This document shows, in pieces, positions 1 through 64,000 of a stretch of 64,000 nucleotides of DNA. Numbering within the stretch: the stretch's first letter is position 1; every line of letters starts with the position of its first letter. The notes beneath the pieces are model-generated. The model did not search any database. It was not told the origin of the DNA and worked only from the letters and a program-made list of their open reading frames with translations. The DNA is from Bacteroidaceae bacterium. GTDB taxonomy: Bacteria; Bacteroidota; Bacteroidia; Bacteroidales; Bacteroidaceae. The stretch covers positions 95,941-159,940 of the forward strand of contig JAGBTN010000018.1 in NCBI GenBank assembly GCA_017631315.1. The letters are read 5' to 3'. Position numbers and translations under genes: made by a program.

Positions 1-24
1 CTAATACGACTATCTTCATTTTTT

Positions 25-1188
25 TTATCTGCGGATGGTTAATGGAATTGCTTCTGTGGTGGATTGGCAGAATGCACTGGCATCTTCAACGACAAGTGCC
101 AAATAGCCTCCGCCTCCGGCTCCGGGCATCTTCCAGGCCAAGACGTCATTCATAACTGAATAGTGGTTAATATAGTTTTGGACACCGGGTTGTATCATTG
201 CGGGAAACATTGAAATCTGTGCTTCAAATGATGCACGATATGCAGCGGCAAATGCTTCGAGATCAGTTTGCATGATGGCATCCCAGCAATCATCTGCGGC
301 TTTTGCCAAAGCCTTCACCTTTGTTTCTGTAATGTCTTTGTTCTCGACTACAGAACAACCGGGTTTCCGAGGGAACATGGGTACTAAACACAGATGATTT
401 TCAAGCCAGCAGAGTATCCTTTCGTCTTTACATTGTTCAAATTTATCAGGCCAAAAACGCGCATTGTAATGGTGGCGGCAAAGTCCTGGTATGCAAATGC
501 CGATGGCATCTTGTGCTCCAGAGATAATTCCGTCGCTTCGTTCAGGGTCATTTTCGAAGCAAAAGACGAGTTTAGCCAGCATCTCTGCATCCATATCCGG
601 CAATTTCATTGGCCAAATCTTCTGTATCTGTTTGCGTGTTGATGTAGAGAGGCCACAGCGCTCTCTTATCTCGAAATTTGGTAAGAGTGAGATGGTGAGT
701 GCCCATCCGGGAGCAAAACAGCTGACGTATGGCTGGTCTATCCAGGTTCCTGCGAGGTCGAGCCGTGTTGGTATTTCGCATATCTCGGTTTTTATGTCCG
801 TGCTAGAACGTGCATTGAGTCCTTTGGCAGGTGTTCTTTCAAGCACAATATATTCAATGTTACGTTCTTCGCAGAAACGTCGTTTCTCTTCGCTCGAGCC
901 GTCTGCATTTACCACGAAACGGTCTGGTTTTAGCATTTCGACCGTGGGTACAAAGTCCATTACACCAGTGCCTTTGTTAATGTAGGCTTCTTTTACATAT
1001 TTGATGCTTTGTACCATAAAGAGCCGTTCTTGCTCGGGGTATAGGGTCCTGTGGTTTTTGTACTGCAGTATTGTGGCATCTGAGCCAATGCCGACATATA
1101 GGTCGCCGTATTGGGCGGCTTGTCGGAAGAATTCTATGTGTCCGCTATGGAGCAAGTCGTAGCAACCGCTGACAAAGACTTTTTTCAT
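25..1188 (-). CDS. bifunctional nucleotidyltransferase (cytidylyltransferase-like) / GHMP-type sugar kinase
   Basis: 387-aa ORF. N-terminal VSGCYDLLHSGHIEFF is the HxGH nucleotidyltransferase motif. IPTRLDLAGTWIDQPY and C-terminal MPGAGGGGYLALVV resemble GHMP/fucokinase-type kinase motifs. It is the last gene in a same-strand run with a permease and a mutarotase. Confidence 0.7.
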   Translation of the reverse strand: MKKVFVSGCYDLLHSGHIEFFRQAAQYGDLYVGIGSDATILQYKNHRTLYPEQERLFMVQSIKYVKEAYINKGTGVMDFVPTVEMLKPDRFVVNADGSSEEKRRFCEERNIEYIVLERTPAKGLNARSSTDIKTEICEIPTRLDLAGTWIDQPYVSCFAPGWALTISLLPNFEIRERCGLSTSTRKQIQKIWPMKLPDMDAEMLAKLVFCFENDPERSDGIISGAQDAIGICIPGLCRHHYNARFWPDKFEQCKDERILCWLENHLCLVPMFPRKPGCSVVENKDITETKVKALAKAADDCWDAIMQTDLEAFAAAYRASFEAQISMFPAMIQPGVQNYINHYSVMNDVLAWKMPGAGGGGYLALVVEDASAFCQSTTEAIPLTIRR

Positions 1189-1191
1189 TTA

Positions 1192-2394
1192 CTATTTAAT
1201 TTTTACCGTTTTACAATGTGGTTTACAGTTCGCCAGACTGTACCACAGCACTACAACGAAGCAGACGAGTGGTACGGCATATGACACTGAAACACCAAAC
1301 ACATCACTGACATATCCTTGAAGTGGCGTAAGAAGTGCTCCACCGAGGATTGCCATGATGAGTCCCGATGCGCCAATCTTCGCATCTTCGGTCATGCCTT
1401 CGAGGGCAATGCCGTAGATGGTTGGGAACTGGAGTGACATAAAAAAACTTATGAGAACGAGTGCTGTGACGGCAATCATGCCGCTGCCGCTCATCAGAAT
1501 TACGATTAGGCAGAGTATGATGTCCGCTGCAGATGCCCAGGCCATAAGCTTTGCCGGGTGGTAGAACTTCATTAGCCAGGTGAAAAAGAAACGTGCCAGA
1601 CAGAAGCAGATGATGCTTGCCAGATAGTAAGTTGCTGCATTGGCTTCCTCGATGTTGAGCTCCTGCATTACCAATCTGATGGTGAACGACCACACGCCAA
1701 TCTGTGCTCCGACATAGAAGAATTGCGCCACAATGCCCCAGGTGTAGCGTTTGTTTTTGATTAGTCGCTTGAATGAAACACTAATGCAGCCTTTTTCTTC
1801 GTCTTTTCCTTCTGGCATTCTTGACATCAGCATTATTATCATGATTGCCAGCAGTACTAACCCCAGCCCCATGTAGGTCTCGGATATGCTATTGAGCGAG
1901 ATGTCTCGGAGAATGAATTGCTTGCTAAGTATGATGCCCATGATGCTTCCAATCGGGTTGAGTGATTGGGCGATGTTCAGTCTTCTGGTTGCTGTTTCGG
2001 CCGATCCCATTGAGAGGATGTAGGGATTGGCTGTTGTTTCGAGCACAGAACAGCCCCCGGCAAGGATGTAGATGGCTACGAGGTAGAACAAATAACTTTC
2101 GGCTTTTGCAGCGGGCAGGAATAGTATGGCACCTCCTGCATAAAGCATCAGTCCCAGAATGATGCCGGCTTTGTAGGAGAATTTTTTGACGAATAGCGCT
2201 GCTGGCAAGGCGAAGCAGAAGTAGGAGCCATAGAAGGCAAACTGAATGAGGGATGTCTGCGAATCGCTCATCTGCATTACTTTCTTGAAGGCTGCCAGCA
2301 AGGTGTCGGTCATATTGTTTGCCAAACCCCACAAAAGAAATAGTATTGAAACGAGGGCGAACGGGAGGAGGTTTTGTCTTTCGGCGACTTTCAT
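1192..2394 (-). CDS. MFS sugar:H+ symporter, FucP / glucose-galactose transporter-like
   Basis: 400-aa ORF that is hydrophobic throughout. The N-terminus LLWGLANNMTDTLLAAFKKVMQMSDSQTSLIQFAFYGSYF is typical of L-fucose permease-type MFS proteins. There is a 3-nt gap to the downstream kinase gene. Confidence 0.8.
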   Translation of the reverse strand: MKVAERQNLLPFALVSILFLLWGLANNMTDTLLAAFKKVMQMSDSQTSLIQFAFYGSYFCFALPAALFVKKFSYKAGIILGLMLYAGGAILFLPAAKAESYLFYLVAIYILAGGCSVLETTANPYILSMGSAETATRRLNIAQSLNPIGSIMGIILSKQFILRDISLNSISETYMGLGLVLLAIMIIMLMSRMPEGKDEEKGCISVSFKRLIKNKRYTWGIVAQFFYVGAQIGVWSFTIRLVMQELNIEEANAATYYLASIICFCLARFFFTWLMKFYHPAKLMAWASAADIILCLIVILMSGSGMIAVTALVLISFFMSLQFPTIYGIALEGMTEDAKIGASGLIMAILGGALLTPLQGYVSDVFGVSVSYAVPLVCFVVVLWYSLANCKPHCKTVKIK

Positions 2395-2436
2395 AAGTTT
2401 GTTCTATTCTTTTATTTCATTATGCAAGGGTTATTC

Positions 2437-2814
2437 TTAGTCGTAGAGAAAGAATATCCGTTGCATCATTTGCCATTTTTCGTCGCTTGTGGCATTGGCA
2501 TTGCAGCCTTGGAACTGGCTGACAAAGGCTTCCCACTCGGCTTGGCGTGGGAGTGTGGCGAGTCGAGCCATTGCTTTTTCCCAGTCGAAGTCTTCGGGGG
2601 TATCTACTATCATGACCAATGTGTTGCCCAGGATGTAGATTTCCATCTCGATGATGCCGACTTCTCGGATGCCGTTGCGAATTTCCTTCCAGTTGTGTTC
2701 CGGCGAGTGCCATTTGATGTATTCGCGCCTTGCCTCTTCGTCGGAGTTGAGCGTCAGCGTCTGTACGAATCGCTTTATGTTGCCGGTGTGCTGTTTTTGT
2801 ATGTAGCCGCCCAT
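2437..2814 (-). CDS. L-rhamnose mutarotase family protein (RhaM/YiiL-like)
   Basis: 125-aa ORF. The pattern KRFVQTLTL...EYIKWHSPEHNWKEIRNGIREVGIIEMEIY matches the small sugar mutarotase fold family. It lies upstream of the permease on the same strand. Confidence 0.7.
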   Translation of the reverse strand: MGGYIQKQHTGNIKRFVQTLTLNSDEEARREYIKWHSPEHNWKEIRNGIREVGIIEMEIYILGNTLVMIVDTPEDFDWEKAMARLATLPRQAEWEAFVSQFQGCNANATSDEKWQMMQRIFFLYD

Positions 2815-2847
2815 GATTCTTTCCGTGTGTAATGCGATGGTTATGGT

Positions 2848-3723
2848 TTATTGATGAATCTGTATTTGTGGGAATGGGAAGCCGATGCCTTGTTTGTTGA
2901 ATTCGTTGTAGATACGTTCGTTTGTATCGAAGAAGACATTCCAGTAATCGCTGCCATTTACCCATACACGGATTGAAAAGAACACTCCGTTGTCGCCCAG
3001 TTCGTTGACGGCAACGAAGGGTGCGGGGTCTTTGAGGATGCGGCTGTCGCTACGCAGGAGTTCCTGTGTCACTTGTTTTACCTTTTCGGTGTCTGTTCCG
3101 TATTCTACGCTGACAACCATGTCTACGCGACGCAGGTCGTTTTTGCTGTAGTTGGTGATGTTGCCGCTTGAAAGCGCACCATTGGGGATAAACAGTTCTT
3201 TGTTGTCCGGTGTTGTCAGTATGGTGTGGAATATCTGTATGGCTTTTACGGTGCCGCTTACGCCTTGCGCTTCGATGTAGTCGCCCACTTTGTAGGGTTT
3301 GAAGAGCAGCAGGATGATGCCGCCTGCCAGGTTTTGCAGGTTGCCGCTCAGTGCCATGCCTACGGCCAGGCCTGCAGATGCGAGCAGCGCAGCAAGGCTC
3401 GTTGTGTTTACGCCAAGAGTGCTGACTACGGTCAGGATGAGTAGTATGAGCAATGTTATGTTGACGAAGCTTTTTAGGAAGGACTGTACTGTGGGTTCTA
3501 CGTTTCGGCGTTCCAGTATTCTCGCAACCATGTTGTTGATGAATCGAACGATGTAGTATCCTATGACGGCTACGATGGCTGCAAGCAGGATGCTTTTCCC
3601 GGCTTCTGTTCCCAGTATGATGATTTGCTCAATGAATTCGTCCATTTTCCCGGTCTTGACGGCTTCGATAACTTCTTTCCCGCTTTCTATTGGTGCGGCT
3701 TGTAATAGAGACAAGTGTGTCAT
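2848..3723 (-). CDS. mechanosensitive ion channel, MscS family
   Basis: The ORF track gives 2848..3816. I chose the internal Met (MTHLSLLQ...) at 3723 because a TAnnTTTG box lies at 3814-3821. TM helices are followed by LLLFKPYKVGDYIEAQGVSGTVKAIQIFHT, a typical MscS beta-domain. Confidence 0.8.
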   Translation of the reverse strand: MTHLSLLQAAPIESGKEVIEAVKTGKMDEFIEQIIILGTEAGKSILLAAIVAVIGYYIVRFINNMVARILERRNVEPTVQSFLKSFVNITLLILLILTVVSTLGVNTTSLAALLASAGLAVGMALSGNLQNLAGGIILLLFKPYKVGDYIEAQGVSGTVKAIQIFHTILTTPDNKELFIPNGALSSGNITNYSKNDLRRVDMVVSVEYGTDTEKVKQVTQELLRSDSRILKDPAPFVAVNELGDNGVFFSIRVWVNGSDYWNVFFDTNERIYNEFNKQGIGFPFPQIQIHQ

Positions 3724-3813
3724 TTTTGTATAAATTATTATTGTGTTGTGTTCTGTATTGTTAGCATGTATAAAGGTTAAGAGTCGTTGGTCCTTCAAAC
3801 CTTTAACGAAGCA

Positions 3814-3821
3814 CAAAGTTA
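3814..3821 (-). promoter_or_regulatory. Bacteroidota -7 promoter box (TAACTTTG on minus strand) for mscS
   Basis: Plus strand CAAAGTTA is the reverse complement of TAACTTTG, which matches TAnnTTTG. It sits about 90 nt upstream of the chosen start. Confidence 0.5.
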
Positions 3822-4123
3822 CGAAAGTTAATCCATATGTGCAAATTTTCGATACTTTTATAGCTTATAGTTTAGATTACGGGCGGTACGAACATGGCGG
3901 CAACTTGTTTGGTAAATAGTTGTAAATTTTGAAAAGGAGTAAACTCTTTTGACAAAAAGTTAGTATTGTGGCCATTTTGCTTTCTTTCTGCTTTTTGGTA
4001 ACCCTCTGAAAATTGCGTCAAAATCTTCGGGCTGTACTCCGGTACAGGATTTCTGTAATTTTCGCTGTATTCGTAATTGTCTGATAATGTGTATTATAAA
4101 TTACAGTGAGCCCCGTCTTTGTG

Positions 4124-4277
4124 GTGAAAAGGTGTGTTTTGAAGCGCAAAATGGCGTTTTCTGGCGTGCAGAAGTCGATGTTTTGGCGTGAATAAATGCC
4201 AAACTAAACGTGTGTGATTGGTAAAACACTCGTGTGAAGTTTGCAAAACACCCTTGTAAGGTTGAGAGAAAGACTGT
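4124..4277. repeat. seven-unit 22-bp phased degenerate tandem array (family locus a)
   Basis: The hand-parsed units start at 4124, 4146, 4168, 4190, 4212, 4234 and 4256. They are GTGAAAAGGTGTGTTTTGAAGC, GCAAAATGGCGTTTTCTGGCGT, GCAGAAGTCGATGTTTTGGCGT, GAATAAATGCCAAACTAAACGT, GTGTGATTGGTAAAACACTCGT, GTGAAGTTTGCAAAACACCCTT and GTAAGGTTGAGAGAAAGACTGT. Confidence 0.6.
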
Positions 4278-4496
4278 AGGTCGTCGTCCCGCGCACCATT
4301 TTTAGTCCTATTTCATTCCGTTTTGCAACTCAAATTGAAATATCAAATGGAAAGTAAAACCATGTATTCAGCTTGCATTTTGATATTGTGTCTTGATAGA
4401 TGTTGCTATGCTACGACATATTTATATATAGGACCCGAAATTCGAGATCTGTCGAAAATAATGCAGCAAATGTTTGGCTATTCCATAAAAAAGACG

Positions 4497-4504
4497 TACC
4501 TTTG
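4497..4504 (+). promoter_or_regulatory. -7 promoter box TACCTTTG for the rpsF-rpsR-rplI operon
   Basis: Matches TAnnTTTG, 48 nt upstream of the rpsF ATG. Confidence 0.65.
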
Positions 4505-4551
4505 CCCCGCTTTTAAGCAACAAATTTATTAATTAATTCATTTAACGTATT

Positions 4552-4896
4552 ATGAACCAATACGAAACCGTTTTCATTTTGACTCCCGTTTTGTCTGATG
4601 AACAGATGAAGGAAGCGGTAGAGAAGTTCAAAGGCGTTCTCACAAAAGCTGGTGCTGAAATCATCAACGAAGAGAACTGGGGCCTGAAGAAACTTGCCTA
4701 TCCCATCGACAAGAAGACAACAGGATTCTACGAGCTCATTGAGTTCAATGCAGCTCCCGAGACTATCAAAACTCTCGAAATTGCTTATCGTCGCGACGAG
4801 AAAGTTCTTCGCTATCTCACCATTAAGATGGAGAAGTACGCCGCTGAATACGCAGCCAAGAGAAGAAGTAACAAACAAAACAAGCAGGAGGCATAA
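4552..4896 (+). CDS. rpsF: 30S ribosomal protein S6
   Basis: [18 protein letters not shown]...[10 protein letters not shown] is the canonical S6 sequence. It is followed by S18 and L9. Confidence 0.95.
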
Positions 4897-4898
4897 AC

Positions 4899-5165
4899 AT
4901 GGCACAGCAATCAGAAATCCGCTACTTGACCGCTCCCGCTATCGACGTCGAGAAGAAGAAGTATTGCCGTTTCAAGAAGAGCGGCATCAAGTATATTGAC
5001 TACAAGGACCCCGAATTCTTGAAGAAGTTCCTCAACGAGCAGGGTAAGATTTTGCCCCGCCGCATCACTGGCACTTCTCTCAAGTATCAGCGTCGTGTCG
5101 CTCAGGCAGTAAAGCGTGCGCGTCACCTCGCCCTGCTGCCCTTCGTAACCGATTTGATGAAGTAA
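4899..5165 (+). CDS. rpsR: 30S ribosomal protein S18
   Basis: 88 aa. [50 protein letters not shown] is canonical S18. Confidence 0.95.
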
Positions 5166-5181
5166 AGTAAGGAGGAAGATT

Positions 5182-5712
5182 ATGGAAATTATACTGAAAG
5201 AAGACGTAATCGGACTCGGTTACAAGAATGACATCGTGAACGTAAAGGCTGGTTATGGCCGTAACTACCTGATTCCTCAGGGCAAGGGCGTAATTGCAAG
5301 CGCAAGCGCAAAGAAGGTACTCGCCGAGGAACTCAAGCAGAAGGCTGTTAAGCTCGCTAAGATTAAGGCTGACGCCGAAGCACTCGCAGAGAAACTGAAC
5401 GCAGTAAGCCTCACTTTCACTGCAAAGGCAACTGTAACTGGTGTTATCTACGGTAGCATCAACAGCATGCACATCGCAGAGGAACTCCAGAAGCTCGGCT
5501 TCGACATCGACCGCAAGATCATTGTCGTTAAGGACGCAAAGACTGCAGGCGATTATGTGGCAACCGTTAAGCTTCACAAGGAAGTTTCTGCACAGGTGGC
5601 TTTCACCGTTGTTGCAGAGTCAAACAACGAAAGCGTAGCTGCTCAGAAAGAAGCAACTGTAACCGAGGAGGCTCCTGCCGCTGAGGAGACACAGAAAGCA
5701 ACAGAAGAGTAA
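5182..5712 (+). CDS. rplI: 50S ribosomal protein L9
   Basis: MEIILKEDVIGLGYKNDIVNVKAGYGRNYLIPQGKG is the canonical L9 N-domain. The acidic/Ala-rich C-terminal tail is common in Bacteroidota. Confidence 0.95.
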   Translation: MEIILKEDVIGLGYKNDIVNVKAGYGRNYLIPQGKGVIASASAKKVLAEELKQKAVKLAKIKADAEALAEKLNAVSLTFTAKATVTGVIYGSINSMHIAEELQKLGFDIDRKIIVVKDAKTAGDYVATVKLHKEVSAQVAFTVVAESNNESVAAQKEATVTEEAPAAEETQKATEE

Positions 5713-5736
5713 TTTGGCTATCACACCAATAAACCC

Positions 5737-5769
5737 AAAGGGGCACAGCCGTAAAGTCTGTGCCCCTTT
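5737..5769 (+). terminator. stem-loop terminator after rplI
   Basis: AAAGGGGCACAG (5737-5748) pairs perfectly with CTGTGCCCCTTT (5758-5769). The loop is 9 nt. Confidence 0.75.
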
Positions 5770-5792
5770 GCACCTTATATATAATTATACTA

Positions 5793-6902
5793 ATGAGCAT
5801 CATCAAATGTCCTGAATGTAAAGGACGTGTTTCAACAATGGCTGGCACATGTCCCCATTGTGGTATTCACATCTCCGGACAATTACGTCACTGCCCTCAT
5901 TGCAACGAGTATTGTCTCCAGACACAAGACACCTGCCCGGAATGTGGAGAGAAGCTGGAACCAATACCAGTTGTTACTGCAGAAAAGGATGAAATAGTAG
6001 AGGATAAAGCTTCATCAAATGAATCTAAGAAGAAAAAATCATACAAGTCTATAGGATGGACATGTGTTTTTGTTCTTATCAGTTCCCTTTTTGCTTTCGC
6101 AGGCTACTATTATTATACCACAGAGCAGATGAGACAAAAAGAGCAATCCGATTACGAACGGCTTGCTAATATGACAGATCCCAAAACCTTCCGGCAGTTT
6201 CTCGACGATTATCCCGAGAGTCAGCACTTTGATGAAGTAAACGAACGTATGCTTGCTTTGCAGGCAGAGGCAGAAGAGTGGCAACGTTTGTTGCAGAACG
6301 TCAATCGTGCAGCGTTAGCACGGTTTGTGCAAAAATATCCGACCACGCTTCGCAAAAGGGCATGTGAGGATATGCTCGACTCTATTGATTGGCAAGAGGC
6401 TGTCGCTGTTGGTAATGAAAACGCCATTACCGATTATTTGGCAAGACATCCCTTTGGCCGATATACAAGCGAAGCCGCAGAAATAAAGAATGCCCTGCTG
6501 CTTTCGAAGGTAACGGTTGCAGAGCGAACCATGATACGCGGTACACTCGAGTCGTTCTTTGCGAAAGTCATTGCCAACCAAGATATTGAAGCTGCTCGGG
6601 CTGCTATCCCGGATTCAATGATTAACTTCTGCGGCAAAGACAATGCCGACGCAGAAGCAATTATCCAATATGCTAACGAGAAGAAGGAGAAGGATGTCAT
6701 CGGACTTCATTATGTTATTGCGCAACAAATGAGCGTTCGCAAGGAGACACTTCATGATGGCAGTATAGGTTATTCTGCAGAATTCAATTTGCAGGAAACA
6801 ATCAGCCGAAGCGATACGAAACAACCGATGTCCAATATTTATCGTGTTAGTGCACTTGTCAATCAGGAACAGAAGATTGTACGAATGTCCATTTCCAAAT
6901 AA
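5793..6902 (+). CDS. zinc-ribbon domain membrane protein (hypothetical)
   Basis: I take the start at MSIIKCPECKGRV. Three CxxC pairs occur in the first 60 aa (CPECKG, CPHCG, CPHCN, CPECG), followed by one TM helix (WTCVFVLISSLFAFAGYYYY) and a helical C-terminal region. Confidence 0.6.
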   Translation: MSIIKCPECKGRVSTMAGTCPHCGIHISGQLRHCPHCNEYCLQTQDTCPECGEKLEPIPVVTAEKDEIVEDKASSNESKKKKSYKSIGWTCVFVLISSLFAFAGYYYYTTEQMRQKEQSDYERLANMTDPKTFRQFLDDYPESQHFDEVNERMLALQAEAEEWQRLLQNVNRAALARFVQKYPTTLRKRACEDMLDSIDWQEAVAVGNENAITDYLARHPFGRYTSEAAEIKNALLLSKVTVAERTMIRGTLESFFAKVIANQDIEAARAAIPDSMINFCGKDNADAEAIIQYANEKKEKDVIGLHYVIAQQMSVRKETLHDGSIGYSAEFNLQETISRSDTKQPMSNIYRVSALVNQEQKIVRMSISK

Positions 6903-6931
6903 AACTTCTTGCATATTTCGTAAAGAAGCAT

Positions 6932-6939
6932 TATCTTTG
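6932..6939 (+). promoter_or_regulatory. -7 promoter box TATCTTTG
   Basis: Matches TAnnTTTG, 30 nt upstream of the ATG at 6969. Confidence 0.6.
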
Positions 6940-6968
6940 CAAGCAAAACATTATAGACAAAAAGCAAT

Positions 6969-8156
6969 ATGACACAGAAAGAACTGCAGCTCAAGTATGG
7001 CTGCAACCCCAATCAGAAGCCTTCACGCATCTATATGGAAGAGGGCGAGTTGCCTATCGAGGTACTTGGCGGACGCCCTGGGTATATTAATTTCCTCGAT
7101 GCCTTGAACAGCTGGCAATTAGTTAAGGAGCTTAAAGCAGCTACAGGCTTGCCTGCTGCAGCGAGTTTTAAGCACGTGTCTCCGGCTGGAGCTGCTGTTG
7201 GTCTTCCTCTGAGCGACACTTTGGCAAAGGTGTATTTTGTTGATGACATTAAGGTTCCCCTTAGTCCCATTGCTTGTGCGTATGCTCGTGCCAGAGGCGC
7301 CGACCGTATGAGCAGCTATGGCGACTTTATTGCTTTGAGTGATACTTGCGATGAGGCAACGGCTCTTATTATCAAGCGCGAGGTGAGTGATGGTGTGATT
7401 GCCCCAGATTATACTGAAGAAGCATTGCAGATTCTGCGCGATAAGCGTAAGGGTACATACAATATCATAAAAATAGATCCCAATTATGTTCCTGCTCCCA
7501 TCGAGCGCAAGCAGGTGTTTGGTGTAACCTTTGAGCAAGGCCGTAATGAGGTGAAGCTTGACGACCCTGCTCTCTTTGAGAATATCCCCACCGTCAATAA
7601 GGACTTCTCCGAGGAAGCTCGTCGCGATCTTATCATTGCTCTTATTACGCTTAAATATACTCAGAGCAACAGCGTATGCTATGTTAAGGATGGTCAGGCT
7701 ATTGGTATTGGTGCCGGCCAGCAGAGCCGCATCCACTGCACTCGACTTGCTGGCAGTAAGGCAGACATTTGGTGGCTGCGTCAGAACCCGAAGGTGATGG
7801 CTCTTCCTTTCATTCCTGGTATTCGTCGTGCGGATCGTGATAATACTATCGATGTGTATATCAGCGAGGACTATATGGATGTTCTTGCCGATGGCGAATG
7901 GCAGAAGTTCTTTACAGAGAAACCGGAACCTCTCAGCCGTGAGGAGAAGCAGGAGTGGATTGCGAAGAATACGAAGGTTAGCCTCGGAAGCGATGCCTTC
8001 TTCCCATTCGGCGACAATGTGGAGCGTGCTCATAAGAGTGGTGTGGAGTATATTGCCCAAGCAGGTGGCAGTGTGCGTGATGACCATGTTATCATGACAT
8101 GCGACAAGTATGGCATTGCAATGGCATTCACCGGCGTTAGATTGTTCCATCATTAA
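6969..8156 (+). CDS. AICAR transformylase-domain protein (PurH-like, lacks the N-terminal IMP cyclohydrolase/MGS domain)
   Basis: 395 aa. LKYGCNPNQKP...GRPGYINFLDALNSWQLV...ASFKHVSPAGAAVG and the C-terminal GGSVRDDHVI...GIAMAFTGVRLFHH are PurH formyltransferase-domain motifs. It is about 110-130 aa shorter than bifunctional PurH. Confidence 0.75.
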   Translation: MTQKELQLKYGCNPNQKPSRIYMEEGELPIEVLGGRPGYINFLDALNSWQLVKELKAATGLPAAASFKHVSPAGAAVGLPLSDTLAKVYFVDDIKVPLSPIACAYARARGADRMSSYGDFIALSDTCDEATALIIKREVSDGVIAPDYTEEALQILRDKRKGTYNIIKIDPNYVPAPIERKQVFGVTFEQGRNEVKLDDPALFENIPTVNKDFSEEARRDLIIALITLKYTQSNSVCYVKDGQAIGIGAGQQSRIHCTRLAGSKADIWWLRQNPKVMALPFIPGIRRADRDNTIDVYISEDYMDVLADGEWQKFFTEKPEPLSREEKQEWIAKNTKVSLGSDAFFPFGDNVERAHKSGVEYIAQAGGSVRDDHVIMTCDKYGIAMAFTGVRLFHH

Positions 8157-8167
8157 TAAAAAGCTTT

Positions 8168-8374
8168 ATGGCTAAGTTCGGAGGAGATGACATCGATGCC
8201 GTTATCTTAGACGGCATTACTTTCCGAGGCAGCTCTAAAAGTGCACCGAAACAGGAAGAGTCTAAGGTCAAGACCAAGGCTAAGAAGAAGCAATACATTA
8301 CGGGTGCGCATGGGAGTGGTGCTGCCAAGAAGAAAGCAGACATACGTCGTCAGCGTGCCAATAGACACAAATGA
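8168..8374 (+). CDS. small lysine/arginine-rich hypothetical protein
   Basis: 68-aa ORF packed tightly between the purH-like gene (12-nt gap) and the next gene (28-nt gap) on the same strand. I recognise no family. Confidence 0.4.
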   Translation: MAKFGGDDIDAVILDGITFRGSSKSAPKQEESKVKTKAKKKQYITGAHGSGAAKKKADIRRQRANRHK

Positions 8375-8402
8375 GTTTAGAATTAAGAGTTAAGAAACAA
8401 GA

Positions 8403-9476
8403 ATGAAAACAAATCTCTTTTCCCTTATCCCTGTTCTCTGTTTTGCGTTGTCCCTGACATCTACTGCTCAGACGCAGGTTGATGCTTTCGTTCCCGGCAG
8501 TACGCTCGAGGGTGTTTGCTACTACTTGCCTCGCACCGCCTTTCGGGTCACTGTTATAGCCGAAAGGACAACTGTCCGCCCCGGTGACTTCTATATGTAT
8601 GCCGACCGCTTCTTGCGGTTGCAGAATGTACCGACCGAGGAGAGTGTTCAGTGGAGTTTGAAGAGCATTACGCTTGAACCATTCGGAAAACCCGACAGGG
8701 ACAAAGCCTATAGCATCAAGCTGAAAAGCAAGACAGTGGCGCCGCTGGTAGGTCTTAGCCGCGATGGCATTTTGTTGAGTATCAATACTGATGCAGACGA
8801 ATCTTTCCTGCCAGAGCTGCCTAAACCGCAACAAGGTAAGAGGCCGGAGAATCCTCGTTCGTACATGACGCAAGAGATACTTGCAGCCGGCAGTAAGGCC
8901 AAGATGGCAGAACTCTGTGCCCAAGAGATTTACGACATACGCGAAAGTAAGAATGCACTTGTCCGCGGAGAAGCAGACAATACGCCGAAGGACGGAGCAC
9001 AGCTTAAACTTATGCTCGATCAGCTTGACCATCAGGCAGCAGTCCTTGAGTCTCTTTTCTGTGGCACAACGCAGACCGATACTGAGGTCTTTTCGTTCTT
9101 TTACGATCCCGTTCAGGAGACAGAACGTGATGTCCTTTTCCGTTTTTCGCAGAAGCTTGGCGTGTTGGATGCCGACAACCTTGCGGGCGAGCCGGTAGCC
9201 GTTTCGGTAAAGGTGCAGGAACCCATTCCTACAACCGTTCCTTCGGAAGACGTGGCCAAGAAACGTGCGAAGATGGAGCGTGGTGTGTACTATAATGTTC
9301 CTGCCAGGACAAGCATAAGCATCAACTATAAAGGCAAGGAATATGTCAGCATGGAGACGCCGATGGGGCAGTTCGGCATCGTCGAAATGCTCTCCAATAC
9401 ACTTTTCGACAAGAAGACCACCACTCAAGTGACATTCTTCCAAACCACTGGCGGTACGAAGGATGTAATGGAGTAA
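8403..9476 (+). CDS. secreted hypothetical protein (possibly DUF4831 family)
   Basis: 357 aa with a signal peptide MKTNLFSLIPVLCFALSLTSTAQ. The family assignment is from memory only. Confidence 0.55.
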   Translation: MKTNLFSLIPVLCFALSLTSTAQTQVDAFVPGSTLEGVCYYLPRTAFRVTVIAERTTVRPGDFYMYADRFLRLQNVPTEESVQWSLKSITLEPFGKPDRDKAYSIKLKSKTVAPLVGLSRDGILLSINTDADESFLPELPKPQQGKRPENPRSYMTQEILAAGSKAKMAELCAQEIYDIRESKNALVRGEADNTPKDGAQLKLMLDQLDHQAAVLESLFCGTTQTDTEVFSFFYDPVQETERDVLFRFSQKLGVLDADNLAGEPVAVSVKVQEPIPTTVPSEDVAKKRAKMERGVYYNVPARTSISINYKGKEYVSMETPMGQFGIVEMLSNTLFDKKTTTQVTFFQTTGGTKDVME

Positions 9477-9525
9477 ACAAGACATAATGCGCCGTTTTTG
9501 CACACAATAAACGGTAACAATCAAT

Positions 9526-9559
9526 AAGGCACACCTTTCCTGCGAGAAAGGTGTGCCTT
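9526..9559 (+). terminator. 14-bp stem hairpin, part of a repeated hairpin+array module
   Basis: AAGGCACACCTTTC (9526-9539) pairs with GAAAGGTGTGCCTT (9546-9559), loop CTGCGA. The architecture matches the hairpin at 15561-15594. Confidence 0.7.
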
Positions 9560-9566
9560 TCTTCGT

Positions 9567-9654
9567 ATAATGCTTAACCATTATGCCCGGAAAGGTTAAC
9601 CATTTCCCAAAGAATGCTTAACCATTATTTTCAGCGATGTTAACGTGTTGGAAA
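9567..9654. repeat. four-unit 22-bp phased array with (G/C)TTAAC(C) cores (family locus b)
   Basis: The cores CTTAAC, GTTAAC, CTTAAC and GTTAAC start at 9573, 9595, 9617 and 9639, exactly 22 bp apart. Confidence 0.7.
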
Positions 9655-9791
9655 TCGCAAAATGTCATCTTATTTTTGGAACTGCGTTATGAAATTTGCG
9701 AATATAGGCTAAGAAGACTCGAAAACCTATACAAATTTTACATTCACAAATGTTTTTCTGTTCATTTTACTGAATTAAATAAAAAAATCTG

Positions 9792-9799
9792 TATCTTTG
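9792..9799 (+). promoter_or_regulatory. -7 promoter box TATCTTTG
   Basis: Matches TAnnTTTG, 60 nt upstream of the ATG at 9859. Confidence 0.55.
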
Positions 9800-9858
9800 T
9801 TCCGATTTGTAGACACTAAATAAACAAAATATATTACAAACCATTTAATTAAACTACA

Positions 9859-12800
9859 ATGAAAAAGTTATTTACTTTTCTTTTTGCGCTCGCTTGCTTT
9901 GCAAGTATTTCAGCGGACGAGTATTATCTTGTCGGTGGCGCTACCAATAGTGGTTTCTCAACGGGTGAGTGGCAAAGAAGTGCCGTACGTGCCTACTCTG
10001 CAGACGGAACAAATTGGGCAGCAGCCGTAAAGTTGACACTTGGCGAAGGCGACAATGGCCTTTTTAAGATCCCAAACACTACTAATGGTTGGGATGGTTT
10101 TTGGGCTCCTTCTCAGGGAACTGTATTGACCTCTGAATGGTCAGACCTCTCCACAAATAGTAGTGGAGACAATAAGTTCTGCGTTGCAGAAGAAGGCATG
10201 TATCTTGTGAGTTTCAATACGAGCACATTGAAAATCAAGGCAGAGAAACTGACCGAGCCTTCAAAAGACGGCGATTATTATCTTATCTCATCCGTAAACG
10301 ACTATTACTGGTTTGCTGCATATATAGCCACAGATGCAACAAATGCATCAAAGGCTCGCCTAACTGCAAACCTCAGTTTCGAGGGTAAAACATTTACCCC
10401 CATGGCTTCAGACAAGCACAAGTTCAAGGGAGAATTTGATGGCAACGGACATACCATTGACTATGCTATTGTAAACAGTGACTATAGCAATATTGGACTT
10501 TTCTGCTATGCTGATGTAGCATATATTCATGATTTGGTAATTGGCGCCAACAGCTCCTTCAAGGGAGTAGCTAAGGTTGGTGGCATTATCGGATTTGCAC
10601 GTGATAGAAGTGGAGATGTCACACTCAAAAATGTCATCAATGAAGCACGTGTAGAAGCAACAGGTTCTACCGATGCTAATGCTGCAGGTCTGGTAGGCTG
10701 TGCAACCGATGGTACTAAAATCTTTGCGACAAACTGTGCCAATACAGGAGAAGTACGTGGTCAGGATGGACAATGTGCTGCATTTACAGGTTGGGCGCAG
10801 TCTGGCACAACCTTCACCAACTGCTGGAATATTGGTGATATCTACAATATGCAAGATAACAATAGTCTTTATCGTGGTGACGGTGTTTCTGTTTCGAACT
10901 GCTATGATGCTAATGGCAACGAATCTTATAGACAAGGAACAAAGGTAGCCAGGTCAACGGTTGCAAGTGGCGAACTTTGCTACAAACTTAACGGCGACCA
11001 AACAACAATCAGTTTTTATCAGACTATCGGAACAGACGAATACCCCGTTCCTTTCTCTACAAGTCTGCAAGTTTATGCCAACGGCGAACTGAAGTGCGAT
11101 GGCACAAGTGCCGGCGGAGAACTTGTATATAGCAACTCCAACGAATCTGTTATTCCTGACCATACAAATACAAATGGTTGGTGTTCAGTTTGCGGTTCAT
11201 TAGACCAAAACTACCTTACTGCAGATGCTGAAGGTTTCTATAACATCGGTAATGCAAATGACTTGAAATGGTTTGCTGAAATCGTAGCAACTGTTAACCA
11301 GTCTGCCAAAGCAAAGCTCACTGCCGACATCGACTACACAGACCACAAGCAGGGTTTCATCGGTACAAGCCAGGGAACTCCCTTCCGTGGTGTATTTGAT
11401 GGTCAAGAACATACCATTAAGATCGATATCGTAAACGCAGGCTCAACCCGTACAGGCCTCTTTGCCTACATTAACGCTGCCACCATCAGAAATCTTGTAG
11501 TTGAAGGTAGTGCAACTTCTGCCGGCAACAATTGCGTAGGTGGCCTTGGCGGACGTTCAGACAGTGACGGTACACTTATCGAAAATGTCATCGTTAAAAC
11601 TGCTGTAAGCTACACTGGTTCTAATAGTGATGCTACTTGCGGCGGCTTCTTTGCAAATATGGAAGGTCAAGTTACTCTCAAGAACTGCGCATTCCTTGGC
11701 TCTATCAATACAGGAACTTCTGAAGGTAATGGTGGCTTTGTTGGTTGGGCAGGTTCTGGTAATGGTAATAAATACATCAATTGTTTCATTGCCCCTGCAG
11801 AATACACAAAGAATGGAAATAGTGCAGACTTCGCACGTAATAATCCCCAAACAGTCAACTGCTATAAGGTCGGGCAGGACGATGCAAGATTAGCAACAGG
11901 TGAGTTCTGCTGCATGTTGAATGGCGAAGGCGACAACTGGTTCCAGAATCTTACTGAAGATGCAATGCCTGTACCTTTCTCTTCTCACAGCAAAGTTTAC
12001 GCAAATGCATCATACACTTGCGACGGTACTCCCAAAGGAGCAGTCGTTTATTCAAATGTTGACGAAGTAAGCCGCGATGAACACACTGTGGATAAAGGAT
12101 TCTGCACAGTATGTAATTCAATGACCTCTTATGTTGCAGACTACATGACACCTGCAGAAGACGGCTATTACGAAATCTCCGACAACAAGCAGATGCGTTG
12201 GTTCGCAGCAATGATTAAGGATTATCGTAACGTACATAATCTTACTGCAAATGAAGACTGCAATGCTCCTGTTAATGCTCGTTTGATGAACGATATTGAC
12301 TTTACTGGCGTAAAGGATTTCGCACCCATTGGTGGCCTTTGGGGACAAGGCAATACACGTTATAACGGCACATTTGATGGTCAAGGTTACAAGATTACAA
12401 ACCTCAATATCAATCTCGAACAAAATGAGGTAGGTATCTTTGGCGTTATTGCAGAAGGTGCAGTCATTAAGAACTTCACTCTTGCAAGTTCATGCTCTAT
12501 TAAGGGCAATGGTGCTGTTGGTATTGTCGGCAAGGCATGGAGAGCTCATGACGGCGAGGTTCGTTTGGAAAGCCTTGGTAATGAGGCTGACATAACAGGA
12601 GCAGGCAATAATGTAGGTGGTATTCTCGGTGTTAACATGATAAATGGTGGTTATGTTAAACTTTATATGACCAATTGTTACTCTACAGGTGCTATTAAAG
12701 GTAATGGCGAGAATGGCCAGCTTACTGGTTGGGGTGGTGATGGTGCTGTTGTTGAGAACTGTTATGCCATTGGCGATGCAATCAATACAGACGGCTTTGG

Positions 12801-13488
12801 TCGCTTCCCCGGTGGCTGCACCATAACAAACTGCTATAGTAATATGGACCTTAACTGGGGACCTGCAAAGATTAATGATGAAATGCTTGCTAGCGGTGAA
12901 CTTGCTTATAAGTTGGGTAAGGCCTTTGGCCAGACCATTGACACAGACGGCCATCCCGTATTCAATGCTCCTGCTGTTCTTTATGTTGGCGATGCAGGTT
13001 ATGCAACAATGTATGATACAACATCTGGTTACGAATTGAATGGTGATGCTAAGGCTTATGTTGCGGCACTCAACAAAACTTGGCTCGACCTTACAGAGGT
13101 AGAGGGTGTTCCTGTTGCAACTCCTGTTGTGCTGAAGGGTACATACTATAATAAGGTGGCTGCGAACCTTCCTGCTATTAGTGTTCCCAATGACCTTAAG
13201 GGCACTGATACGGACATTGACGCAGACGGTACAATGTATGTCCTTGCTAAGCTTGATGGTAAGGCTGGATTCTACAAAGCTGAGGGTACCATTGCTGCAG
13301 GCAAGGCTTACTACCAGAGCACAAGCGGTGTGAAGGCATTCTACTTCGAGAGTGGTGATGCAACAGGCATCAGCGATGTAAATGTTAACCTTAACGAAGA
13401 CAATGCTATTTACAACATTGCAGGTCAGCGTCTCCAGAAGATGCAGAAGGGTATCAACATTGTGAACGGTAAGAAGGTTCTCTTCTAA
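9859..13488 (+). CDS. large secreted cell-surface protein with three GLUG-like beta-helix modules and a T9SS C-terminal sorting domain
   Basis: 1209 aa with a signal peptide. Three modules of about 300 aa each open with F(K/R/N)G.FDG.G(H/Y).I (FKGEFDGNGHTIDYAI, FRGVFDGQEHTIKIDI, YNGTFDGQGYKITNLNI). The C-terminus NAIYNIAGQRLQKMQKGINIVNGKKVLF is typical of a Por/T9SS CTD. Confidence 0.8.
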   Translation: MKKLFTFLFALACFASISADEYYLVGGATNSGFSTGEWQRSAVRAYSADGTNWAAAVKLTLGEGDNGLFKIPNTTNGWDGFWAPSQGTVLTSEWSDLSTNSSGDNKFCVAEEGMYLVSFNTSTLKIKAEKLTEPSKDGDYYLISSVNDYYWFAAYIATDATNASKARLTANLSFEGKTFTPMASDKHKFKGEFDGNGHTIDYAIVNSDYSNIGLFCYADVAYIHDLVIGANSSFKGVAKVGGIIGFARDRSGDVTLKNVINEARVEATGSTDANAAGLVGCATDGTKIFATNCANTGEVRGQDGQCAAFTGWAQSGTTFTNCWNIGDIYNMQDNNSLYRGDGVSVSNCYDANGNESYRQGTKVARSTVASGELCYKLNGDQTTISFYQTIGTDEYPVPFSTSLQVYANGELKCDGTSAGGELVYSNSNESVIPDHTNTNGWCSVCGSLDQNYLTADAEGFYNIGNANDLKWFAEIVATVNQSAKAKLTADIDYTDHKQGFIGTSQGTPFRGVFDGQEHTIKIDIVNAGSTRTGLFAYINAATIRNLVVEGSATSAGNNCVGGLGGRSDSDGTLIENVIVKTAVSYTGSNSDATCGGFFANMEGQVTLKNCAFLGSINTGTSEGNGGFVGWAGSGNGNKYINCFIAPAEYTKNGNSADFARNNPQTVNCYKVGQDDARLATGEFCCMLNGEGDNWFQNLTEDAMPVPFSSHSKVYANASYTCDGTPKGAVVYSNVDEVSRDEHTVDKGFCTVCNSMTSYVADYMTPAEDGYYEISDNKQMRWFAAMIKDYRNVHNLTANEDCNAPVNARLMNDIDFTGVKDFAPIGGLWGQGNTRYNGTFDGQGYKITNLNINLEQNEVGIFGVIAEGAVIKNFTLASSCSIKGNGAVGIVGKAWRAHDGEVRLESLGNEADITGAGNNVGGILGVNMINGGYVKLYMTNCYSTGAIKGNGENGQLTGWGGDGAVVENCYAIGDAINTDGFGRFPGGCTITNCYSNMDLNWGPAKINDEMLASGELAYKLGKAFGQTIDTDGHPVFNAPAVLYVGDAGYATMYDTTSGYELNGDAKAYVAALNKTWLDLTEVEGVPVATPVVLKGTYYNKVAANLPAISVPNDLKGTDTDIDADGTMYVLAKLDGKAGFYKAEGTIAAGKAYYQSTSGVKAFYFESGDATGISDVNVNLNEDNAIYNIAGQRLQKMQKGINIVNGKKVLF

Positions 13489-13564
13489 ATGAACAACTCT
13501 CCTCCCGCAATGTCGGGAGGAGAAAGTAATTAGAAAACATATAAAAACTAAAAGTATATCTACT

Positions 13565-13720
13565 ATGAAAAAGGTTTATTTAACTCCTGCCCTTGCTGTC
13601 AGCGAGGCACAGGCTGCTCAGATGCTCGCCGAGAGTTTGATTATTAGCGACACAACGGTTGACGGCAGCCAGGCTCTCACAAAGGAAGATAATTCCTGGG
13701 ATATCTGGAGCGAAGAGTAA
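13565..13720 (+). CDS. candidate small ORF (51 aa)
   Basis: Absent from the ORF track because it is under 60 aa. I translated it by hand as MKKVYLTPALAVSEAQAAQMLAESLIISDTTVDGSQALTKEDNSWDIWSEE. It lies between the stop of the 1209-aa gene and the first terminator hairpin (13747-13785), so it is probably co-transcribed. Confidence 0.35.
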   Translation: MKKVYLTPALAVSEAQAAQMLAESLIISDTTVDGSQALTKEDNSWDIWSEE

Positions 13721-13746
13721 GTCTCTAGATAGAAGACTGCAATAGT

Positions 13747-13785
13747 AAAATCCTCTGGCCTATTCTGGGTCAGGGGATTTTGTGT
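13747..13785 (+). terminator. stem-loop followed by a T-run
   Basis: AAAATCCTCTG (13747-13757) pairs with CAGGGGATTTT (13771-13781), with one G-U position. TTTTGTG follows. Confidence 0.6.
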
Positions 13786-13856
13786 GCTTATAATACAAAG
13801 CCACAATGTAGGGGAATAAATAGGGTTAAATGTTTGCACTTTTCGTTTATAGTAAT

Positions 13857-13864
13857 TAACTTTG
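13857..13864 (+). promoter_or_regulatory. -7 promoter box TAACTTTG for dnaB
   Basis: Matches TAnnTTTG, 34 nt upstream of the ATG at 13898. Confidence 0.6.
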
Positions 13865-13897
13865 CATAGACATTAAACCGATACAAGAAGACAAGAT

Positions 13898-15469
13898 ATG
13901 GCAGGGACATCAGGAAGGAAACGTTCCGGGGCAATGAAGATAGTGGAAGTGCCTCAGGTTGACCAATATGGACACAAGCAGCCGCAGAGCCTCGACATGG
14001 AGGTGGCTGTGCTGGGTGCTCTTATGGTAGAACAGGATTCATATGGGCAGGTGGCAGAGTTGCTTAAACCGGAGAGTTTCTACGACCATCGCCATCAGTT
14101 GATTTATCAGGCCATTCAGACGCTTAATGCCGAGCAGAAGCCTGTTGACATAATGACTGTCATTGAGCAGTTGGAGCGAACGGATAATCTGGAGGCTTCC
14201 GGCGGTGAGGTCTATCTGATGCAAATCAATGCTAAGGTTGCCAGTTCTGCTCATATCGAGTATCACGCAAAGATTATTGCACAGAAGTCTTTGCAACGCC
14301 AGCTCATTACCTTTGCCAGTCTGGTTCAGACGAAGGCCTTCGACGCTACTGTCGATGTAGCCGACCTTATGCAGGAAGCGGAGAGCATGCTTTTCTCCAT
14401 TTCGCAGAAGAACATGAAGAAGGACTTCACGCAGATTGACCCTGTTATCAGTCAGGTTTACGAACTCATACAGAAGGCGCAGGCAAAGGAGGGTGGTCTG
14501 AGTGGTCTGCCGACAGGCTTCCATGAACTCGACAAGATTACGAATGGTTGGCAGAACAGCGACCTTGTGGTTATTGCTGCCCGTCCGGCAATGGGTAAGA
14601 CGGCTTTTGTGCTTTCCATGATAAAGCGCATGGCTGTAGACCATGGAATTCCTTGCGCCATGTTCAGTCTTGAGATGAGTAACCAGCAGCTTGTGCAGCG
14701 ACTTATGGTCAATGTCAGCGAGTTAAGCGGCGAGAAGTTGCGCAGCGGACAGCTTGCACCATACGAATGGGGTCAACTTGACAAGCGCGTGAGGCAGTTG
14801 TATAATGCTCCCATCTACATTGACGATACGCCCTCTCTAAGTGTGTTCGAGTTGCAGACCAAGGCGCGGCGTCTGGTTCGTGAGTTTGGTGTCAAGATTA
14901 TTATGATTGACTATTTGCAGTTGATGAAGGCCAGTGGCCTCAATATCAATAGCCGACAAGAGGAGGTTAGTGCGGTGAGCCGTGCGTTGAAGGCTCTTGC
15001 CAAGGAATTGAATATTCCGGTTATCGCATTGAGCCAGTTGAATCGTGGCGTTGAAAGCCGTGAGGGCATTGAAGGCAAGCGTCCGCAGTTGAGCGATTTG
15101 CGTGAATCGGGTGCCATAGAGCAGGATGCCGACATTGTATGTTTCATTCATCGCCCGGAGTATTATAAGTTGTATCAAGACGAAAAAGGCTTCGACTGGC
15201 GTGGCAAAGCGATGTTCATCGTGGCCAAGCATCGTAATGGTTCTGTGGATGATATCAAGTTGGCATTCCGTAGTGAGTTTGCCCGATTCTCCGACCTCGA
15301 AACATCAATTCCACTTCCAAACTCGCAGGAAAGCGACATGGGCGGACGCTTTGTGTCGCCGAAGATGACGGCAGAGGAGATGGCAGAGACTGAGAGACTT
15401 GCTCAAGCCATTGGCGCCGATGATTCCTTTGGTGGACTTCAGCAGGCGCAGTTGGGCGACGAATTTTAA
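13898..15469 (+). CDS. dnaB: replicative DNA helicase DnaB
   Basis: 523 aa. The N-domain PQSLDMEVAVLGALM, Walker A AARPAMGKTAF, IMIDYLQLM, SQLNRGVESR and RESGAIEQDAD are the canonical DnaB motifs. Confidence 0.95.
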   Translation: MAGTSGRKRSGAMKIVEVPQVDQYGHKQPQSLDMEVAVLGALMVEQDSYGQVAELLKPESFYDHRHQLIYQAIQTLNAEQKPVDIMTVIEQLERTDNLEASGGEVYLMQINAKVASSAHIEYHAKIIAQKSLQRQLITFASLVQTKAFDATVDVADLMQEAESMLFSISQKNMKKDFTQIDPVISQVYELIQKAQAKEGGLSGLPTGFHELDKITNGWQNSDLVVIAARPAMGKTAFVLSMIKRMAVDHGIPCAMFSLEMSNQQLVQRLMVNVSELSGEKLRSGQLAPYEWGQLDKRVRQLYNAPIYIDDTPSLSVFELQTKARRLVREFGVKIIMIDYLQLMKASGLNINSRQEEVSAVSRALKALAKELNIPVIALSQLNRGVESREGIEGKRPQLSDLRESGAIEQDADIVCFIHRPEYYKLYQDEKGFDWRGKAMFIVAKHRNGSVDDIKLAFRSEFARFSDLETSIPLPNSQESDMGGRFVSPKMTAEEMAETERLAQAIGADDSFGGLQQAQLGDEF

Positions 15470-15558
15470 TCTCCGCTTAACATAGTAAGAGAAAAAGGTT
15501 AACCATTATTGTCGAAAAGGTTAACCATTCTGCCCATAATGCTTAACCATTATAACAA
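15469..15558. repeat. four-unit 22-bp phased array with (G/C)TTAAC(C) cores (family locus c)
   Basis: Cores start at 15475, 15497, 15519 and 15542 (spacing 22, 22, 23). ATAATGGCTTAACCATTAT here differs from ATAATGCTTAACCATTAT at 9567 by one extra G. Confidence 0.7.
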
Positions 15559-15560
15559 AC

Positions 15561-15594
15561 AAGGCCTGCCTTTCTTGCGAGAAAGGCAGGCCTT
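15561..15594. terminator. 14-bp stem hairpin between convergent dnaB and the TSCPD gene (bidirectional terminator candidate)
   Basis: AAGGCCTGCCTTTC (15561-15574) pairs with GAAAGGCAGGCCTT (15581-15594), loop TTGCGA, followed by TATTTT. Confidence 0.7.
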
Positions 15595-15652
15595 TATTTT
15601 CGACAGTGTCTATTTGTCCGTTAATCAAGGACTTGGCAGTTGCTGCGAATGT

Positions 15653-15945
15653 TTATGATTCCTGTAACTGCTCGAGTGCACGGCAGAGCTGGTCGGGGCA
15701 GGATGTGCATTTCGTGCCACAACGGATTCCGTTGAGTCGCTTGATGACTTCCTCTGTCTCCATTCCCGTTACAAGTTTTGCAACACCTTGAGTGTGTTAC
15801 CATTGCAGCCACCATAGAAGCAGCATTTGGTGAGCTTGCTGTCTTTTACGGCTACTTCAATGTACTGGTAACATGTTCCTGTTGTTTTGTAAAGCAATTG
15901 CTTCTCGCCGTCGTGCACCTGCACTTGTCCTGCTTGTAGTTCCAT
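15653..15945 (-). pseudogene. TIGR03905-like 4-Cys TSCPD-domain gene with an apparent frameshift
   Basis: My hand translation from the ATG at 15945 gives MELQ...YKTTGTCYQYIEVAVKDSKLTKCCFYGGCNGNTLKVLQNL, ending at a stop at 15769-15771. A different frame continues GVAKLVTGMETEEVIKRLNGIRCGTKCTSCPDQLCRALEQLQES to a stop at 15653. The two halves join to the family pattern GGCNGN..G...L..GM if 1 nt is added or 2 nt removed near 15787-15792. Confidence 0.55.
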
Positions 15946-15952
15946 GTTCGGT

Positions 15953-16693
15953 TTATTCTTCCGGCTTCATGTTTGTATAGACGGTCTGCACGTCGTCGAA
16001 GTCCTCAAGCTTTTCCACCATCTTATTGATGGTCTCGCGCTGATCGGGCATCACGTCTTTCACGTCGTTGGGGATGTATGTGAATTCACCACCAACTTCT
16101 TCGAAACCATCGGCCTCAAGCTTTTTCTGTATGACGTTGAAGCTTGTGGGTTCGCCATAAATGGTGATGGTTGTAACATCCTTTTCCTCGTCGTACTCCT
16201 CGTCGTACTCTTCTTCCACGCCGCAGTCAATCATTTCCAGGATGAAGTCGTCCATGTCCATGTCAGCCTTCTTCTTGAAGGTGAAGACGCACTTGTGGTC
16301 GAAAAGGAATGACAATGAACCGGTCGTGCCCATGTTGCCGCCGAATTTGTTGAAGATGCTTCGAACGTCGGCCACAGTGCGGGTAGTGTTGTCTGTCAAG
16401 GTGTCAACGAAGACAGCGATGCCGTGAGGGCCGTATCCTTCATAAGTGACGCTCTTGTATTCGCTCTGGTCTTTGCCCATTGCATTCTTGATGGCACGCT
16501 CGATATTGTCTTTCGGCATATTCTCGCGTTTGCAGACTGCAATGACACTACGCAGTGCAGGATTGTTCTCAGGCTCCGGACCTCCTGCCTTAACGGCAAT
16601 GGCAATCTGCTTGCCCAGGCGGGTGAATGTCTTCGCCATGTGCCCCCATCTCTTCATCTTGGCGGCTTTGCGGTATTCAAATGCTCTTCCCAT
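15953..16693 (-). CDS. yebC: YebC/PmpR family DNA-binding transcriptional regulator
   Basis: 246 aa. MGRAFEYRKAAKMKRWGHMAKTFTRLGKQIAIAVKAGGPEPENNPALR is canonical YebC. Confidence 0.9.
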   Translation of the reverse strand: MGRAFEYRKAAKMKRWGHMAKTFTRLGKQIAIAVKAGGPEPENNPALRSVIAVCKRENMPKDNIERAIKNAMGKDQSEYKSVTYEGYGPHGIAVFVDTLTDNTTRTVADVRSIFNKFGGNMGTTGSLSFLFDHKCVFTFKKKADMDMDDFILEMIDCGVEEEYDEEYDEEKDVTTITIYGEPTSFNVIQKKLEADGFEEVGGEFTYIPNDVKDVMPDQRETINKMVEKLEDFDDVQTVYTNMKPEE

Positions 16694-16764
16694 AATGTGT
16701 TTTTTTCAGTATGAAATTATCTTTCGGTTGTATTTCTATCTTGTTTTATATCGTGCCGTGAAAC

Positions 16765-19272
16765 TTATCGCAACTCGGCTCCAAGCTGTTCGGTGAGGCT
16801 CTTAATGAGGCGTTGCATAACAGCATCGATGGCCTTGTCGTTCAATGTCTTTGTCTCGTCCTGAAGGATGAAGTTCACAGCATAAGACTTCTTGCCGGCG
16901 GGCAAGTTCTTGCCTTCGTAAACATCGAAGAGTTTGACAGCCTTGAGCAGTTTCTTCTCAGCCTGATAGGCAATGCGTTCCACTTCGGCGAAAGGCACAT
17001 TCGCATCGAGCAAAAGGGCAAGGTCACGACTAACGGCAGGGAACTTACTTATCTCCGTGTATGTAACATTCAGACCCTTTATGGCACGAAGCACCTGGTT
17101 CCAGCGGATGTCGGCAAAATAGACAGGTGCATCGATGTTGAATGCCTTAGTCAGTTTGCCGGAAACGATGCCCATCTCGGCCAGTATCTTACCACCTCTG
17201 TTCTGTACGCAAAGGCTTGCACTGTAGATGTCGTTCTTGCCTTCGCAGAAAACAAGTGTGCCAAAGGGAACGCCCAGACGGGCGAAGATGTTCATCACGT
17301 ATGCCTTGAGTTGTGCAAATGAACTGTCTTCGTCGGGGTGTGCCCAACTGCCTCTGACACTTTTACCCGTAAGCCAGAGTCCGAGATGGTAGTCTTCGCT
17401 GTATGCATCGAGTACGTGTTTGATGACTTCAGGGTCGCGGCTGCTGCTTACACCCTGCACGATGTCGGGGCAACGGCGTTCCTTCTGGAAGCGATAGCAA
17501 TTGCCAAACTCGAAGAAACGGAGGTCGGTATTGCGGTAGCTGACGTTGCGTGCAATGCTTTCCAGACCGCCGAAGAGCAGTGTCTGGCGCAGCACGTTAA
17601 GGTCTTGGCTAAGGGGATTGATGAGGCGAACCAGTTCTTCGCTCTTGTAGGACTCAAGCCCATCGTAGTATGCACCACGCTGAAGGCTGTTGTTAAGTAT
17701 TTCGTTGAAGCCACCACCCACAAGCTGTTCGCCAATGATATTCTGTTGTTTATGGCTGAAATCGTGAATAGTCTTGACTGTAAGGCTGCTCTTAAGTGTG
17801 GTGGGTATCTCTATGTTATTATATCCATAGATGCGCAGGATGTCTTCTACAACATCGCAGGGACGTTGCACATCTACTCTGTATGCGGGTACGGTAAGCT
17901 CCAAACCTTCTTCGTTTTCGCTGTCGATGGTCATTTCGAGGCTGGTGACAATGCTCTTGATGGTCTCAGCGGGGAGGTGCTTGCCAATGAGGTTGTCCAC
18001 ATAATCATATTTGAGTGACACTTTGAAGTCGGGCATTGGCTTGGCCTGCACATCTACAATTTGCATGCTTACTTTGGCTCCTGCCAGTTCTCGGGCGAGG
18101 ATGGCGGCCTGTTTCAAGGCATAGATTTGTCCGTGGGGGTCGATGCCTCTTTCGAAGCGGAAGCTGGCATCGGTGTTCAAACCGTGGCGACGTGCGCTCT
18201 TGCGGATGCAGGTGGGGTTGAAGTAGGCACTCTCGAGGAGGACGTTTACTGTGGTGTCGTATGTGCCGCTGCCTTTGCCGCCAAATACGCCGGCAATGCA
18301 CATGGGTTCTTTTGCATTGCAGATGGCGAGGTCTTGGCTGGAGAGTTTATGCTCTACGCCGTCGAGTGTGACAAAGGATGTGCCTTCGGGCAGTGTTTTT
18401 ACGATGACTTGTTTGCCTTCTATCATGTCGGCATCGAAGCAATGCAAAGGTTGGCCATAGGCCATCATGATGTAGTTTGTGATGTCGACGATGTTGTTGA
18501 TGGGGCGGAGTCCGATGGTGCGCAGTTTGTTTTGCAACCATTCGGGGCTTTCTTTTACCTGGCAACCGGTCAGTGTGACTGCAGCATAGCGCGGACAAAG
18601 GTTGGCGTCGTCGATGGTGATGCTGATGGGAAGTGTTTCGTTGTCTATGCTGAAGTTGTCGCAGTTGGGACGTTGGAGGCTTGTTTTATAGCCGTTTTGA
18701 ACGAGCCATGCATAGAGGTCGCGGGCTACGCCATAATGGCTGCAGGCATCGGCACGGTTGGGTGTGATGTCGACTTCGATGAGGTAGTCGCTTTCTATGT
18801 GGTAGTATTCTGCTGCGGGTGTGCCTACTACGGCATCTTCCGGCAGTACGATGATGCCGTTATGGTCTGTGCCGATACCGATTTCGTCTTCGGCGCAGAG
18901 CATGCCGAAGCTTTCCACTCCACGCAATTTACTGCGTTTGATGGTGAAGACTTCATCGCCATCATAGAGTTTTGTGCCTACAACGGCGGCAATTACTTTC
19001 TGTCCGGCTGCTACGTTGGGTGCGCCGCAGACAATCTGCAGGGGTTCTTCCTGGCCGACATTGACAGTGCATACGTGCATGTGGTCGCTGTTGGGGTGTG
19101 CTTCGCAGGTCAGCACTTCTGCCACCCACAAGCCTTCCAGGCCGCCTTTGATTGTTTGTACTTCTTCTACGCTGCCAACTTCGAGGCCGACGCTGGTCAA
19201 TGCTTCTGCAATCTCTTGGGCGCTGAGCGTCGTTTCGACGTATTCTTTAAGCCATTTATATGATATATTCAT
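16765..19272 (-). CDS. pheT: phenylalanine--tRNA ligase beta subunit
   Basis: 835 aa. It starts MNISYKWLKEYV and has the tRNA-binding domain, B3/4, B5 and the C-terminal FDX-ACB-like domain (FDVYEGKNLPAGKKSYAVNFILQD). Confidence 0.95.
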   Translation of the reverse strand: MNISYKWLKEYVETTLSAQEIAEALTSVGLEVGSVEEVQTIKGGLEGLWVAEVLTCEAHPNSDHMHVCTVNVGQEEPLQIVCGAPNVAAGQKVIAAVVGTKLYDGDEVFTIKRSKLRGVESFGMLCAEDEIGIGTDHNGIIVLPEDAVVGTPAAEYYHIESDYLIEVDITPNRADACSHYGVARDLYAWLVQNGYKTSLQRPNCDNFSIDNETLPISITIDDANLCPRYAAVTLTGCQVKESPEWLQNKLRTIGLRPINNIVDITNYIMMAYGQPLHCFDADMIEGKQVIVKTLPEGTSFVTLDGVEHKLSSQDLAICNAKEPMCIAGVFGGKGSGTYDTTVNVLLESAYFNPTCIRKSARRHGLNTDASFRFERGIDPHGQIYALKQAAILARELAGAKVSMQIVDVQAKPMPDFKVSLKYDYVDNLIGKHLPAETIKSIVTSLEMTIDSENEEGLELTVPAYRVDVQRPCDVVEDILRIYGYNNIEIPTTLKSSLTVKTIHDFSHKQQNIIGEQLVGGGFNEILNNSLQRGAYYDGLESYKSEELVRLINPLSQDLNVLRQTLLFGGLESIARNVSYRNTDLRFFEFGNCYRFQKERRCPDIVQGVSSSRDPEVIKHVLDAYSEDYHLGLWLTGKSVRGSWAHPDEDSSFAQLKAYVMNIFARLGVPFGTLVFCEGKNDIYSASLCVQNRGGKILAEMGIVSGKLTKAFNIDAPVYFADIRWNQVLRAIKGLNVTYTEISKFPAVSRDLALLLDANVPFAEVERIAYQAEKKLLKAVKLFDVYEGKNLPAGKKSYAVNFILQDETKTLNDKAIDAVMQRLIKSLTEQLGAELR

Positions 19273-19313
19273 TGCTTTATATCTTTATGCTATGTTTTGA
19301 TTTAAATTGCGTG

Positions 19314-19321
19314 CAAAGGTA
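19314..19321 (-). promoter_or_regulatory. -7 promoter box (TACCTTTG on minus strand) for pheT
   Basis: Plus strand CAAAGGTA, 42 nt upstream of the pheT start at 19272. Confidence 0.6.
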
Positions 19322-19406
19322 CGAAAAATTATCCACAAATCACAATTCTTTGTGCCGTTTTTCGAAATTATTAGTGCAAGATGGGGCTTTTGTGCAGGCG
19401 AAAACG

Positions 19407-19414
19407 TACCTTTG
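19407..19414 (+). promoter_or_regulatory. orphan -7 promoter box TACCTTTG with no annotated downstream gene
   Basis: A perfect TAnnTTTG. The only downstream reading frame is a 29-codon ORF (19423-19512) that runs into repeat locus d. The next gene, cysQ, is convergent. Confidence 0.4.
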
Positions 19415-19503
19415 TGCCTGTTATGAAACGAAAAAAACTTTACAATATTTTAGAAACTCCAGTGCTTAGTTTCTCGATTAAGCCTGAGACGATAGTCGAT
19501 GCT

Positions 19504-19543
19504 CCACGTTAAGTTGCCCGACTTAACACGTTAAGTTGGCAGG
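19504..19543. repeat. 22-bp phased repeat, ACGTTAAGT cores (family locus d)
   Basis: ACGT occurs at 19506 and 19528, 22 bp apart. GTTAAGT (19508-19514) and ACTTAAC (19521-19527) form a perfect inverted pair. Confidence 0.55.
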
Positions 19544-19711
19544 AAACCTTAGCTAAAATGTCCGAAGAGGCGTGGTAAATTTATGCCCAAAACCTGCGTC
19601 ATATTGCAAATAGCCATAGGTGTTCCGCCCTCTTTTGATGTCTCGATTTGGAGCGTAGAAGCACAACTTGCTGGGCATCAGCAAGGAAGAAAATTTGCGA
19701 AAAATAGGGTA

Positions 19712-19736
19712 GCGGAAGCCTTCTTGTGGCTTTCGC
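19712..19736 (-). terminator. hairpin downstream of cysQ
   Basis: GCGGAAGCC (19712-19720) pairs with GGCTTTCGC (19728-19736) at 8 of 9 positions. A T-run follows a few nt later on the minus strand. Confidence 0.4.
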
Positions 19737-19797
19737 GCAAAAATACGCTTTGAATAGCCTTGTTTTAAGGAAAAAACTTTACAGCGTCAGCGCAGGT

Positions 19798-20592
19798 TCA
19801 TCGGACAATGAACCATGGGTTATGCAGGTTCGGCTTGTTGTAAGTCAGTGGTTCCCCAGTCTCGGCATTCACCATCTCACGCCCTGCAGCTCTTGCTATG
19901 GCGTCGCCTGCGGCGGTGTCCCATTCCATCGTTGGGGCAAAACGCGGATAAACATCGGCACTCCCTTCGGCAACAAGGCAGATTTTCAGGCTGCTGCCAC
20001 TGCTCACGAGCCTGATGTCTTCGTGTTCTTGGCGCATCTCCTCAATGAATGTCTCTGTCTCTGGGCTGAGATGCGAACGGCTTGCCACAATGCAGAAAGT
20101 GCTGTCCTGTCTTCCGCCTAATGGGAGGGACTGAATATCTCCGGACTCCATCTTGCATGCCTCTCCTTTAGCAGAGGTCTGTGGAGCAGATTGTCCATCG
20201 ACGATGCCGGTATAAAGCACGTCATTTGCCGGTACGTAGATGACGCCGAGGATGGGGTTTCCGTCTTCCACAAGAGCAATGTTGACGGTAAACTCGCCGT
20301 TCTTCTTGATGAACTCCTTTGTGCCGTCCAGCGGATCGACAATCCAAAGTCTGCGCCATGCCTGTCTCTCTTCGTAGGGAAGATGAGCGCCTTCTTCGCT
20401 AAGGATTGGGATTCCAGTCTGTTGCAGATGTCGTACAATACAATTGTGTGCTGCCTTGTCGGCAAGTGTCAGCGGACTGTTGTCGGCTTTTCGCTCAATG
20501 CCGAAGTCTTGATTGGGGTCGTTGTAGATGCGCATAATAGCCTTTCCGGCATCAAGAGCAGCATCGATTGCAATCTGGAGGAGTTGTTTCAT
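19798..20592 (-). CDS. cysQ: 3'(2'),5'-bisphosphate nucleotidase CysQ
   Basis: 264 aa. The inositol monophosphatase-family motifs WIVDPLDGTKEF and WDTAAGDAIA are present, and the N-terminus is CysQ-like. Confidence 0.85.
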   Translation of the reverse strand: MKQLLQIAIDAALDAGKAIMRIYNDPNQDFGIERKADNSPLTLADKAAHNCIVRHLQQTGIPILSEEGAHLPYEERQAWRRLWIVDPLDGTKEFIKKNGEFTVNIALVEDGNPILGVIYVPANDVLYTGIVDGQSAPQTSAKGEACKMESGDIQSLPLGGRQDSTFCIVASRSHLSPETETFIEEMRQEHEDIRLVSSGSSLKICLVAEGSADVYPRFAPTMEWDTAAGDAIARAAGREMVNAETGEPLTYNKPNLHNPWFIVR

Positions 20593-20596
20593 ACTG

Positions 20597-21193
20597 CTAA
20601 AGCATCTTTAAGGCCAATTTTATAACGCGTTCAACCGGTGCTTCAGGCTCGTCGGTAAGTATCTTCTGCACAGCCTTGTGTGCAGGAGCAGGACTGAAGC
20701 CGAGCATGGTGAGCGCGGCAACAGCCTCGTCCATAACCTCTTTATTTACAACAGGGGAAGCCGGCGCAGTCGGCGATGCTGCTTCAATTCCAAGCGAACC
20801 AATCTTGTCGCGAAGGTCCACAATGATGCGCTGTGCCGCTTTCGGGCCAATGCCTTTCACCGTCTTCAGCATTTTGTCGTTTCCTTCGCTGATGACAGCA
20901 GCCAATTCGGGAACGGTCATAGATGAAAGAATAACACGGCTTGTGCCTGCACCGATGCCGCTTACACTCGTCAGCAAAAGAAACAATTCTCGCTCTGTCC
21001 TTGTGCTGAACCCCCACAACTGGTAGGCATCTTCGCGAATCGATTCGGTTATCCACAGTTTGACCTCCTGCTTGCCTTGAATGGCAGAGAAGGTATTAAG
21101 AGAAATATTTACGCCGTATCCCACTCCGTGACATTCAATAACTGCAAGTGCAGGAGTAAGGTCGGCAAGAGTTCCTTTCAGGTATTCAATCAT
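20597..21193 (-). CDS. ruvA: Holliday junction branch migration protein RuvA
   Basis: I take the start at the internal Met [14 protein letters not shown] (21193). HhH motifs [17 protein letters not shown] and [22 protein letters not shown] are present. Confidence 0.9.
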
Positions 21194-21224
21194 ATCGAAT
21201 AGACAACTTGATGACTTTGTGAAG

Positions 21225-21232
21225 CAAAAATA
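21225..21232 (-). promoter_or_regulatory. -7 promoter box (TATTTTTG on minus strand) for ruvA-cysQ
   Basis: Plus strand CAAAAATA, 32 nt upstream of the ruvA start. Confidence 0.5.
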
Positions 21233-21330
21233 CAAAGATTTTACGAATAATGATGCGAAAACAAGAAAAAAGCAGAGAAAAACACATCTTTGTATAATAA
21301 AAAGACACGCGCATACGTTAATAAAAAGAC

Positions 21331-24300
21331 ATGAGCGTGCGAAAAATCATATTAGCCCTTACTCTACTTTTGGGCATCATCATAGTCTCATCCCCACTTC
21401 CGATTTTGGGAAGTGCTCTTAGGGGGGAGGCCTATGTTGCAGATACTGTACCCGAAGGCAAGCCACGCTTTACTGTTCGCAAGACTGGAACACAGGATAC
21501 AAAATCCTTGCGTAAGAAGAGTGCCGACCTGAGAGATCCGGACAACTTGAAAACCGAGGTTATCTACGACGAAAAGGATGACACCTATACCATCGGAACA
21601 TCTCTCGTTGGTTCGGAAGAGTCTGGCAGTGGCAGTAGAGGCCAAGGCGGCAGAAGTGGCAGTTCCAGCAGAAACACAAGTACTCGCAATTCAAGCACAA
21701 CATCAACGCAGGCATCATCAACAGGCGCAGCCGGAGCCTCTTCAGGCAGTATCCTTCCAGGCAGAGCAGGCTTCACACTCGGTACAGCAACAAGTTTCCT
21801 CAATGCCCCATTGCTGATGACACCGGAAGAGTACCAGCATTGGTCGCTGCAAAACAGTTTGCAGCAATATTGGCGTCAAAAGAACGAAGAAGCCTTTGAG
21901 GCAGAAGGAAAAAAGAAGTTTGACTTCACAGATATGCACTTTGACCTTGGACCAGCCGAGAAAATCTTTGGTCCTGGCGGTGTGCAGATTAAGACTCAAG
22001 GCAGTGCAGAACTCAAAGTAGGCGTCAACTCAAAGAACGTGAAGAATCCAGCACTTGCTTCTTCGCGCCGTAAGACCGTAGGTTTTGATTTCGAGGAGAA
22101 AATCAATCTTAGCCTTAATGGCAAGGTGGGCGATAAAATCAACCTGAACCTAAATTACAACACACAAGCCACTTTTGACTACGATGCTCAAAACCTTAAA
22201 CTCAAATACGACGGAAAGGAAGACGAAATAGTTAAGCTTATAGAAGCAGGTAACGTCTCTTTCCCCAGCAATATCAGTCTTGTTCCCGGTGTCAGCAGCC
22301 TTTTTGGCCTTCGAACAGATGTGCAATTTGGTAAACTTAAGATACAATCGGTCGTAAGCCAGAAGAAGAGTGCGACAAACAGCGTCGACAGTAAAGGTGG
22401 TTCGCAGACAACGAATTTTGAGTTCAGCGCTACAAACTATGAAGAGAATCGTCACTTCTTCCTCTCTCATTTCTTCCGCGAGAGGTTCGACAAAAGCATG
22501 GAGTCGTTACCTACTATCTCAAGTGGCATTAATATAAAGCGCGTAGAAATATGGGTAACCAATAAAAGTGGAAAGAGCGAGAACAACCGAAATATCATTG
22601 CATTGGCTGACCTTGGTGAACCGACATACATTTACAATAGTATGTGGACAGGTACAGGAACCAATGTCCCGAGCAACCGTTCGAATAGTGAGTATGATAT
22701 TCTGGTAAATAACTATGCCGATGCGCGCGATATTTCTCAAGCAACGACTATTTTAGATGGTATAGGCGACTTCCAGGGAAGCATAGATTATGAAAAGTTA
22801 CAGGCTGCTCGAAAACTGTCCAGCAGCGAATATACGGTCAACAATGCTTTAGGCTATGTCAGCCTTTCCAGCACATTGCAGGTAGATGACGTCCTTGCGG
22901 TAGCCTACGAGTACACTTATATGGGCACGACTTACCAGGTAGGTGAGTTTGCAAGTGATATTACAGATAATTCAAAAGCACTCTTTGTCAAGCTTCTGAA
23001 GGGTACAACGGGAAGCCCAACTCTCCCAACATGGCGCTTGATGATGAAGAACGTTTATTATCTCGGTACACAAAAAGTACAGAGCGATAAGTTCCGTCTT
23101 GACATCAAGTACCAGAGTGATTCGACAGGTGTTTATCTAAGTTATTTGCCAGAAGAGAAGTTCAAGAACACCATTCTTCTTAGGGCTCTTAATCTTGACA
23201 GACTGGATGCGAAGAACAATCCGCACCCTAACGGACAATTTGACTTTGTGGAGGGATATACTATCAATAAAGGTCGAGTTATCTTTCCCGTAGCAGAGCC
23301 TTTTGGCGAACATCTTGCAAAATGGATTGGCGATCCGGTTTTGGCAGAAAAGTATTGTTTCCCTGAACTCTATGATAGTACCAAGACAGTCGCCAAGCAG
23401 ATAACAGAGCACGACAAGTTCATTTTGACAGGCCGCTTCAAGGGCAATAATGCCGGCGAGATAGACCTTGGTGTAACCAATGTTGCCAGAGGTTCTGTTG
23501 TCGTCACAGCTGGCGGAACAACACTTACAGAGAATGTCGACTATACGGTCGACTACAATATGGGTCGTGTTACCATCATCAATCAAAGTCTCATTGATGC
23601 CGGAACCAACATAAGTGCTTCTGTAGAGAGTAACGACACCTACGGAATGCAGCGAAAGACAATGCTGGGTTTGAATCTGGATTACGAAATTAATAAGAAC
23701 TTCACGATAGGTGGTACCTTGATGTACCTTAGCGAGCAGCCGCTCACTACAAAGGTAAGCATGGGTAACGAGCCTTTGAAAAATACTTTATGGGGTTTCC
23801 ATGTCAGCTGGAAGAAAGAAAGCCAATGGCTAACCAATATCATCGACAAATTGCCTCTCATACAGTGTACCCAACCCAGCTTTATTGCTTTCAATGGTGA
23901 GTTTGCACAGTTAATAGCAGGTCAAAACCATAGTGTACAAGGCGATGCATCTTATTTGGATGACTTCGAAAGCAGTAGTATTAAGAGTACCCTGACGCAA
24001 CCGACGTATTGGAGTATGGCCAGCACTCCGAGTATGTTTGCAGAAAGCAAATTGTCTGGCGATGCTGCATATGGTTACAAACGTTCGCTTTTGGCATGGT
24101 ATTATGTTGACCCCATCTTTACCCGTCGAAGCAGCACACTCACTCCTGGCCATATTAAGAGTGACCTCGACCAGTTGTCCAGTCATTATGTTCGTGAGGT
24201 TTATGAGCGTGAGTTGTATCCGCAGAAATCTCAAAACAATTACAGTACAGCCACAGGCCTCAGTGTCCTGAACCTTGCTTTCTATCCTAAGGAAAGAGGT

Positions 24301-27300
24301 GCATACAATCTTACTACAGATGTCGATCAAAATGGCCATCTCAATCGACCGCGAGAAACTTGGGGTGGCATGATGCGTAAACTTGACAATACGGACTTTG
24401 AAGCACAGAACATCGAGTACATCGAGTTCTGGATGATGGACCCGTTCATCTATAAGCGCAATTTGCCAGGTAACCATGGTGGTGATCTCTATTTTAACCT
24501 CGGCGAGGTATCGGAAGATATTCTTAAAGACGGTAAGAAGTATTTCGAAAGTGGTATGCCTGTAGATGGTAATCCGCAATATTATGTGGATGGATATTGG
24601 GGTCGTATTCCTAACAGCAGCAGCGTGACCTATGCATTTAATAATGAAGCAGGTGCGCGTGCTCGTCAGGATGTCGGTATCAATGGCCTTAATGATGAAG
24701 AAGAACGCGAATTCAGCCTTTATGCAAATTACTTGCAGCAGATACAGAGCAAGGTTTCTCAGGCTGTTTATGATAGTATTTTGGCAGACCCTGCCAATGA
24801 CAACTATCACTATTATCGTGGCACAGACTACGATAATCTGCAAAGATCTATTCTTGATCGTTACAAGCGTATCAATATGCCTCAAGGCAATAGTGCCGAT
24901 TCCGATACGAGTCCGGAAAGTTATGAGACAGCATGGAAGTCAACTCCTGATGTCGAAGATATCAACCAGGACTATACTCTTAACGAATACGAGAAGTATT
25001 ACCAATACAGAGTAAGTATTCGTCCGGAGGATATGGTTGTCGGGCGTAACCATATTGCTGACAAGCGCGTGGCAAGTGTTAAATTGCGAAATGGTAATAC
25101 CGAGGAGTGTACTTGGTATCTTTTCCGTATTCCTTTGCGTGGATACGAAAGCAAGGAAGGAAACATCCGCGACTTTACGAGCATCCGTTTCATGCGTATT
25201 TTTATGACCGGTTTCGAGGAAGAAACAATTTTGCGTCTTGCTACACTTGATCTTGTTCAGGGTGATTGGCGTACTTATCAGCAGCCTCTTTACACTGGCA
25301 ATAATGTTTCCAGCGGTGGCGGAGTTCTAGAAGTAAGTACGGTCAGCATCGAAGAAAACAACGATAAGCAACCGGTCAACTATGTACTCCCTCCAGGCAT
25401 TACTCGTATCACAGACCCGTCGCAGTCGCAGTTGGTAGAATCTAACGAACAGGCCATGTGTATGGTGGCTCGTAATCTTGGCGACAGTGAGGCAAAGGCT
25501 GTATATAAGAACTGTAATTACGATATGCGCCAGTACAAGCATTTGCAAATGTACGTCCATGCAAATGCTTTGGCTGAAAACATTACTGCGACAGCCGATG
25601 GCGAATGTAGCATCTTTATTCGTCTTGGTTCAGACTATAAGAGCAATTATTATGAATACGAAGTACCTTTGAAACTCACGCCGGAAGGGAATTACGACAC
25701 ATACAGTGCTCAAGGCTGTCTGGCTGTCTGGCCATCTGAAAACATGGTGGATATCGATTTCGATATGTTCACATCGCTCAAAAAGCAACGCAACGCACAG
25801 GCAAGTGTAGGAGTTGCTGCCATGAATCGCCTCTTCTCTACTTACGACGAGAATCATCCCAACAATCGTGTCTCCATTATGGGTAATCCTACGTTGGGCG
25901 AGGTGAAGACTATCATGGTTGGTGTGCGTAACAATACCAGCAAGACAAAGAGCATAGAGGTTTGGGTCAACGAACTCCGACTTCAGGAATTCAGCAATAG
26001 TGGCGGTTGGGCAGCGCAAGGCAATTTGCAGGTTCAACTCAGCGATCTTGGTTCTGTCAATGCTTCTGCCAAGATGATCACTTCGGGCTTTGGCGGCATT
26101 GAGCAGAGTGTTGCTCAGCGCAAGAACGAGGACAATCTCAATTACTCTATTACCACGAGTTTCGACTTGGGACGTATCTTGCCAGAGAAGGCAAAACTCA
26201 CTGTGCCTATGTACTATAGTTACAGCAAGGAGAAGGTTTCACCCAAATACAATCCTTTCGATACAGACATGCATTTGGACGATGCACTCGATGCGCTTGC
26301 CAATGAGGAACAACGTGACTCACTGCGTAGTTTGACCAATCACGTAGAGACCAACAAGAATCTTTCTTTCAGTGGTGTCAGACTTAATATCAGCACCCGA
26401 AAGCATCCCATGCCTTACGACCCGGCAAACTTCACATTCGGTTATAGCCGTTCAACTCAACTTACCGAGGGGCAGACAACAGTTTACGAACGAGAACTGA
26501 ACTGGAAGGCAAACGTCAATTATTCGTGGAGTCCCAACTGGAAACCATGGGAACCTTTTAAGAACTTGAAGGGTAAGAGTAAATGGTTGGATATTCTCAA
26601 GGCACAAAACTTGTCCTATGCGCCGCAGAATATCACATTCTCTACCGATATGAGTCGCAACTATTATGAGTTGCAGGAACGTGACCTCGAAAATCCGGGC
26701 GATTTCTCTGCTTTGCCTGCCACCTTCAGCCAGAACTGGACATGGAATCGCAACTTCTCTCTCAAGTGGGATGTATTCAAGTCGTTGCATTTCTCTTTCC
26801 AGAGCGGAACGAGGGCAGAGGTAGAGGAACCATATACGCAGATAAACAAGGATTTGTATCCCGACCGTTACGAAGCATGGAAAGATTCCGTGAAGTGGAG
26901 TCTTCGCAATTTCGGTCGTCCGCTCGATTATAGTCAGAATACACAGATAAGTTACAAGGTACCTTTAGAAAAGATACCTATCTTCGATTGGGTGTCCACC
27001 GATGTCTCCTACAATTCTACCTACTCTTGGAAGCGAGGAGCCGAACGTGCAGGTCGCCCGTCGCTTGGCAATACTATTAACACCCAGCGTACTGTCAATG
27101 TGAATGGCAAGTTCGATTTAGAGAAACTGTACAACCACAGTCCGTTCCTCAAGGAGGCAAACAAACGCTTCTCTGCCTCAAACGCAAAAGCCGGTGCAAA
27201 CCAGAAGCGTATGGAGAAGGAAAAGGAAGACAAGGCTAAAAAGGAGGCTAAGGAGAAAGAAAAGGAAGCCCGGAAGAAGGCGGAACAGGAGGCTATGGAG

Positions 27301-29154
27301 ACAGGCATTCCTCTGGACAGCATATTGGCCAAGAACGAGAAGACACCTTCCAAACAGGGTAATGCTTCGGGCGTCAGCACAAAGAAGAAGGCTGAGAACA
27401 AAGGCTTTGTTCAAGAAATAGTTCTCTATCCGGACTCCGACCTTGTTGTCTCCCACGGACAGAAGTCCAAGCGTGTTCGTGTCACTGCACGAGATAGCAG
27501 CGGCTTTGCCTATAACATAAAGTTCAAGAAGGTCGACGAGAACAGTATTCGCATTGTCAAGACACCGGTCGACACCACAAAGGTACGCTTGAATGTTGTG
27601 GCTTTGCCCAAGGCATCGGAGCAGAAGTGGTATGGTGTGGCACAGGCAGCAGCACGTTTCTTGATGATGTTGCGCAGTGTCAGTGTAAGTTATCGCAACA
27701 CATACAACCTTACTGTCCCTGGCTTCCTGCCGGAGGTAGGCGATATGCTTGGACAGAGGAAGTTAGATGGCATCTTCTCGCCAGGCGTTGCTTTTGCTTT
27801 CGGTTTTGTTGACGACTCTTATCTCGACGATGCCAAGTCGAAGGGCTGGCTCTTGGGCAATGACAGTGTTGCAACGCCTGCCACCATTGCCGGCACAGAG
27901 GATGTGCAGGTGAAGATGACGTTGGAGCCTTTCACAGACCTGAAGATCGACCTCAATATGAGTCGCACCGACAATCGCAACAAGAGCATTCAGTATATGT
28001 ATGGTGCACCGCCAACGCATAGCGGTTCGTTCAACATGACAACCATCAGCATTGGCTCTGCTTTTGCCAGTGGCGGTTCTGCAAGCAACGGATACTTCAG
28101 TAAGACATTCCAGACGTTCCAAAACAATCTGGACAGGTATCAGCAGCGCATCGAGGCCCGTTATCAAGGCATACGTTATCCTGCAGGAACAGGCATGAAC
28201 GGTGTGTTCAATCCCGAGAATGGTACGGTCAACAAGTACAGTGCCGACGTTATGATTCCTGCTTTCCTCGATGCCTATACGGGCAGCAGTTCGCTCGACA
28301 TCTTCCCGTCGCTGCTCAAGATGTTGCCCAACTGGACGGTCAACTACAAGGGACTCAGCAACCTGCCTTGGGTGAGAGATCATTTCAAGAGTGTCAACCT
28401 CACTCATTCCTATAAGAGCATCTATGCCGTGGGTGCCTATCAGTCCTACAGCTCGTGGGTAGAGTGCATGGGCAGTGGCGGATTAGGTTTCATACAGAAT
28501 ACCACAACGGGCTCTTACACACCCAACAGCCTCTTCGACGTAAGCACAGTCAGCATCAACGAGAACTTCTCGCCGCTTTTGGGTATCAATGCTACGCTCA
28601 ACAACAACATGACCTTCAAGGCAGAGTATAGAACCACACGTGTCTTGAATCTGAGCATGACGAGTGCGCAACTGACGGAGACAGGCTCCAAGGACTTCGT
28701 CTTCGGTTGGGGTTACAAGATAAACGACTTCAACATTAGCAGTCTCTTCAGGTCCAAGAAGGCAAGTGAACAGGTTGCTGGCAGGACAAGAACCACCAAG
28801 GGCAAGGGAGCAGGTGCCAACCAAAAAGACGCAGCAGCAAACCAAAGTACAACACAGAGCCGTACAAGCAGAAGTAACAAACAGAAGATTGCCCACGACT
28901 TGAATCTGCGCTTCGACTTCAGCATACGCAACCAGAGTGCCATCAAGCGCGACTTGCAGACCAACCTCTGCGAGGCAACGAGCGGCAATATGGCCATCAA
29001 GACAAGTGCACAGATAGACTACACCCTGAGCCGTATGGTTACGCTGAGCCTCTTCTACGACCGCCAGCGTTCAGAACCGCTCCTTTCCAGCAGCAGTTAT
29101 CCCACCATCACCCAAGACTTCGGCATGACCATGAAGTTCTCGCTGACAAGGTAG
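21331..29154 (+). CDS. sprA: T9SS translocon / gliding-motility cell surface protein SprA
   Basis: 2607 aa, a size matched only by SprA in this phylum. It has a signal peptide and a Ser/Thr/Gly-rich N-terminal linker, and is beta-rich throughout. The divergent ruvA-sprA arrangement is conserved in Bacteroidota, by my recollection. Confidence 0.85.
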
Positions 29155-29200
29155 CGTATTGATAATGATGAAATGATTTATCCGCCCAATAAATAAACTT

Positions 29201-30835
29201 ATGAAAACAAAAAACGTCTGGATGTTTTTGTTGCTTTTGGCAACTTGCCTTGTTGGCAGTAGTGTCTTCTGTAGTTGTTCGGAGGACGATGTAGAAGAAA
29301 CTCCCCCTGCTACGGTTACGCCTCCTGGTGGCAATGCAACAGAGGAGAAGGACACTCACGAATATGTTGACCTCGGTTTACCTTCGGGCACCTTGTGGGC
29401 AACTTGTAATGTCGGTGCATCAAGGCCTGAGTTCCAAGGATATCTTTTTGCTTGGGGTGAGATAGAACCTAAAACAACGTATAATTGGAGTACATACAAG
29501 TACTGTGATGGCTCATATAAAACAATGACGAAGTACTGCACAAGTAGTTATTACGGAATAGTTGACGGAAAGATAGAACTTGAATCGTCAGACGATGCAG
29601 CCACAGCAAATTGGGGTAGCAACTGGCAGATACCATGCTACGAACAATTCAAAGAACTATTAGATGGCTTTAATACAACCACTTCATGGACGACCTTAAA
29701 TGGTGTCAAAGGCCGAAGGATAACAAGCAGAAGCAACGGTCATAGTATTTTTTTGCCTGCTGCGGGTTACCGCGAGAACACGAGTCTCAACGATGCAGGT
29801 AGCGAAGGTAACTACTGGTCGCGTTCAGTCAGTACGATTGAAAACTACGCTTATGGCTTGGACTTATATTCTAACGGTATCGGTACGGTCAGCGGCAGTC
29901 GTTACTACGGCAAGAGCGTCCGTCCCGTACGTGTTAAAAAAAACAAGGAAAGTGTAGTTATGGTAACTAACATAGAACTTTTAAAAGATAAACCATATTT
30001 ATATCTTAAGGATTTTACGTATTTAACTTCGATAGTTTTGCCTTGGTATGCTACAAACAAGAATGTAAAGTGGTACAGCAGCAACAATAGAATTGCAACA
30101 GTTAACCAAGCGGGTAAGGTGGCTGCAGTTGCTGTCGGCACATGCACGATTACCTGTTCTGCAACAGACGGTAGTGGTGTATGGGCGCAATGTGAAGTGA
30201 CGGTTCGTGATGATAGTTCTGGGACATTGGATGGTCATGATTATGTTGACCTTGGCCTGCCTTCGGGCATATTGTGGGCGACTTGCAATGTGGGTGCATC
30301 AAAGCCCGAAGAATATGGTGATTACTTTGCATGGGGCGAGACAGAACCTAAAACGACATACAACTGGAGCACCTACAAATACTGCAAAGGCACTTATGAT
30401 ACAATGACGAAGTACTGCACAAGTAGTCATTACGGAATAGTTGATGGAAAGAGAAAACTTGAACCATCAGACGATGCTGCCATAGCAAATTGGGGGGCAG
30501 ATTGGCATATGCCGAGTGATGGCCAATTCTATGAACTCGTCGATAGAGAATATACTATTTCAACCTGGATAACAATGAATGGCGTTTATGGCAGGAAGAT
30601 AACCAGTAAGAGCAACGGCAACAGTATCTTCTTGCCGGCTGCTGGTTATCGCGGCGGTACGAGTCTCCATGATGTAGGTAGCGATGGTAATTATGTATCG
30701 AATTCTTTAAATCCGTGGGGCTGCATTTACGCTTCCTGTCTGTCCTTCGATTCTAGCACTGTTAGGGCGAACTATGATGTCTACAGTACTCGTTGCGTTG
30801 GCTGGAGCGTTCGCCCCGTCCGTGTGAAGAAGTAA
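29201..30835 (+). CDS. lipoprotein with two duplicated FISUMP/DUF1566-like modules flanking a Big_2 (Ig-like) domain
   Basis: 544 aa with a lipobox LVGSSVFCSC. The module YVDLGLPSG.LWATCNVGAS.PE...FAWGE.EPKTTYNWSTYKYC...FLPAAGYR occurs twice (about aa 52-245 and 345-544). The Big_2-like segment is VTNIELL...NKNVKWYSSNNRIATVNQAGKVAAVAVGTCTITC. Confidence 0.7.
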   Translation: MKTKNVWMFLLLLATCLVGSSVFCSCSEDDVEETPPATVTPPGGNATEEKDTHEYVDLGLPSGTLWATCNVGASRPEFQGYLFAWGEIEPKTTYNWSTYKYCDGSYKTMTKYCTSSYYGIVDGKIELESSDDAATANWGSNWQIPCYEQFKELLDGFNTTTSWTTLNGVKGRRITSRSNGHSIFLPAAGYRENTSLNDAGSEGNYWSRSVSTIENYAYGLDLYSNGIGTVSGSRYYGKSVRPVRVKKNKESVVMVTNIELLKDKPYLYLKDFTYLTSIVLPWYATNKNVKWYSSNNRIATVNQAGKVAAVAVGTCTITCSATDGSGVWAQCEVTVRDDSSGTLDGHDYVDLGLPSGILWATCNVGASKPEEYGDYFAWGETEPKTTYNWSTYKYCKGTYDTMTKYCTSSHYGIVDGKRKLEPSDDAAIANWGADWHMPSDGQFYELVDREYTISTWITMNGVYGRKITSKSNGNSIFLPAAGYRGGTSLHDVGSDGNYVSNSLNPWGCIYASCLSFDSSTVRANYDVYSTRCVGWSVRPVRVKK

Positions 30836-30875
30836 CTCCATAGTAAAAGAGAACAAGTGTCCTGCAGTCCATTTA

Positions 30876-30897
30876 CCGGAAGGACGCGTCCTTCCGG
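30876..30897 (+). terminator. perfect 22-nt palindrome downstream of the lipoprotein gene
   Basis: CCGGAAGGACGCGTCCTTCCGG gives a 10-bp stem. No strong T-run follows. Confidence 0.45.
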
Positions 30898-30909
30898 CAA
30901 ACTATACGT

Positions 30910-30997
30910 GTGAAGTTTACCAACTTCTCTGCAGAACTTGCCCGACTTCACGTGTGAAGTTTGTCAACTTCACTGCAGAAGTTTTTCGACATCTCTA
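30910..30997. repeat. 22-bp phased array; 44-bp unit duplicated, each copy containing a GTGAAGTT-N4-AACTTC(AC) palindrome (family locus e)
   Basis: The units are GTGAAGTTTACCAACTTCTCTG, CAGAACTTGCCCGACTTCACGT, GTGAAGTTTGTCAACTTCACTG and CAGAAGTTTTTCGACATCTCTA. Confidence 0.65.
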
Positions 30998-31125
30998 TGG
31001 TGCTGAAAAACAGGGCCTCTTTCTGCGGTATGATGTGATGATTCTCGTGGCAGGACAGCAATCGTTCAAACGGTGGCAATTTTGCGCTTATACATTATAT
31101 ATTATATAGTGAGCAGGAGACCCCG

Positions 31126-31175
31126 AAAAAACAAATCAGTCGCCTCTTCTGGTGGGGCGACTGATTGTTTTTCTG
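31126..31175. terminator. bidirectional hairpin terminator downstream of tRNA-Pro
   Basis: ATCAGTCGCC (31135-31144) pairs with GGCGACTGAT (31156-31165). An A-run lies on the left and a T-run on the right. Confidence 0.6.
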
Positions 31176-31192
31176 AAAGGAGCAAAAAAAAG

Positions 31193-31265
31193 TCGGGGTG
31201 ACCCGACTCGAACGGGCGACCACCTGGTCCCAAACCAGGTGCGCTACCAACTGCGCTACACCCCG
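31193..31265 (-). tRNA. tRNA-Pro (anticodon TGG)
   Basis: I folded the cloverleaf by hand. The acceptor is CGGGGTG/CACCCCG, the D-arm GCGC-AGTTGGTA-GCGC, the anticodon arm CCTGG-TTTGGGA-CCAGG and the T-arm GCCCG-TTCGAGT-CGGGT. It is 73 nt and CCA is not encoded. Confidence 0.9.
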
Positions 31266-31275
31266 ATTGCTTTTT

Positions 31276-31349
31276 CATTGACCATTGACCATTGACCATT
31301 GACCATTGACCATTGACCATTGACCATTGACCATTGACCATTGACCATT
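31276..31349. repeat. perfect tandem heptamer array (CATTGAC)x10 plus a partial unit
   Basis: Ten identical units span 31276-31345, followed by CATT. The array lies between the tRNA-Pro 5' end and its only visible promoter box. Confidence 0.95.
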
Positions 31350-31435
31350 CTTGGTTTAGCACCAAGTCGCGCTTTTAATGCGCGGAGGACCATTGTCTAT
31401 GGAGACTTAAGGCCCAATGTCTTGCGAAAAGCGGT

Positions 31436-31443
31436 GCAAAGGT
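31436..31443 (-). promoter_or_regulatory. -7 promoter box (TACCTTTG on minus strand), candidate tRNA-Pro promoter
   Basis: Plus strand CAAAGGTA, about 170 nt upstream of the tRNA 5' end. I saw no closer TAnnTTTG. Confidence 0.45.
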
Positions 31444-31537
31444 ACGACTTTTTATTTAAAACACAAAGCAGAGATGCCAAAAAAGTTGCAGTGAACATAT
31501 TTTTTTATGTTTTTTCACTCAGGTCTTAATTTCTTCG

Positions 31538-31545
31538 TACTTTTG
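31538..31545 (+). promoter_or_regulatory. -7 promoter box TACTTTTG for the serC operon
   Basis: Matches TAnnTTTG, 63 nt upstream of the serC ATG. Confidence 0.6.
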
Positions 31546-31607
31546 CGTTTTCCTATGTTAAGAAAACGACAAAAACACTTTAGTAGAAAGAATAAACACT
31601 TAGGATA

Positions 31608-32675
31608 ATGAAAAAGTATAACTTTAATGCAGGCCCCTCCATCCTCCCTCGCGAGGTGATAGAGGCAACGTCTGCTGCTTGCTTGGACTTCGAGGGCAGC
31701 GGACTTTCTCTCATGGAAACAAGTCATCGTGCAAAGAACTTCCAGCCGATTGTCGACGAAGCAGTTGCTCTGTTCAAGGAACTGCTCAGCATACCCGAAG
31801 GCTACAGCGTTGTCTTCCTCGGCGGTGGTGCAAGTCTGGAGTTTTGCATGGTGCCCTACAACTTCCTCGAGAAGAAGGCAGCCTACCTCAATACCGGCGT
31901 CTGGGCAAGCAAGGCACAGAAGGAAGCAAAACTCTTCGGCGAAGTGGTGGAAGTGGCTTCCAGCGCCGACAAGAACTTTACATACATCCCCAAGAACTTC
32001 ACCATCCCAACGGATGCCGATTACTTACACATCACAAGCAACAACACCATCTACGGTACAGAACTCCTCAAAGACATAGACAGCCCCATTCCGGTGATTG
32101 CCGACATGAGTAGTGATATCTTCTCCCGTCCCATAGACGTTAGCAAATACGGCATGATTTATGGCGGTGCCCAGAAGAACCTGAGCATGGCAGGCGTCAC
32201 CTTCTGCATCATCAAGGAAGACTTGTTGGGCAAGGTGAGCCGTCCTATCCCCACAATGCTCGACTATCGTACACACGTCAAGAAGGGCAGCATGTTCAAC
32301 ACACCTCCCACAGTGCCCATCTATTGCGCATTGCAGAACCTGAAGTGGATTAAAAAGCAGGGCGGCGTCGAGGCAATGGAGAAGTTGGCCATCCAGCGTT
32401 CAGCAATTCTATACGAGGAGATTGACCGCAACAAACTCTTTGTCGGCACAGCCGAAGCAGACAGCCGCTCACGCATGAACATCACCTTCGTACTGAAGCC
32501 CGAGTATCAGGAACTGCAAGACGAGTTTATGGCATTTGCCACCAGTAAGGGCATGGTAGGCGTGAAGGGACATCGCGACGTAGGCGGCTTCCGTGCAAGT
32601 TGCTACAACGCTATGACCATAGAAGGTTGCGAGGCTCTCGTGGCTTGCATGAAGGAGTTTGAAAAGAGTCATTGA
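31608..32675 (+). CDS. serC: phosphoserine aminotransferase
   Basis: 355 aa. [24 protein letters not shown] and [14 protein letters not shown] (PLP lysine region) are canonical SerC. Confidence 0.95.
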
Positions 32676-32711
32676 CCATTCATCATTTACCATTGAGCAT
32701 TGACCATTAAT
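32670..32711. repeat. degenerate heptamer array (CATTGAC-like, 6 units); left inverted repeat of cassette 1
   Basis: The units are CATTGAC, CATTCAT, CATTTAC, CATTGAG, CATTGAC and CATTAAT. The serC stop codon TGA lies inside the first unit. Confidence 0.75.
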
Positions 32712-32725
32712 TCCAATGAGCAGAA

Positions 32726-33085
32726 ATGCGAAACGACAATCAGATACTTTTTGACAGTAAGGCCTTCGCTCTTCGGATAATAAGGCTATACAATTATCTC
32801 AAGCAAGAGAAACAGGTGTATGTCTTGTCAAAGCAGTTGTTGAGAAGCGGCACAAGCATAGGGGCTAATGTCCGAGAGAGTGTCAATGCTCAAAGTAGAA
32901 TGGATTTTATAAACAAATTAAACATTGCCCTAAAGGAGGCAAACGAAAGTGAATATTGGTTGGAACTGCTTCACGAATCAAATTATTTGGACGACCAACA
33001 GTTTGAGTCCATCTATAATGATTGTGGCAAGATAGCGGCGACTTTGACAAAAATCATAAGGACAACCAAAGCGACTGCAAACTAA
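32726..33085 (+). CDS. four-helix-bundle protein, 23S rRNA intervening-sequence protein / Avd-like family (PF05635)
   Basis: 119 aa. QLLRSGTSIGANVRES, DFINKLNIALKEANESEYWLELL are family hallmarks. Confidence 0.85.
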   Translation: MRNDNQILFDSKAFALRIIRLYNYLKQEKQVYVLSKQLLRSGTSIGANVRESVNAQSRMDFINKLNIALKEANESEYWLELLHESNYLDDQQFESIYNDCGKIAATLTKIIRTTKATAN

Positions 33086-33086
33086 T

Positions 33087-33118
33087 AATGGTCAACGGTC
33101 AATGTTCAATGTTCAATA
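33087..33118. repeat. heptamer array in reverse-complement orientation (GTCAATG-like, 4-5 units); right inverted repeat of cassette 1
   Basis: AATGGTCAACGGTCAATGTTCAATGTTCAATA. Segment 33087-33111 is reverse complementary to 32684-32708 at 21 of 25 positions. Confidence 0.75.
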
Positions 33119-33124
33119 GACAAA

Positions 33125-34042
33125 ATGAAAATACTTGTAGCAACAGAAAAGCCATTCAGCAAGGTTGCTGTAGATGGCATTAAGGCAGTGACAGATGCTG
33201 CCGGATATGAACTTATTCTCCTCGAGAAATATACAGAAAAGAGCCAGTTGCTCGATGCCGTAAAGGATGTCGATGCCATGATTATCCGCTCGGATAAAGT
33301 GGATGCAGAAGTCCTGGATGCAGCCAAGCAACTGAAGATTGTTGTACGTGCCGGTGCTGGTTACGACAACATCGACCTTGCTGCAGCCACAGCACACAAC
33401 GTGGTTGCCATGAACACACCCGGACAGAATGCCAACAGCGTGGCAGAACTGGTGTTCGGTTTGCTCGTCTTCGGCGTTCGCAACATGTTCAACGGTACAA
33501 GCGGCACAGAACTGATGGGCAAGCGGCTTGGCATCTTGGCCTTTGGCAACGTCGGTCGTAATGTAGCCCGCATTGCAAAAGGCTTTGGCATGGAGATTGC
33601 TGCTTACGATGCTTTCTGTCCTGCAGAAGCCATCGAGGCTGCCGGCGTGACGGCTGTAAAGAATCAGGACGAACTCTTCGAGACTTGCGACATCGTGTCG
33701 CTCCACATTCCTGCAACCCCCGAAACAAAGCAGAGCATCAACTACGACCTCGTAGGCAAGATGAAGGAGGGTGGCATCCTTGTGAACACTGCACGTAAGG
33801 AAGTCATCGACGAAGAAGGTCTCATCAAACTGATGGAGGAGCGTAAAGACCTGAAGTACCTTACAGACATCAAGCCCGATGCAGATGCAGAGTTCGCAGA
33901 GAAGTTTGCCGGTCGTTACTTCGCCACACCGAAGAAGATGGGCGCACAGACAGCAGAAGCAAACGTCAATGCCGGCATTGCAGCAGCAAACCAGATTGTG
34001 GGCTTCCTTCGCGATGGAATAACTAAATTCAAAGTCAACTAA
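33125..34042 (+). CDS. serA: D-3-phosphoglycerate dehydrogenase (short form, 2-hydroxyacid dehydrogenase family)
   Basis: 305 aa with the NAD-binding motif GILAFGNVGRNVA. It sits in the serC operon context typical of Bacteroidales. Confidence 0.85.
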   Translation: MKILVATEKPFSKVAVDGIKAVTDAAGYELILLEKYTEKSQLLDAVKDVDAMIIRSDKVDAEVLDAAKQLKIVVRAGAGYDNIDLAAATAHNVVAMNTPGQNANSVAELVFGLLVFGVRNMFNGTSGTELMGKRLGILAFGNVGRNVARIAKGFGMEIAAYDAFCPAEAIEAAGVTAVKNQDELFETCDIVSLHIPATPETKQSINYDLVGKMKEGGILVNTARKEVIDEEGLIKLMEERKDLKYLTDIKPDADAEFAEKFAGRYFATPKKMGAQTAEANVNAGIAAANQIVGFLRDGITKFKVN

Positions 34043-34087
34043 TAAATTTAATAATTTAAGGATTTTATATTTAACGATTAGATACTA

Positions 34088-34486
34088 ATGACAGAGGCCG
34101 AGTTGAAGGATAGGCTGATGAACTTTGCAATCAGAATCATTAAAATGGTTGATTCTATGCCTCATTCTATATCTTCTGCGGCTATTGCCAAACAAGTTGT
34201 ACGTTCAGGCACTTCGCCGATTGCCAACTATCGGGCTGCATGTCTTGGAAAGTCTAAAAGAGATTTCTTGAATAAGTTAAAGATGGTAGAGGAGGAACTG
34301 GATGAAACAGGGATGTGGCTCGACATCATCATGGAAACAGAAATGCTCCCACGTAAACGCGTCAGCGCATTATATGCCGAAAGTCAAGAACTCCTGAAAA
34401 TAATTATCAGTTCAATACTCACCGTACAGACTTCATTAAAATCGGAAGGCAAAGAAACTCCATCTACCCAATCTTCAAACAGATAA
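34088..34486 (+). CDS. four-helix-bundle protein, 23S rRNA intervening-sequence protein / Avd-like family (PF05635)
   Basis: 132 aa. QVVRSGTSPIANYRAA, DFLNKLKMVEEELDETGMWLDII are family hallmarks. It is only distantly related to the copy at 32726. Confidence 0.85.
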   Translation: MTEAELKDRLMNFAIRIIKMVDSMPHSISSAAIAKQVVRSGTSPIANYRAACLGKSKRDFLNKLKMVEEELDETGMWLDIIMETEMLPRKRVSALYAESQELLKIIISSILTVQTSLKSEGKETPSTQSSNR

Positions 34487-34561
34487 TCTTCAATGAGGTT
34501 TATCAATGCCCAAACAAATCAATCCTAAAATATAAAATCTTTAAATCCTAAAATAATAAAG

Positions 34562-35845
34562 ATGGCAAAAATAAAGCCTTTTAAGGGTGTTCGTCCACCG
34601 AAGGATCTTGTCGAGCAAGTAGAGAGCCGTCCTTATGATGTCCTTGACTCTGAGGAGGCTCGTTCTGAGGCTGGCGACAATGAGAAGTCGCTCTATCACA
34701 TCATCAAGCCCGAGATTGACTTCCCTGTCGGCACAAGCGAGTACGACCCTCGTGTCTATGAAAAAGCCGTCGAGAACTTCAAGATGTTCCAGGAGAAGGG
34801 CTGGCTCAAACAGGATGCAGAGGAGATGTATTACATCTATGCGCAGACAATAGGAGAATCCCCCCTTGGGGGACTGCGGGGGGCTTCCGGCAAGACGCAA
34901 TATGGTCTTGTTGTGGCTGCTGCTGTAGAGGACTACATGAACGGCGTTATCAAGAAGCATGAACTAACACGTCGTGATAAAGAAGAGGACCGCATGAAGC
35001 ATGTTCGTGTGAACAATGCCAACCTCGAACCCGTATTCTTCGCTTATCCTGATAATGCCGTGCTCGATGCACTTGTTGCCCGAATAACATCAACGGTTCC
35101 GGAATATGATTTCATTGCTCCCGTCGATGGTTTCCGTCATCAGTTGTGGCTGGTCAAGGAGCCAGAAGACATCAGCACAATCACCGAGACTTTTGCCTCT
35201 ATACCTTATTTATATATAGCAGACGGACATCATCGCAGCGCAGCAGCAGCACTTGTTGGAGCAGAAAAGGCAAAGCAGAACCCCAATCATCGTGGCGACG
35301 AGGAATACAACTTCTTTATGGCGGTTTGTTTCCCCGCAAGCCAACTCACGATTTTAGACTATAATCGTGTCGTTAAGGACCTCAACGGCATGACCGACGA
35401 GCAGTTCCTTGATGCACTTTCCAAAAACTTTGAAGTCACGAAGAAAGGTTTAGAGCCTTATCGACCTGCTGAGTTGCATGAATTCAGTCTGTATCTTGGA
35501 GGAGTATGGTATAGCCTCAAACTCAAAGAAGGTCTTTGCGACGAGAACGATCCCATTGGCAGCCTCGACGTAAGCATCAGCAGTAAACTCATCTTGGACG
35601 AGTTGCTCGGCATCAAAGACTTGCGTAGTGACAAGCGCATCGACTTTGTAGGTGGACTTCGTGGCTTGGGTGAGTTGAAGCGTCGTGTGGATAATGGCGA
35701 GATGAAGATGGCCTTGGCGCTTTATCCTGTCAGCATGACGCAAATCATGAATATTGCAGACAGTGGCAACATCATGCCTCCTAAAGCAACATGGTTCGAA
35801 CCGAAACTCCGTTCGGGTCTTGTGATTCATAAATTGGATGATTGA
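34562..35845 (+). CDS. DUF1015 domain-containing protein
   Basis: 427 aa. MAKIKPFKGVRP...YDVLDSEEAR, IKKHELTRRDKEEDR and YIADGHHRSAAA are DUF1015 signatures. It carries a GC-rich in-frame insert at 34856-34888. Confidence 0.85.
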   Translation: MAKIKPFKGVRPPKDLVEQVESRPYDVLDSEEARSEAGDNEKSLYHIIKPEIDFPVGTSEYDPRVYEKAVENFKMFQEKGWLKQDAEEMYYIYAQTIGESPLGGLRGASGKTQYGLVVAAAVEDYMNGVIKKHELTRRDKEEDRMKHVRVNNANLEPVFFAYPDNAVLDALVARITSTVPEYDFIAPVDGFRHQLWLVKEPEDISTITETFASIPYLYIADGHHRSAAAALVGAEKAKQNPNHRGDEEYNFFMAVCFPASQLTILDYNRVVKDLNGMTDEQFLDALSKNFEVTKKGLEPYRPAELHEFSLYLGGVWYSLKLKEGLCDENDPIGSLDVSISSKLILDELLGIKDLRSDKRIDFVGGLRGLGELKRRVDNGEMKMALALYPVSMTQIMNIADSGNIMPPKATWFEPKLRSGLVIHKLDD

Positions 35846-36425
35846 TATATACAAAACCATAAAAGACAAAAGCGAGGGTACTTACACTGAACTCAGGAGT
35901 AAGTTCCTCGCTTTTGCGCATCCTATCAGCACTGTCGAGGAGGCAATGGCACTTGTAGAGCAGTACCAGAAGAAGTACTACGATGCACGTCATGTGTGCT
36001 GGGCTTACATGATTGGAGCAGACAGAGAAACGTTTCGCTCAAACGACAACGGCGAACCGAGTGGTACGGCAGGCAAACCCATTCTTGGTCAAATAAACTC
36101 GAACGAGTTGACCGACATCATTATCCTTGTGGTCCGCTACTTCGGAGGTGTCAAACTTGGCACCAGCGGACTCATCGTGGCTTATCGTACAGCAGCAGCC
36201 GAAGCCATCGCCGCAGCAACGATAGAGGAACGACAGGTTGAGGCGACGTACGACTTCTCATTTGAATACCCCTTGATGACTGCGGTAATGAAAGTAGTCA
36301 GAGATATGAATGCACGCATTCTGGAGCAGTCATACGATATGGATTGTCGTATGTCTGTCAGCATACGAAAAGGTTTGCTCGACGAGCTGAAGACGCGCAT
36401 CCAGAAAGCCATTTCACCTTTCTGA
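35838..36425 (+). CDS. yigZ: YigZ / IMPACT family protein
   Basis: 195 aa containing SKFLAFAHPISTVEEA...YYDARHVCWAY...DNGEPSGTAGKPIL. The start overlaps the DUF1015 stop (ATGATTGA). Confidence 0.85.
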   Translation: MIDIYKTIKDKSEGTYTELRSKFLAFAHPISTVEEAMALVEQYQKKYYDARHVCWAYMIGADRETFRSNDNGEPSGTAGKPILGQINSNELTDIIILVVRYFGGVKLGTSGLIVAYRTAAAEAIAAATIEERQVEATYDFSFEYPLMTAVMKVVRDMNARILEQSYDMDCRMSVSIRKGLLDELKTRIQKAISPF

Positions 36426-36511
36426 TAGGAATCACTCGTTTCTTCAGACTTCATTCAGTAGAAACAGTGATGCTCTTTCCTAAGACATTGAACATTTAAC
36501 AACTATAAACT

Positions 36512-38512
36512 ATGAAAAAGATCATTTTAGGTATGACAGCAGTATTGTCACTCATGGCATGCAGTGATGGCAGTCGCCAGAATCCATTCTTAACCGAATG
36601 GAACACACCTTACGGTATTCCTCCTTTTGCAGATATTCAGGTGGAGGACTACATTCCTGCTATTGAGGCAGGTATTGAACAGCAGAACAAGGAGATTGAT
36701 GAGATTGTTAGCAATCCGGAAAGTCCAACATTTGAGAATACGGTTGTTCCATTGGAATTGTCCGGCGAAATCTTGAGCAAGGTGTCGGGTGTCTTGTTTA
36801 ATGTTTCCGAGACAGATCGCACAGACGAGCTCGATTCTGTTATGGAGAAGGCTTTGCCGATGCTTACTGAGCACGGGGACAACATTTCATTCAACAAAGG
36901 TTTATATGAGCGAATTGCTAAGATTTACCGTGCCGACCAGAGTCAGCTCAACCGAGAACAGCAAATGGTGCTGAAGAAACGTTTTGAGGCTTTCGAACGT
37001 AATGGTATTGGTCTGCCAGAAGAGAAACAGGCTCGTCTGCGCGAAATTAATACGGAGATGGCTTCCAAGTCGCAGAAGTTGGGCAACAATATCCTTTCGG
37101 AGAGTAATGCTTTCAAGGAGAAGTTCGGCATCAGTGTCTCCGACTATCCCAATGCAATGACTACGACAGATGACCGTTCTCTGCGTCAGGAAATGCTTGA
37201 GGCCTACACCATGCGTGGTAACAACGGCAACGAATTCGACAATGGTCAGCTTGTTCTCGACATTATGCGTCTTCGTATTGAGAAGGCACAGATTATGGGT
37301 TACAAGACTCCTGCAGCCTACATCCTCGAACCTAAGATGGCTCACGATGCAGAGACTGTGGATGCTTTCCTTGCCGACATCATGAAGGCGGCGGTGGATA
37401 AGGCAAAGGGCGAGGTGTATGATATGCAGAAACTGATGGACGAGGACATTGCGGCTGGCAAACTTCCTGTTGGCAGCAAGATAGAGCCTTGGGACTGGTG
37501 GTATTATGCAGAGAAGGTGCGTAAGCAGAAGTATGATCTGAACGAGGAACTTACGAAGCCTTACTTCAAGCTAGAGAATGTATTGAAGGGCATTTTTATT
37601 GCAGCAAACACTCTTTATGGCTTGAATGTGGAGGAGTTGAAGGACGTGCCTTCGTACAACTCTGATGTTGTTACTACTTATAAGATTACTGATGCTGACG
37701 GCAGTCTGCTTGCCATCTTTACCACAGACTATCTGCCTCGTGCCAGCAAACGCGGTGGCGCATGGATGAACAATGTTCGCGACCAGTATGTGGATGCTGA
37801 AGGAAATATGGTTCGTCCCATTATCGTGAATGTGGGCAACCTTTCGGAATATCTTACCATTGACGAGGTAGGTACTGTCTTCCACGAGTTCGGTCATGCA
37901 TTGCATGGCTTGCTGTCGCAGTGTCATTATGCTTCTGTCAGTGGCACAAGCGTGGTGCGCGACTTTGTGGAGACCTTCTCTCAGTTCAACGAGAACTGGG
38001 CTTTCCAGCCGGAATTGTTGGCTCAATATGCCATCAATGACAAGGGTGAGGTTATTCCTGCCGAGTTGGTAGAGAAGATTAACAACTCCTTGAAGTTCAA
38101 TCAGGGCTTTATGACGACAGAGCTTTGTGCGGCTTCAATCCTCGATATGAAGTGGCACGAGTTGGAGAGTGTTGATGGTATTGACATCGAAGCCTTCGAG
38201 AAGAAGGTTTGTCAGGAGATGGGACTCATTCCGGAGATTGGCCCGCGCTATCGTACTACCTACTTCAACCATATCTTCTCCAGTGGCTACAGTGCTGGCT
38301 ATTATGGTTATCTTTGGGCTGAAGTGTTGGACAAGGACTTGTTCTCCATGTTCGAGGCTACCGGAAATGTATGGAATAAGGAGCTGGCAACCAAGTTCAG
38401 GCAGACTTTCCTGGAGAAGGGTGGCAGCGAAGAACCAATGAAGTTGTTCCAACAGTTTGCAGGACGTCTGCCGGACAATACGGCATTCTTGAAACGCCGT
38501 GGCTTGAAATAA
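36512..38512 (+). CDS. dcp: M3 family peptidyl-dipeptidase (Dcp-like)
   Basis: 666 aa with a lipoprotein-type signal (LSLMACSD) and the zinc motif HEFGHALH. Confidence 0.85.
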   Translation: MKKIILGMTAVLSLMACSDGSRQNPFLTEWNTPYGIPPFADIQVEDYIPAIEAGIEQQNKEIDEIVSNPESPTFENTVVPLELSGEILSKVSGVLFNVSETDRTDELDSVMEKALPMLTEHGDNISFNKGLYERIAKIYRADQSQLNREQQMVLKKRFEAFERNGIGLPEEKQARLREINTEMASKSQKLGNNILSESNAFKEKFGISVSDYPNAMTTTDDRSLRQEMLEAYTMRGNNGNEFDNGQLVLDIMRLRIEKAQIMGYKTPAAYILEPKMAHDAETVDAFLADIMKAAVDKAKGEVYDMQKLMDEDIAAGKLPVGSKIEPWDWWYYAEKVRKQKYDLNEELTKPYFKLENVLKGIFIAANTLYGLNVEELKDVPSYNSDVVTTYKITDADGSLLAIFTTDYLPRASKRGGAWMNNVRDQYVDAEGNMVRPIIVNVGNLSEYLTIDEVGTVFHEFGHALHGLLSQCHYASVSGTSVVRDFVETFSQFNENWAFQPELLAQYAINDKGEVIPAELVEKINNSLKFNQGFMTTELCAASILDMKWHELESVDGIDIEAFEKKVCQEMGLIPEIGPRYRTTYFNHIFSSGYSAGYYGYLWAEVLDKDLFSMFEATGNVWNKELATKFRQTFLEKGGSEEPMKLFQQFAGRLPDNTAFLKRRGLK

Positions 38513-38555
38513 GGACATAACACCTTCGTCTTCGAGACGGGGTCCTATTGTTACA

Positions 38556-38588
38556 GGGTTGGAGGACTGGTGCCTCCAGCCCTTTTTG
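38556..38588 (+). terminator. rho-independent terminator after dcp
   Basis: GGGTTGGAGG (38556-38565) pairs with CCTCCAGCCC (38573-38582), with one G-U. TTTTTG follows. Confidence 0.75.
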
Positions 38589-38824
38589 TTTGTCGTACTT
38601 GGCAACTTCTTATGACAAAAAGGCCCAAAGGATGCCACCTCCTTTCGCCGAAGGCAGAAAGTTTCTTTACGACAGATGTTTGCAGAATAAAGAAATAGGT
38701 CAAAGGATAATCTACATGTAATGTGCCTTACATTGTAGTCTCCTTTGACCTATATGATGTGCTCTATGTGTTTGATTATGAACCGCGTGTGCTTGTTTTG
38801 ATATTCTTGCACATTGGGCATTCA

Positions 38825-38911
38825 AACATCTACTGCCTAATTGGCCAACATCTACTGTTAAGTCGCCCCGAATGGTTAACCTATTTTGCCAATTAGGTTA
38901 ACCTGTTTGAC
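38825..38911. repeat. four-unit 21-23-bp phased array (family locus f)
   Basis: The units are AACATCTACTGCCTAATTGGCC, AACATCTACTGTTAAGTCGCCCC, GAATGGTTAACCTATTTTGCC and AATTAGGTTAACCTGTTTGAC. They share words with the loci at 56370 and 42803. Confidence 0.65.
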
Positions 38912-38972
38912 AGACTCTGCCCGCGGTGTTTGTTTCCGTGAAGCAGCAGACCTGTCTGCAAGGCGTCGCTGC

Positions 38973-39515
38973 TTAGTAGTTTTCGGCTTTAATCTGGAAG
39001 TAGCTCTTGGGGTGAACGCAAACGGGACACAGTTCGGGTGCCTTCTTGCCGATGACGATGTGGCCGCAGTTAGAGCATTGCCAGATAACGTCTCCGTCGC
39101 GAGAGAAAACGATGTCGCCTTCGATGTTGTTCAACAACTTGCGGTAGCGCTCTTCGTGATGCTTTTCGATGGCGCCTACCAACTCAAACTTTGCAGCAAT
39201 TTCGTCGAAGCCTTCTTCGCGAGCCTCTTTTGCCATACGGGCATACATGTCTGTCCATTCGTAGTTCTCGCCATTGGCAGCATCGGCAAGGTTTGCTTGT
39301 GTGTCGCTCACCTGACCGCCGTTCAAGTACTTGTACCACAACTTGGCGTGTTCTTTTTCGTTGGCAGCAGTTTCCTCGAAGAGGGCTGCAATCTGCACAT
39401 AACCATCCTTTTTTGCCTTTGATGCAAAGTATGTGTACTTATTACGTGCCATGCTCTCACCAGCAAAAGCCTCCTTGAGGTTCTGCTCGGTCTTGGTTCC
39501 TTTCAAATCTTTCAT
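38973..39515 (-). CDS. rbr: rubrerythrin
   Basis: 180 aa. The diiron ferritin-like domain ([21 protein letters not shown]) is followed by a C-terminal rubredoxin domain (CSNCGH...CPVC). Confidence 0.9.
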
Positions 39516-39542
39516 AGTCTTTTCTTTTAAAAATTAGCACTA

Positions 39543-39550
39543 CAAAGTTA
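39543..39550 (-). promoter_or_regulatory. -7 promoter box (TAACTTTG on minus strand) for rubrerythrin
   Basis: Plus strand CAAAGTTA, 28 nt upstream of the start at 39515. Confidence 0.6.
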
Positions 39551-39593
39551 CGAAAAAAATGTCATACAATACTACGAAGCACAGATATTTTTG

Positions 39594-39601
39594 TAATTTT
39601 G
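39594..39601 (+). promoter_or_regulatory. -7 promoter box TAATTTTG
   Basis: Matches TAnnTTTG, 8 nt before the ATG at 39610. That implies a leaderless or very short-leader mRNA. Confidence 0.45.
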
Positions 39602-39609
39602 CAGCAGAA

Positions 39610-40236
39610 ATGTCTTGCCTAAACAAAGAAAATATAGCCAGAAGCACCGGTGAGGTAGAGTATCACCCGTTGAAACCCTTCTTGCCGGCAGAGGCGAAGG
39701 TGCTGTTTCTCGGCAGCTTCCCACCTCAGCGAAAGCGTTGGTGCATAGACTTCTTCTATCCTAATTTCATCAACGACCATTGGCGCATCGAAGGACAGGT
39801 GTTCTTCGGCGACCGCAATCACTTTGTCCTTGAGGGGGGAAAGCGCTTCAAGCAGGATGAGATAGTGAGGCATTGTGAGGAGAAAGGCCTTGCCTTCTTC
39901 GATACGGCACAAGCAGTTCGTCGTCTTAAGGACAATGCTTCCGACAAATTTCTCGAAGTTGTTGAACCAACAGACATTGCCGCTTTGCTTGCACAACTGC
40001 CACACTTAAGGGCCATCGTTACTACAGGCGAGAAAGCAACCGAAACAATTTGTGCGACATTGCACATCGACGATTTGCCGAAAGTCAATACATCAGTCCC
40101 TATTTCTGCCCTCCATAATGCTGATGGCGAGCAGATATGCCTGTGGCGACTGCCTTCGTCATCTCGCGCATACCCTTTAGCCTTTGACAAAAAAGTAGAG
40201 GCATACCGCCGAATGTTTAGCCATATTGGGTTGTAA
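39610..40236 (+). CDS. uracil-DNA glycosylase superfamily protein (family 6 / hypoxanthine-DNA glycosylase-like)
   Basis: VLFLGSFPPQRKRWCIDFFYPNFINDHWRI resembles the UDG-superfamily motif A region. I chose the start at 39610 (MSCLNKE) because of the promoter box at 39594. The ORF track offers an alternative start at 39559. Confidence 0.6.
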   Translation: MSCLNKENIARSTGEVEYHPLKPFLPAEAKVLFLGSFPPQRKRWCIDFFYPNFINDHWRIEGQVFFGDRNHFVLEGGKRFKQDEIVRHCEEKGLAFFDTAQAVRRLKDNASDKFLEVVEPTDIAALLAQLPHLRAIVTTGEKATETICATLHIDDLPKVNTSVPISALHNADGEQICLWRLPSSSRAYPLAFDKKVEAYRRMFSHIGL

Positions 40237-40249
40237 TGTTGCCCAGCTC

Positions 40250-41506
40250 CTACAGACCTTTTATCCACTCTGCAATATCGCTCAGAACTTCCGCAGAAAT
40301 AGTTTCTTCTATCTGTCGGTACTCATTCGTGTTGCCAGTAGAACAGTGTTGGAAAAGATGGTTAAGCCCAGTGTATTCCTTCACGCGATTCATCTTTGTC
40401 TTAGGAAGAAGTTGCTCGATGGCCGTGAGGTTCTGCAGGGAGATTACCTGGCAATCACGATTGCCGTTAATGGCAAAGACCGGACAACGTGTAGATTTGA
40501 TGTCTGCAGACGGGTCATAATCAATAAACCATCGGAACCAGGGAGCCTTCAAAAGCTGTTCGTTCTTGCGAAGTTGCGCTATTGACGTTTTGGTTGGTAT
40601 TCCCATCAACTCTGCAACACGATTTTGCTGCATCACTAAGAGCGTATCACCCTTAACGCCCGGGCCTGCCATCGATACAATGAAGTCTGTCATACCTTTT
40701 GCTCCAAGGATGAAAGCAATGGCACCTCCTTCGCTATGTCCAATTAAACCAACTTTCGAGAAAGCCTTCATTCCTCGCAAGAACTTAAGACCTGCCGCTG
40801 CATCGCGAGAGAAATCTTCGGTTGTAGCACTGGCAACATCCCCGCCGACGGAAGCCCCTGTGGCACGATCGTCGTAGCGAAGTGATGCAATGCCTTGCCG
40901 AGCCATGTAGTCGGCAATGACGAGAAAGGGTTTATGCTCGAAGATTTCCTCGTCACGATTCTGTTGTCCGCTGCCTGTGACAAGGAGGACAACGGTGGGT
41001 TTCTTATGGCTTTTTGGGTCGTAACCTATGGGCCAGGTGAGTGTTCCGGCAAGTGTTGCGCCATCTTTATCGTTTCGGAATGTTACTTCTTCTGTTGTGT
41101 AGGGATATGGTTGCTGTGGTGTCTGGGGACGTTTCACTTGGGAGATACCTCTTGTTAATTCAAGTGGTGCGGAGAAACCCATTTGTGTGAATGTCCCGTC
41201 GAGCTTGCCTTCTTTGAGTCGGGCTGAATATGTAATGCCGAGTGCTTCTACTTTTACGGCCAACGAGTCGTCGCTGAGATATTCTTTCAGAACGGGTATT
41301 CCTTTCGCGCTTTGGTCCGGACTGTCCATCCGGACTATAGTATATCCGTCGGCTTGCTCTAGATGAAAGACTATTGTAAGTGCGGAGGAGCCGACTTTGA
41401 GCTTGCCTGACCACGAACCGATCAGGGCGGTGGTTGCCTGGACTTGTGCTTGTGCTGCGATTGCAGTGAAGGTCAGCAGAAGGGACAGTAGTTTTCGGAT
41501 GTTCAT
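40250..41506 (-). CDS. secreted alpha/beta hydrolase (serine hydrolase)
   Basis: 418 aa with a signal peptide MNIRKLLSLLLTFTAIAAQA and a nucleophile elbow GLIGHSEGG. Confidence 0.7.
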   Translation of the reverse strand: MNIRKLLSLLLTFTAIAAQAQVQATTALIGSWSGKLKVGSSALTIVFHLEQADGYTIVRMDSPDQSAKGIPVLKEYLSDDSLAVKVEALGITYSARLKEGKLDGTFTQMGFSAPLELTRGISQVKRPQTPQQPYPYTTEEVTFRNDKDGATLAGTLTWPIGYDPKSHKKPTVVLLVTGSGQQNRDEEIFEHKPFLVIADYMARQGIASLRYDDRATGASVGGDVASATTEDFSRDAAAGLKFLRGMKAFSKVGLIGHSEGGAIAFILGAKGMTDFIVSMAGPGVKGDTLLVMQQNRVAELMGIPTKTSIAQLRKNEQLLKAPWFRWFIDYDPSADIKSTRCPVFAINGNRDCQVISLQNLTAIEQLLPKTKMNRVKEYTGLNHLFQHCSTGNTNEYRQIEETISAEVLSDIAEWIKGL

Positions 41507-41548
41507 GACTTATGTGTTTGTTTATATGATGCTCTGTGTGACGGTGTT

Positions 41549-42055
41549 TTATAATGAGTGTAGTCTTTCGTTCAGCAGTTCCAATAGGTATTCCGGCTTT
41601 GTGTCTAATCCTGTGACGGTGATGGTGTCTTGTGCTTTTATTATGCAGGTGTCGGCGGAATGCATAATGCGCTTGATGATGTTGCTATTCGTTATTTCTT
41701 GTCTTCTTACATGACTTTTGTAGCGCACGGTTATGAATTTTGAGTCGCAGACGTTCTTTAGCGAGAAGGATTCTACGTCGGAAAAGTTTATTACCTTTGT
41801 TTCCGGGCTGTTAGTGATGAGGTACTTGTCGGTAATCGTCAGGAATGGCTGGTGTGTTAACCTTTCTTTCAGCATTGTGTATGCCATTACTATGGCGCAG
41901 AAGCCAAAGAAAAGAATGCTTGCCCAACCGGCTATCCATCCGAGCATGCTTTTGTGGATGTGGATGATGAGGATGCCTCCGCAGACAAGGAGGATGCTTG
42001 CTGTGATGAGGCAAAGCATCCTCCATGCGGAATGGTAGACTCGAACCTCTTTCAT
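41549..42055 (-). CDS. hypothetical membrane protein (two N-terminal TM helices plus a PH-like soluble domain)
   Basis: 168 aa with hydrophobic segments LCLITASILLVCGGILIIHI and WIAGWASILFFGFCAIVMAY. I am not confident of any family. Confidence 0.5.
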   Translation of the reverse strand: MKEVRVYHSAWRMLCLITASILLVCGGILIIHIHKSMLGWIAGWASILFFGFCAIVMAYTMLKERLTHQPFLTITDKYLITNSPETKVINFSDVESFSLKNVCDSKFITVRYKSHVRRQEITNSNIIKRIMHSADTCIIKAQDTITVTGLDTKPEYLLELLNERLHSL

Positions 42056-42064
42056 GCCTGAGTG

Positions 42065-42658
42065 TTATGTGGTTTGCTGGTATCTTTTTTCGATGGTGTT
42101 CCAGTCGATGATTTGCCACAATGCTGCAAGATGATCGGGGCGTCGGTTTTGGAAGTCGAGGTAGTAGGCGTGTTCCCAGACGTCGAAGGTCAGTAGGGGA
42201 GTGAGACCTTGCTGTATGGGGTTGGCTGCGTTTGCCTCTTGTGTGATGACGAGTTTGCCGTCTTTGTCGGCAGAAAGCCAAACCCATCCGCTGCCGAAGA
42301 GTGTTGCCCCTTTCTTCTGGAACTCCTCCTTGAAGGCTTCGAAAGAGCCGAAGTCGCGGTCGATGGCTTCGCCCAAGGCATTTGCAGGCTTTGTCTGCGT
42401 GGGTTTGCCAGTGAACTGTGAGAAGTAAAGTTCGTGGTTCAGGATTTGACCGGCATTGTTTAGCAAGCCACCACTTGCTTTGCAAACGATTTCTTCGAGT
42501 GTGGCATCCTCAAAATCGCTGCCGGGAAGAAGTCCGTTAAGGTTGTTGACATAAGCTGCCAGGTGTTTGCCGTGGTGGAAACTGATAGTGTTGCGGCTGA
42601 TTACTGGCTCCAGAGCATTTGCCTCGTAGGGCAGTGCCATCAATTCATAGGTCTTCAT
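42065..42658 (-). CDS. sod: Fe/Mn superoxide dismutase
   Basis: I take the start at the internal Met MKTYELMALPYEANALEPVIS. FHHGKHLAAYVNNLN and DVWEHAYYLDFQNRRPDH are canonical. Confidence 0.9.
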   Translation of the reverse strand: MKTYELMALPYEANALEPVISRNTISFHHGKHLAAYVNNLNGLLPGSDFEDATLEEIVCKASGGLLNNAGQILNHELYFSQFTGKPTQTKPANALGEAIDRDFGSFEAFKEEFQKKGATLFGSGWVWLSADKDGKLVITQEANAANPIQQGLTPLLTFDVWEHAYYLDFQNRRPDHLAALWQIIDWNTIEKRYQQTT

Positions 42659-42691
42659 AATTTCTCCTTTCTTTATGTGGTTTTGGCTCTG

Positions 42692-42699
42692 CAAATATA
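42692..42699 (-). promoter_or_regulatory. -7 promoter box (TATATTTG on minus strand) for sod
   Basis: Plus strand CAAATATA, 34 nt upstream of the start at 42658. Confidence 0.55.
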
Positions 42700-42802
42700 G
42701 CGAAATAAAAACACGTGAATAGGAGAAGGACAACTATTTTTCTCGAAGATATGAAAAATAATGTAGTGCGAGAGAATTTCCATGCAGGGATGCTCCAAAA
42801 CA

Positions 42803-42880
42803 TGGCACGTTAAGTTTGCCAAATAGGTTAACCTAATTGCCTCGAAAGGTTAACCATTCTTTGCGGAAAGGTTAACCTGT
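42803..42880. repeat. 22-bp phased array with GTTAAG/GGTTAACC cores (family locus g)
   Basis: Cores start at 42809, 42827, 42849 and 42871 (spacing 18, 22, 22). Confidence 0.65.
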
Positions 42881-42905
42881 TTTTTATGATAACAATGGGG
42901 AGAGA

Positions 42906-44639
42906 TTATTTCTCCAGAATCTTGCGGGCCTTGGCGAGAGCGACATCGATGTGGTCGCAAATGTGGTCGCTCTCCATGAGGTCGTAGAATCGAGCTTTCA
43001 AGAGCTGGCTGTGTACCTTCTTGTTAACACCGGAAAGAATGACGTGGATGCCTTCAGCGTGATTCATCTCGATGAGTGTCTGCAGATTATGTATGCCTGT
43101 AGAATCGATGAAGGGCACTTTTCTCATCCGGATGATGCGCACTTTCGGACGTTCACGACCGCTGTTTGCCATAAGGTCGTCAAACTTGTTGGCAACACCA
43201 AAGAAGAATGGGCCGTTAATCTCATAAACTGTGCAGCCCTGGGGTATCGTCAAATGCTCCTCGTTCACCGAAATGTCCGAAACATCTCCCAAGTCGATTT
43301 CGTCCTTGATAACAGAGATTTCAGTTGTCTCCATGATGCGCTTCATAAAGAGGGCGCAGGCAAGAATAAGACCAACCTCGATGGCGATGGTGAGGTCGAA
43401 GACAACAGTCAGGAAGAACGTCACGCCAAGAACAATCACGTCGCTCTTCGGATTCTTGAACAAGCCCTTGACTGTTCGCCAACCGCTCATGTTGTATGCA
43501 ACAATGACCAATACCGCCGCAAGCGACGCCATGGGGATATATTCGGCATAAGGCATCAGCAAAAGCAGAATGGCCAGCAGGACAATGGCATGGATGATGC
43601 CTGCAACAGGCGTGCGGCCACCATTGTTGATGTTCGTCATCGTGCGGGCAATGGCTCCCGTGGCAGGGATGCCGCCAAAGAGTGGCGTAACCATGTTTGC
43701 CACACCCTGCGCAATGAGTTCCATGTTCGAGTCATGCTTGTCGCTGATAACGCCATCGGCTACTGCCGCCGACAACAGGCTCTCTATGGCTCCGAGAATG
43801 GCTATGGTGAAGGCAACCGGCATGAGTTTCTGGATAAGTTCAAAGGTAATGCTCGGAACAACCATCTCCGGCAGTTGTGCCTGAATTTGAAAACGGTCGC
43901 CAATCGTGTCGATTCCCTCAATGCCATACTGCTTCATAATGATGACAGCAATGGTTCCGAGCAGGATGCCATAAAGCGAACCGGGGATTTTGTTGAGGCC
44001 CGAAACCTTTTTCAATGCTTTAGGCAAGAAAATGATAACCAGCAGAGAACCAATGGCAACGATGAAATTCCAGAGGTTGAACGTCCCGATGTTCTGGGCA
44101 TAGCAAATCCATTTCCCGATAAAATCACCGGGCGTCTTCAGAGGAACACGTATTACTTCACCGGTGTTGCTTATCGCAGTTTGCGTCAAACCGAGAATAT
44201 CGCTGATTTGCGTCGTGAAGATGGTCAGCGCAATGCCTGCCGTGAAACCTATAATAATAGGATAAGGAATGAACTTAATAATAACACCCAGGCGGAAAGC
44301 GCCAAGAGCAATGAGGATGACACCAGCCAGGATGGTGGCAATGAGCAGACCCTGCAAACCATATTCTGGGTTGTTGACAATGCCATAGATGATGACAATG
44401 AAGGCACCGGTAGGACCACCAATCTGTACTTTGCTGCCTCCAAGCAACGAGATGAGGAAGCCTGCCACAATAGCAGTAATGATACCTTTCTCGGGAGTTA
44501 CGCCGCTGGCAATGCCGAAGGCAATGGCTAATGGTAAGGCAACAATGCCCACAATAATGCCTGCCATCAGGTCTTTCATGAACAATCCCTCATTGTAATT
44601 CTTCAAACAACTGATGATTCTTGGAGTCATTCCTTTCAT
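42906..44639 (-). CDS. SulP family inorganic anion transporter with C-terminal STAS domain
   Basis: I take the start at MKGMTPRIIS (44639). The upstream extension in the ORF track is just a translation of the heptamer repeat. The protein is polytopic, with a STAS-like C-terminus (VRIIRMRKVPFIDSTGIHNLQTL). Confidence 0.85.
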   Translation of the reverse strand: MKGMTPRIISCLKNYNEGLFMKDLMAGIIVGIVALPLAIAFGIASGVTPEKGIITAIVAGFLISLLGGSKVQIGGPTGAFIVIIYGIVNNPEYGLQGLLIATILAGVILIALGAFRLGVIIKFIPYPIIIGFTAGIALTIFTTQISDILGLTQTAISNTGEVIRVPLKTPGDFIGKWICYAQNIGTFNLWNFIVAIGSLLVIIFLPKALKKVSGLNKIPGSLYGILLGTIAVIIMKQYGIEGIDTIGDRFQIQAQLPEMVVPSITFELIQKLMPVAFTIAILGAIESLLSAAVADGVISDKHDSNMELIAQGVANMVTPLFGGIPATGAIARTMTNINNGGRTPVAGIIHAIVLLAILLLLMPYAEYIPMASLAAVLVIVAYNMSGWRTVKGLFKNPKSDVIVLGVTFFLTVVFDLTIAIEVGLILACALFMKRIMETTEISVIKDEIDLGDVSDISVNEEHLTIPQGCTVYEINGPFFFGVANKFDDLMANSGRERPKVRIIRMRKVPFIDSTGIHNLQTLIEMNHAEGIHVILSGVNKKVHSQLLKARFYDLMESDHICDHIDVALAKARKILEK

Positions 44640-44658
44640 GTCTTTTACTTTAATGCTG

Positions 44659-44666
44659 CAAAAGTA
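44659..44666 (-). promoter_or_regulatory. -7 promoter box (TACTTTTG on minus strand) for sulP
   Basis: Plus strand CAAAAGTA, 20 nt upstream of the start at 44639. Confidence 0.55.
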
Positions 44667-44672
44667 CAACAA

Positions 44673-44700
44673 ATTGAACATTGAACATTGAACATTGAAC
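44673..44700. repeat. perfect tandem heptamer array (ATTGAAC)x4
   Basis: Units lie at 44673, 44680, 44687 and 44694, between the divergent sulP and POT promoter boxes. Confidence 0.9.
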
Positions 44701-44709
44701 AATTTTTTA

Positions 44710-44717
44710 TAACTTTG
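44710..44717 (+). promoter_or_regulatory. -7 promoter box TAACTTTG for the POT-NhaC-GH32 operon
   Basis: Matches TAnnTTTG, 33 nt upstream of the ATG at 44750. Confidence 0.6.
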
Positions 44718-44749
44718 TCGGCAAATTATTAACTTAAATCAACTTAAAT

Positions 44750-46255
44750 ATGTTTGAAGGACAACCCAAAGGTTTATGGACTCTCGCTTTGGCTAATACA
44801 GGTGAGCGCTTCGGATACTACACGATGCTCGCTGTTTTTGCGCTATTCCTTGGCGAGAATTTTGGATTCGATGCTGGTACAGCAAGCGAGATTTACACAT
44901 GGTTTTTAACGGCAGTTTATTTCTTGCCCCTTGTCGGAGGTATGGCAGCCGATCGTTGGGGCTATAGTAAGATGGTCGTTATCGGCATCATGATCATGTT
45001 CCTTGGCTATTTGTTGCTCTCTGTACCTCTTGGCGGTGGCACAGTTGCAATTGCCGCTATGGGAGCAGCACTGTTGCTGGTTAGCCTCGGCACAGGACTC
45101 TTCAAAGGTAATCTGCAAGTGATGGTGGGCGATCTCTATAATGCCCCGGAATATGCAGACAAGCGCGATTCAGGTTTCTCACTTTTCTATATGGCAATCA
45201 ACGTTGGCGCCTTATTTGCTCCGACGGCAGCCATTGGCATTATGAACTGGGCACAAACATCGCTTGGATATAGCAAGGCGGACTCTTATCATTTTGCTTT
45301 TGCTGTAGCATGCGTGTCTGTCATCGTCTCTATCCTAATATATTTCTTCGGTAAGAGCACTTACAAACAGGTATTGACAGTGAAGAAAGATAAGGTTTCT
45401 GCAGCACAAGAGAAAGTTGAAGATATGTCTCCCGCAGAAACGCGTGAGCGTATTGTATGTCTGTGTCTGGTGTTTGCCGTTGTCATCTTCTTCTGGATGG
45501 CGTTCCATCAGAACGGTTTGACGCTGACATGGTTTGCCGATGAGTTTACCGCACGCTCTGCAACTGGTGTTACTGGCATGACCTTCAATGTGATGAACCT
45601 CATCTGGTGCATCTTTATCGTGTATGGAATCTGCGGCTTGTTTAGTGGAGGAAGTTCAAAGGGCAAAATGATAAATGCTTTACTCGTTCTTGTTCCTGCA
45701 GCAATTTTAGGTTATAATTACGTAAAGACATCTGGCGATGTAGTAACAGTGGATGCACCTATCTTCCAACAATTCAATCCTTGTTTCGTTGTTGCGCTGA
45801 CACCAATCAGCATAGCACTCTTCAGCTGGCTTGGCAAGAAGGGAAAAGAGCCTAAAGCACCAGTAAAGATTGGTTTGGGTATGCTTGTGGCGGCATGTGC
45901 CTATGTACTTATGATGGTTTGCAGCTTTGGCTTGCCAGCAACAAATCATCCTAATCATGTCTATGATTTCAACCCCAATCTTCTTATCAGCACTTATCTC
46001 ATCCTGACTTTTGCAGAGTTGTTGCTTTCGCCCATAGGTATTTCGTTTGTTACGAAAGTTGCTCCTCCAAAGTATAAGGGCATGATGATGGGTGGCTGGT
46101 TCGTGGCAACGGCTTTAGGCAATAAGCTCGTTAGTATTCCCGGTCATATGTGGGATATGCCGCTTTACATTGTTTGGGGTACATTGATGGGCATTTGTCT
46201 GCTTGCTGCTCTCTTTATTTTCTCTATCATTAAGAAGCTCAATAAGGTTGCTTAA
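44750..46255 (+). CDS. POT/PTR2 family peptide:H+ symporter (DtpT-like MFS)
   Basis: 501 aa. The N-terminal GLWTLALANTGERFGYYTMLAVFALFL is the POT signature ExxERFxYY region. Confidence 0.85.
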   Translation: MFEGQPKGLWTLALANTGERFGYYTMLAVFALFLGENFGFDAGTASEIYTWFLTAVYFLPLVGGMAADRWGYSKMVVIGIMIMFLGYLLLSVPLGGGTVAIAAMGAALLLVSLGTGLFKGNLQVMVGDLYNAPEYADKRDSGFSLFYMAINVGALFAPTAAIGIMNWAQTSLGYSKADSYHFAFAVACVSVIVSILIYFFGKSTYKQVLTVKKDKVSAAQEKVEDMSPAETRERIVCLCLVFAVVIFFWMAFHQNGLTLTWFADEFTARSATGVTGMTFNVMNLIWCIFIVYGICGLFSGGSSKGKMINALLVLVPAAILGYNYVKTSGDVVTVDAPIFQQFNPCFVVALTPISIALFSWLGKKGKEPKAPVKIGLGMLVAACAYVLMMVCSFGLPATNHPNHVYDFNPNLLISTYLILTFAELLLSPIGISFVTKVAPPKYKGMMMGGWFVATALGNKLVSIPGHMWDMPLYIVWGTLMGICLLAALFIFSIIKKLNKVA

Positions 46256-46256
46256 G

Positions 46257-47684
46257 GTGAAGCGACTTCCTCCTCTTTGGCTCTCATGTGTGCCACTGGC
46301 ATTGCTGGTGGCACTCATTGCTTGTGTAGTCAGCATCTTTGGAGATGAGACGTTGGCTGGTGCTTCGCAACTGGCATTGCTGGTTGCAACAGCATCCTGC
46401 GTAAGCATAGGTATTGTAACGAACCTTATTTCATGGAATGATTTCGAACGAGCAGTAAGCGATAAGGTCGGAGGAGTCAGTTCTGCGATTATTATCTTAC
46501 TGCTTATTGGCGCACTTGGCGGAGCATGGATGGTGAGTGGGGTAGTGCCTACTATTATATATTATGGTATGGAGATAATGAGCCCGAAGTGGTTCCTTGT
46601 TTCTGCTTGCCTCATCTGTTCGCTTGTCAGTGTGCTGACTGGTTCCTCTTGGACAACGATTGCAACCATTGGCGTTGCATTGATGGGAATCGGTAAGGCA
46701 TTAGGTTTTTCGGAAGCTTGGATTGCAGGAGCCGTCATCAGCGGCGCTTATTTCGGTGATAAAATGTCGCCAATGAGCGATACAACTGTTCTTGCTTCCA
46801 GCACTGTCGGCACACCTTTGTTTACGCATATCCGTTATATGCTGTATACTACGGTGCCGACATATTTCATAACATTGACAATCTTTACTGTCGTAGGGCT
46901 TGGACAAGGCGAGATGGTTACTTCTCATGTTGCAACAGTTCAGCATGGTTTGCAGCAAATATTCATTATCTCTCCTTGGCTTATTCTCGTTCCAGTGTTG
47001 ACATTTGTGCTTATCCTGATGCGTTTGCCCTCAATGGTTGTGCTTTTCCTTGCGACGCTTTTAGGTGTTGTGGCTGCAGTCTGGTGCCAGACGCACTTGC
47101 TTGACCAGGTGGCAGGAATAACCCATGAAGGCATTGCCCAGCGTATCCGTGGTGCTTTTATCATTGTTTATGGTAGCACCGACCTTGATACAGGTATACC
47201 AGAACTCAACGACCTTGTTGCCACAAAGGGAATGGCGGGGATGTTAAATACCATTTGGATTATTCTTTGTGCGATGGCTTTTGGGGCTGCGATGACGGCA
47301 ACCAGAATGCTCGAAAGCATTATGCAGGCACTGCTTCGACTGGTTCGAGGGACGGTATCCCTTGTTGCGAGCACTGCCTTTTCGGGTATGTTTCTCAATA
47401 TTGTCAGTGCAGACCAATACTTGAGCATCATCTTGACAGCAACAATGTTTGGCGACACTTACAAGAAGAACGGATATGAGTCGTGTTTGCTCAGTCGTAC
47501 TTGCGAGGATAGTGCAACGGTTACGTCTGTGCTTATTCCTTGGAATACTTGCGGTATGACGCAGGCGAGTGTGCTTGGCGTCAGCACATTGGTTTATGCG
47601 CCTTACTGCTTTTTCTGTTACTTAAGTCCCATAGTAACCATTTTAGTAGCGGCATTTTTGCCAAAGAAGAACTTTTCCGAATGA
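46257..47684 (+). CDS. nhaC: Na+/H+ antiporter NhaC family protein
   Basis: I propose a GTG start at 46257 (VKRLPPLWLS...), 1 nt after the POT stop. The ORF-track ATG at 46203 would overlap POT by 53 nt. The protein is polytopic and NhaC-like throughout. Confidence 0.75.
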   Translation: MKRLPPLWLSCVPLALLVALIACVVSIFGDETLAGASQLALLVATASCVSIGIVTNLISWNDFERAVSDKVGGVSSAIIILLLIGALGGAWMVSGVVPTIIYYGMEIMSPKWFLVSACLICSLVSVLTGSSWTTIATIGVALMGIGKALGFSEAWIAGAVISGAYFGDKMSPMSDTTVLASSTVGTPLFTHIRYMLYTTVPTYFITLTIFTVVGLGQGEMVTSHVATVQHGLQQIFIISPWLILVPVLTFVLILMRLPSMVVLFLATLLGVVAAVWCQTHLLDQVAGITHEGIAQRIRGAFIIVYGSTDLDTGIPELNDLVATKGMAGMLNTIWIILCAMAFGAAMTATRMLESIMQALLRLVRGTVSLVASTAFSGMFLNIVSADQYLSIILTATMFGDTYKKNGYESCLLSRTCEDSATVTSVLIPWNTCGMTQASVLGVSTLVYAPYCFFCYLSPIVTILVAAFLPKKNFSE

Positions 47685-49348
47685 TGAAACGTAGTTTGTG
47701 TGTCATTGCGACATTCATTGCTTTGTGCTTTGCGCAAGCAGCAGAGTTGAGTTTGAAAGTTAGGTGCAGGTATTTGAACTTGCCAGTGTCGCATGAGGTT
47801 GAACGTTCTCGGCTTACATTTAGGGCAAAGGGCGTGGACGACCTTAATGTGGTTGCCCGTCTTTCTGCCAATCCGGAGTATTGGGTGTTCAAGGACATCT
47901 CTGCCTATAGGGGCAAGACTCTGACCATTACCTTTGACGGACCGGAGGATGCGCTCATGCAGGTTTATCAGTCAGATTCTATTCGTGATGCGGCTTCGAT
48001 ATATCGCGAAAGGAATCGTCCTCAGTTTCATTTCACAACTCGACGTGGCTGGATAAACGACCCCAATGGCTGTATATGGCACGATGGGCAGTATCATCTT
48101 TATTATCAGCATAACCCTTTCGAGCGCGAATGGGAGAATATGACATGGGGCCATGCCACAAGTCCGGATCTTTTGCACTGGACGGAGCAACCTCCGGTGC
48201 TGTTCCCCGACACTCTCGGCACGATGTTTAGTGGCTCGGCCGTTTTCGATAAGGACAATACTTCTGGCTTCGGAACGAAGAAGAATCCGCCTCTTGTCTA
48301 TGCTTATACTGCCGACCGAAGTGAGAAGGAGGTGCAATGCATTGCTTATAGCCTCGATGGCGGTATGACACTGCATAAGTACAAGGGTAATCCGGTTATT
48401 GATTCGCACGACAAATGGCAGACTCGTGACACGAGAGATCCGCGTGTTTTCTGGTATGAACCAGGAGGTCATTGGGTTCTCGTCCTGAACGAACGGAACG
48501 GACACAGCATCTATACGTCTGCCAACCTGAAGGAATGGACATATCAAAGCCATGTTAATGGTTTCTGGGAATGTCCCGACTTGTTCCCTTTGCCCGTTGA
48601 CGGCAATGCGGATGATGTTCGGTGGGTGATGTATGGTGCAAGCAATACGTATATGATAGGCCGTTTCGACGGGAAGGTCTTTACGCCAGAGAGTGGAAAA
48701 CACCGTTTCTCTACAGGTGCCATATATGCTGCTCAGACATTCAATGATGTGCCGGACGGGCGAAGAATACAGATTGGGTGGGCGAACATCGATCATCGTG
48801 GAATGCCTTTCCGAGGGCAGATGTTGCTGCCGACGGAGTTGACTTTGCGTTCCACGAAAGATGGTGTCCGTCTCGTAAGCAAGCCTATCAAGGAGGTTGA
48901 AACGCTTTTGAGCCCGCTCTATAACAGCGAAAGTGGCCTGAAGAAGCAGGAGGCCAATGTCGCTCTGAACAAGGCACTCCCCCAAAGGGGGAGCGGGGAG
49001 GGGGCTAACTGCTTGCATCTCCGCGCTACACTGAACCTCACATATGCCACAAGTGCAGGGCTGAAGTTCGATGGGCAGACGCTTGTCGACTACGACCTCA
49101 ACAGGAATACGTTGAATGGTCAGTTCTATTCTCCTCAGGACCCTACAAGCCTTTCGCTCACAATGGATATTTATATCGACCGCACCTCAATAGAGGTTTT
49201 CATCGACGATGGTTTGTACAGTTATTCCATGGAGCGCAGGAGGGCAATAGGAGCAGCCCAGAAGACAATACCCAAAGGCTTTGAATTCTGGGGCTCGGAC
49301 ATTAGTGTTAGCGACATCCGGCTCGATGCCGTCGAGAGTTGCTGGTAG
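47681..49348 (+). CDS. glycoside hydrolase family 32 (beta-fructosidase / levanase-like), secreted
   Basis: I take the start at MMKRSLCVIATFIALCFAQA, which overlaps the nhaC stop (ATGA). GH32 motifs are WINDPNG, the RDP region (TRDTRDPRVFW) and ECPDLF. It carries a GC-rich in-frame element at 48978-49006. Confidence 0.85.
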   Translation: MMKRSLCVIATFIALCFAQAAELSLKVRCRYLNLPVSHEVERSRLTFRAKGVDDLNVVARLSANPEYWVFKDISAYRGKTLTITFDGPEDALMQVYQSDSIRDAASIYRERNRPQFHFTTRRGWINDPNGCIWHDGQYHLYYQHNPFEREWENMTWGHATSPDLLHWTEQPPVLFPDTLGTMFSGSAVFDKDNTSGFGTKKNPPLVYAYTADRSEKEVQCIAYSLDGGMTLHKYKGNPVIDSHDKWQTRDTRDPRVFWYEPGGHWVLVLNERNGHSIYTSANLKEWTYQSHVNGFWECPDLFPLPVDGNADDVRWVMYGASNTYMIGRFDGKVFTPESGKHRFSTGAIYAAQTFNDVPDGRRIQIGWANIDHRGMPFRGQMLLPTELTLRSTKDGVRLVSKPIKEVETLLSPLYNSESGLKKQEANVALNKALPQRGSGEGANCLHLRATLNLTYATSAGLKFDGQTLVDYDLNRNTLNGQFYSPQDPTSLSLTMDIYIDRTSIEVFIDDGLYSYSMERRRAIGAAQKTIPKGFEFWGSDISVSDIRLDAVESCW

Positions 49349-49372
49349 GCGCGGCCAGCAGAAGGTGTTCTT

Positions 49373-50011
49373 CTACTTGCGGCCGCGAGAGAGTACGTAG
49401 CCCGTGGCACTCGTGCTGTCCTGTGATTCTTCGCCGTTGCTGCGGCTATAGGGAGCGTAGTACGGATAGTTGTCGTACCAATAGTCTCTTGAATCATAGC
49501 CGTAGATGTTGACATACGGTGTCCAGTTGTAATAATCGGCAATTTTACACAGGCGGAACGATGTGCCGGAGGATGCAAACGTGCCGGAGAAATAGTCGTT
49601 GGTCATGCGATAGTTGCTGATGCGCGTATCGAGTTCGTGGTCGTAATCGTAGGTGAGATAGATGTTTCCGTTGTTTACGGACCAGCTGAACTTGTAGTAT
49701 TGATACTCGTATGGGCCGTATTCGTAGTAGTCAACCTGCGTTCCTCTGCCGTGTAGGGCATGGGCATAGGCAGGAATGAACGTGAGGCGTGTGTCGTAGG
49801 AGTCGAAGGTGTAGTGCCTGCCCCTGCCGTCTACATAGGTGTAATACATGCCGAAGTCTCCTCTCCATTCACCCGACAGAGCCATTGACTGGTTGGTATC
49901 TTCGATGTCGACGCAGGAAGTAAATGCAAATGCAGACATCATAAGTATGATAGCAATAAGGAAATAATGCCCCTTGAATTTGCCTTCCGTGTGTAACATT
50001 GCGTGTTTCAT
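49373..50011 (-). CDS. tyrosine-rich lipoprotein (hypothetical)
   Basis: 212 aa with lipobox AFAFTSC. I count roughly 30 Tyr. No family recognised. Confidence 0.55.
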   Translation of the reverse strand: MKHAMLHTEGKFKGHYFLIAIILMMSAFAFTSCVDIEDTNQSMALSGEWRGDFGMYYTYVDGRGRHYTFDSYDTRLTFIPAYAHALHGRGTQVDYYEYGPYEYQYYKFSWSVNNGNIYLTYDYDHELDTRISNYRMTNDYFSGTFASSGTSFRLCKIADYYNWTPYVNIYGYDSRDYWYDNYPYYAPYSRSNGEESQDSTSATGYVLSRGRK

Positions 50012-50039
50012 AATTCTATGTTTTAGTGTTTGTCTGCTG

Positions 50040-50047
50040 CAAAGTTA
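50040..50047 (-). promoter_or_regulatory. -7 promoter box (TAACTTTG on minus strand)
   Basis: Plus strand CAAAGTTA, 29 nt upstream of the start at 50011. Confidence 0.6.
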
Positions 50048-50112
50048 CGATATGTTCGTTGCTTGTCGGTGGGGGATTTTCGAATTACTGCGGGGGAAAT
50101 CCCTATTCTTGT

Positions 50113-50283
50113 TTATTTAGGCAGGCGGTAGCGTGTTTGTGCGCCTTTCCCTTCGCGAACGAGGCGTCCTTCTTCCACGAGACGGCCGAGGAGCCTTACA
50201 ATGCGATAGTGTGTCAGTGTCTGTTCGAAGGCGATGGCAATGTCTTTGTGTGATGGTGTTTTGCCGGGAACAGCCCGTTGAGG
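50113..50283 (-). pseudogene. C-terminal remnant of a winged-helix DNA-binding protein
   Basis: My hand translation gives PQRAVPGKTPSHKDIAIAFEQTLTHYRIVRLLGRLVEEGRLVREGKGAQTRYRLPK followed by a stop. There is no Met, and an in-frame stop lies immediately upstream. ...LV..G.L...GKG..T.Y.L is a typical wHTH C-terminus. Confidence 0.35.
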
Positions 50284-50290
50284 TTACGGC

Positions 50291-50328
50291 GTAAAAAGAA
50301 ACCCCCTTGCCGAAAACGGCAAGGGGGT
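50291..50328 (-). terminator. rho-independent terminator after the discoidin-domain gene
   Basis: ACCCCCTTGCCG (50301-50312) pairs perfectly with CGGCAAGGGGGT (50317-50328), loop AAAA. A T-run follows on the minus strand. Confidence 0.8.
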
Positions 50329-50350
50329 AAGCCGAGAGGAGTTGTTCCCC

Positions 50351-51274
50351 TTATTTGAAGAGTTTAATTTCGCTGAGTTGCAGGCGAGTGCCGGCAGTCA
50401 TCTGAATAAATTCGAAGCGATAGTAGCGGAAAGAACCTGTGCTCTTTGGCTTGAAACGATACTCCTGTTCGTTCTCGTCACGAAGTCTGCGAGTGCTTTT
50501 CTGCTCGTCAAGAACAGTCCAGTTCTGCTTGTCGTTAGAGCCGCTCATGCGCCATGTGATGGGGTTACGGCTGGGATATGTGTGGGTGTCGTCGCCCGTA
50601 TAGAAACGGTACTCGTTGATGGGCGTTGGCTGACCAGCGTCGAGTACAACATTGTAGGGCATCTGGCGGGGCTCGTCGATACACCACTTCGAGAATAAAT
50701 AGCCGTCTGCCACCATGTCTGCGCCTTCTTTTTTGCCTTGGCCGGAACCGCTGACAAAGGTCGTTTTTACGGGCGTCTGCACGGTATTGTACAAGCAGAT
50801 TTCGCTGAGTTGAAGACGTGTTCCGTCGGCCACCTTGATGAATTCAAAGCGGAAGTAACGGAACTTGCTCTTGGCATCGGGCGATGTAGGCTTGAACCTG
50901 TACTCCTGTTGGTCCTCAGCCGGCAGGCTGCGGTTGTTTTTCTGCTCGTCGATGGTAGTCCAGGTCTCCTTGTCATTTGAACCACTCACTCGCCAAGTCA
51001 CAGGGTTACGACTGGGATAAGAACTGGTGTCATCACCCGTCATGAGGCCATACTCGGCAACGTTTGTCTGCAGACCTGCATCGAGAATAATCGTGTATGG
51101 CATCATTCGAGGGAAATCGATGCACCATTTTGTGTTGATCTGACCATCGCATGCCATGGCAGCACCTTCGCTGCCACTGCGACCTGTTCCGCTCACAAAG
51201 GTTGTCTTGATGGCAGGTTGAGCAAACGCGCTGCTGCATGCAAGAACAAGCATAAGAGATAAAAGTTTTTTCAT
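50351..51274 (-). CDS. secreted protein with two tandem F5/8 type C (discoidin/CBM32-like) domains
   Basis: I take the start at MKKLLSLMLVLACSSAFAQ (51274). Two repeats of about 145 aa share VKTTFVSG.G...EGA.M..DG....KWCID.PR.MPY...LDAG......Y...TGDDT..YPSRNP.TWR.SGSNDK..WT..DEQ. Confidence 0.7.
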   Translation of the reverse strand: MKKLLSLMLVLACSSAFAQPAIKTTFVSGTGRSGSEGAAMACDGQINTKWCIDFPRMMPYTIILDAGLQTNVAEYGLMTGDDTSSYPSRNPVTWRVSGSNDKETWTTIDEQKNNRSLPAEDQQEYRFKPTSPDAKSKFRYFRFEFIKVADGTRLQLSEICLYNTVQTPVKTTFVSGSGQGKKEGADMVADGYLFSKWCIDEPRQMPYNVVLDAGQPTPINEYRFYTGDDTHTYPSRNPITWRMSGSNDKQNWTVLDEQKSTRRLRDENEQEYRFKPKSTGSFRYYRFEFIQMTAGTRLQLSEIKLFK

Positions 51275-51304
51275 GTAGATATGTATTAATTTAATTTCGT
51301 AGTG

Positions 51305-51312
51305 CAAAATTA
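51305..51312 (-). promoter_or_regulatory. -7 promoter box (TAATTTTG on minus strand)
   Basis: Plus strand CAAAATTA, 31 nt upstream of the start at 51274. Confidence 0.55.
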
Positions 51313-51365
51313 GCAAAACTTTTGAATTATCCACCGCCCAGCGCTGTAAATTCGTTATAAATTCA

Positions 51366-51373
51366 TAACTTTG
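51366..51373 (+). promoter_or_regulatory. -7 promoter box TAACTTTG for the GH92 gene
   Basis: Matches TAnnTTTG, 25 nt upstream of the ATG at 51398. Confidence 0.6.
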
Positions 51374-51397
51374 CACCGAATAAACTAAAAATTAACT

Positions 51398-53641
51398 ATG
51401 AAAATTAACCTTAAAAGCCTTGCCATGGCATTTTTGATGGCACCAATTGCAGCATTTGCAGAGACTGAGCCCGTGGATTATGTCAATCCTTATATCGGCA
51501 GTATCAGTCATTTGCTTGTACCTTGTTTCCCAACCATTCAGCTGCCGAACAGCTTGATGCGTATTTATCCGTCACGAAACGATTATACAACAGAATATAT
51601 CGACGGCCTGCCAATCGTTGTGACCAACCATCGCGAACGTAGCGCCTTTCGCCTGAGTGTAACTCAAGGCGAAGAGCTAAGCCCCATCATCACTACGACC
51701 TGGGATAACGAAAAGGTTACTCCCTACGATTATCAAGTGCAGATTGTAGATAACTCCATCGATGTTCACCTTGCAGTCTGCCATCAGAGTGCTATCTACG
51801 AACTAACCTTCCGCGACCCCTCAAAGCCAGCGACTGTACTTTTCTATACTCAAAATGGCAAAATGCAGGTCGACGGCAGAACAGCATCCGGCAGTCAGCG
51901 TCTGAGCAGAAACATGAGTATCTATCTGTCGGGCGAGTTCGATGTAGAACCGGAAAAGGTAGGTCTGCTTTACGACGGTAAGATTTCCGACAAGAAGATT
52001 ACCGAAGAACCCCGTGCTTGTGCAGCCCTTCGCTTCCCCGCCGGCACAAAGAAAGTATGCTTCCGCTACGGTGTTTCTCTCATCAGTCAGGAACAGGCAC
52101 AGAAGAACCTTAACAGAGAGCAGGCCGACGCATTCGATATTGCCAAAGTCATCAAGGACGGACGCAAGGAATGGAACGAAACACTGAGTACAATCCTTGT
52201 CAAAGGCGGAACAGAAGACCAAAAGGCAGTCCTCTATACATCCTATTACAGAACCTTCGAACGCCCAGTTTGCTTGAGCGAAGACGGACGCTATTTCTCC
52301 GCATTCGATGGTAAAGTACATGACGACGAAGGTAAACCCTTCTATTCCGACGACTGGATTTGGGACACCTACCGTGCCGCACATCCCCTCCGCGCACTCA
52401 TTCAGCCCGAAAAGGAAGAAGATATTATCGAAAGTTATCTGCGTATGGCAGAGCAGATGGGCACGAAATGGATGCCTACTTTCCCTGAAATGACAGGTGA
52501 TACACGACGCATGAACAGCAATCACGGTGTTGCAATGGTGGCCGATGCTCTGTGGAAAGGCCTTGACGTAGATGCAGAAAGAGGTTTCGACTATTGTCGT
52601 CGTGGCATAGAAGAGAAGACATTGGCACCTTGGTGCGGCAACCCTGCCGGATGGCTCGACAATTTCTACAAGGAGCACGGCTATATTCCTGCTCTTGCAA
52701 AAGGCGAGAAAGAGACTGATCCCAACGTGCAAGGTTTTGAAAACCGACAGCCCGTAGCAGTCACGTTAGGTACAAGCTACGACGAATGGTGCTTGTCGCG
52801 CATAGCAGAATTTATGGGTAATAAGGATATTGCAGACAAGTATCTTGCGCTGAGTTACAATTATCGTAATGTCTGGAATGCCGATACACGATTCTTCCAT
52901 CCTAAAGATAAAGACGGAAACTTCATTCCCAATTTTGATTATCGCTTCAGTGGCGGTCTCGGAGCTCGCGAGGCTTATGACGAAAACAATGGTTGGACTT
53001 ACCGTTGGGATGTTCAGCACAACCTTTCAGACCTTGCCAAATTGATGGGAGGCAGAGAGGCAATGGCTCAAGAACTTGATAGAACTTTTGCCGAACCAAT
53101 GGGGCAAAGCAAATGGCAATTCTATGGCCAATTGCCCGATCAAACAGGTAATATCGGTCAGTTCTCTATGGCAAATGAACCTTCGCTCCATATACCTTAT
53201 ATATATAACTATGCCGGTGCACCCTGGAAGACACAGAAACGTATTCGCCAGTGTCTTGATACATGGTTCCGTAATGATGTGATGGGCGTTCCTGGAGACG
53301 AAGATGGTGGTGGTTTGACCTCGTTTGTTGTGTTCTCTTCACTTGGTTTCTATCCTGTTACTCCAGGTTTCCCTGCATATAATATCGGCTCTCCTCTGTT
53401 TACAGACATTCGTGTAAAACTGCCAACAGGCAAGGAATTGCGTATTATAGCCAAAGGAAGTAGCCGTGAAAACAAGTATATTCAGAGTGCAACACTCAAT
53501 GGAAAGACTTGGGACAAACCATGGTTCAGTCATGATGACATAAAGAATGGCGCCACCCTCGTGCTTGAGATGGGCAGTCAGCCCAACAAGGTTTGGGGTA
53601 GCGCCGAAAGTGCAACGCCTCCTTCTGCTCCAGTGAAGTAG
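51398..53641 (+). CDS. glycoside hydrolase family 92 (alpha-mannosidase-like)
   Basis: 747 aa with a signal peptide. The C-terminal half MANEPSLHIPYIYNYAGAPWKTQKRIRQ...GVPGDEDGGGLTSFVVFSSLGFYPVTPG...YIQSATLNGK matches GH92 as I recall it. The N-terminal region is more divergent. Confidence 0.75.
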   Translation: MKINLKSLAMAFLMAPIAAFAETEPVDYVNPYIGSISHLLVPCFPTIQLPNSLMRIYPSRNDYTTEYIDGLPIVVTNHRERSAFRLSVTQGEELSPIITTTWDNEKVTPYDYQVQIVDNSIDVHLAVCHQSAIYELTFRDPSKPATVLFYTQNGKMQVDGRTASGSQRLSRNMSIYLSGEFDVEPEKVGLLYDGKISDKKITEEPRACAALRFPAGTKKVCFRYGVSLISQEQAQKNLNREQADAFDIAKVIKDGRKEWNETLSTILVKGGTEDQKAVLYTSYYRTFERPVCLSEDGRYFSAFDGKVHDDEGKPFYSDDWIWDTYRAAHPLRALIQPEKEEDIIESYLRMAEQMGTKWMPTFPEMTGDTRRMNSNHGVAMVADALWKGLDVDAERGFDYCRRGIEEKTLAPWCGNPAGWLDNFYKEHGYIPALAKGEKETDPNVQGFENRQPVAVTLGTSYDEWCLSRIAEFMGNKDIADKYLALSYNYRNVWNADTRFFHPKDKDGNFIPNFDYRFSGGLGAREAYDENNGWTYRWDVQHNLSDLAKLMGGREAMAQELDRTFAEPMGQSKWQFYGQLPDQTGNIGQFSMANEPSLHIPYIYNYAGAPWKTQKRIRQCLDTWFRNDVMGVPGDEDGGGLTSFVVFSSLGFYPVTPGFPAYNIGSPLFTDIRVKLPTGKELRIIAKGSSRENKYIQSATLNGKTWDKPWFSHDDIKNGATLVLEMGSQPNKVWGSAESATPPSAPVK

Positions 53642-53646
53642 GAGGG

Positions 53647-56322
53647 TTAGTAGATTTTCTTTTGTCCGTTAACGATATTAATGCCTCTTTGTGCTTTCGA
53701 AAGGCGTTGGCCAGCGAGGTTGAAAATGATTTTTTCTACGGCATTATCTCTTGTTGAGGTAATGCCGTTTGCTATATCCTCTTCTGTAATTGTGAACTGA
53801 GGCCCCGAAGCAAAGGCGGAACCTGTGTAGGTTGCATCGATTGTCTGTACTCCCCATGTGTAGGTTCCAGGTTTAGATGGTCGGTATCTCCATTCTGTTC
53901 TTGGTCCGATGCGGCCAGGGCGGTTTACTTTTCTAATGCCGTCTTTTGTGTCGCCTATGAAAGAGGGTGTACTGCAAAGCAAATTGCCTGTTTCGTCTTT
54001 AATATAGACTTCGTAGGTAAATCCCTGTTTGGCAGAAGCGGGCATTTCCCAACTGAGTGTAACGATGCCATCCTGTTGGCTAACAGAAGGGTTGAGTGGA
54101 GCTTCTGGCCGTGAGATTGGGGGGAGGAGATTATAACATAAGATGGCATTGTCTCCGTATTGTTCTGCACTGAGATAGTTCTTATCTTTTGTCTCGCCGA
54201 TGAGCAGGAAGTCTTTGCGTCCGTCGCCGTTGTAGTCGGGGAATATGATGCTGGCTCCTAATGCTCCGGGAATGGTTATACTGCGTTTAAGGCGTCCGTT
54301 TCCGTCGTTGAGGTAAAGCATGCCGCAGAAGACGTTAGATTTTGTACCTCCGAGCATTACGTCGTAGTATCCGTCTCCGTTCCAGTCAATGATGCCTGCA
54401 GAGTTGTTGGCAGAGGAGGACAGTGCGTAGATGTCTGTCTGCAGTTCGCTGCTGATGGCGCTGAAGCTGGGGATTTCTGTTTTTTTGTTAGCATAAATGC
54501 GTTGGCGAGCAGTGGCTTCTCCGGATGAGGCTTCTCCTTGCCCTGCAAGTAGGATGTCGAGCCAACCGTCGTTGTTGAAGTCTGCGACCTGTAATGTTCC
54601 GTTGGATTTGCGTTTGATGTCGGCTCCTTTTTCGCCAAGGCCAAGGCGGATGAAGTGACCGCATTGGTCGGGGTTGTTCATGAAGACATCGGTGAAGCGT
54701 ACTTGGTCTTCTTTGCCATCTACAACGGCAGAGATGACGAAGTCTTGCAGGCCGTCGTTGTTGAGATCTGCGGGTTGTATGATTGCTTCGCGGAGCAGGT
54801 ATTCTGTGTCGTATGGTTCAATGTTAAAGGAGAGTGAGATTGCATTGTCCGATTGGTTGTGCAGGATTATGTTGTAGTTTTCTTCTCCCTGGTGTCCAGC
54901 AAGGATGATGTCGAGCCTGCCGTCATTATCAACATCTATGATTTCTGCATTGCATGCTGCTTTGATATTGAAGTTGCTGGCGTGTGTTCCATTGGAATTG
55001 AGTATGGAGAACTCTGCGGCGGTGAATGTTCCGTTGCCGTTGCCTAAGAAGATTCCTTCGGTGATGTCATCGGTTTCGATGTTCGACTGGTCGAAGGCAA
55101 TGATGTCCATCCATCCGTCGTTATTTATGTCGCATGGGACGAGAGAGGGTGATTCTGTCAATTCGTAGAAGGCAGGTGTCTTCGAGGTCTTTGTCCATTT
55201 GTGTGTGGTTGGACTGAAGAGGGCAAGATATGAGATGTTCTTTTGTGTTGTTTCGTTTGTGGCGGAGTTCTGAACGCTGGTTGACCCACCGGCCACGATG
55301 TCTTGGTAACCATCATTGTTCAGATCTGCGGTGACCGCTCCGCCATTCTTAAAACCCCAGGATTTCGTGATGAGTTCCGGGTTGTACGGAGCAGTTGTGG
55401 AGAGCGTAGGGCGTATGACGGGGTCGTTCAGCATTACGAGGTTGTTGCTCCGGAATTGCATGGTTCCGATATACATGAGTCTTGAGTGAATGCTTTCGGT
55501 GCTGTTGTGTGTGTGGAAGACTATGCGTAGGGCTCCTTCTTTGTCGTAGAAGAGCGAATGGTGTCCTGTGCCTACGAGGTCGTCCCAGCGTCGAAGGATG
55601 GGGTTGTTGGTGTATTTTGTCCAGGTTCCGGTGGCGATGTTGGTGGTATAGGCATAGCCAACGGCATAGTCTTGGCTTTCGTAGTGATTGCCAGAGTATG
55701 TGAGGTAGTAGCGTCGTCCTTGTTTTATGATGTTCGGACCTTCGTTGATGCGCCCCATTTTCAGCTCCCAACTCTGTGATGCAGCGAAGCATTTGCGCAG
55801 TGTGCCTTCTACTGGTGTGATGAAGTCGTCGCTGAGTTTAGCCTGCCAGATGCAGTTGCCGTCGGTGAAGCGGACGAAGAAGATGTAGGCTGTGCTGTCT
55901 TCGTCGATGAAGACATGTGAGTCGATACACTTCTCGCTGCCAATGAGTTTTTCCATTTGGTAGGAGCCTACTTGTTTGAATGGTCCTTTGGGTGATGTTG
56001 CGGTGGCAGCGTAGAGGTGCTCGTTGGCCGAGTAGTACATGATGTACTTGTTGCCGATGCGATAGACTTCGGGAGCCCAGAACCATTGTGTTTCTGTGGT
56101 ATTGGTTTTGTTGAGGGCAAGCCCTTCGTATTTCCACACGCGCAAGTCGTCGCTCGTATAACAGCGAATGCCGTTTGCGTCGTTAGTGCCGTAGGCGTAA
56201 TAGGTGTCGCCGTCGAGCAGGATATAGGGGTCTGCCAGTGGAATTTGACTCTTGCCGCCTTCTGCAAAAATGTAGAGGGGGACGAGGAGTAGCAGTGAGA
56301 GGAGTAATTTCTTGCTGTTCAT
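53647..56322 (-). CDS. GH43 domain + seven FG-GAP/VCBS repeats + T9SS C-terminal sorting domain
   Basis: 891 aa. The GH43 N-terminus has LADPYILLDGDTYYAYGT and WAPEVYRIGNKYIMYYS. Seven D.N.DG..D repeats are present (DLNNDGYQD, DINNDGWMD, DVDNDGRLD, DLNNDGLQD, DFNNDGWLD, DWNGDGYYD, DYNGDGRKD). The C-terminus is IIFNLAGQRLSKAQRGINIVNGQKKIY. Confidence 0.8.
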   Translation of the reverse strand: MNSKKLLLSLLLLVPLYIFAEGGKSQIPLADPYILLDGDTYYAYGTNDANGIRCYTSDDLRVWKYEGLALNKTNTTETQWFWAPEVYRIGNKYIMYYSANEHLYAATATSPKGPFKQVGSYQMEKLIGSEKCIDSHVFIDEDSTAYIFFVRFTDGNCIWQAKLSDDFITPVEGTLRKCFAASQSWELKMGRINEGPNIIKQGRRYYLTYSGNHYESQDYAVGYAYTTNIATGTWTKYTNNPILRRWDDLVGTGHHSLFYDKEGALRIVFHTHNSTESIHSRLMYIGTMQFRSNNLVMLNDPVIRPTLSTTAPYNPELITKSWGFKNGGAVTADLNNDGYQDIVAGGSTSVQNSATNETTQKNISYLALFSPTTHKWTKTSKTPAFYELTESPSLVPCDINNDGWMDIIAFDQSNIETDDITEGIFLGNGNGTFTAAEFSILNSNGTHASNFNIKAACNAEIIDVDNDGRLDIILAGHQGEENYNIILHNQSDNAISLSFNIEPYDTEYLLREAIIQPADLNNDGLQDFVISAVVDGKEDQVRFTDVFMNNPDQCGHFIRLGLGEKGADIKRKSNGTLQVADFNNDGWLDILLAGQGEASSGEATARQRIYANKKTEIPSFSAISSELQTDIYALSSSANNSAGIIDWNGDGYYDVMLGGTKSNVFCGMLYLNDGNGRLKRSITIPGALGASIIFPDYNGDGRKDFLLIGETKDKNYLSAEQYGDNAILCYNLLPPISRPEAPLNPSVSQQDGIVTLSWEMPASAKQGFTYEVYIKDETGNLLCSTPSFIGDTKDGIRKVNRPGRIGPRTEWRYRPSKPGTYTWGVQTIDATYTGSAFASGPQFTITEEDIANGITSTRDNAVEKIIFNLAGQRLSKAQRGINIVNGQKKIY

Positions 56323-56369
56323 GTGTTTTTACTTTTAGTTGTGTGTTGTTGCATTTCGTTTGCCGTGTA

Positions 56370-56461
56370 AAAAAACATCTACTGTTAAATTGGTCAACAA
56401 GGTACGTTGAGTCGGCCGGAAAGGCACGCCTAATTGGCTAACTTGGCAGTAGATGTTTTTT
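56370..56461. repeat. 92-bp palindromic MITE-like element built of four 22-bp units (family locus h)
   Basis: The 15-bp terminal inverted repeats are AAAAAACATCTACTG (56370-56384) and CAGTAGATGTTTTTT (56447-56461). The interior shares CCTAATTGGC and TTAA words with loci f and g. Confidence 0.7.
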
Positions 56462-56516
56462 GATTATGCAGGGGAGGGTTGTCTCCCCGGCTTGCGGAGC
56501 GATAAATCCCTCTATG

Positions 56517-57908
56517 TTATTTCGCTTCCCAACCGGCAGCTTTCGCTATCTTTTTGCTGATTTCCGTGTTGTCGAATCTGCCGTGGAACAACTCTGCACC
56601 AGCACCGATGGCAAAGGCGGGGACGTATCCGTTGCTGTGGCCGCCACTTTGCCAGCCAATCAGAGCACACTCGGATATGATGTGTTTCACGGTGTTGCAC
56701 AAACGGTCGGCACCGCTTTTGCCTTCTTTGAATTCGTTCCAAGAGCGTTCCAGGCGTGCAGTCTGGTCGTCGCTCACCTTGATGCTTTCCCAGAAACCAA
56801 AGTTTTCAGTAAGGAACTTCTTCGCTTCTTCCCATGTGAACTTGTCGCCCTTCGCGTCCTTCATTGCTTTCAGTTCGCGTTCCAACTTGACCATGCTCAT
56901 GCGTTGGTGCGAGATGGCTTTGAGGTTCAACTCGTAGGGGCCACGGCCGAGGGCAAGGCCGCCCGTCTCGTGGTCGGCAGTAACGACAATGAGAGTCTCG
57001 TCGGGATGTTGCTGATAGAACTCGTAGGCAACCTTCACGGCATTGTCCAGGTCAATAACTTCTGAAACAAAAACGGGGTCGTTTGCATGGCAAGCCCAGT
57101 CAATCTTACCGCCTTCCACCATGAGGAAGAAACCGTCCTTGTCGTCTTGCTTCTTCATGAGGAAATTGATGGCAGCACGAGTGATGTCTTGCAGAGAGAG
57201 GTCGTCCTTAGAGCGGTCGAGAGCATAAGGAATAGAGCCACGGTCCACCTTGCTTGCCTCCTCTGTTTGGAAGAGAATCATCTTGTCCGCCTTCTTCGAC
57301 TTCTTTTGGTAGTCCTTGTAACCACGAGCAATAGTGAAACCGTTAGACTTTGCCTGTTCGTAAAGGTCGGAACCGCCATTGGGATTGTTTGGGCTGACAA
57401 AATCGGATGCGGCAAAGAAGTCAACATCGGTTTTCGTCAGTTGCTCGCCAATTTTGTAACTTTCGTTGCGACTGCCGACGTGTGCGTAGAACGATGCAGG
57501 AGTGGCATGGTCGATGCTGACACTCGTGGTGATGCCGACAGCAGCATCAGCCTCCTGTGCCCATTCCGCAATGCTTGTAATGGGTGTTGTCAGGTCCTTC
57601 AGCACACCCAGCGCACCATTCTTCGTCTTGTTACCAGTAGCAAGAGCCGTTCCTCCGGCAGCAGAGTCGGTTACACCATTTGTGGCACTCTGCGTATTGA
57701 CGAGCCCAACATTGGGGAAACTGGCAAAGCATAACTCCTTAATGCCAATTCTTCCTTCGAGCGCACCAAGATACGTCTCGGCAGCATTAACTTGATTCAC
57801 GCCCATGCCGTCGCCTATGAAATAAAAAACATATTTGGCTTTACCTTCGGCAAAGCCGACAAGAGCAATCAGCAGGATGCTCAAAGTGGAAAAAAATCTT
57901 TTTGTCAT
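56517..57908 (-). CDS. alkaline phosphatase (PhoA family)
   Basis: 463 aa with a signal peptide. YFIGDGMG, TDSAAGGTALATG and the C-terminal HSNGYVP are consistent with alkaline phosphatase. Confidence 0.85.
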   Translation of the reverse strand: MTKRFFSTLSILLIALVGFAEGKAKYVFYFIGDGMGVNQVNAAETYLGALEGRIGIKELCFASFPNVGLVNTQSATNGVTDSAAGGTALATGNKTKNGALGVLKDLTTPITSIAEWAQEADAAVGITTSVSIDHATPASFYAHVGSRNESYKIGEQLTKTDVDFFAASDFVSPNNPNGGSDLYEQAKSNGFTIARGYKDYQKKSKKADKMILFQTEEASKVDRGSIPYALDRSKDDLSLQDITRAAINFLMKKQDDKDGFFLMVEGGKIDWACHANDPVFVSEVIDLDNAVKVAYEFYQQHPDETLIVVTADHETGGLALGRGPYELNLKAISHQRMSMVKLERELKAMKDAKGDKFTWEEAKKFLTENFGFWESIKVSDDQTARLERSWNEFKEGKSGADRLCNTVKHIISECALIGWQSGGHSNGYVPAFAIGAGAELFHGRFDNTEISKKIAKAAGWEAK

Positions 57909-57947
57909 ATCTGTTTTGGTTTATGTTTAATGTAAAACTTCGTGCCA

Positions 57948-57955
57948 CAAAGTTA
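57948..57955 (-). promoter_or_regulatory. -7 promoter box (TAACTTTG on minus strand) for alkaline phosphatase
   Basis: Plus strand CAAAGTTA, 40 nt upstream of the start at 57908. Confidence 0.6.
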
Positions 57956-58050
57956 CAAAAAATAAGCACAAACTCCCGCTAAAAACAGAGCCTTTTCTCC
58001 GAAAAACATAAAACTTTAATGGAATTTTATGATAGAATATGAATATTTTG

Positions 58051-58058
58051 TACCTTTG
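58051..58058 (+). promoter_or_regulatory. -7 promoter box TACCTTTG
   Basis: Matches TAnnTTTG, 29 nt upstream of the ATG at 58087. Confidence 0.6.
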
Positions 58059-58086
58059 TAAGCAAAATCAAATACAATTTTAACCC

Positions 58087-60903
58087 ATGAAGAAACTTAT
58101 ATTTCTCCTGTTTTTGTCAGCGTTTACAAAGTCAATGGCCCATCCCGATAGTCTGACATTCGCAGTGCTGGGCAATTCCATTTCTACATATTACGATTAC
58201 ATCCCTTCGGGTTATTCTGTTTATTATAGTCAAGACCGTGAGAAAAGTTATGGAATTCAGGTGGGAGACACCTGGTGGATGCAACTGAGCCGCCTCTCTG
58301 GTCTCACTTTCCTTGCAAATGCTTCATGGAGTGGCAGTCGTGTTGCAGCCGATGCACTCAACAGCAATTCACCATTTCTCAGTAATCATCGCGTAAATGC
58401 CTTGGGCAGGGCAGGTGATCCCGACTTCATCTTCATTGCGGGAGGAACTAATGACTGGTATGCTGCGCAAGTGCCTTTAGGCTCATACAGAACGGAAAAC
58501 TTTACGGATTCCCTTTCTTTTCGAGGTGCTTACCAGCGGCTTTTGTACAAACTTACCACCTGGTATCCTCAATCTCGTATTGTATGTCTTAGCATTTTCC
58601 CCAGAGGAAATGGCGTAAACGACAAGAATTCCCAGGGATGGTCGCAGGCTGATGCCAATGCCAGCATCAGATACATTGCCAAACAGTTCGGACAATATTA
58701 CGTCGATTGCACAACAGTTCCGTGGAGCAATAACTGGAGTGCTACGACTCTCGACAAACTTCATCCCACAACATTTGGTAGCACTCAACTTGCCGACCAC
58801 ATCTATGATGCGTTGATATCACAACGAATCATCACGCGTGGCTTGAAGCGTTCTGACGAAGTCGATGAGGCTGAGCGGCTGCTCGATTTGAGTTTTACGG
58901 AAGAAGGTATTGTAAACAATGGTACATACGATGCCAAGGTTGGCAAACGCGGCACAGCAACTACGCTTTATGATGCAGCCAACAATGTTTATCTTGGTTG
59001 TACAAAGGCAAAATCATCAGACTTTTTCTATGCAACATATGACGAAGAAACGTCACTTGCCAACGCTTTCAACAGTAATGTGACATGGGAGATGCTTGTG
59101 CGCCTCGATGCTATGGCAGACGCATCCGGCAACATTGGCAGAACTTGCATTCTCGGAAACGAAGAGGGGAACGGCGGTTGGGCTTTCTATAACTCTGCCC
59201 TTGCAAGCACTTTCTCCTACTGTCATGAGAGTGGGGTAAAGAGTACGATGAAGAGTATTACGGGCGACTCCATCCTTGTGGCCGGCAAGTTTTACCATCT
59301 TGTTGTGACGATGGACAGAATGAGCCATATTATGCGGTATTATTTGAATGGCAAACTTGTTTGTACAGGCACACGTGCCGGAACGGATATGCCGTTCCCT
59401 TTATGTGGAACGATAAAGGGGCGCAGGGATATGTGGATTTGTTTGGGTGGAGATGCCACTTCGGGTTCTGTTGGCGGTAGTGCGGAGAATTCGTCTGCCT
59501 GTAGTTTTGTGTTTGCAAGAATATATGATGGTGCGCTCTCGCAACGAGCCGCTCTTAAACTTTACAACGCAGAGGTGAAGGCTTTTACCGAGCCGCAATC
59601 GGTATGTGGCAAAGAGCTTTTCCTGGATTGCGAGTTTACATCTGACGGGGCCATCAATCGTGCATCGGGATTTCAGCACAGGCCTGTTCAGATGGTGGGT
59701 GAGGTGCCGATGAATTATAATGCTGATTATAACCTCTACGAGGCACAGTTCAATAAGGTCAGGACGCACCTGTTCAAATACAACATTGGTGATTCGCCGT
59801 TGATTATGAGTCAACTTTCCGATGCCTATAGTGTGGAAGTCTTTTGTAGAAGCAGCAGTGCCAAGCCTACTGCCAGTATTCGGCCGCTTTCTTTTCCTAA
59901 CGGTTACGGAACAGGACTGCAAATGAGTGCCAAGGGCAACATCGGCTATACGACTACTACACAGGGCAACAAGGCCGACGGCACTTTTACTAAAACCCAG
60001 TGGTCGTGGTTGGAAGATGGTTGTTTGACAACGGACTACACGCATTACGTCATTGTTTTCGACCGCATGAATTATACGTCGCAACTTTATGTCAACGGAG
60101 AACTTGCCAATACGCGTTGGCTTACTTTCAAGGAGTGCCCTGTTTATGAATGGGCTCCTTCTTCGTGGTTTGCTATAGGAGGTGATGCAAAAGGCAATTA
60201 TGAGACTGCCATGCAGACTGGCTCCTATCCTTATATGGGCGATGTGGCAATGGTACGTCTGTATGGCAGGGCGCTCAATGCAACTCAGGTGGGCGAACTT
60301 GTGGGTATCATCGGCAAGCAGGAGATGAGTTATACGCTTGGCTCCAATGGTTATGCTGCCGTTTGTCTGCCTTATGTGTGGCAGGTGCCAGAGGGCTACT
60401 CTGCTTACATTGTTTCGGAAACCACTTCGCAGTCTGTCGTGCTGAATGCGATTGCGAGGGCGGGCGACTATGTGCCTTACGGGACACCGGTTTTTGTAAA
60501 GGGTGCTCCAAAGTCAACCATTACGCTCAAGGCCTTGAAGAAGAATGAGGTAAAGGCTGAGTATCTGACTGCACAATGGCCGCAGAATCTGCTTTCGGGC
60601 GTATATCCCGGGAAGACTTTGACTGCGGGCGAGGGTTTTTATTTCAGGAGTACAGGCGCTCATCTCTACCGTGTGACAGGAAATGTGGAATTGCCTCCGT
60701 TCAGTTGTTACCTTCCTTCTGCCGAACGTCGGGCGTATTTCACTATTGAGGAGGCAGAAGATGCTGATGGCATCGCTTCTCCCCAATCGACTTGCGAGCG
60801 AGAAATCTCCGATGCCATCTATGGCCTTGATGGTCGTAAGGTTGAAAAAACTGACGTGAAACACGGCGTTTATATCCACAGGGGGAAGAAGATATTAAGA
60901 TAG
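58087..60903 (+). CDS. SGNH/GDSL-like hydrolase + two LamG (concanavalin A-like) domains + probable T9SS C-terminal domain
   Basis: 938 aa. It has a signal peptide and FAVLGNSIS (GDS(L)-type block I), with DKLHPT near the end of the SGNH domain. Two LamG-like segments follow (FYHLVVTMDR...YLNGKLV and YTHYVIVFDR...YVNGELA). The C-terminus is AIYGLDGRKVEKTDVKHGVYIHRGKKILR. Confidence 0.7.
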   Translation: MKKLIFLLFLSAFTKSMAHPDSLTFAVLGNSISTYYDYIPSGYSVYYSQDREKSYGIQVGDTWWMQLSRLSGLTFLANASWSGSRVAADALNSNSPFLSNHRVNALGRAGDPDFIFIAGGTNDWYAAQVPLGSYRTENFTDSLSFRGAYQRLLYKLTTWYPQSRIVCLSIFPRGNGVNDKNSQGWSQADANASIRYIAKQFGQYYVDCTTVPWSNNWSATTLDKLHPTTFGSTQLADHIYDALISQRIITRGLKRSDEVDEAERLLDLSFTEEGIVNNGTYDAKVGKRGTATTLYDAANNVYLGCTKAKSSDFFYATYDEETSLANAFNSNVTWEMLVRLDAMADASGNIGRTCILGNEEGNGGWAFYNSALASTFSYCHESGVKSTMKSITGDSILVAGKFYHLVVTMDRMSHIMRYYLNGKLVCTGTRAGTDMPFPLCGTIKGRRDMWICLGGDATSGSVGGSAENSSACSFVFARIYDGALSQRAALKLYNAEVKAFTEPQSVCGKELFLDCEFTSDGAINRASGFQHRPVQMVGEVPMNYNADYNLYEAQFNKVRTHLFKYNIGDSPLIMSQLSDAYSVEVFCRSSSAKPTASIRPLSFPNGYGTGLQMSAKGNIGYTTTTQGNKADGTFTKTQWSWLEDGCLTTDYTHYVIVFDRMNYTSQLYVNGELANTRWLTFKECPVYEWAPSSWFAIGGDAKGNYETAMQTGSYPYMGDVAMVRLYGRALNATQVGELVGIIGKQEMSYTLGSNGYAAVCLPYVWQVPEGYSAYIVSETTSQSVVLNAIARAGDYVPYGTPVFVKGAPKSTITLKALKKNEVKAEYLTAQWPQNLLSGVYPGKTLTAGEGFYFRSTGAHLYRVTGNVELPPFSCYLPSAERRAYFTIEEAEDADGIASPQSTCEREISDAIYGLDGRKVEKTDVKHGVYIHRGKKILR

Positions 60904-60994
60904 TTTGAAGAGAAAAAATCTGACAAGATATTGGGAAGTCTTGCCGTACGGAACACCGATGTCGGCAACTTGCTGCAGGTAGTTCCCCAACATC

Positions 60995-61058
60995 CCACGT
61001 TAAGTCGGCCAACTAAACGTGTATAGTTGCTCGACTAAACACGTGAAGTTTGCCTGTT
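60995..61058. repeat. 22-bp phased repeat with ACGT(T/G)(A/T)AAGT cores (family locus i)
   Basis: ACGT occurs at 60997, 61017 and 61041, so the first and third copies are 44 bp (2 x 22) apart. It ends with ACACGTGAAGTTTGCC, like loci a and e. Confidence 0.55.
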
Positions 61059-61368
61059 GACTATGCCCTTTTTGATGCAAAAACGGGGTAAAATTTGCTA
61101 CAAACCATGCCTTTTTGCCCGATTTATGCTGTGAAGGCAGTTTGTGAGATGTTATAAGTATCTAAAAACAAAGCAGTTCCTGATTTTTGTAAAAATAGCC
61201 TGATTAGTCGCCTTGCGTGCGATTTCTTCAAAATTTCTTGTATTAGTCGGGCAAAAACGAGAAAAACCATTACAATATCACCGCTCAAAACCATGCTGCA
61301 AGCTATGTTAAATCGTTAAAGGTTGTTAAACATTAGTACCTTGCGATACAAGGTATTCAAAAAACAGG

Positions 61369-61376
61369 TAACTTTG
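61369..61376 (+). promoter_or_regulatory. -7 promoter box TAACTTTG for padR-pspC
   Basis: Matches TAnnTTTG, 29 nt upstream of the ATG at 61405. Confidence 0.6.
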
Positions 61377-61404
61377 CATCGGTGAAAATCATTTTAGGTA
61401 CACG

Positions 61405-61728
61405 ATGAATACAGACAATACAAAATCGCAGATGCGCAAGGGGATGCTCGAATACTGCATTATGCTACTTTTGCGCCATCAGGCTTGTTATACCAACGAC
61501 ATCATCCAGCGTTTGCGCGAAGCCGAGATGATTGTGATGGAAGGCACGCTCTATCCATTGCTTTCACGCCTCAAACGCGACGGACTGCTCGCATACGAGT
61601 GGCGCGAAAGCACACAGGGGCCACCACGCAAATACTATCTCCTTACCGACGAAGGGCAGCAAGCTCTTGCCCAACTCAATGCCAGTTGGGAGGAAATACA
61701 GCGAACAGTCAATCTGCTGAAACAGTAA
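61405..61728 (+). CDS. PadR family transcriptional regulator
   Basis: 107 aa. GMLEYCIMLLL...YTNDIIQRL...EGTLYPLLSRLKRDGLLAYEWRES..GPPRKYYLLTDEG is the canonical PadR wHTH. Confidence 0.9.
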   Translation: MNTDNTKSQMRKGMLEYCIMLLLRHQACYTNDIIQRLREAEMIVMEGTLYPLLSRLKRDGLLAYEWRESTQGPPRKYYLLTDEGQQALAQLNASWEEIQRTVNLLKQ

Positions 61729-61755
61729 TTACATAACCATAACAAACATATCACA

Positions 61756-62547
61756 ATGAAAAAGAACATCAGCATCAATCTTTTCGGCGTTCTATACAAT
61801 ATAGACGAAGATGCATATAACCTTCTCGACAGTTACCTGCAGAGCATGCAGCGCTATTTCAGTCGCCAGGAAGGCGGAGCAGAAATAGCCGACGACATAG
61901 AGCATCGTGTGGCAGAACTTCTGTGGAAACGTCGAGAAGCAGGCATGACAGCCGTCGACATAGAAGTCGTAAAAGACATAATTAAAACTATAGGTAACCC
62001 CGAAGAAATAGCCGACGACGGCACGTCGGCTGCCAAGGACCCCCAAAATTTCAAGGAAAGTTTCGGACAATTCTGCGATGATGCCGGCAGGTTTGCACAC
62101 GACACATACCACCGAGGCAAAAGTTACATGGCCAAACGCCGCTTCTATCGCTGTGCCGACGACAAGGTGCTAGGCGGCGTCTGCTCGGGACTCGCCACTT
62201 ATTTCAATGCCGGAGAGCCTGTCATATGGCGACTTGGCGCTATTGCTCTCACACTGCTCGTGCCCGTCTTCCTGATCCCTATTGTCTATATCGCAATGTG
62301 GCTCATTACACCCGCAGCAGTAACTTCGGAAGAACGCTTGCGTCAGCAAGGAAAAGACGTCAACCCCGACAATCTGGCTCAGCAAGTTGTCGACGACTCA
62401 CAGCCCATCATCGTGGAGAAAGAAAACAATGGCTGCCTGAAAGGAATACTTGTTGTTATTGTAATATGCATCCTGGTTCCCGTCATCGTTGCCTTAAGCA
62501 TCTGGGGGAAATTTGCATGGCACATGTTCGATATCCTGTTGCCATAA
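61756..62547 (+). CDS. PspC domain-containing membrane protein
   Basis: 263 aa. RFYRCADDKVLGGVCSGLATYFNAGEPVIWRLGAIALTLL is the PspC domain. It follows padR, a common pairing. Confidence 0.8.
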   Translation: MKKNISINLFGVLYNIDEDAYNLLDSYLQSMQRYFSRQEGGAEIADDIEHRVAELLWKRREAGMTAVDIEVVKDIIKTIGNPEEIADDGTSAAKDPQNFKESFGQFCDDAGRFAHDTYHRGKSYMAKRRFYRCADDKVLGGVCSGLATYFNAGEPVIWRLGAIALTLLVPVFLIPIVYIAMWLITPAAVTSEERLRQQGKDVNPDNLAQQVVDDSQPIIVEKENNGCLKGILVVIVICILVPVIVALSIWGKFAWHMFDILLP

Positions 62548-62645
62548 CAACAAATCGACTTCATCCCCAAACACATTGAGCAATGCAAATGCAACAATCA
62601 GCCAGTTTTTTTGCCACAAACATCGCAATATCAAAAAAATAATCG

Positions 62646-62653
62646 TACATTTG
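62646..62653 (+). promoter_or_regulatory. -7 promoter box TACATTTG for leuB
   Basis: Matches TAnnTTTG, 53 nt upstream of the ATG at 62706. Confidence 0.5.
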
Positions 62654-62705
62654 TCTCGCAAAAATAAAAGGTAAAACAATAAAAGACAAAATAATCGGTA
62701 ATAAG

Positions 62706-63785
62706 ATGAAACTCAAGATTGCAGTATTGGCGGGCGACGGTATCGGCCCGGAGATAATGGAACAAGGCGTAGCAGTGCTCAGCGCAGTGGCCGAGAAGTA
62801 CGGTCATGAAGTAAGTTACAAAGAGGCTCTTTGCGGTGCTCATGCCATCGACGAGGTGGGCGATCCCTTTCCAGAGGAAACATATCAGGCATGCAAAGAG
62901 GCAGATGCAGTACTCTTTGCCAGTGTAGGCGACCCAAAGTTCGACAATGACCCCACTGCCAAAGTCCGTCCTGAACAAGGCCTTCTGGCCATGCGCAAAA
63001 AGCTTGGTCTATATGCAAACATTCGCCCTGTCGAAACATTCGATTGCCTCGTACACAAATCTCCACTGAAAGACGAACTCGTTCGTGGTGCCGATTTCGT
63101 ATGCATCCGCGAGTTGACCGGTGGTATGTACTTTGGCGAGAAGCAAGAACCAACAGTCAACGCGGAAGGCATAGAAGATGCTCTCGATACAAACTACTAC
63201 AGCCGTCCCGAAGTGGAACGCATCCTTCGTGTAGGTTATCAGTATGCCCGTCAGCGCAGGAAGCACTTGACGGTAGTCGACAAAGCCAATGTTCTTGCCT
63301 CCAGCCGCCTATGGCGAAAGGTCGCACAAGAGATTATGGGCGAGTATCCCGATGTTGAAACCGACTTTATGTATGTGGACAATGCTGCAATGCGCATGAT
63401 TCAAGATCCACGTTTCTTCGATGTGATGGTTACAGAAAACACCTTCGGCGACATCCTTACCGACGAAGGTTCCTGCATCACCGGCTCTATGGGTTTGCTC
63501 CCAAGTGCTTCAACCGGAAGTTCTACTCCAGTTTTCGAACCAATTCATGGCAGTTGGCCTCAAGGTAAAGGCCTGAACATAGCAAATCCTTTGGCGCAGA
63601 TATTGTCTGTGGCAATGCTTTTCGAGTACTTTGGTTTAGAGAAGGAAGGCGCAATCATTCGCGAAGCAGTCAATGCATCACTTGACCAGAATGTTCGTAC
63701 TCCCGAGATACAAGTTGAAGGTGGCGAGAAGTATGGCACGAAAGAAGTAGGTGCTTGGATTGTAAACTATATTAAAAACAGTTAG
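62706..63785 (+). CDS. leuB: 3-isopropylmalate dehydrogenase
   Basis: 359 aa. [42 protein letters not shown] and [10 protein letters not shown] are canonical LeuB. Confidence 0.9.
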
Positions 63786-63821
63786 CAAAGGGCAAATAAC
63801 AGCATTTGCCTAACTCTTAAT

Positions 63822-63856
63822 GCGATGGGGAAAACAAATCTTGTCTTCCCCATCGC
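63822..63856 (+). terminator. hairpin after leuB
   Basis: GCGATGGGGAA (63822-63832) pairs perfectly with TTCCCCATCGC (63846-63856). No T-run follows. Confidence 0.45.
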
Positions 63857-63872
63857 TGGTAGCCGTTAAAAT

Positions 63873-64000
63873 ATGAGCATTAATGTTAGCAAGTTCCTAA
63901 AATACCTGTATTGCATAGGCTTTGCTGTCATTGCATGGTTCTTCCTCTATGTGAGGAATGCAGATTTAGTGTATTTCTTGCAAGACAGAGGAAGTTGGAA
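63873..64000 (+). CDS. hypothetical membrane protein, 5' partial (runs off the window)
   Basis: The frame is open from the ATG at 63873 to the window end (MSINVSKFLKYLYCIGFAVIAWFFLYVRNADLVYFLQDRGSW). The N-terminus is hydrophobic. Confidence 0.3.
   Translation, partial: MSINVSKFLKYLYCIGFAVIAWFFLYVRNADLVYFLQDRGSW

Follow-up and report, generated by a model that had tools for sequence, protein, structure and literature searches.

The DUF1015 insert and its second copy

The window, i.e., the whole 64,000-nucleotide stretch of Bacteroidaceae DNA that was analysed, contains two protein-coding genes that each carry a short GC-rich palindrome in frame, one of the DUF1015 family and one of the glycoside hydrolase family GH32. 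The features are as follows.

34562-35845, forward strand: DUF1015 host gene (427 aa; Pfam PF06245, E 2e-111)
34852-34887, forward strand: the insert, AGGAGAATCCCCCCTTGGGGGACTGCGGGGGGCTTC where the empty allele has GAA, which adds a net 33 nt or 11 codons, translated in the DUF1015 protein as I-GESPLGGLRGAS
34859-34873, forward strand: hairpin core, TCCCCCC-TT-GGGGGA, with a 6-bp C/G stem and a 2-nt loop
47681-49348, forward strand: GH32 glycoside hydrolase gene (start codon uncertain, frame open from 47540)
48974-49006, forward strand: second copy, a perfect-consensus 33-nt unit, GCACTCCCCCAAAGGGGGAGCGGGGAGGGGGCT, translated as ALPQRGSGEGA (nhmmer E 1.7e-6)

The sequence-only reading of this DNA had recognized GAATCCCCCCTTGGGGGACTGCGGGGGGCTTCC at 34856-34888, coding for ESPLGGLRGAS within the DUF1015 open reading frame, as an in-frame insertion. 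The sequence and its translation are borne out and the insertion stands, although its boundaries had to be moved: DNA alignment with 10 orthologues, and with an empty allele that is 94% identical and reads CAGACAATGAA directly followed by TGGTAAA, places it at 34852-34887 (36 nt for GAA) and not at 34856-34888; the stretch across the junctions reads AQTIGESPLGGLR. The statement that DUF1015 homologues do not have the 11 residues also proved right, with orthologues from the same genus and the same order reading YIYAQTM-NG-KTQYG, and more than 20 same-genus orthologues, the empty allele among them, being without the insert. Distant Bacteroidales orthologues, which would have refuted the idea had they carried the residues, do not have them either. 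An assembly artefact was rejected, since independent assemblies from ENA, JGI and Logan hold the identical filled allele.

The insert is common to a clade of DUF1015 proteins that are 84-100% identical, while the near-identical P0020, P0023, P0025 and P0030 are without it. Diverged alleles have kept the peptide core SP(L/M)GGL, whereas their tail and some of the stem have decayed, and in P0038 a 7-bp stem is retained via a paired change. In the RNA of the whole 33-mer, GAA.CCCCCC can also pair with GGGGGG.UUC; the fold of the insert, at -17.1 kcal/mol, is not better than that of composition-matched shuffles (z -1.1). The insert is real, and its translation is inferred from the conservation of the frame, without RNA or peptide data; that the inserts remain in the mature proteins is likewise an inference.

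A usable AlphaFold model of the DUF1015 protein was obtained only with a deeper alignment, as a 31-sequence alignment gave a pLDDT of 51. In the AlphaFold2 model m2793b3f55358 (mean pLDDT 81, pTM 0.80), the insert makes up residues 97-109 of the protein and lies at a beta-hairpin tip, with strands at 89-96 and 112-121, coil at 97-111, and pLDDT below 50 for residues 101-106. The surface loop that had been envisaged is thus predicted as a low-confidence loop flanked by two confident strands, i.e., in the model the insert occupies a floppy loop at the tip of the beta-hairpin. A different short insert was seen at the same turn in two other orthologues (L018, L022).

The related element that had been pointed out in the GH32 gene was confirmed as the unit at 48974-49006. 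It covers approximately residues 432-442, between the Pfam domains Glyco_hydro_32N (117-402) and Glyco_hydro_32C (454-514), at a position where the orthologues in four genomes (G007, G011, G042, G016) have a different, length-variable loop; an orthologous filled copy is present in another MAG (L093). The pattern C5-N2-4-G5 occurs at two places in the 64-kb window, i.e., in these two genes, versus 0.02 expected from shuffles.

A dispersed family of GC hairpin repeats

The family consensus is GCA-CTCCCCC-N2-3-GGGGGAG-CGGGGAGGGGGCT, a unit of 33 nt (11 codons) built from a 7-bp C/G stem, a 2-3-nt loop and a G-rich tail with a GGGGGCT end. The motif first proposed as shared by the two copies is real, its extent as then written being too short for the family unit. 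The unit has no stop in any of the six frames, and the peptides are rich in Pro, Gly and Ser. Because it is open in six frames and 33 nt long, its insertion never breaks a reading frame, and it is tolerated at any position where a protein allows a floppy loop of 11 residues.

Counting with the nhmmer family profile gave about 17-20 copies in the source genome (G000), both coding and intergenic and in several frames, so that the further genomic copies on which the original idea depended do exist; other genomes of the genus have from 0 to 117. The hairpin core was found in 88 of 121 genomes of the genus, with a reversed-pattern control close to zero, and is rare elsewhere in the order (26/250 genomes). 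Stretches of the exact subfamily number more than 118 in rumen and gut MAGs, and no exact copies were found in 2.9 million viral contigs. A palindromic repeat it is, then, and the lineage first named, Prevotella, has to be replaced by uncultured rumen/gut Prevotellaceae (Bacteroidaceae in GTDB), represented by MAGs only and by no named Prevotella.

Units occur singly or as tail-out inverted pairs of about 95-110 nt with arms of 32-50 nt. The claim of a repeat holds, but two aspects had not been seen: the 33-nt unit is one arm of these inverted pairs of about 100 nt, and units with a DUF559 nuclease gene have it as their terminal repeat (see below). The hairpins formed by inverted pairs are very stable (-68 to -89 kcal/mol, z -6 to -11 versus shuffles); single units fold no better than shuffles. 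Neither a consistent target-site duplication nor a defined insertion signature was found at the pair ends, and 121 copies show no GTAG/CGTC consensus, their 5′ side reading rGCA-CTCCCCC. A search of element-bearing G000 loci against Rfam gave no family match, with sub-threshold hairpin noise only. A CRISPR-like array was rejected for want of regular spacing. An internal core, CAGCGGCAATG, has too few copies in G000 to be informative.

That this is a dispersed repeat with in-frame insertion into genes can hardly be doubted. The DUF1015 insert is an old, fixed and partly decayed solo arm of the family. Taken alone it matches the family profile weakly (nhmmer E 0.03) and is the most diverged member, so that its membership rests on the common architecture and length.

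Copies inside genes

Arms are intragenic in 71 of 114 cases (62%), compared with 67% for random sites (p 0.32), and copies are not depleted from coding DNA; 49 independent sites were counted. They are read in several frames and in both orientations, while others are intergenic. The hosts are real proteins by Pfam, with the inserts in loops or, as in MetH, asparaginase, GH43 and OEP, in interdomain linkers; in RmlD, crystal structure 1VL0 aligns at 13-153 and 155-287 around a 33-residue pair, which marks a turn site.

The codon phase is strongly biased, with 41 of 62 copies in one phase (p 1.3e-7). For this bias the model of DUF559-driven spread, set out below, has no account, and it counts against that model. 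Sibling species differ at three gene sites, where one and the same codon is occupied by repeat types that are unrelated, which the model explains only loosely, as a landing pad.

A DUF559 nuclease gene between the arms

The arms of the repeat were also found on both sides of a gene for a DUF559 protein of about 130 aa (a Vsr-like PD-(D/E)XK nuclease), namely in 8 element-selected loci. The arms, together with a common subterminal segment, CAGCGGCTTTGrGGCA, form the terminal inverted repeats of DUF559 units of about 0.5 kb. The gene product belongs to PF04480 (104 bits, curated cut-off 20.6), its motif E.DG.YH..D..R..RF.N is at least 90% conserved across 38 DUF559 homologues, and PDB entry 3HRL matches it with an E of 1.6e-14. 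Judged by its sequence it is a member of the DUF559/Vsr-like PD-(D/E)XK family, and nuclease activity is inferred from this. DUF559 belongs to the Vsr clade, of which a homing endonuclease is also a member (PMC3424549; PMC9403480), and for one DUF559 protein activity in vivo has been shown (PMC12907096).

The inverted repeats flanking DUF559 genes have a median length of 19 nt versus 7 nt in 300 controls, 25 of 30 being above the 99th percentile of the controls, and the arm variant is specific to the gene subfamily. In three genomes from outside the genus (G246, G149, G197), DUF559 is likewise flanked by hairpins. Among the 121 genomes, 67 have both the element and the gene, 21 the element only, 10 the gene only and 23 neither (odds ratio 7.3, p 5e-6, Spearman 0.54, uncorrected for phylogeny); the gene is present in 28 of the 30 genomes with at least 20 element copies. 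A link between the arms and the DUF559 units is thus well supported, and the arms around a DUF559 gene, the subfamily-specific arm variants and a copy number that tracks the presence of the gene are new here.

Some of the data count against a driving role of the gene. DUF559 was not detected in 21 of 88 element-bearing genomes and is present in 10 of 33 element-free ones, and close-subfamily genes are at one orthologous locus in 11 of 12 cases, i.e., the gene itself rarely moves. An HMM search found no DUF559 gene in G000 (an assembly that is about 87% complete) despite its 17-20 copies, perfect-consensus ones included, so its copies, that in DUF1015 among them, are probably inert passengers.

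Across Bacteroidota, the arm-DUF559-arm unit frequently lies nested within other genes and keeps their frame, namely within those for IleRS (two families, same site), ValRS, LeuRS, MetH (three genomes), Acs, IspG and an epimerase. In nested units only 12-20 residues (about 35-50 nt) lie on either side of the DUF559 domain, and Pfam gives only host domains and DUF559 (E at most 1e-5), with no intein domains in the nested hosts. An intron or intein was rejected, as such domains are missing and the frames are kept open. One site was found in four states: empty, tail-only, solo arm and full unit. The direction of events among these states is inferred; at the G057 site the solo arm seems older than the arrival of the gene.

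Proposed mechanism and alternatives

The account that we favour, with some reservation, is a REP/RAYT-like and RPE-like system based on the DUF559 nuclease, of which the DUF1015 insert would be a translated solo copy; the role of the nuclease is inferred. The nuclease would recognise its cognate arms and drive their copying by break-and-repair, and gene-less pairs and solo arms would be internal-deletion derivatives and/or targets of the DUF559 units. Analogies are REP/REPIN-RAYT for the architecture and homing for the spread. The proposal that DUF559 is itself the mobilising enzyme is an inference about which we remain undecided, there being no biochemical evidence of any DUF559 protein binding or cutting such hairpins.

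A further possibility, held more tentatively still, is an undescribed class of selfish elements in Bacteroidota: DUF559 units with GC-hairpin arms that sit inside genes without splicing, with copying triggered by the nuclease at cognate arms. Arms that are stop-free in all frames and have lengths in multiples of three would allow units and their gene-less derivatives to live inside coding sequences, where translation would turn them into loops or into an additional nuclease domain of essential enzymes (IleRS, ValRS, LeuRS, MetH, Acs). No description of the system was found in the literature on in-frame palindromes of Prevotella, MITEs, DUF559, alternatives to REPIN/RAYT and Vsr-like homing.

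Alternatively, the repeats could be of MITE or REP type and moved by another, unidentified transposase, with DUF559 genes being separate selfish or defence genes that prefer such hairpins as safe landing pads or are stabilised by them, so that the association would be secondary. We regard this as unlikely, though it survives best of the alternatives. REP-targeting IS elements are known, e.g., ISPpu9 (PMC8450116), and the hypothesis would accommodate G000 and the 20 more element-bearing genomes without DUF559, the mostly fixed locus of the gene and the solo arm that seems to precede it at the G057 site. However, RAYT, IS110-type and TnpB-type genes are all absent from G000, the sole clear RAYT that a high-copy genome contains (in G128) has another palindrome on its flanks, enrichment of a transposase family is not seen across 640 kb of element-selected loci, and no target-site duplication was found. 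Nor can a passive landing pad account for subfamily-specific arms that are inverted on both sides.

Terminator, mRNA-stabilising and supercoiling-site functions have been proposed for REPs, and the element could be kept for a function of this kind at the level of nucleic acid, its intragenic copies being tolerated spill-over. This is improbable: 62% of the arms are intragenic, frequently deep within essential genes, for which termination would be harmful, single units show no better fold than shuffles, and the diverged DUF1015 alleles lose the tail and part of the stem while keeping SP(L/M)GGL. Intergenic copies do exist, one pair (C13:44481-44587) immediately following a stop codon, preceded by an A-run and followed by T; T-rich sequence comes after about half of the copies, and the paired change in P0038 keeps the stem at 7 bp.

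The inverted arms might instead be recombination sites for programmed inversion of the segment that they enclose and not the ends of a mobile unit, with the dispersed copies as by-products. This is rendered more improbable still by the orientation of the gene, which does not change with respect to either neighbour across the 10-11 orthologous loci examined, by the nested units, which need one orientation for the host frames to be open, by the hundreds of gene-less singles and pairs at unrelated sites, and by there being no sign of an invertase beside the units. In its favour, "DUF559 domain-containing protein" is 14-fold enriched among predicted targets of programmed inversion (PMC9881135), and inverted repeats around DUF559 genes are thus common in bacteria.

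Finally, local origin by replication slippage or template switching, or a selected peptide module, would suit loops that form indel hot spots and contain microsatellites and partial duplications of the tail, as well as the preferred codon phase, but it is scarcely credible, being effectively refuted by the genome-wide copies, i.e., identical 30-mers found in many genomes at more than 118 loci unrelated to one another, in several frames, both orientations and also between genes, with conservation at the level of DNA and not of peptide.

Significance

To our knowledge, short palindromic repeats of bacteria have by definition been regarded as extragenic, and palindromes that lie in frame as peculiar to Rickettsia. 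In the present repeat family, from a major lineage of rumen and gut, copies inside genes are no rarer than copies outside them, the candidate enzyme has a fold not known to drive the spread of repeats, and DUF559, a widespread domain of unknown function, gains a testable role. The system could be the source of the odd Pro/Gly-rich loops and additional nuclease domains that annotated housekeeping proteins of Bacteroidota contain, which bears on MAG annotation and on protein-family alignments, and it shows, as a natural map, where conserved enzymes tolerate insertions. If the proposal is true, it would be a third way, beside introns and inteins, for mobile DNA to reside in genes without killing them.

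Comparison with known systems

Rickettsia palindromic elements (RPEs), reportedly described by Ogata et al. in 2000 and 2002, are palindromic repeats that lie in frame in protein-coding genes, are translated and tolerated at the protein surface, and also occur in non-coding DNA (for a review, see PMC2229807). The comparison with them made in the sequence-only reading is fair as a functional analogy, since here too an in-frame palindrome occupies structurally tolerant sites (the DUF1015 beta-hairpin tip, the RmlD turn and interdomain linkers). RPEs are about 100-150 bp, AT-rich and confined to Rickettsia, whereas the present unit has 33 nt, is GC-rich and belongs to Bacteroidota; as length, GC content and host phylum all differ, sequence homology is not expected. 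We know of no enzyme associated with RPEs, whereas the present repeat is linked to a nuclease gene.

The inverted pairs recall MITEs in having terminal inverted repeats of 32-50 nt and looking like internal-deletion derivatives of a longer gene-carrying unit. They differ in that no target-site duplication was found, the parent-like unit codes for DUF559 and no known transposase, and 38% of the arms are intergenic compared with about 90% of bacterial MITEs (PMC11602168).

With homing endonucleases and inteins (the Vsr-like EDxHD family, I-Bth0305I) the system shares a Vsr-clade nuclease in housekeeping genes such as those for aminoacyl-tRNA synthetases and MetH, and the same insertion site in distant lineages (PMC3424549, Table 1; PMC9403480). 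In contrast to inteins, no Hint or splicing domain is found by Pfam in any nested host, and in contrast to intron-borne enzymes the space around DUF559 is too small for a group I intron core; the unit is open in the host frame, implying that it remains in the protein. Also in contrast to homing, the GC hairpin arms spread without the gene.

The likeness to REP/REPIN-RAYT lies in short imperfect palindromes (20-40 nt) that occur as singlets and inverted doublets, which the 33-nt unit fits (for REPs, see PMC3733652), and in a gene with cognate inverted repeats and its own repeat variant per subfamily. Like the present gene, RAYT genes are low-copy, mostly vertically inherited and flanked by cognate inverted repeats, with a repeat family per subfamily (bioRxiv 10.1101/119735; 10.1101/2021.07.10.451892). 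The enzymes differ, RAYT being an HUH Y1 transposase (PF01797), of which none was found in G000, and DUF559 a Vsr-like nuclease. REPs also have a GTAG/CGTC end tag (PMC3733652) that is not seen here and are extragenic, whereas 62% of the present arms are intragenic and in frame, and, beyond what is seen with REP and RAYT, whole gene-carrying DUF559 units can nest in frame in host genes.

The insertion in the DUF1015 gene

Two copies of a GC-rich element lie in the window, both pointed out in the sequence-only reading, which took the first for an in-frame insertion and the second for a relative of it.

Window copies of the element
34856-34888, 33-nt segment inside a 427-aa ORF (34562-35845; Pfam DUF1015, E 2e-111)
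48974-49006, second copy, inside the GH32 gene

Both claims were borne out. The same residues in distant Bacteroidales would have refuted the first, but the 11 residues are missing from DUF1015 orthologues, which read YIYAQTM-NG-KTQYG in over 20 genomes of the genus (an uncultured rumen and gut lineage of Prevotellaceae) and in other families of the order. An empty allele with 94% DNA identity to the window gene reads CAGACAATGAA followed by TGGTAAA, where the window gene reads CAGACAAT-AGGAGAATCCCCCCTTGGGGGACTGCGGGGGGCTTC-CGGCAAG; the alignment therefore sets the indel boundaries, with 36 nt in place of GAA, which adds 33 nt net (11 codons). The filled allele was found in independent ENA, JGI and Logan assemblies and is common to a clade of DUF1015 proteins 84-100% identical to that of the window, with variants such as IGDSPMGGLKGAA, while the ancestral QTMNGKT is kept in the near-identical proteins P0020, P0023, P0025 and P0030; the insert is thus real, has had time to diverge, and varies in presence between closely related lineages. 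In diverged filled alleles the G-rich tail has decayed, and in one the 7-bp stem is preserved through a paired change. Of all family members, the DUF1015 copy has diverged furthest (nhmmer E 0.03).

No solved homologue of DUF1015 was found by sequence-based search. With only 31 close sequences AlphaFold2 gave no usable model (pLDDT 51); with 75, after a metagenome scan, it gave one of mean pLDDT 81 and pTM 0.80. Because this model has a coil (residues 97-111; pLDDT below 50 at 101-106) between strands 89-96 and 112-121, the insert is predicted to be a floppy extension of a beta-hairpin turn, in line with the surface loop that had been suggested. The same turn bears a different short insert in two other orthologues.

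A dispersed family of hairpin repeats

The C5-N2-4-G5 core occurs at only these two sites in the 64-kb window, against 0.02 predicted by shuffles. Genome-wide searches gave the consensus GCA-CTCCCCC-N2-3-GGGGGAG-CGGGGAGGGGGCT and about 17-20 copies in the 2.68-Mb, ~87%-complete assembly, which removes the possibility that the motif had no other genomic copies; a sister family (…CTCCCCCTAAAGGGGGTTGGGGGGTC) is likewise present. The 33-nt unit, here called an arm, is free of stop codons in all six frames. Several copies are arranged as inverted, tail-out pairs of ~95-110 nt with a predicted fold of -68 to -89 kcal/mol (z -6 to -11); a unit on its own folds no more stably than its shuffles. No target-site duplication could be seen at the copies, no Rfam family matches the repeat, and 2.9 million viral contigs contain no exact copy. 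The core was detected in 88 of 121 genomes of the genus, all of them MAGs, at 0-117 copies each (reversed-pattern control ~0), and elsewhere in the order in only 26 of 250, mostly at 1-3 copies. More than 118 contig stretches have the exact subfamily; each comes from a MAG of rumen or gut origin, labelled Bacteroidaceae, Prevotellaceae or Alloprevotella sp. Intergenic copies of a TCCT subtype (G000:C7:7867-7950 and G000:C16:38807-38838, G000 being the genome of the window) sit within runs of GTTAAGG/GTTAGC/GTTAGGG hexamers, with two such modules in tandem on C7.

Occupancy of coding sequence

In-frame copies in the genome of the window have seven kinds of host.

In-frame hosts in the genome of the window
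DUF1015; GH32; two large outer-membrane proteins
G000:C18:126839-126934, RmlD reductase, 99-nt pair
G000:C1:16061-16159, methionine synthase (MetH), pair
G000:C13:32845-32921, PolyA_pol/HD protein, sister-family pair

In an independent sample of 80 loci, 56 of 92 units lie in a frame that stays open for 60 codons or more to either side. Intragenic arms make up 71 of 114 (62%; this genome plus the loci) versus 67% of 3000 random sites (p 0.32), and 49 independent insertion sites remain after host clustering. The sampled hosts are genuine proteins by Pfam (RF3, asparaginase, RelA/SpoT, a GH43 protein, OEP, a Gate-family membrane protein and MetH), with the inserts between domains or within loops. 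For RmlD, the alignment to crystal structure 1VL0 (13-153 and 155-287) breaks around the 33-residue pair, which places the pair in a tight turn. One codon phase is strongly favoured, the terminal GCT/AGC being a whole codon in 41 of 62 site-by-phase combinations (p 1.3e-7), and it yields the peptides LPQRGSGEGA or SPLPAPPLGE. It is established that the DUF1015 insert is an 11-codon insertion of a dispersed GC hairpin repeat in the translated frame, as regards frame only and without RNA or protein data, and that the repeat family and coding DNA tolerate each other.

Among relatives (L047-L050, L184-L194), sibling species carry different inserts at the identical codon position of the RmlD, MetH and PolyA_pol/HD genes, all in frame: GC pairs with other spacers, other GC palindromes, inverted (GAAGAAT)n heptamer arms, or (GTTCAAT)n microsatellites. 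In more distant species the position is occupied by a native loop of 12 nt. Judged from sequence, these loops behave like landing pads or indel hot spots. Translated heptamer microsatellites are also seen in the MetH ORF (TTDNGQQTTDN…SMVNGQWSMVN, G000:C1, about aa 120-160) and in an outer-membrane protein ORF (DNGQQTTDNGQ, G000:C20), and the CATTGAC heptamer at window 31266-31443 is the same one that makes up the loops of RmlD and MetH in genomes G007, G011 and G016. The RmlD genes of G017 (C22:105299-105459) and G020 (C26:120451-120611) have an extra protein-match gap of ~160 nt at query residue ~239-241, which suggests another in-frame insertion at a second site.

A nuclease gene between the arms

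No RAYT, IS110-type or TnpB-type gene was found in the genome of the window, nor any transposase among the clustered ORFs of 80 element-selected loci; the clear RAYT of one high-copy genome (L278, G128:C69:11497-14844; a RAYT-like Y1 transposase, 80 bits) is bracketed by another palindrome, its own inverted repeats with a GCACCC-N4-6-GGGTGC hairpin, which makes a classical REP/RAYT system beside the DUF559-linked repeats in the genus. ORF clustering gave instead a ~130-aa ORF adjoining the element in 7 of the 80 loci (8 by tblastn), enclosed by an inverted arm pair, about 500-560 nt overall, and identified as DUF559 (PF04480, 104 bits). Among PD-(D/E)XK nucleases, DUF559 falls in the Vsr clade, as does a homing endonuclease of a group I intron (PMC3424549 Table 1; PMC9403480), and one DUF559 protein acts in Caulobacter like an active nuclease (PMC12907096). 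The closest solved structure is 3HRL, and the motif E.DG.YH…D..R…RF.N is at least 90% conserved among 38 diverged homologues. No DUF559 gene was found in the genome of the window, and its copies, the DUF1015 one included, are probably inert passengers. In G007 and G042 the RmlD gene with the variable in-frame insert is followed, after ~700 nt, by a divergent DUF559 gene (G007:C49:24225-24578 and G042:C11:9296-9649; 37% identical to the query), unlike in the genome of the window, where none follows RmlD.

DUF559 is present in 77 of the 121 genomes, with 1-7 genes each at 37-92% identity. At 30 loci, inverted C4-7-N2-5-G4-7 arms stand on both sides, 10-80 nt away; the inverted repeats have a median of 19 nt versus 7 nt in 300 random windows (maximum 14), and 25 of the 30 loci exceed the control 99th percentile. 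Arm sequence varies with the DUF559 subfamily, and the subfamily 74-92% identical to the query has exactly the arm of the window's genome. The arms of the family are the inverted ends of DUF559-bearing units. A subterminal CAGCGGCTTTGrGGCA is common to full units and gene-less copies, which fits an origin of the pairs by internal deletion. Element and DUF559 presence are associated (67/21/10/23 genomes; odds ratio 7.3, p 5e-6, Spearman 0.54, without phylogenetic correction), and DUF559 is present in 28 of 30 genomes with at least 20 element copies.

A small ORF of PF05635 (the 23S rRNA IVS protein family) lies directly upstream of the DUF1015 gene (window 34088-34486) and also on a contig with the empty allele (L195:1027-1425), where a second PF05635 gene lies on the far side of serA (L195:1-24). 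It may be a wider theme of the lineage that small genes such as PF05635 and DUF559 are bracketed by inverted repeats.

A proposed gain of a unit and its possible mechanism

The only close-subfamily unit at a different locus is that of genome G057, and its site was compared across 120 genomes. Most have an intergenic region of 50-125 nt there; G060 and G096 have a tail-only remnant at the N-terminus of the gene downstream; in G056 that N-terminus contains a complete in-frame solo arm, with the ancestral intergenic region retained; and G057 has, besides the solo arm, a left arm and the DUF559 gene in place of the intergenic region. On the simplest order, the solo arm would have come earliest and the gene with its second arm would have been added beside it, a homing-like gain at a cognate arm. 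We infer, without biochemical data on the hairpins, that the nuclease would recognise its own arms and drive their spread, pairs and singles being putative deletion derivatives or targets of DUF559 units.

In the main rival reading, the repeats are moved by some unknown transposase, and DUF559 genes do no more than lodge in them. A survey of programmed inversions, in which DUF559 proteins were 14-fold enriched among predicted targets, shows that the inverted repeats around DUF559 had been noticed earlier, but read as inversion sites (PMC9881135); against such switching, gene orientation is constant across the orthologous loci examined.

Units nested in genes of other lineages

In those unrelated families of the order that have hairpin expansions of their own, DUF559 is flanked by each lineage's arm variants, and the complete arm-DUF559-arm unit frequently sits in frame within a large gene.

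Hosts of nested units
IleRS, same site in two families
ValRS-type synthetase
Capsule-type epimerase
IspG, unit fused at the C-terminus

In a sample of the phylum, DUF559 was present in 74 of 150 high-quality genomes, and 14 of the 30 best loci had in-frame nesting. Pfam confirmed MetH (L339), LeuRS and acetyl-CoA synthetase as hosts, the MetH nesting recurring with the same flanking motifs in two further genomes; others look like type I R-M subunits by flanking motifs alone, without a Pfam check. Since the nested copies examined (L318, L315, L316, L307, L301) lack a start codon of their own where they join the host, Pfam reports neither an intein nor a Hint domain in nested copies (E<=1e-5), and a 480-nt insert would stay open by chance at ~5e-4 per frame, the units appear to be translated within their host proteins, RNA and protein data being absent. 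Several solo-arm-encoded peptides can accompany the nested DUF559 in single hosts, with repeated PSTTGRGAGGEGNT blocks in HsdR-like type I R-M ORFs (L330, L328, L332) and two extra inserts each in the ValRS-like protein (L316) and the epimerase (L307).

Comparison with known systems

The repeat family differs sharply from bacterial MITEs, about 90% of which are intergenic in a census (PMC11602168), whereas 62% of its arms are intragenic. With 11 of 12 close-subfamily genes at one orthologous locus, DUF559 is mostly inherited vertically while its arms disperse, and in this it resembles the RAYTs, whose gene is likewise mostly vertical and whose repeats disperse (bioRxiv 10.1101/119735; 10.1101/2021.07.10.451892).
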